Part shown: positions 1 to 21,688 of the stretch, one piece after another
Layout: every line of letters begins with the position of its first letter
How positions within the stretch are numbered: the first letter of the stretch is position 1
DNA from: Pseudobdellovibrionaceae bacterium
GTDB taxonomy: Bacteria > Bdellovibrionota > Bdellovibrionia > Bdellovibrionales > Bdellovibrionaceae
DNA: 21,688 nt
Direction of reading: 5' to 3'
Assembly (NCBI GenBank): GCA_044359815.1
Contig: JBIKLL010000044.1
Coordinates: 1 to 21,688 of the forward strand
Notes under the pieces: model-generated
The model's input: the letters and a program-made list of their open reading frames with translations, nothing else
Database searches by the model: none
What the model was told of the DNA's origin: nothing
Program-made: the position numbers and the translations under genes

Positions 1-120
1 GTGCGCTCGGGGCAGCTTGTGCAGTTGGCAAAGTAAAAGAATTCAATGATGGCAATGCTGACACTGCGGTTTGCATGGCGCCGGTTACTGCGTCTGCCAT
101 GCCTTTTGGAAACTGCGGCA
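1..120. repeat. Direct repeat, copy 1 (matches 4339-4458)
   Basis: 119/120 identical to 4339-4458 (G80 vs A4418). Probably extends beyond the window start. Confidence 0.97.
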
Positions 121-830
121 CCGGTACTATTTGTTTTATTTTTTGTTTTGGGACGATTTGTTTTCTGTATTTATAGTGAGGGCCTAGCACCCCGTGAAAC
201 CTAGTCAAATGCACCCTTGGCCTTGGCACCAGTGCTGCCAGTCTTTCCATTAGTTCCAGTGGCGTAAGTCTGATTGCAACGGTGCCGTCGTCCCAAGGTT
301 TTTTGAATTTGTAGATCACTTCCCCAGTTGCATTGGTGAAGAGTCTGTTTTCTGCAATAGCAGGACGGGCTATGTATCTGCAAATCCGTTCTAGTTTTTC
401 TCTTTCATCGGCAAGGCATGCAACTCCGGCATGCAGGGAAAATCCTGAACTTGCCACCACTAATCCTGACTTTGAGTTATGGTCACCATCGGATATGGTT
501 TTTAACACCAAGGCTTTTTTGCCTTTGGATTTACCTGTGGCAAATCTGTAAGTGACAGAGCTTGCTTGTAGTCTTGAAAATGTGTCTTCTTCATCGATTG
601 GCAGTTGGAAGTTTGCTTCGTCTTTGATGATGATTTTTTGTCGTTCCAAATAGCGTGTTAGTTTTTTTGATTATTTGCATGAGCACTTGATCCAGCTCCG
701 CACTAGTTGGTGGATCACATCTGATGAAATCAGAGGGTTCGTTGTTTTCACTGATTGCATAAGCGCCATCGATGAAGAGCTGATGGAAGTGAACATTGAG
801 ATTGAGACTTCCCCCGAATCTTTGAATCAG
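121..830 (-). mobile_element. IS91/ISCR-family rolling-circle (HUH) transposase remnant; 5'-truncated, one frameshift, C-terminus replaced
   Basis: Manual minus-strand translation: LIQRFGGSLNLNVHFHQLFIDGAY (HUH motif)...LQASSVTYRFATG...GFSLHAGV...EKLERICRYIARPAIAENRL...KKPWDDGTVAIRLTPLELMERLAALVPRPRVHLTRFHGVLGP. One extra base in the T7 run at 662-668 shifts the frame. The downstream frame runs off the window start, so the ORF track misses it. Confidence 0.93.
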
Positions 831-1019
831 CCTTTTTCTAAATTTGTTATTCTTGATTTTCTATTCCCAGGGACCACCAGAACAAAATCGTAGTCACTGT
901 CTTTATGAGACGTGCCATTCGCCCTGGAACCAAATAGGAAAAGCCTGGAAGGACGTAAATTCTGCCTTCAGCACTTCCACGATATGGTTCAATTTCTTAT
1001 CTACTTTTTTTGATCCCAT
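827..1019 (-). pseudogene. Minimal nucleotidyltransferase (MNT/MntA-like antitoxin) pseudogene
   Basis: MGSKKVDKKLNHIVEVLKAE, then a +1 shift near 956-959, then RPSRLFLFGSRANGTSHKDSDYDFVLVVPGNRKSRITNLEK, which carries the GS-x10-DxD motif. It is cut off where it abuts the transposase remnant. Confidence 0.82.
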
Positions 1020-1460
1020 AAGATTCCGTATTACCCAACTGAGGAACTTTGTCAAAATCAGAGCCCATTGTGACCACCAATATGACCCAGTCATGGCTAA
1101 AAACGACATCTAATATTGATAAATATTGATTTTAACCACTCAATCAGACAACGACAAAAGGGCCAAGGATTTGAAAATGAATTTGAATTTTGGAAAACAA
1201 AATATTTCTATTCTGTATCCGCTCATCGGCTTTTTTCTTGTATCTTGCGCTGTGATCTGCCATCCAATGCTGAGGCGGATACGCTCCTTAATTTTCTAAA
1301 ATGCGTTCAAAAAAAGTACACAGGCCTAAGTTCTTGGGTCAACTTTAGTCCAGTTCTAAATATTTCATAATAAAGATCAATTCAGAATAATCCGATTAAA
1401 TTCCTAGGAATAGGTTGAGCTAAAAAGTCACTCGAACCCAAAACCCAAATGGAGCCACAT

Positions 1461-2606
1461 ATGAAAATCAATCAAGTTTGCTATCAAAATGGTAAATGGG
1501 ACAAAAAAATTCCCAGTGATCTGAATTCAAAAAATACACTTTGCTTTGCTTTCTTTGGTCCGGATGCTGTTATTGAAAAAGGTGTCACTGACTTAAAAAA
1601 ATCCTTTCCAGATTCCATGATTGTTGGATGCAGTGGTGCTGGTGAAATTTTAGGCACAAATCTAAGCGATCAATCCATGATTGTGACCGTCGCCAAATTT
1701 GAAAATTCAAAAATCAAAACTTTTCGAACCGAAATTTCATCTGCAGATAAATCATTTGCTGCAGGCGAATCTTTGGCAAAAAATTTTGATAAAAAGGATT
1801 TAAAAGCGGTTTATATTTTAAGTGAAGGTTTATTGGTAAACGGAACTGACTTAGTCAAAGGACTTCGAAATGTCCTGCCAGCAGATGTTGTCGTTTCTGG
1901 TGGACTTGCAGGCGATGGCACCCGTTTTAAAACAACTAAAATTTTATTTGATGACCAAGTACAATCCAAAGTGACCGTAGCGATTGGTTTTTACGGGGAT
2001 GAAATAACAGTCGTGTCGGGCTCAAAGGGCGGTTGGATTCCGTTTGGTCCAGAACGAAAAGTGACTAATTCTGAAGGTAACACCTTATTCACAATTGACG
2101 ATAAGCCAGCACTAACACTTTACAAAGAATTTTTGGGAAACAGTGCTGCTAATTTACCTGCATCTGCCCTTAATTTCCCACTTGAAATTCAAGAAACTAT
2201 TAACGGAAAAAGTTTTGGCATTGTGCGAACAATTTTAAGCGTAGATGAATTGAATAAAACCATGACCTTTGCCGGTGATATCCCTAAAGGAAAAATTGTT
2301 CGACTGATGCGTTCAACCCAAAAAAGTTTGGTTGAAGCTGCTACGAATTGCGCTCAAGGATTGCAAAATGAAATTTCTGATAAAACACCGGTATTAAGCT
2401 TGATCGTTTCCTGTGTGGGTCGAAGACTTGTGATGGGTTCTGGAACCGAGGACGAAATTGAATCTGTGTTTAGCATGCTGCCAAAAGGATCTATACAAAC
2501 TGGATTTTATTCTTATGGTGAATTGGCGCCTGACCAATCAGGCTTTTGTGATTTGCACAATCAAACAATGACAATCACCTGGATCCAAGAAAATAAGTCG
2601 GCATAA
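1461..2606 (+). CDS. FIST N/C domain sensory protein (NosP-like)
   Basis: Motifs GCSGAGEI, GGLAGDG, GWIPFGPERKVT, SCVGRRLV and GFYSYGELAP...LHNQTMTIT. GGAG at 1451 favours ATG 1461 over 1449. Confidence 0.9.
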   Translation: MKINQVCYQNGKWDKKIPSDLNSKNTLCFAFFGPDAVIEKGVTDLKKSFPDSMIVGCSGAGEILGTNLSDQSMIVTVAKFENSKIKTFRTEISSADKSFAAGESLAKNFDKKDLKAVYILSEGLLVNGTDLVKGLRNVLPADVVVSGGLAGDGTRFKTTKILFDDQVQSKVTVAIGFYGDEITVVSGSKGGWIPFGPERKVTNSEGNTLFTIDDKPALTLYKEFLGNSAANLPASALNFPLEIQETINGKSFGIVRTILSVDELNKTMTFAGDIPKGKIVRLMRSTQKSLVEAATNCAQGLQNEISDKTPVLSLIVSCVGRRLVMGSGTEDEIESVFSMLPKGSIQTGFYSYGELAPDQSGFCDLHNQTMTITWIQENKSA

Positions 2607-3940
2607 TGACAAATAAACGAACCCTTCTTCAAAAGTTTTTAGCAAAATCAAATCTAGCGGCTGATGTTGCGCCAAAAGCTGTTGAGGAATGGTCGCGATT
2701 TTTAAATTTAGTTAACAATCAGTTTTTGGATTTCGAAAAACGCCAAGATTTGCTTGAAAATACTTTGGCCGCATCTTCAAGCGAAATGGAAAGACTATAT
2801 ACTGAATTAAAATTGGCTGCAGAAAAAGAAAAGGAAAACAACCTTCATAAATTCGAAGTACTTTTTGATTTTTCCCCTTTGCCATTTATGTTTTTTGATG
2901 AAAATGGAATACTTGACTGCAACAAAGCAACCATCGACATCCTTGGTGGCAAAAACAAAACGGATATAATATCAAGGCATCCATCGGTTTTTTCTCCTGA
3001 GCATCAGCCCGACGGCCGTAATTCACAGGAAAAATCAATTGAAATGGATAGGCTGGCTCGTGAAAAAGGATTTCACCGTTTTGAATGGACCCAAAGAAGC
3101 CTTGATGGCAAAGAGTTTCCAGTCGAAGTCAGCATTTCTGCCGCCAGTTTTGACGAAAAAACCATTTTAATGGTTGTCTGGCGGGATTTATCAGAGATCA
3201 AAGAAAAAGATCAAATGCTTTTGCATTCATCAAAAATGTCTTCATTGGGCGAGATGGCCGGCGGTGTGGCCCACGAAATTAATAATCCCCTTGGAGTCAT
3301 TCTGGGAAAAGCAGACTTGATATTAAAAAAAATAGAATCCGGAACCTACACAAATGAATATGGGATAAGACAAATCAGCAAAATCATAGAAATGTCCGAG
3401 CGGATTACAAAAATAGTTAAAGGTCTAAAATCTTTTTCAAGAAACGCAGAAGGCGATCCCTTTTTACCAACGGAACTTAATTCGATTATCATCAACGTAT
3501 TGTCCTTGTGCGAAGAAAAATACAAAACAAATGCAATAAAAGTTGATGTTATCGTGGACAAAAATATTGTTATCGAATGTCGAAGCACCCAGATTGAGCA
3601 AGTTTTGCTAAACCTATTGAACAATTCAAGTGACGCCATTGAAAACACCCAGGAAAAATGGGTTCGCATTGAAGCCTTGGATTTAGGAGAATCAATTCAA
3701 ATTTTCGTAACCGACAGCGGCGGCGGAATCCCACCCCAAGTAGTTCAAAAATTAATGCAGCCCTTTTTTACAACAAAAGGCATCGTCCAAGGAACCGGCT
3801 TGGGTTTAAGTATTTCAAAAGGAATTATCGAAACCCACCACGGTAAATTTTTCTACGATCCAAAATCCAAAAACACACGCTTCGTCATCGAAATCCCAAA
3901 ATCCCAATCAAACTTAGGTCAAACGCCAAAAGCAGCTTAA
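2606..3940 (+). CDS. Cytoplasmic PAS-domain sensor histidine kinase
   Basis: H-box AHEINNPL, N-box QVLLNLLNNSSDA, G1 DSGGGIP, F-box PFFTTK, G2 GTGLGLSIS and a PAS region. The start overlaps the FIST stop (TAATG). Confidence 0.93.
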   Translation: MTNKRTLLQKFLAKSNLAADVAPKAVEEWSRFLNLVNNQFLDFEKRQDLLENTLAASSSEMERLYTELKLAAEKEKENNLHKFEVLFDFSPLPFMFFDENGILDCNKATIDILGGKNKTDIISRHPSVFSPEHQPDGRNSQEKSIEMDRLAREKGFHRFEWTQRSLDGKEFPVEVSISAASFDEKTILMVVWRDLSEIKEKDQMLLHSSKMSSLGEMAGGVAHEINNPLGVILGKADLILKKIESGTYTNEYGIRQISKIIEMSERITKIVKGLKSFSRNAEGDPFLPTELNSIIINVLSLCEEKYKTNAIKVDVIVDKNIVIECRSTQIEQVLLNLLNNSSDAIENTQEKWVRIEALDLGESIQIFVTDSGGGIPPQVVQKLMQPFFTTKGIVQGTGLGLSISKGIIETHHGKFFYDPKSKNTRFVIEIPKSQSNLGQTPKAA

Positions 3941-4024
3941 GCCTGAAACTAAAATCAAAATTAGCAGGGAAAAGCAAGAGCCCGCCAAAAAACAAAAGTA
4001 CTAAAATGGGTTAGTTTGTTTTAA

Positions 4025-4483
4025 CTATGCTGCGGCTTCTAGATTGCCGTAGTTTACTACTTCGTGACATTTGAATTTGAATTGTTGGCCGTGTTTGCTT
4101 TTGAAACTTAAAATTAATCCTAGATTTCCTACTAGGATTTCCACGGGTTTTTGTTCCACACCCAATGGAGGATTTGTGTAACAATGAAAAGCTAAATGGG
4201 GGCCTTCGACGCCGATCACTTTTGCCTATGGGCCTATGCCTTCGAAATCTATTACTACGTTCATTAATTTCATTAAATCAAATGTGTGTTCTCCGGTTTT
4301 TGCTACCGCTGAAGTTTGCGATGCGCTGGTTGTTGGTGGTGCGCTCGGGGCAGCTTGTGCAGTTGGCAAAGTAAAAGAATTCAATGATGGCAATGCTGAC
4401 ACTGCGGTTTGCATGGCACCGGTTACTGCGTCTGCCATGCCTTTTGGAAACTGCGGCAAATGAAATTTACCTGTTTGGGTCAA
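4025..4483 (-). pseudogene. Hypothetical gene interrupted by an in-frame TAG
   Basis: ORFs 4226-4483 and 4025-4219 are in the same frame and read ...EGIGP*AKVIGVEGPHL...NLEAAA (TAG at 4226-4228). Part of it is duplicated at 1-120. Confidence 0.6.
4339..4458. repeat. Direct repeat, copy 2
   Basis: 119/120 identical to 1-120. Confidence 0.97.
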
Positions 4484-4935
4484 TAGGTTCCTAAGACATT
4501 CGAGATGTCACCATCGGCAGGATTTTTTTTCAAACAAAGGTTGAAATTCTATGACATACAAAATTGGTGGTGTAAACCCGAGTTCGCGGATCGTAAAACA
4601 TACCAAGGTAAAGCTGCTACCAAAGAGAGTGGACAGGACTCGGGTTCAAACGAATCAATGATGAATGCGTTCGCATGAGAATTGCTACGAGTACTTTGAG
4701 GATCGACGAACAAAAGCCTCAAAGCGAGACGCCGCAACGGATGGGATCAGCTCCATCACCATAGATCACCACAAAAGTGATTAGGTCCTGCAGTTCAAAA
4801 ATGATTGGCATCTTTGGTTGTCAGACAGGCAGAAGTAGTGGGCAAGATCGAGGAAGTTTTTATCCACAGGTAAAACTATTACGTCGCAAGGAAGCAAGTT
4901 CGAAATTCAACAAAGTATTTGGCCTTTTAAGAAAT

Positions 4936-5082
4936 TGGTTGCGGGGGCAGGATTTGAACCAGTCGGCGTGCCGCCGACGTCACTCAAGCAAAAGGGCCAA
5001 GCCCTTTTGCCTTCGTTCCATGCTCGTCATCAAAATGTGCCTCAGGCACATTTTGCCGCCGGCACAACTTCGGGTTATGAGC
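4936..5082 (-). pseudogene. Duplicated 3' half of tRNA-fMet (att-like fragment) interrupted by a hairpin insert
   Basis: 4934-4960 equals 5277-5303 and 5068-5082 equals 5310-5324. The 6 intervening tRNA bases are replaced by 107 nt. Confidence 0.85.
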
Positions 5083-5134
5083 GGGGCTCCGACAAAAACC
5101 CCAAGCTCAAAGATTCACCCCTTACCCACGCACA

Positions 5135-5278
5135 AACCAATCAATACAATTGAGCAAAGATGAGGCGGACGAATCTAGCGACTGAGGCGTGGTTACTGCC
5201 ACGTCAATTCAAAGTGCCGGGGGCACTTTGAGGAAGCGACGATGAAGTCCAACGATATATTTGCTCAATTGTATTGAT

Positions 5279-5283
<5 letters not shown>
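5135..5283. repeat. MITE-like palindromic element with 24-bp perfect terminal inverted repeats
   Basis: AACCAATCAATACAATTGAGCAAA (5135-5158) is the reverse complement of 5260-5283. There is an internal hairpin at 5209-5231. Confidence 0.8.
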
Positions 5284-5355
<72 letters not shown>

Positions 5356-5473
5356 TCAGATTTAATTAGCCCGCAATATAGAAAGCCCGCCTTTAAAGGT
5401 CAACTAAAGTCTTCACAAATCTGCCTTGTGCTTATTTAATAGGAATTAAGCAAACTAATTACAAAGGATTGCA

Positions 5474-6268
5474 ATGAAACAGCTTTCGATCGTTTTGCTG
5501 ATGTTCTGGATTTCACTGTCATCGCAGGCCCATACTATAAAACGAAATCCTGACGGCACCAAGGCATTGCAGGTGATTTTTTTTGACTCTCAGAATCTAA
5601 ATTTACGTTTTGAGGTTGAAAACGCCGATTTGCAAAATCTTGAATGGATTCAGATTGTCCAACCGGCACTGCCGTTTTTATGTCAGCTCAGTTATCAAAA
5701 TCGCCAACGGGGTGCCGATGTGCAGTTCAGTTTGGATTTTTCGGGGATCACTTGCACCCAGAGTTTGCTAAAATTTATTTATAAAGGTGATTTGTTAATT
5801 CAGTATCGCAAAGCCGGAGGCTCGGTACAAACCTTAACTTTGAACGAACCGTTTTTGAACGAATGCTCAAGTATCGAAAGTTGCGAAGATCTAAACCCCT
5901 TGACGGCAAAAGTTCCCTTGAAAAACGCAAACTTAAAGCTTGAGTCTTTAGCCGATAAAACTCTTCGATTTATGGACACAAATACTGAAAAAATTTGGGG
6001 TTGGGATTTGCAGTACGATGTCGATTTGCAATCAGCTTATTTGTTATGTGGGCAAACTTTGGGTCGTGATTTTAAACTGCCTGCTATCGATGACCTGATG
6101 GCAACACCCCAGTTGGCATTTGTTTTTGAAGCTTTGCAATTATCGGGTAATTACTGGACATCGACCACCACTGGTAACCCTAAAATGGCGTGGGTGTTTA
6201 ATCCCAACAGTATTTCCTTAGTGCCCATCACAGCTCGAAACAAAGTTCTCTGTCTTAAAAAACTTTAA
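5474..6268 (+). CDS. Secreted hypothetical protein with a possible DUF1566/Lcl-like C-terminal domain
   Basis: Signal peptide (MKQLSIVLLMFWISLSSQA) and AAGGA RBS. The C-terminal FKLPAIDDL...YWTST...AWVF...VLCLK resembles the WRLPTxxEL/YWSST/AW pattern. Confidence 0.7.
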   Translation: MKQLSIVLLMFWISLSSQAHTIKRNPDGTKALQVIFFDSQNLNLRFEVENADLQNLEWIQIVQPALPFLCQLSYQNRQRGADVQFSLDFSGITCTQSLLKFIYKGDLLIQYRKAGGSVQTLTLNEPFLNECSSIESCEDLNPLTAKVPLKNANLKLESLADKTLRFMDTNTEKIWGWDLQYDVDLQSAYLLCGQTLGRDFKLPAIDDLMATPQLAFVFEALQLSGNYWTSTTTGNPKMAWVFNPNSISLVPITARNKVLCLKKL

Positions 6269-6906
6269 AAATCGATGGCCAATGATTTCATAGGCACAAT
6301 AACGTCTTTGATGTCTTTAGGGCCTAAATAAATAAATTTTTCTTTTTCATCAAAAGCAAAGGGCAAAAATCCAGTGTTGGGCATTCGAAAACTTGTAATT
6401 AAATCCGGCGCCACATAGTGAATAAAAGTTCTGATCAATAAACCATGGGCCACAAAACCCACTGTTTCATTATTTGATTTCAACAGATGCTGTATCAGCG
6501 TTTTTTGAGTGCGCTTTAATAATTCGCCGCGGGTTTCACCGTTAGGAAATTTCAGATTAAGCATTTTTTGCGCATCGTTTGAAGCCCAGGCTTCAACAAA
6601 ATCTCGTCCCAACCAAGGTTCGACCTCGTTCCAGGTTCGGCCTTCTCCTTCGCCTAAATTAATTTCTCTGATTCCGGGATCAGTGACCACGGGAACTTTT
6701 AAATTTGCTGCGATCATGGCGGTTTCGTTGGCTCGGGTCAGGTCGCTTGAAACAAATTTTTTGATCCCCAAAGTCGCCACCCACGGGATCAATGTTTTGG
6801 CTTGATTACGACCGGTTTCGTTTAGCGGGATGTTTGAATGACCCTGCAATCGGTGCTGCAAATTCCATTCTGTTTCGGCGTGTCTGATTAAAAAAAATAA
6901 TCCCAT
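6265..6906 (-). CDS. Histidine phosphatase (phosphoglycerate mutase-like) family protein
   Basis: LIRHAETEWN, SSDLTRA, REINLGEGEG and VAHG motifs. ATG 6906 is preferred over TTG 6921. Confidence 0.9.
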   Translation of the reverse strand: MGLFFLIRHAETEWNLQHRLQGHSNIPLNETGRNQAKTLIPWVATLGIKKFVSSDLTRANETAMIAANLKVPVVTDPGIREINLGEGEGRTWNEVEPWLGRDFVEAWASNDAQKMLNLKFPNGETRGELLKRTQKTLIQHLLKSNNETVGFVAHGLLIRTFIHYVAPDLITSFRMPNTGFLPFAFDEKEKFIYLGPKDIKDVIVPMKSLAIDF

Positions 6907-7033
6907 ATGTAGAGTCTTCAATTAAAGACAAAAATTAGCAAGGCCTAGGTCTGAAAAATTAAGTCTAAGGTCGAAAATATGAACCAGGGCCAGCAGAATT
7001 TTTAAGCAAAGCGATCTAAACTAATCACTGACT

Positions 7034-8011
7034 ATGGGTGAATCTTTTGTACCTATTCAAAGTTTAGACATCGAAGCCGAAAGTAGAATTACTTTCGATC
7101 TTTTTATCAATCTGCCACTGAACAATAAATATATTTTGTACAGGCGGGCAGGGGGATCGCTGGAAGCTCAAAAGCTTGAAACATTCGCCGAGCGAAATCT
7201 GATCAGCTTTTTTATCAATAAAAAAGACTACGCAGAATTTGTTAAATACGTAGCCAACAGAATGAAAGCGTTGGTTACAACTGACGACCAAGAAGAAAAT
7301 AAAAAAATGATGATTCAGGCCGCAAAATCGATTTTGTCGTCCACATTTGCTGCCAGTGATTCGGCAACGACAGAAGCATTGATGGGAAGCCTGAATGATA
7401 TTTGCGGGAATGTGATTGAATCGGTGATGGAAGCAAGCCTTGAAAGCAAAGGTAAAAAACTTTATCGAAATCTGGTCGAACTGGCTTCCAGGGGAACAGA
7501 TTTTCAACGTCATCCAGTGAATGTGGCATCCATTGCTGTGATGTTGACCTGTGGAATCGGTTACACCAATGACAAGATTTTAGCTGACGTTGCCATGGCA
7601 GCCCTTCTGCATGATGTGGGATTGTCCCGGGTTCCGCCCAGACTGATTCCCTACGCACACCGGGTGCAAGAGCTCAATGTGCAGGACAAGCGTTTGATTT
7701 TTGCACATCCGCGACTGACCCTTGAGATTTTGCAAGACAAAGGCATATCGCTGTCGTTTATGGCAAAAACCATCATTTTACAGCATCACGAGGAATACGG
7801 CGGTGGAGGTTATCCCAACGGAGTTCGAGGATTTAACCTTAATGAACTGGCGCAATTGGTAAAAATTGCTGACGAAATAGACAATATGTTTTCACAGGGC
7901 CACACCGAGCGCACTTTGCGCGAACGATTGGTGGATTATCTGAATGATGCACGTTTATCCAAGACAATCGATCCATTTTTGTTGGACAGGATTCGCGGAG
8001 TTCTGCTGTAA
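7034..8011 (+). CDS. HD-GYP domain protein (putative c-di-GMP phosphodiesterase)
   Basis: AALLHDVG and QHHEEYGGGGYPNG motifs. Confidence 0.85.
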   Translation: MGESFVPIQSLDIEAESRITFDLFINLPLNNKYILYRRAGGSLEAQKLETFAERNLISFFINKKDYAEFVKYVANRMKALVTTDDQEENKKMMIQAAKSILSSTFAASDSATTEALMGSLNDICGNVIESVMEASLESKGKKLYRNLVELASRGTDFQRHPVNVASIAVMLTCGIGYTNDKILADVAMAALLHDVGLSRVPPRLIPYAHRVQELNVQDKRLIFAHPRLTLEILQDKGISLSFMAKTIILQHHEEYGGGGYPNGVRGFNLNELAQLVKIADEIDNMFSQGHTERTLRERLVDYLNDARLSKTIDPFLLDRIRGVLL

Positions 8012-8110
8012 AATTAGCCATCTGACCGTGCGCAAAAAAAACAAAAATTTTGACTGCATTTCCATTCATAAAGTACCTCATTAGGTTCATTTAACTAATT
8101 AGGAGAATTC

Positions 8111-10165
8111 ATGGAACAATTCTTGGTCGCTCCCATTATTGCTGGAGCCGTGGGACTTTTGGGCGCTATTTATTTTTATTTCGAGGTTAAAAAACAAAAA
8201 ACTGGTAATGAAACCATGAATCGCATCGCTCAATATATCCGTGAAGGTTCGATGGCCTTTTTGGTTCGCGAATACAAAGTCTTGGCAGTTTATGCTGTGG
8301 TGGTGGGTGTAGCTCTTGGGTTGTTATTGGGTGCAATCGCTGCTGGCAGTTTTTTGCTGGGAGCTTTTTTAAGTTTGCTGGCTGGATTTTTTGGGATGAA
8401 GGCTGCCACTTACGCCAACGTCAGGACAACTCAGGCTGCCAGCACTGGATCTAAATCAAAAGCCTTAGTGATTGCTCTTGATGGCGGTGCTGTGATGGGT
8501 TTGTCTGTTGCCGGCTTAGCATTAGTCGGATTAGGTGGATTGTATTTTTATTTTAAAGACTCAACTGATTTAGCAACCGTGCTTCATTCGTTTGCTGTTG
8601 GGGCTTCATCAATTGCGTTGTTTGCCAGAATTGGCGGCGGGATTTACACAAAAGCCGCTGACGTCGGTTCTGATATTGCCGGTAAAGTGATTGAAGGCAT
8701 TCCCGAAGACGATCCCAGAAATCCTGGAGTTATCGCTGATAATGTGGGTGATAACGTTGGCGACGTAGCCGGCATGGGTGCTGATATTTACGAATCTATG
8801 GTTGCTGCCATTGTTTCAGCGATGGCAATCGCGCTGACTCTGCCTGCTGATAAAATGATTCAGTTGGTTGAGGGTGGCGATGCCACACTTCAGCGTTTAA
8901 CTGCTGTGATGTTGCCATTAGTGTTGTCGGCATTAGGCATGGTGATTTCGATATTGGTAATTGCTGCAGCCAGGGTTTTTTCAGGCGGATCACCTGCCAG
9001 TGTTTTAAGAAATTGTTTGATTGTTCCACCAATTATTTTAACAGCCGCATCGGCATTAATTATGCCGGTTCTTGGGATTTCACAGGGCGTGACAGTGGCC
9101 TTAGCTTCTGGTGCCATTGGTGGAGCGCTGATTGGTTTAATCACCGAATATTACACAGCCGCCGGTCCGATTCGTGTTGTGGCCAATGCCAATCTGACAG
9201 GACCAGCAACGGGGATTATCCGTGGTTTAGCTGTGGGTATGGAAAGCGTTGCAATCCCGATGTTGATTGTTGTGGTTGCTGCGTGGTTTGCTGACCGAGC
9301 TTTAGGTTTATATGGTATCGCGCTTTCAGCGGTAGGAATGTTGGCAGGAACAGCTGTTGTGATGACAGTTGATGCTTACGGACCCATCGCCGATAATGCG
9401 GGTGGAATTTCTGAAATGAGTGGTCTGGGTAAAGACGTTCGTGCAATCACTGACGAACTGGATGCTGTGGGTAATACGACGGCTGCTATCGGAAAAGGTT
9501 TTGCCATTGGTTCTGCGATTTTAACTGTGGTGGCTTTATTTTCGGCCTTCAATATGGAGGTCAATCACGTAAGGCTTGCTAAGGGCATGGCTGAAATGAA
9601 TTTGGATCTGACCAGCGCCAATGTTTTAATTGGTTTGTTGTTGGGATCTATTTTGCCATTTTTAGTTGGCAGCACAACGATGACTGCAGTGGGCAGGGCA
9701 GCGGGTGCCATCGTTACCGAAATCGGCAGACAATTTAAAGAGATCCCCGGTCTAATTAAAGGTCAGGCTGAACCTCAACCTGCGAAAATCGTGGATATTG
9801 CTACGACGGCTGCATTGAAGGAAATGATTTTACCAGGATTGATTGCTGTTTTGGCTCCTGTGGCGGTTGGATTTATTTTAGGACCACAAGCCTTAGCAGG
9901 TTTGCTGGCGGGTTCATTGGCAGTGGGTGCGACTATGGCTTTATTTATGGCCAACGCTGGTGGTGCTTGGGATAACGCCAAAAAATTTATTGAAAAGGGC
10001 GGCATCAAGGGTCACGGCAAAGGCAGTGATGTTCATAAAGCCGCAGTTGTTGGTGATACAGTGGGTGATCCGTTCAAAGACACTTCTGGTCCTGGAGTTT
10101 CGATTTTGATTAAAGTGATGTCAGTGGTTTCACTGTTAATCGCTCAATTAATCGCAACTTTTTAG
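8111..10165 (+). CDS. hppA: Membrane-bound ion-translocating pyrophosphatase, K+-dependent type (probably Na+-pumping)
   Basis: [46 protein letters not shown] and [14 protein letters not shown] motifs. AGGAG RBS at 8101. Confidence 0.96.
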
Positions 10166-10366
10166 ACTGGTCCCTTTCCATGTTTTTGAAAATATAATTT
10201 AGAATTTGAAATATTTGATTTTACATAAAAAGACCACAGCTCTTGATTTCGTATCGCCACTGAAATCGCTCGGGCCGCGCCCCCGCCTCCGCAGAGGGTC
10301 TTTTTATATAAAATCAAATATTTCAAATTCTAAATTTTATTTTCAAAAACATGGAAAGGGACCAGT
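10166..10366. repeat. Long palindromic (MITE-like) element with 70-bp arms
   Basis: 10166-10235 and 10297-10366 are reverse complements at 68/70, around a 61-bp GC-rich core. Confidence 0.92.
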
Positions 10367-10368
10367 GC

Positions 10369-11664
10369 GTGAAATTTAATAAATCACTGCGGCTCAGTCT
10401 GATAGATGCTTTTTTCTTTTCACTGATGGTGGGGGCTGGTGAATCTTATTTGCCGGCCTTTGGATTAAGCGTCGGTATGGGCGAAGCCCTGTCAGGACTG
10501 TTCGGCATAGTCCCCATGATTTGCGGGGCACTGATTCAGTTGATCACACCCTGGGGCATTGGATATTTTAAATCCCTCAAAAAATGGGTGGTGGCTGCCA
10601 GTTTTGTACAAGCCATAGCGTTTTTGCCTCTGATTTATTTTGCCTCATACCCCACTGAAAATTATTTTTTGCTGTTTCTGTTTTCAGCCATCTATTGGGG
10701 GGCAGGTTTTGCGGCGGGCCCTACCTGGAATTTTTGGATGGGACATTTGCTGCCAGCCAATCAATCTGCAAAATATTTTTCACTCAGGCTTAGGATCACT
10801 CAGGTCGGGATATTTTTTGGCCTGGTGGGTGGGGGTGTGGCGTTACATAACAATTGGAAGTTCGGTCCCTTTACCAGTGTTTTTTCACTGCTGTTTTTGC
10901 TGGCCTTTGCTTCCCGTGCGACATCGTCACTGATTCTGTCAGCAAAGGATTACCATCCCGAATGGACTCCCAGCCAGCGAATGACTTCGATCAAAGAAAC
11001 CTTTAATAATTTCAAAAATCAAAAATCTTTCAGGGAATTTTTTGGATTTTTGTTTGTGTTTTACACAGTGATTTTTCTGAGCTCGCCCTTTGTGACTCCG
11101 TTTTTTTTGCGCAAAATCGAAATGTCTTACCAAGAATTTATGATGGCCATTTCTGTATTGATTGTTGCTAAGCTTTGCTGTTTGCCCTTTGCCCAACCTA
11201 TTATTGAGAGGTGGGGAGTAAAGAGGGTGTTTTTTATTGGATGTTTAGGGTTAAGCCCTCTGCCTGCTTTATGGGTTATTTCACATGATTTTATATTTAC
11301 CCTGGCTTTGCAATTTGTAAGCGGATTTTTTTGGGGGCTATTTGATGTGGCACTGTCGGTGATATTTTTTAGCAAAATCAAAAATTCTGATAAAATTTCT
11401 GTGCTCACGTTGTTTAATCTGTTTAATGCTGCGGCCATGGTTATCGGAACCCTGATCGGCGGCAAGATTTTAAATTTCTTGGGCGAATCCTGGATGGCCT
11501 ATTATGTGATTTTTGTTTCAGGAGCTGTGCTGCGCACAGCCTCTGTTTTGTTTTATTGGGGGATGACTACTAATCGTGATTTGTTATCCCACGACGAATT
11601 CAATTCCCAAGTCAGTTCATTAAATCTGCTCTTACGTCCTTTTGAGAAAATTTTCCGACTTTAG
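10369..11664 (+). CDS. MFS transporter
   Basis: About 12 hydrophobic segments in a two-halves layout. ATG 10351 lies inside the palindrome arm, so GTG 10369 is the likelier start. Confidence 0.8.
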   Translation: MKFNKSLRLSLIDAFFFSLMVGAGESYLPAFGLSVGMGEALSGLFGIVPMICGALIQLITPWGIGYFKSLKKWVVAASFVQAIAFLPLIYFASYPTENYFLLFLFSAIYWGAGFAAGPTWNFWMGHLLPANQSAKYFSLRLRITQVGIFFGLVGGGVALHNNWKFGPFTSVFSLLFLLAFASRATSSLILSAKDYHPEWTPSQRMTSIKETFNNFKNQKSFREFFGFLFVFYTVIFLSSPFVTPFFLRKIEMSYQEFMMAISVLIVAKLCCLPFAQPIIERWGVKRVFFIGCLGLSPLPALWVISHDFIFTLALQFVSGFFWGLFDVALSVIFFSKIKNSDKISVLTLFNLFNAAAMVIGTLIGGKILNFLGESWMAYYVIFVSGAVLRTASVLFYWGMTTNRDLLSHDEFNSQVSSLNLLLRPFEKIFRL

Positions 11665-11772
11665 TTTTTTTGGCACCTGAAATCCAATCGGTAAATTGGG
11701 TTAAAAAGTTTTTCAGATCATCAAAAACACATGGTTTGCATTTGATCGGTTTAAATTGAGATTTTTAAATTT

Positions 11773-13701
11773 TTATTGAAAAGCAGATTGGCAGCGAAGC
11801 TCTGTTTCGTAATCTATGGCGGCTTCTTGTTCAAACTGCTCTCTTAGATTCATTAGCCCCACAGTATCTACAGGGACCTTAAATATATCCTGCAGCACAG
11901 GGAAGGTGTGTTCTCTGTCATACAGATATGAAAACTCCATATGGCGTTTTGATTTTAACATATCAGCTCTCAGATCCTCAGAGGACGTATCAACTGATAA
12001 ATAAGGCATTGGGCTTCCGAACAGGGATTCAGCCAGCGAATTCACCGCAATTTTTGAATGGCCTTTAAGCTTCCAAAATTTTTCTGAAAACAACAGGTAC
12101 TTGTATCGCCAAGCTTCTTTGCTCCCAGGACTGACAGTTAAAAGCATTTTTTCCCAGGCTGCACGCAGCTCCCTGGCTAATCTGGTTATATCTGGATTTG
12201 GATTTTCCCTAGCTAATTTTTCTGTGTATTTGACTGAAAATCTCCAAAACACCGGGATTGATCCCCATAAAACGATTTTTCCAATCGGCAGGTTCATCGC
12301 ATAGCTCATGTAATCAAACAATCTGATGGTAAAAGCAGGTAAATAAGAAGCCTGATATTCCAGCTGAGATTGCTTCATTACAAAAGGATCTTTGATAAAC
12401 GGGATTTTAATTGGGCTCATCAGTTTGGTTGAAATCCTGGCAGTCTCGCGGCTTCTGGCCCATTGATAATGAAAGTTTTTGGCAAAGGAATTTGCGATCA
12501 CGTTGTTGATCACGGTGAAATGCAGCCACAGCGTTGCTACGTCCATATTAAATAATCCGTAAACACCTTCTGGGTTAGTCAGTGCCAGTAACACATAACC
12601 AAAGGCCAAGCTGTTCGCAGCGCTTTTTAATGTCTGAGTCATCCATGTGCCGTTGCTTTGCCAGTTTTTAAATGTCCCTACATAAGTTCCTACGCCAAAT
12701 CCCCAAATCTGTGACAGAATTGCCGGAGTGAAATCCATATGGGGTATATAGCCTGCGCTGTACAGTGCTGCTGACATTGATGCCGCAATCACTGTTTGTG
12801 GGACTGATGAAATCACTCCTAAAAAAGCTGTGTCCCTGGTGGGTTTTTCGGCGATGGATTTCCAATACTGTTTCCAGAAAGCTAAAGAGTTTTTATCAGG
12901 TCGTGGCAGGTATTTGTGGTTTTGAGGATTTTTAAATTCAAATTCAGAAATGGACAATGTCGAATCAACCATTACAGTTTGTACATCACGGCCAGCTTGT
13001 TTGTCGGTTCTGGTTGAACCTGCCCAGATATGCTGACGAGCCACAAATTTAACAAAATGTGCGCCCTTGGTATCAAACTGATCGGCAGAATATAAAATGT
13101 AGGATTTTTGATTGGACTCAGTCACGATTCTGAAAATCGGCGAGCCATCTATAGTTGAAACCTGTCCTGTACCCACGCCTTTGATTTCTTCATGGATTTT
13201 GCCTTTATCGATGACGTTTTCTTTGAATTCTTTTGCGGAGCCTTGAAATTTTGATTTTTCAAGATTGTATTTTTTAAGAGTCAGTAAATAGATTTTGTAG
13301 GCTGCCTCAAGAGCTGGGTTTTCTGTCGCTGACCAGATATTGGTAGCCCAAAAACTCATTTTTTGGTCATCACTCATCTGATCAAAATGATTTAAGGCAT
13401 CTTGAACAGTGGGTTCTGAGCCGTTGTTCGGGCTTTGGTTTAAAGACTTGATGACCTGCAGATTCACTGAATCAGGTACAGAATCAACAACCTGATCAAG
13501 AGCTTTATCGATTTTGTCAGATGTGGCTTTGTCAGAATTTGAGTCATCAGTAGATCTGGAATCTGAAGGATCGTTTTGTTTATCTGAGGTTTGTGCGAAA
13601 CTGATTTTAGGCGAGATTATGAATAGCGCGCAGGCTACCAGCAGAAAAATCTGCACAGAAATATTTGTTCTTACCCTGTTCAAACAAATCGATTTCAACA
13701 A
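11773..13701 (-). CDS. Hypothetical secreted/membrane protein
   Basis: 642-aa ORF with a signal-like N-terminus ending SFAQ, a D/S-rich linker, central hydrophobic segments and a C-terminal CQSAF. The start is uncertain. Confidence 0.8.
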   Translation of the reverse strand: MLKSICLNRVRTNISVQIFLLVACALFIISPKISFAQTSDKQNDPSDSRSTDDSNSDKATSDKIDKALDQVVDSVPDSVNLQVIKSLNQSPNNGSEPTVQDALNHFDQMSDDQKMSFWATNIWSATENPALEAAYKIYLLTLKKYNLEKSKFQGSAKEFKENVIDKGKIHEEIKGVGTGQVSTIDGSPIFRIVTESNQKSYILYSADQFDTKGAHFVKFVARQHIWAGSTRTDKQAGRDVQTVMVDSTLSISEFEFKNPQNHKYLPRPDKNSLAFWKQYWKSIAEKPTRDTAFLGVISSVPQTVIAASMSAALYSAGYIPHMDFTPAILSQIWGFGVGTYVGTFKNWQSNGTWMTQTLKSAANSLAFGYVLLALTNPEGVYGLFNMDVATLWLHFTVINNVIANSFAKNFHYQWARSRETARISTKLMSPIKIPFIKDPFVMKQSQLEYQASYLPAFTIRLFDYMSYAMNLPIGKIVLWGSIPVFWRFSVKYTEKLARENPNPDITRLARELRAAWEKMLLTVSPGSKEAWRYKYLLFSEKFWKLKGHSKIAVNSLAESLFGSPMPYLSVDTSSEDLRADMLKSKRHMEFSYLYDREHTFPVLQDIFKVPVDTVGLMNLREQFEQEAAIDYETELRCQSAFQ

Positions 13702-13808
13702 CGGCCACGTCCCAAGATGGTGATGGTTTTGTAGTCAGTCCGGATATTAATGGGTACCGGATTGGAACTAAAGACTAATCTTAAAGTGCCAAAATCTCTG
13801 ACAATTCC

Positions 13809-14534
13809 CTAAAGAATTAGGGAATTTATTTCACCATCTGCATGGTTATTAGACTGTTTCAGGTCAATAACACGCACCGATTTAGGTAAAACTTGGAAGG
13901 TAAACCGCAGGTATCTGTAGGCCAGCACCCCTTGGGTCAGGTTTGTCCAGGCTATCCTTTTGGATTTTGATTTTAGGTTTCGTTCTAAATTGCGAACCAC
14001 AAATTCTTTGATTAAAGGCTTTTTTGAAAGTTGATTTAGAACGGTTTTTTGAATCACTACTTTTTTGGGTTTTGCCTGGGATTTTAACCAACCCATTTTG
14101 GCCTTTGGGAAAACATCAGAGGTCGTAACATAAGGCTTGATGTCTAAGACTGGGGTTCCATCTACGAAATCGTGGTTTTCTACCCATATTTCTGTCCCAG
14201 TGATTTTTAGCAAACGAACGGCCGAAATACCAATGGGGTTGGGGCGGTAGGGGGATCTGCTGGCAAAAACGCCGACCTTTTTGCCCTCGAGGGTTGGGGG
14301 ACTTACCATGGGGTTCCAGTGATTGTTTTTGTGAAAACAAAAGATCACCCAAATATGTGAAAAGCCACTCAGATGTTCAGTGGCCTGCGGGATGTTGAGT
14401 TTTGGATCCAGTTTTATGATGGCTTTATTGTTTTTGCCGTAAACCCCCTGTCTGGCGACATCATATTTATTTTTGGCCAGGCATTTTACAAAACCTATGG
14501 GTTTAAAGGTTATTGTTGTTGTTTCAGCAGCCAT
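13809..14534 (-). CDS. trmO: tRNA (N6-threonylcarbamoyladenosine(37)-N6)-methyltransferase TrmO/TsaA
   Basis: GFSHIWVIFCFH, GVFASRSPYRPNPIGIS and DGTPVLDIKPY motifs. ATG 14534, preceded by GGAGG, is preferred over 14546. Confidence 0.92.
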   Translation of the reverse strand: MAAETTTITFKPIGFVKCLAKNKYDVARQGVYGKNNKAIIKLDPKLNIPQATEHLSGFSHIWVIFCFHKNNHWNPMVSPPTLEGKKVGVFASRSPYRPNPIGISAVRLLKITGTEIWVENHDFVDGTPVLDIKPYVTTSDVFPKAKMGWLKSQAKPKKVVIQKTVLNQLSKKPLIKEFVVRNLERNLKSKSKRIAWTNLTQGVLAYRYLRFTFQVLPKSVRVIDLKQSNNHADGEINSLIL

Positions 14535-15373
14535 TGGCGCCTCCACTCAAAACCAATCACACCAGCAGTCACAGCAACGTTCAGCGAATTTTTGAAACCA
14601 TTCATATCAATCGACAGCAAGTGATCGCATTTTGCCAAGGTGTTTTTATTTAAACCAAAGCGCTCATTACCAAACACAAAGCAACAAGGTTTTTGAAACC
14701 GAAACTGATCCAGGTTTTTAGAGGCTCCCGTTGTTTCGACTCCGATCAATTCAAAATTTGTGGGCAGTTGCATTTGATCAATGTCAGCAATCTGCAGCCA
14801 CGGGACATGATCGGCGGATCCCAGGGCAGAGGTTTGCACCTGTTTGCGATCTGGCAGTGGCGTGTATCCAGATAAAATTATTTTTTCGCAGCCAATAGCG
14901 TCCGCTGTTCGAAAGATCGAACCCACATTGAAAGCAGATCGAAGGTTTTCAAGGGCAAACCAAATCGGAAATTTTTGGGTTGATTTGATTTGATCAGCGG
15001 TTGTGATATTTAAGTCTTCGCAACTGCGATCCAGCAGTCGTTCGAAGGGGATCAGGATGTCTTCTAGGGTTTTTAAGCTTATGTTTGGTTTTAAATGCTT
15101 TTTCAGCTCTGCGAGCTTTAAAATCTTTGGATCATCTGATTGCTGGAGCTCTAAAAACAGTCGATTGATTTTGTCCATGCGGTCATGACTGAACGTAATT
15201 GCAGTAGGCAGATCAATCTGAGGGGTTTTAGAAAGTGTGGATCTGTTTTGAGGGCTTGGCGCGATGTCATGACTGTAGGCAACGGTAAAAGGTTGGCTTG
15301 CCTCAAGCTGTCTGAGCAATTTATAAAGTCTGTCGACCACAGTTATTGAATCCATTGAAAAGGTAAATACCAA
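14510..15373 (-). CDS. TrmH/SpoU-family RNA methyltransferase with an N-terminal extension
   Basis: LENLRSAFNVGSIFRTADA, FVFGNERFGL and SLNVAVTAG SPOUT motifs. The start may be the downstream ATG (MDSITV). Confidence 0.88.
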   Translation of the reverse strand: MVFTFSMDSITVVDRLYKLLRQLEASQPFTVAYSHDIAPSPQNRSTLSKTPQIDLPTAITFSHDRMDKINRLFLELQQSDDPKILKLAELKKHLKPNISLKTLEDILIPFERLLDRSCEDLNITTADQIKSTQKFPIWFALENLRSAFNVGSIFRTADAIGCEKIILSGYTPLPDRKQVQTSALGSADHVPWLQIADIDQMQLPTNFELIGVETTGASKNLDQFRFQKPCCFVFGNERFGLNKNTLAKCDHLLSIDMNGFKNSLNVAVTAGVIGFEWRRQWLLKQQQ

Positions 15374-15384
15374 GGGGGCATTTG

Positions 15385-15897
15385 ATGTCTAGTAAAATTC
15401 CAAATACAGAAACAGCAGTGCTGGCAGGCGGGTGTTTTTGGGGGCTAGAAGAGTTGTTCCGTAATTTAAAGGGTGTAACTAATACCGAAGTTGGATACTG
15501 CGGCGGAAGGGCGCCCGAAGCCAAATATGAAATCGTCAAACAGGGTCGCAGTGGGCACGCCGAGGCTGTGCAGATTGAATTTGATCCAAAGGTTTTGTCA
15601 TTTAATGATTTATTAAAATTCTTTTTTCGGGTTCACAATCCAACGACGGTCAATCGGCAGGGTAACGATGTGGGCAGTCAATATCGTTCAGTGATTTTTG
15701 CACTGGATGAAAATCAATTTGCAAAAGCCAAACAAGCGATTGCGGAAGAACAAAAATCCGGTTTTTGGCAAAAGCCCATAGTCACCGACGTGCAAATCGG
15801 CTTTCCATTTTTTTCTGCCGAAGATTACCATCAAGATTATCTAAAGAAAAACCCCAACGGCTATACTTGCCATTACTATCGGGAAGTCGCAGATTAG
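15385..15897 (+). CDS. msrA: Peptide-methionine (S)-S-oxide reductase
   Basis: AGGCFWG, GHAEAVQI, RQGNDVGSQYRS and AEDYHQDY motifs. Confidence 0.97.
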   Translation: MSSKIPNTETAVLAGGCFWGLEELFRNLKGVTNTEVGYCGGRAPEAKYEIVKQGRSGHAEAVQIEFDPKVLSFNDLLKFFFRVHNPTTVNRQGNDVGSQYRSVIFALDENQFAKAKQAIAEEQKSGFWQKPIVTDVQIGFPFFSAEDYHQDYLKKNPNGYTCHYYREVAD

Positions 15898-16087
15898 TAG
15901 ATGAAAATAGATTTTAGTCTTGGCAAAGCTTAAAACATTATTGAAAATAAATGATATGATTTTAAGAGCTTTAAAACAGATAATAGTAACAACTTTTGGA
16001 CTAATCATATCAATTAAAGTGCAAAAGTTAAAAGATTGCAGGCTTTCGGGTTGGATTATCGGAATAAAGGATAGCAAAGACTAAATT

Positions 16088-17806
16088 ATGCAAGAGCACC
16101 ATTTACTATCTGAAATAGGTTTTTCTATAATTGGTGCTGCCGCATTTGGCATACCGGCTTTTTTCTTACGAGTCCCGTTGATGCTGGCTTATCTTTTGGC
16201 AGGAATTGTTTTGGGCCCACACATGGGATTGGGTATTATCAAAAGCGCAGAGAGTATTTCAATACTTTCTGAAATCGGATTGATTCTGCTGATGTTTATC
16301 CTTGGGCTTGAAATTGATCTGCGAAAATTAAAGCAAGCCGGAAAAGCTGTTTTGGTCAACGGGATCACTCAGTTTTTAGGATGTTGTGTTTTAGCAATTA
16401 TTTTTTTTAAAGCCTTTGGTTTTGCCAAGGATGATTTTACTTTGACCTATTTAGCTGTCGCTTGTTCTTTGTCTTCGACATTAATTGTTGTGAAGATCTT
16501 ATCTGATCAAATGATTCTTGATTCTTTGACATCCAGAATTACTTTGGGAATTTTGGTTCTGCAGGACATTTGGGCGATAGGTTTTCTGGCCCTTCAACCC
16601 AGTTTAGCTAACCTAAATGGTTCAAATTTGGCGATTTCGCTTTCAAAAGTAGCAATACTTGTTTTTTGCGCGTGGACTTTAGCACGATATGTATTGCCGA
16701 TTGTATTTTCAAGGACAGGAAAACATCCCGAACTACTATTGATTCTGGCGATGGCCTGGTGTTTTGGAATATGTGGTTTGGCAAATTATTTAAAATTGTC
16801 TCTTGAAATGGGGGCCTTGATCGCTGGAGTTTCTATTGCATCGTTTCCTTATCATCTAGATATTGCTGCAAAAATATCAAGCCTTCGAGATTTTTTTATT
16901 ACCCTATTTTTTGTGTCTTTGGGAATGCAAGTTCCTGTACCTACTTTTGAAGTGATTTCTTTATCACTATTGATCACGTTTTTTGTTTACTTGAGTCGGA
17001 CTTTAACAATTTTTCCAGTTTTATATTTTTTAAAATACGGGAACCGAGCCAGTTTTTTACCGGCTTTGAATTTGAGCCAGCTTTCTGAGTTTGCGATTGT
17101 GCTTGCGTCCCTGGGTGTCGCTTACAATCACATTCAGCCTTTTATTTTATCAGCATTTATTATTTCTATGGTTTTTACAGCGTTAATATCTTCTTTTGTG
17201 ATACCTGGAGCCCATGGTATTTATTTAAAGCTAAATCCCATTTTAATTAAGATGGGATTTAAGGATCATATTAGCTCAATTGATACAGGTTCTGGAAAGT
17301 CGAAAACACAAATAGTATTTTTAGGATTTTACCGAGATGCCAGTTCATTAATTTATGAAATGCAAAAACGCTATGCTAAGAATGTCTTGGAAGAGATTTT
17401 GGTAGTGGATTTTAATCCTGAATCCCATGTTAAATTGAAAGAACTAGGGATCAGATGTGTTTACGGAGATATTGGAAATCGAGATACTCTTAGAAATTTA
17501 GATTTAACTGAAGCAGGCTTGATATTGTGTACAATTCCTGATCAATTTTTAAAAGGCACTACAAATTTAAAACTGGTTAGGATTTTAAAATCCATGGCAC
17601 CCAGTGTCCCGTGTATTATGACTGCAGAAAAAATTGACCAAGCTCGAGAATTATACTCAGCAGGTGCCGATTACGTGCTTGTTCCGCGCATCGTAAACGC
17701 AAATTATTTAGCTGATGTTCTGGAAAGAGTTCAATCTCAAGGATCAAAAATTATTAAATCCAGTGCCGAAGAATATCTGAAGCTTCGGAGTGAAGTCATT
17801 TCTTAG
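16088..17806 (+). CDS. CPA2-family cation:proton antiporter (Kef-like) with C-terminal RCK/TrkA-N domain
   Basis: LLMFILGLEID, SLSSTLIVVKIL, GILVLQDI and QLSEFAIVL motifs, plus a C-terminal VYGD...GADYV. Confidence 0.9.
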   Translation: MQEHHLLSEIGFSIIGAAAFGIPAFFLRVPLMLAYLLAGIVLGPHMGLGIIKSAESISILSEIGLILLMFILGLEIDLRKLKQAGKAVLVNGITQFLGCCVLAIIFFKAFGFAKDDFTLTYLAVACSLSSTLIVVKILSDQMILDSLTSRITLGILVLQDIWAIGFLALQPSLANLNGSNLAISLSKVAILVFCAWTLARYVLPIVFSRTGKHPELLLILAMAWCFGICGLANYLKLSLEMGALIAGVSIASFPYHLDIAAKISSLRDFFITLFFVSLGMQVPVPTFEVISLSLLITFFVYLSRTLTIFPVLYFLKYGNRASFLPALNLSQLSEFAIVLASLGVAYNHIQPFILSAFIISMVFTALISSFVIPGAHGIYLKLNPILIKMGFKDHISSIDTGSGKSKTQIVFLGFYRDASSLIYEMQKRYAKNVLEEILVVDFNPESHVKLKELGIRCVYGDIGNRDTLRNLDLTEAGLILCTIPDQFLKGTTNLKLVRILKSMAPSVPCIMTAEKIDQARELYSAGADYVLVPRIVNANYLADVLERVQSQGSKIIKSSAEEYLKLRSEVIS

Positions 17807-17813
17807 TATTTAA

Positions 17814-18128
17814 GGAATTCTTGATGGCGTGTTGGAAGGGACTTTGACTAATAATGAAAGCTTGGTGATTGGTATTTATTTGAATGCGGTTAACATTACG
17901 GGTGTTGGGAATGGATATTTTTTAGATGGTCTGCCTGCTTCAATTTCAGCCTTATCCGGAGCTAATAACAATACTTTAATTTACTCTCCTCCTCCATTTT
18001 CTTGGATAAGTTCTAGGGCAGTAGTTATAACGGGTACGAGTGGCAAGGTATTGTCACAGACCATACCAAGTCCAGCAGCTGCTAATTCCGGGCATCGATG
18101 GCGAATATTAATGAGTTTTGGAAGATAA
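17814..18128 (+). pseudogene. Probable 3' fragment of a larger gene
   Basis: Protein-like open frame that begins right after an in-frame TAA (17811), ends at TAA 18128 and is followed by an imperfect hairpin. No family recognised. Confidence 0.35.
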
Positions 18129-18225
18129 ATAAATTTCTTACGAAAAATTCGACAGCAAGGCTATTTAACCTTGTCGCCGAGTTTGGCGCCGTTGTCTTAA
18201 GGTACTAAAGCTTAGCTTCGATTCA

Positions 18226-18903
18226 CTTTCCCCGGGGTAGAGACTGTGCGTTGGAAGTGGTTGATGGATCTGATTCTCTGTTTATTTGTATACCTAATAA
18301 TGGGACTTAAAAACAAACCGGACTCCGGACGGATAACTAGTAAATTTTAAATAAATATTTGCTTAATCAAATGAGGAATTTTAAAACAAGAATCGATGCA
18401 AAAGAAAAATATTTATATTTTAATAATAGTGATGCTGATTGGTGTTTTTTTGTGGTTTCAGATATCAAAAAATTCCGATGCCGCTAGGTCTGATAAAAAT
18501 CGAAATGAAGTTTGGGATGATGTTGAAGCAAAAATTATGGAATTAAATATTTCGGAGGATATGAAGAAAGCTCTTTTTCAGTTAGCAATAGGCCTTCAAA
18601 AGTCTTGTAGTGAACCTAAAATGAATAAAGAAAGAGCTCTAGAATTAGTTAAAGAACATGATCTTGCTCTTGGATGTATTTATGCAATTGACACAGAAAT
18701 GGCTTTGGATTTGGATTTAACTGGTAAGGTTGAAGGATGGGTAGCTAGTTCAATCGCAACCATTAGAAACTATGCAAGGTTTAATGGATTGTTGAGCGGA
18801 GGAATGTATCCATCCCCGCCTGAGACTCTAAAAAGCTGCAATTTTAAAGTAAGTGATTAAATGGTTTTTAATAGTTATTTTGTTCTCAAATATTTGTTTT
18901 GGC
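18226..18903 (+). repeat. Tandem unit copy 1 (leader + gene A + 5' end of gene B), homologous to 19533-20210
   Basis: Colinear at offset 1307. Near-identical over 18226-18587 and 18837-18903, diverged in between. Confidence 0.95.
18396..18860 (+). CDS. Membrane-anchored hypothetical protein A1 (DxNxNxVWDDVE motif)
   Basis: N-terminal TM helix and GAGGA upstream. Paralog of 19703-20167 (111/154 identical by manual count). Confidence 0.85.
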   Translation: MQKKNIYILIIVMLIGVFLWFQISKNSDAARSDKNRNEVWDDVEAKIMELNISEDMKKALFQLAIGLQKSCSEPKMNKERALELVKEHDLALGCIYAIDTEMALDLDLTGKVEGWVASSIATIRNYARFNGLLSGGMYPSPPETLKSCNFKVSD

Positions 18904-18911
18904 CGTACTAA
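18853..18911 (+). pseudogene. Internally deleted copy of the hydrolase gene B
   Basis: GTG-IKWFLIVILFSNICFG (matching 20160-20210) is joined directly to GCCGTACTAA (matching 21356-21365). Confidence 0.88.
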
Positions 18912-19162
18912 CCTGATTTTTTCATATTTAATTTAGCTTCGATTTTTTCAATGCGCTCAAGCAATGTAGCATCCTGATTCATAAGCTGCTTGAGCAGCGA
19001 GTTCATCAAAGTTTGGTAGGGAATGCCTAATTGTTTACCCTCTTTTACAAGCCATTCAAAAACATCTTCGTCTAGTCGAAATGTTTTTTGAACTTTACTG
19101 CCCTTTGGTAAAATGGGACCTTTGTGAGTTTTTGCTTTTGAAAAATCATATTCTTTCTTCAT
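18908..19162 (-). CDS. brnA: BrnA-family antitoxin
   Basis: MKKEYDFSKAK...TFRLDEDVFEWL...GIPYQTLMNSLL. Overlaps the brnT stop. Confidence 0.88.
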   Translation of the reverse strand: MKKEYDFSKAKTHKGPILPKGSKVQKTFRLDEDVFEWLVKEGKQLGIPYQTLMNSLLKQLMNQDATLLERIEKIEAKLNMKKSG

Positions 19163-19418
19163 ACATCAACCTTTCTTTTTTTGTAGCTTTGCGAGCAGAA
19201 ATGATTCGAATCACATCGCTGAATCTGTAACAGTAAACCACAACCAATAGATTTAAATGTTTTGAAAATCCTAATGCGATAAACCTGACTTCATCGTGAT
19301 CTTTGTCTTCAAGTATTAACTGCACTTCTGATTCAAGGACAGTTTGGGCTTCTTCAAACGAAATCTTGTGTTTTTTAAAATTAGCTTTGGCCTTATTTTG
19401 ATCCCAAATAACAATCAT
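19146..19418 (-). CDS. brnT: BrnT-family (DUF497) ribonuclease toxin
   Basis: WDQNKAKANFKKHKISFEEA...RFIALG...IRIISARKATKKER. ATG 19418 is preferred because ATG 19430 overlaps the -10 box. Confidence 0.9.
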   Translation of the reverse strand: MIVIWDQNKAKANFKKHKISFEEAQTVLESEVQLILEDKDHDEVRFIALGFSKHLNLLVVVYCYRFSDVIRIISARKATKKERLMYEERI

Positions 19419-19428
19419 ACTGGCTGAC

Positions 19429-19458
19429 ATAATACACTACAATGTAGTTACATTGCAA
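19429..19458 (-). promoter_or_regulatory. Putative brnTA sigma70 promoter with palindromic operator
   Basis: Minus strand TTGCAA-N18-TATTAT. The region carries ACTACA-A-TGTAGT (19436-19448) and AATGTA-GT-TACATT (19441-19454). Confidence 0.65.
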
Positions 19459-19532
19459 TAGAAAAGTGTGTGGACTTAAGGGGCAGTCATGAAACCGGCA
19501 AGTCGCTGATTAGTGGGGTAACTGCCGAGCCG

Positions 19533-20210
19533 CTTTCCCCGGGGTAGAGACAGTGCGTTGGAAGCGGTTGATGGATCTGATTTTCTGTTTATTTGTATAC
19601 CTAATAGTGGGATTTAAAAACAAATCGGACTCCGGACGGATAACCAGTAAATTTTAAATAAATATTTGCTTAATCAAATGAGGAATTTTAAAACAAGAAT
19701 CGATGCAAAAGAAAAATATTTATATTTTAATAATAGTGATGTTGATTGGTGTTTTTTCGTGGTTTCAGATATCAGAAAATTCCGATGTTATTGGGATTGA
19801 TAAAAACCGAAATGAAGTTTGGGATGATGTTGAAGCAAAAATTATGGAATTAAATATTTCGGAGGATATGAAGAAAGCTCTTTTTCAGTTAGCAGTTTCA
19901 TTTCAGAAGGCTGTTAGTGATATGAATATGAATAAAGAAAGTGCTTTGGTCATTAGTAAGGAGCAAGATCTTGCAATGGGATGTATGTATGCCATCGATA
20001 AATACGAAGCTTGGGAATTAGGTTTACTTAAAAAAGTAGAGGGGTGGGTGGCGAATACGGACGCGAAAATTAGAAACTATGTCCGGTTTAATTCTCTGTT
20101 AAGCGGAGGAGTATATGGTCGTCCACCAAGTGAAATCCAAAGTTGCAATTTTAAAGTAAATGATTAGATGGTTTTTAATAGTTATTTTGTTCTCAAATAT
20201 TTGTTTTGGC
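19533..20210 (+). repeat. Tandem unit copy 2
   Basis: Homologous to 18226-18903. Confidence 0.95.
19703..20167 (+). CDS. Membrane-anchored hypothetical protein A2
   Basis: Paralog of A1. Its stop overlaps the start of gene B. Confidence 0.87.
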   Translation: MQKKNIYILIIVMLIGVFSWFQISENSDVIGIDKNRNEVWDDVEAKIMELNISEDMKKALFQLAVSFQKAVSDMNMNKESALVISKEQDLAMGCMYAIDKYEAWELGLLKKVEGWVANTDAKIRNYVRFNSLLSGGVYGRPPSEIQSCNFKVND

Positions 20211-21365
20211 TACTGTCGGCCAACAAATGTTGCGATTTATTTTGCCAATGGAATGTTTAATTCAAGGTCAGACGCTTTAGAGTCGTATGAAAAATTGATT
20301 GATAATTTGCCAGGACCGAATTCAAAAGATTACCGAGAAGTGACACTTATTTTTCCCGGTTTAGCTTACAATACTGATGAGGCTTTGCTTTTACAGCTTT
20401 ATGAGGTTTTGGGTCAGAAACAAGGCGACCTAAAATTAAATTTTTGGATGTACCTTTCGGATTTAGTTTCTGCTCCTAAAGAGTTTATAGATTTATTTAG
20501 GTCGATTCAGGTAAATTTAGACTCTTTTGGCAATGTAGATTTAGGTATACAGATTGAAAACTATAAAAAAACATTAAATGAGCCCAATCATCACATTGTT
20601 ACGATTGCTCATTCTCAGGGAAACTTTTTTACCAACCTAGCATTTTCGAAATTGGGTATATCAGATGAAATAAAGCAGCGTTTGGATATGGTCTCAGTAG
20701 CAAATCCTGCAGGATATGTTTTTGATTGGGGGTCCTATACAACTTTGGACAGTGATTGTGTTATTAGCGCTATCCCAGGGGCTTTAAAAGCAAATGTTAC
20801 TAATGCAGGAAATGGTTATTGTGATCATTCATTAGAAGTTTATTTGAAGGGCACAGAGAGTCGACAAAAAATCATGGATGATATTGATTTCGCAATCCAT
20901 GGGCCATCAATCCAGGATAGTGTGCCCCAGCCTGTCGAGTTAAAACGGATTGCCAGATGGTATAATCATTATAAGAAAACTGAAAAACAAGATGCTTTAA
21001 AAACTCATCAATGTTTTGGCGCAAGAGTTTATCGGAGCATGTTTAATCTATACTGGAAAAATAAATCTTGTGATGAGCTAGGCTACAATGGGGTAAAGCA
21101 AGTTTTTGAAGACTGTCTTGATATTAAAAATAATACGGTCAATATGAAGGCCCCTAATCACTGCCCAGTTTCGTTCGGAAGTGAAAATGTAGCTTTAAAT
21201 TCTATGATCGCACAAGCTTTCACGGAAAATTATTTGTTTGGTGGAAAGCATCCAGAATGCGATTGGGATCGAAGAGAATTTATTAATTCTGTCTTGACCG
21301 AAGCTTTAAGCGAAGAAGCATTTAAATTTATTAAAAGCCCTTGGGATGAAATTAAGCCGTACTAA
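20160..21365 (+). CDS. Secreted alpha/beta-hydrolase (lipase-like) with Cys-rich C-terminal domain
   Basis: Signal peptide, IYFANGMFN, nucleophile elbow IAHSQG, SVANP, and candidate Asp (DSDCVI) and His (CDHSL) residues. Confidence 0.8.
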   Translation: MIRWFLIVILFSNICFGYCRPTNVAIYFANGMFNSRSDALESYEKLIDNLPGPNSKDYREVTLIFPGLAYNTDEALLLQLYEVLGQKQGDLKLNFWMYLSDLVSAPKEFIDLFRSIQVNLDSFGNVDLGIQIENYKKTLNEPNHHIVTIAHSQGNFFTNLAFSKLGISDEIKQRLDMVSVANPAGYVFDWGSYTTLDSDCVISAIPGALKANVTNAGNGYCDHSLEVYLKGTESRQKIMDDIDFAIHGPSIQDSVPQPVELKRIARWYNHYKKTEKQDALKTHQCFGARVYRSMFNLYWKNKSCDELGYNGVKQVFEDCLDIKNNTVNMKAPNHCPVSFGSENVALNSMIAQAFTENYLFGGKHPECDWDRREFINSVLTEALSEEAFKFIKSPWDEIKPY

Positions 21366-21428
21366 CCTGATTTTTCCTATTTAGTTTGGCTTCGATTCAC
21401 TTTCCCCGGGGTAGAGACAGTGCGTTGG
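21359..21428 (+). repeat. Third copy of the array junction (brnA 3' remnant + CACTTTCCCCGGGGTAGAGACAGTGCGTTGG)
   Basis: Matches 18905-18944, then 18224-18254 and 19531-19561. Confidence 0.9.
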
Positions 21429-21607
21429 GAACAATTGAAAAATCAGCCTATTTTGTTTTTTGCCAGCTGAACCAATCAAGGTTTAGACAATAAGCTTCGG
21501 TGGGGGATTCGGATGAAACTCGGTCGCCTAGCTTGTCAATAAGCTGTAAGCCAACTTTGTCAAAGTGAAAAAAAGATTTGCATTGAAATGGATTTCATAA
21601 TGATTGT

Positions 21608-21672
21608 CTTAGCTTAGCTTAGCTTAGCTTAGCTAAGCTAAGCTTAGCTTAGCTTAGCTTAGCTTAGCTTAG
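21608..21672. repeat. Pentanucleotide microsatellite (CTTAG)5(CTAAG)2(CTTAG)6
   Basis: Read directly from the sequence. Confidence 0.95.
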
Positions 21673-21688
21673 CTTTAAGCAGAGTCAT

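What the first reader, a model, noticed from the sequence alone, without database searches (positions are those of the whole stretch)
18202..21428. Modular tandem cassette array with a conserved CCCCGGGG junction and clean module gain/loss
Seen: the junction GTACTAA...GCTTCGATT|C(A/G)CTTTCCCCGGGGTAGAGAC(A/T)GTGCGTTGG occurs three times (about 18202-18254, 18905-18944 plus 19531-19561, and 21359-21428). The reconstructed full unit is leader - gene A - gene B - antisense brnTA. Unit 1 has A and the TA pair but no B body. Unit 2 has A and B but no TA pair. Junction 3 diverges immediately after GCGTTGG. Inference: this could be a recombination-driven cassette array (integron-like logic with a non-canonical site) or a tandem duplication followed by complementary deletions.
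Basis: partly seen in the sequence, partly recalled or inferred. Interest (0 to 1): 0.8.

Follow-up and report, generated by a model that had tools for sequence, protein, structure and literature searches.

The report
Tandem hydrolase-partner units, palindrome-marked junctions
The repeated junction is real, but it is a deletion scar of a toxin-antitoxin gene fused to a small palindromic repeat private to this predator's genome. The array is best read as stacked, partly deleted copies of one two-gene unit rather than as an integron.

Summary
Observation confirmed. The junction occurs three times, and a 678-nt leader + gene A + start-of-B block is duplicated. Independent lake-metagenome contigs bridge every junction at 100% identity.

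The integron reading is not supported:
- No integron integrase was found; the only two tyrosine recombinases are Xer-like and lie on other contigs.
- The junctions do not fold like attC.
- The units are homologous alleles, not unrelated cassettes.

"Module loss" is ordinary deletion. B was lost by a 1147-nt frameshifting deletion. The brnTA loss left the last ~33 nt of brnA as a scar, seen at junctions 1 and 3.

The array lies in a ~4-kb islet at the 3' end of metG, flanked by a 55-65-nt direct repeat. An empty-site allele exists in one run.

New points:
- A is predicted to bind B, a Ser-Asp-His hydrolase, through exactly the part that differs between A1 and A2.
- The CCCCGGGG core belongs to a palindromic repeat family not found in 181 relatives and associated with DUF222-HNH nuclease genes.

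The scan noted hairpin-repeat junctions in another Bdellovibrio-like genome; that repeat family does not match here.

The parts
18132..18196 (-). Orphan copy of the 3' end of metG (last 12 codons, stop and downstream hairpin). It is the left direct repeat of the islet.
   Evidence: 94% identical over 65 nt to C79:552-616, with a 55-nt core of 54/55. C79:581-2593(-) is MetG by Pfam.
18197..18223 (.). Junction 1, left half. TTAAG, then GTACTAA (the last 7 nt of a B gene, 18202-18208), then AGC, then TTAGCTTCGATT (a 12-nt remnant of the brnA 3' end, 18212-18223).
   Evidence: Read. The same GCTTCGATT|CACTTT fusion occurs in junction 3.
18224..18259 (+). M1, an interrupted palindrome. Left arm CACTTTCC, a 21-nt loop containing CCGGGG, right arm GGAAGTG.
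18260..18395 (+). Leader 1, the non-coding stretch upstream of A1.
   Evidence: About 95% identical to 19568-19702.
18396..18860 (+). A1, a 154-aa membrane-anchored partner protein that is orphaned because its B is deleted.
   Evidence: ORF. No Pfam or NCBIfam family. 72% identical to A2. Homologs sit upstream of B in 8 relatives.
18853..18911 (+). Stub of B. The first 51 nt are fused out of frame to the last 8 nt; the equivalent of 20211-21357 (1147 nt) is missing, with 2 nt (GC) shared at the joint.
   Evidence: (D4, D11).
18908..19162 (-). brnA antitoxin gene. Its last 33 nt (18912-18944) are the sequence that recurs as a scar at junction 3 and, shortened, at junction 1.
   Evidence: Pfam BrnA_antitoxin, 34.3 bits against a cut-off of 26.1. 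The C-terminal tail is conserved in the BrnA of relative G029.
19146..19430 (-). brnT toxin gene, overlapping brnA. A promoter-like site and a conserved inverted repeat lie at 19429-19470.
   Evidence: Pfam BrnT_toxin, 98.1 bits against a cut-off of 34.5. Promoter scan; alignment to G029.
19530..19567 (+). M2. Same core as M1, but both arms are changed in a complementary way (CCGCTTTCC ... GGAAGCGG).
19568..19702 (+). Leader 2.
19703..20167 (+). A2, the partner protein of the intact unit.
   Evidence: Predicted to bind B: ipSAE 0.89 in three runs, best of 3 controls 0.00.
20160..21365 (+). B, a 401-aa secreted alpha/beta-hydrolase-like protein. Invariant Ser152 (in AHSQGN), Asp199 and His223, plus the FANGMFN loop.
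   Evidence: Weak cutinase and lipase fold matches.
21366..21397 (-). Junction 3, left half. A scar of the brnA 3' end (32 nt, one base missing), directly after the B stop codon.
   Evidence: 21356-21397 against 18902-18944: 90.7% over 43 columns.
21398..21432 (+). M3. Core identical to M2 over 29 nt, with the right arm degenerate. The array ends here.
21604..21675 (.). (AGCTT)n microsatellite at the contig end. The islet continues on contig C79 (a small secreted-protein gene, a terminator and the right direct repeat at C79:552-616).

Best explanation
The region is a strain-variable islet of about 4 kb. It is inserted at the 3' end of metG and flanked by a 55-65-nt direct repeat. Inside it, a unit of palindrome M, leader, gene A, gene B and an antisense brnTA pair is stacked head to tail at least two and a bit times.

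Genes:
- B is a secreted Ser-Asp-His hydrolase.
- A is its membrane-anchored binding partner. I read A as a self-protection (immunity-like) or chaperone protein.
- brnTA is an addiction module picked up by this lineage.

How the copies came to differ:
- Ordinary recombination and deletion, not excision of cassettes by a site-specific enzyme.
- B of unit 1 went in one out-of-frame 1147-nt deletion.
- brnTA went in one ~586-nt deletion that left the end of brnA as a scar. That scarred junction was then copied, giving junctions 1 and 3.
- A1 and A2 are old, diverged alleles whose flanks have been homogenised by gene conversion or brought together by recombination between strains.

The conserved CCCCGGGG core (M):
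- It is not an attC.
- It is one member of a repeat family built on the palindrome CACTTTCCCCGGGGAAAGTG. Neither M nor that palindrome was found in 181 relatives of the family; the 18-nt palindrome does recur in unrelated bacteria elsewhere.
- It travels with the unit as short, hairpin-prone homology.

Shown: the anatomy, the scars, the mosaic, the direct repeat, the empty site, and the conserved A-B pairing.
Inferred: the order of events, what A does to B, and any role of M.
For: 1. Structure and population support. Logan contigs from 4 runs bridge all the junctions.

2. The left half of the junction is brnA coding sequence.
- BrnA of relative G029 ends ...LEAKLNVKKSG; the window's BrnA ends ...IEAKLNMKKSG.
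- The DNA aligns through CTAACC...GCTTCGA.
- Junction 3 keeps 32 nt of this sequence, with a 1-nt loss.

3. The B deletion is 1147 nt, is not a multiple of 3, and shares only GC at the joint (D4/D11).

4. Mosaic between the units:

| Segment | Differences |
|---|---|
| 18226-18587 | 18/362 |
| 18588-18831 | 90/244 |
| 18832-18903 | 3/72 |

- Fisher p = 1e-26 for the middle segment against the two flanks.
- dS is 0.09 for codons 1-64 and 1.79 for codons 65-146, with dN/dS 0.20.

5. A-B is an old two-gene module.
- B was found in 11 of 181 relatives.
- In 8 of the 8 best-matching relatives' B loci (L025-L032), an A homolog lies directly upstream of B.
- None of the three loci read in full (L025-L027) has brnTA beside it.

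6. Predicted A2-B complex.
- ipSAE 0.89/0.89/0.88, best of 3 controls 0.00, partner pLDDT 90, and the runs agree in at least 99% of contacts.
- The mark was reached by 116 of 157 solved complexes and 2 of 215 mismatched pairs.
- A's interface is residues 85-141, the diverged part.

7. Islet.
- Direct repeat.
- A 2079-nt contig of run X4 runs from 17600 to 18196 and straight on into the metG side of C79. This is an empty site.

8. No recombinase for a cassette system.
- Two Xer-like tyrosine recombinases lie on contigs C96 and C26; the integron-integrase model scores 123.5 and 80.2 bits against a cut-off of 265.
- No resolvase and no IS110 transposase.
- Junction folds are no better than shuffles: z from -0.16 to +1.38 in the 6 junction folds.
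Against: - The same brnTA-less fusion (GCTTCGATT|CACTTT) stands at two places, and a piece of a third unit precedes unit 1. The history therefore needs more steps than one duplication plus two deletions.
- M2 cannot be the direct parent of the M in junctions 1 and 3. It differs at 3 adjacent bases of the left arm, and the right arm carries the complementary change. This suggests the arms pair or are read as a symmetric site, so M may be more than a passenger.
- Related palindromes sit exactly at the edges of duplicated segments around other modules. On C88 these are a brnTA-like pair and a HEPN/MNT pair. On C99 it is a secreted-protein gene.
- The assembly is 91% complete, so a recombinase could be missing.
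- Contigs cannot show rare circles or alternative joints. None was seen, but that is not evidence of absence.
- Adjacency of C30 and C79 rests on a 48-nt overlap through a microsatellite plus the X4 empty-site contig.
Confidence: 0.6

Rival explanations
1. Nuclease-linked palindrome system. M and its parent palindrome are the cognate DNA sites of one subfamily of DUF222-HNH endonucleases. Cuts at these sites provoke repair that duplicates, deletes or inserts neighbouring modules, so unit boundaries fall at the palindrome. The window's array is one product of this.
For: Association with the HNH genes:
- 3 of the 9 M copies lie inside three paralogous DUF222-HNH genes, in the linker just before the HNH domain.
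- All 3 of these genes also have family members 250-630 nt upstream. C8 has two M copies. C19 has two copies of a sister palindrome. C48 has one degenerate copy.
- A second HNH subfamily (C120) shows the same layout with a different palindrome: two copies upstream and one in the linker.

Other points:
- The arms of M2 carry a compensatory change.
- Palindromes lie at the edges of the 133-nt and 83-nt direct repeats around modules on C88 and C99.
- Neither M nor the perfect palindrome was found in 181 relatives of the family.
Against: - No activity or binding was tested.
- The three HNH upstream regions are paralogous, so this is one association by descent, not three.
- In relatives, 0 of the 11 DUF222-HNH loci I could parse (of 19 fetched) had a palindrome both upstream and inside the gene. 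Only 3 had any upstream palindrome with arms of 8 nt or more.
- The B deletion has no palindrome at its ends, and the islet's direct repeat lacks the motif.
- Palindromes on C8:13935 and C67 border no duplicated module.
Confidence: 0.2
2. Integron-like cassette array. M, alone or with its left neighbour, is a non-canonical attC, and units are inserted and excised by an integron-type tyrosine recombinase.
For: - Head-to-tail modules are separated by a repeated junction with a palindromic core.
- Toxin-antitoxin cassettes are common in chromosomal integrons (recalled).
Against: - There is no integron integrase. The only two tyrosine recombinases score best as XerC/XerD and far below the integron models' cut-offs, and they lie on other contigs.
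- The junction strands fold no better than shuffles.
- The recalled core consensus is missed by one base on each side.
- The left half of the junction is a gene remnant.
- The cargo units are alleles of each other, and brnTA is antisense with its own promoter.
Confidence: 0.03
3. Xer-dependent (dif-module-like) shuffling. The palindromes are extra Xer sites, and the host's XerC/XerD move the small modules, as proposed for dif modules of Acinetobacter plasmids.
For: - The only tyrosine recombinases in the assembly are Xer-like.
- dif modules are small, often carry toxin-antitoxin genes and have no recombinase of their own (listing and abstracts of PMC6449649, PMC13141974 and PMC7399989).
Against: - The palindrome is a 20-nt perfect palindrome with a G+C core, not a two-armed 28-bp site.
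- In M the right arm is displaced by about 15 nt.
- The three M copies are all direct, not in inverted pairs.
- My crude search found no dif-like site at all with up to 8 mismatches of 28, so the comparison is weak.
Confidence: 0.05
4. Assembly artefact. Two strain variants of one A-B locus were stitched in tandem by the assembler.
For: - The genome is a metagenome-assembled draft of 125 contigs.
- A1 and A2 look like alleles.
Against: - Independent contigs from four runs carry the unit-to-unit joints with 0 mismatches. These are 18874-19675 in X1 and X2, 18501-19505 in X3, and 19066-19741 in X4.
- They also carry both outer joints.
Confidence: 0.03

Closest known systems
Orphan immunity or partner genes beside an effector-immunity pair in polymorphic-toxin loci (CDI, Rhs, T6SS arrays; recalled from my own knowledge). 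In this clade, also the self-protection proteins of predatory enzymes (Bd3460; abstract of PMC4686830).
   Same: - There is an intact enzyme-plus-partner pair next to an extra partner gene whose cognate enzyme is gone.
- The partners differ in the predicted contact surface.
- The pair is conserved as adjacent, overlapping genes.
   Different: - B has a Sec-type signal peptide and an alpha/beta-hydrolase triad.
- No secretion-system or toxin-delivery domain is present.
- A lies upstream of B.
- Neither toxicity nor protection has been shown.
- The family has no Pfam or NCBIfam model.
Integron cassette arrays and integrase-less attC clusters
   Same: - Modules stand head to tail with a repeated junction.
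- A toxin-antitoxin module lies inside the array.
   Different: - No IntI and no attC fold or cores.
- The junction is partly a gene scar.
- The units are homologous to one another.
Hairpin repeats that surround variable genes: Neisseria dRS3/NTS with Ssn nucleases (PMC11893778; sections 6, 7 and 17 read), and REP elements with RAYT transposases (recalled).
   Same: - A short hairpin-forming repeat, specific to a lineage, clusters around accessory genes and flanks a nuclease gene family.
   Different: - 0 of the 7 tested copies match the SRM search motif.
- The genome-wide SRM count (11) is near the shuffles (4-9).
- There is no small GIY-YIG gene.
- The one RAYT-like gene is flanked by a different inverted repeat.
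- The candidate partner here is a DUF222-HNH protein.
dif modules of Acinetobacter plasmids (abstracts only)
   Same: - Small modules, including toxin-antitoxin pairs, are bounded by short palindromic sites without a recombinase of their own.
   Different: - The site is not dif-like.
- The copies are direct rather than inverted.
- The setting is chromosomal.
- There is no evidence for Xer action.
Plasmid partition sites of SopB/ParB-type proteins in alpha-proteobacteria
   Same: - The identical 18-nt palindrome stands next to a SopB_HTH ParB gene at 5 of 5 alpha-proteobacterial loci. At 3 of these a RepA initiator gene follows it. In those genomes it occurs singly or in pairs.
   Different: - This genome has one ParB, with an ordinary parS-like site beside it, and no SopB_HTH protein.
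- The shared sequence may be convergence on a simple palindrome.

Membership tests
Integron (IntI, attI, attC cassettes) | Integron-type tyrosine recombinase near the array | tested here: not met
   PF00589 gives 2 hits in the genome, on C96 and C26. Their best NCBIfam models are XerC and XerD. The integron-integrase model TIGR02249 scores 123.5 and 80.2 bits against a cut-off of 265. The assembly is 91% complete.
Integron (IntI, attI, attC cassettes) | attC: a 57-141-nt imperfect palindrome that folds as a single-strand hairpin | tested here: not met
   The three junctions were folded on both strands as DNA. Energies were -3.3 to -7.7 kcal/mol and z from -0.16 to +1.38 against 200 shuffles.
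Integron (IntI, attI, attC cassettes) | Core sites at the cassette boundary (consensus recalled, not from a call) | tested here: not met
   Read. The GTTGGAA/GTTGGGA and TTCCAAC/TCCCAAC candidates each miss the recalled consensus at one position. Homology ends after GTTGG, not between G and TT.
Integron (IntI, attI, attC cassettes) | Unrelated, mostly promoterless cassettes | tested here: not met
   Units 1 and 2 align over 678 nt with no indel. brnTA is antisense and has a promoter-like site of its own.
Type II toxin-antitoxin BrnT/BrnA | BrnT toxin and BrnA antitoxin domains in overlapping genes | tested here: met
   BrnT_toxin scores 98.1 bits (cut-off 34.5) and BrnA_antitoxin 34.3 bits (cut-off 26.1). 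The genes overlap at 19146-19162.
Ssn nuclease / NTS-SRM hairpin repeats | The repeat matches the published degenerate SRM motif | tested here: not met
   0 of 7 tested copies (4 palindromes, 3 M) match. The genome has 11 matches against 9, 4 and 7 in shuffles (motif taken from section 17 of PMC11893778).
Ssn nuclease / NTS-SRM hairpin repeats | A small GIY-YIG ssnA gene flanked by the repeat | tested here: not met
   The only GIY-YIG hit lies in a 650-aa open frame on C16; I take it to be UvrC by size, which was not checked.
REP elements with a RAYT transposase | A Y1 (HUH) transposase gene flanked by the cognate palindromes | tested here: not met
   There are 9 Y1_Tnp hits. The single RAYT-like gene (C8:9768) is flanked by a different 26-nt inverted repeat. 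The 8 copies of a 206-aa family have other flanks.
Xer-dependent dif modules | A two-armed 28-bp Xer site, with modules between inverted pairs of sites | tested here: inconclusive
   The M copies are all direct and the palindrome is a 20-nt perfect palindrome. My search for this genome's own dif site found nothing usable.
ParB/SopB partition site | A cognate ParB-family gene beside or in the same replicon as the palindrome | tested here: not met
   This holds at 5 of 5 alpha-proteobacterial loci. In this genome there is 1 ParB_N hit, on C33, with a parS-like site beside it, and 0 SopB_HTH hits.
Enzyme with cognate protective or partner protein (immunity-like pair) | Conserved adjacency of the two genes | tested here: met
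   An A homolog lies directly upstream of B in 8 of the 8 best-matching relatives' B loci (L025-L032).
Enzyme with cognate protective or partner protein (immunity-like pair) | The two proteins bind | tested here: met
   This is a prediction only. ipSAE is 0.89, the best of 3 controls is 0.00, partner pLDDT is 90, and the runs agree in at least 99% of contacts. The mark was reached by 116 of 157 solved complexes and 2 of 215 mismatched pairs, and my own alignments were used. The model supports binding; it does not show it.
Enzyme with cognate protective or partner protein (immunity-like pair) | B is harmful to the producer and A neutralises it | not testable with these tools
   This needs expression of B with and without A1 or A2.
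Alpha/beta-hydrolase (lipase or cutinase-like) | Ser-Asp-His triad on an alpha/beta fold | tested here: inconclusive
   Ser152, Asp199 and His223 are invariant in 8 sequences. The AF2 model has pLDDT 67.6. The best Foldseek match is a cutinase-like protein at E 6.7e-3, and no match reaches E <= 1e-3. There is no Pfam or NCBIfam hit.

The most novel reading that the evidence does not exclude
The CCCCGGGG junction core is the DNA site of a private DUF222-HNH endonuclease subfamily.
- These selfish nuclease genes carry their own site twice, upstream of the gene and in the linker before the HNH domain.
- They seed solo copies around the genome.
- Breaks at those copies drive duplication, deletion and insertion of small accessory modules (toxin-antitoxin pairs, secreted-protein genes).
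- The result is integron-like arrays made without any integrase.

This would give a function and a mobility logic to the DUF222-HNH (13E12-type) family, which is multicopy in 100 of 181 relatives searched.
Probability: 0.12. Interest if true: 0.75.

Novelty: new member of a known kind. Interest (0 to 1): 0.4.

Why it matters
For the array itself, the lesson is cautionary. A very clean-looking 'cassette junction' can be a deletion scar of a neighbouring gene fused to a small dispersed repeat. Stacked units can be old alleles kept alike at their edges by recombination.

Three things are worth keeping.

1. An uncharacterised secreted hydrolase of Bdellovibrio-like predators comes with a conserved partner protein. 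That partner is predicted to cover the region around the active-site loop. This strain keeps a second, orphan partner of different specificity, which is a testable case of self-protection or inter-strain immunity in a predator.

2. The islet is polymorphic in natural lake populations, so gain and loss can be followed in the wild.

3. The junction core ties into a palindromic repeat family not found in 181 relatives. The family is physically associated with DUF222-HNH nuclease genes, whose biology is unknown.

Tried and rejected
**Searches for a known RNA or repeat family**
- Rfam at gathering thresholds over the whole window, and at E <= 5 over 17800-21688. Only a tRNA-Met at 5282-5355 and chance hits to eukaryotic families on the microsatellite.
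- ARAGORN found no tRNA or tmRNA fragment at the junctions.
- Ssn/NTS, RAYT/REP, IS110, serine recombinase and SopB/ParB partners were all negative for this genome.
- A dif-like search typed from a recalled motif gave only hits with 8 mismatches of 28, which are uninformative.

**Searches for the motif elsewhere**
- A metagenome-contig scan with a degenerate 21-nt core gave 12 loci. None shares the flanks and their G+C is 0.44-0.65, so I take them as chance.
- A DNA search of 40 relatives with 17000-21688 matched only brnTA, the upstream transporter gene and a piece of A. No relative from the same genus is held.

**Read laying**
- No joints, circles or alternative joined forms were reported among Logan contigs of 4 runs.
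- Cover over 18197-18873 is low or absent in run X4, and part of A2/B is uncovered in run X3. Contigs drop rare forms and a hole proves nothing, so I draw nothing from this.
- No RNA run holds the stretch, so expression is untested.

**Other checks**
- The promoter and terminator scan gave fewer promoter-like sites than shuffles (6 against 12.6) and placed none upstream of A.
- The small secreted protein on C79 is not related to A (hhalign probability 0.25%).
- I first thought the M core was simply a fragment of an HNH gene. I dropped that reading. Five of the 6 solo copies carry at least part of a left arm that the gene copies lack, and the family includes a perfect palindrome.
- Among DUF222-HNH genes of relatives, the idea that the family as a whole has an upstream-plus-internal palindrome found no support: 0 of 11 parsed loci.

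Full report
**What is there.** The window is a whole contig (C30) of a 125-contig, 2.95-Mb draft genome, 91% complete.

- The core CTTTCCCCGGGGTAGAGAC(A/T)GTGCGTTGG occurs at 18226, 19533 and 21400, and nowhere else in the genome as an exact string.
- 18226-18903 is repeated at 19533-20210 without any indel, 84.6% identity.
- The layout is: junction 1, leader, A1, a stub of B, antisense brnA-brnT, junction core 2, leader, A2, complete B, junction 3.
- Contigs assembled independently from four lake-water metagenome runs lie on the region with 0-1 mismatches and bridge each joint. The structure is therefore not an assembly artefact.

**What the junction is made of.** It is composite.

- The left half (CCTGATTTTT...TTAGCTTCGATT) is the 3' end of brnA read on the other strand.
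  - In unit 1 it is the real end of the gene (18912-18944).
  - The BrnA of a relative from another family (G029, whose brnTA is 73% identical in DNA) ends with the same peptide tail and aligns through this stretch.
- Junction 3 keeps 32 nt of it, with one base lost, fused to the core at GCTTCGATT|CACTTT. Junction 1 has the same fusion but keeps only 12 nt, preceded by the last 7 nt of a B gene.
- The brnTA-less junction is therefore a deletion scar, about 586 nt removed, that was later copied. It is not an empty insertion site.
- The missing body of B in unit 1 is likewise a plain deletion: 1147 nt, out of frame, with only GC shared at the joint (D4/D11).

**The units are old alleles with young edges.** Differences between the units are 18/362 in core + leader + the first 64 codons of A, 90/244 in the rest of A, and 3/72 at the end of A and start of B (Fisher p = 1e-26). 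Synonymous divergence is 0.09 in codons 1-64 and 1.79 in codons 65-146, with dN/dS 0.20. This is what gene conversion of the flanks would give, or the stacking of two diverged alleles by recombination in conserved flanks. It is not recent duplication followed by diversifying selection.

**What A and B are.**

- Neither has a Pfam or NCBIfam family.
- B was found in 11 of 181 relatives of the family.
- In each of the 8 best-matching relatives' B loci (L025-L032), an A-like gene of 147-176 aa lies directly upstream. None of the three loci read in full (L025-L027) has brnTA beside it.
- B has a signal peptide and invariant FANGMFN, AHSQGN (Ser152), Asp199 and His223.
- Feature and fold look-alikes are alpha/beta hydrolases, cutinases and lipases, but only weakly. 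The best Foldseek E-value is 6.7e-3, and the model pLDDT is 67.6.
- The complex test supports binding of A2 to B.
  - ipSAE is 0.89, 0.89 and 0.88, with the best of 3 controls at 0.00. Partner pLDDT is 90, and the runs agree in at least 99% of contacts.
  - The mark was reached by 116 of 157 solved complexes and 2 of 215 mismatched pairs. My own alignments were used, so those counts hold only roughly.
  - The contact residues of A (85-141) are the anciently diverged part. Those of B (27-134) include the loop after FANGMFN.
- I read A as a cognate protective or chaperone partner, and A1 as an orphan partner of a lost B allele. Self-protection proteins for predatory enzymes are known in Bdellovibrio (abstract of PMC4686830).

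**The setting.**

- 18132-18196 is a copy of the last 12 codons of metG plus its downstream hairpin. The real metG lies on contig C79, which overlaps the end of C30 by 48 nt through an (AGCTT)n microsatellite.
- The stretch between the two copies, about 4 kb, holds the array plus a small secreted-protein gene.
- In run X4 a 2079-nt contig passes from the window's left flank through 18196 straight into the metG side. An allele without the islet therefore exists.
- No integrase lies on C30 or in the first 6 kb of C79. A Y2-transposase fragment at 2-649 is 17 kb away.

**The core belongs to a repeat family.**

- With mismatches allowed, the core has 9 copies.
  - Three are in the window.
  - Two are upstream of a DUF222-HNH gene on C8.
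  - One is at the end of an ORF on C67.
  - One is inside each of three paralogous DUF222-HNH genes (C8, C19, C48), in the linker just before the HNH domain.
- The genome also holds 8 copies of the perfect palindrome CACTTTCCCCGGGGAAAGTG.
- The solo copies of the core are this palindrome with about 15 nt set between the centre and the right arm.
- In M2 both arms are changed in a complementary way.
- Neither the core nor the palindrome was found in 181 relatives of the family.
- Elsewhere, the 18-nt palindrome turns up in unrelated bacteria.
  - At 5 of 5 alpha-proteobacterial loci it lies beside a SopB-type ParB gene, and at 3 of these a RepA gene follows it.
  - There are 8 intergenic copies in one Elusimicrobia genome.
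  - In Erysipelotrichaceae genomes it lies inside a conserved repeat; the same repeat sits beside an IS110 transposase gene in a Lachnospiraceae genome.
- This genome has one ordinary ParB and no SopB-like protein.

**Does the family mark module boundaries elsewhere?** Partly.

- On C88, four palindromes bracket a second brnTA-like pair and a HEPN/MNT pair between lysA and a guaC-like gene. A 133-nt direct repeat (91%) begins at the palindrome's edge. In its left copy it holds a remnant of the HEPN gene's 3' end, the same scar logic as in the window.
- On C99, an 83-nt direct repeat (86.7%) ending at the palindrome's edge flanks a secreted-protein gene.
- Other copies (C8:13935, C67) border nothing of the kind.

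**Link to the nuclease genes.**

- All three HNH genes that contain the core also have family members 250-630 nt upstream.
- A different HNH paralog (C120) has its own palindrome twice upstream and once in the same linker position.
- These upstream regions are paralogous, so the support is less than it looks.
- In relatives I found no such layout in any of the 11 parsed loci (of 19 fetched).
- DUF222-HNH genes are multicopy in 100 of 181 relatives.

**Known systems tested and not met.**

| System | Result |
|---|---|
| Integron | No IntI, no attC fold, cores missed |
| Ssn/NTS | 0 of 7 copies match the published motif; no small GIY-YIG gene |
| REP/RAYT | The RAYT-like gene has other flanking repeats |
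| IS110 and serine recombinases | None found |
| dif modules | All copies direct, site unlike a Xer site; my dif search was uninformative |

**Verdict.** This is a real, population-supported tandem array of an enzyme-partner unit with a toxin-antitoxin pair, in a polymorphic islet. Its 'clean' module differences are ordinary deletions, and its junction is a scar plus a small palindromic repeat. The integron reading fails. Two things remain open: whether the palindrome family is only a passenger, and whether the DUF222-HNH nucleases act on it.

Noticed in passing
window 21604-21675; L053 (C29) 1164-1203; L004 (C79) 1-36: An (AGCTT)n pentanucleotide microsatellite lies about 50-120 nt upstream of small secreted-protein genes at two loci, and the flanks are 75% alike over 87 nt. 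It breaks the assembly. It could be a phase-variable promoter spacer. Junction 1 holds two units of the same pentamer.
   Followed up: partly
L048 (C88:4500-11500) 2497-4480: A second array lies between lysA and a guaC-like gene: a brnTA-like pair and a HEPN/MNT pair, each bounded by the perfect palindrome. It has 133-nt and 106-nt direct repeats and a remnant of the HEPN 3' end.
   Followed up: partly
L048 4311-4408 and at least 17 other places in the genome: A MITE-like dispersed repeat of about 100 nt with inverted ends. One copy sits between two palindromes on C88.
   Followed up: no
G000 contigs C120 (4337, 5300, 5368), C28 (6364), C19 (178, 324): Several DUF222-HNH paralogs each have their own palindrome 260-405 nt upstream of the start. 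In C120 the same palindrome also lies in the linker before the HNH domain, where it encodes TATVAV.
   Followed up: partly
G000 contigs C23, C48, C56, C47, C49, C100, C125, C8: Eight near-identical copies of a gene for a 206-aa Y1 (HUH) transposase-like protein share a conserved upstream region. Several lie next to microsatellites.
   Followed up: no
L050 (C68) end and L002 (C19) start: C68 ends and C19 begins in the same (AGTT)n microsatellite. If the two contigs join, a third palindrome lies upstream of the C19 HNH gene.
   Followed up: no
window 17829-18128: A 99-codon open frame in the 325-nt spacer between the Na+/H+ exchanger gene and the metG repeat has no family and no homolog. It is probably not a gene.
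   Followed up: no
window 2-649 (-): A fragment of a Y2 (IS91-type) transposase lies at the contig start. A tRNA-Met gene lies at 5279-5355.
   Followed up: no
L077, L086-L088, L091, L093, L104 (Elusimicrobia genome record): Eight intergenic copies of the same 18-nt palindrome, each inside a longer inverted repeat, lie between housekeeping genes (for example gidA and gidB). No cause is known.
   Followed up: no
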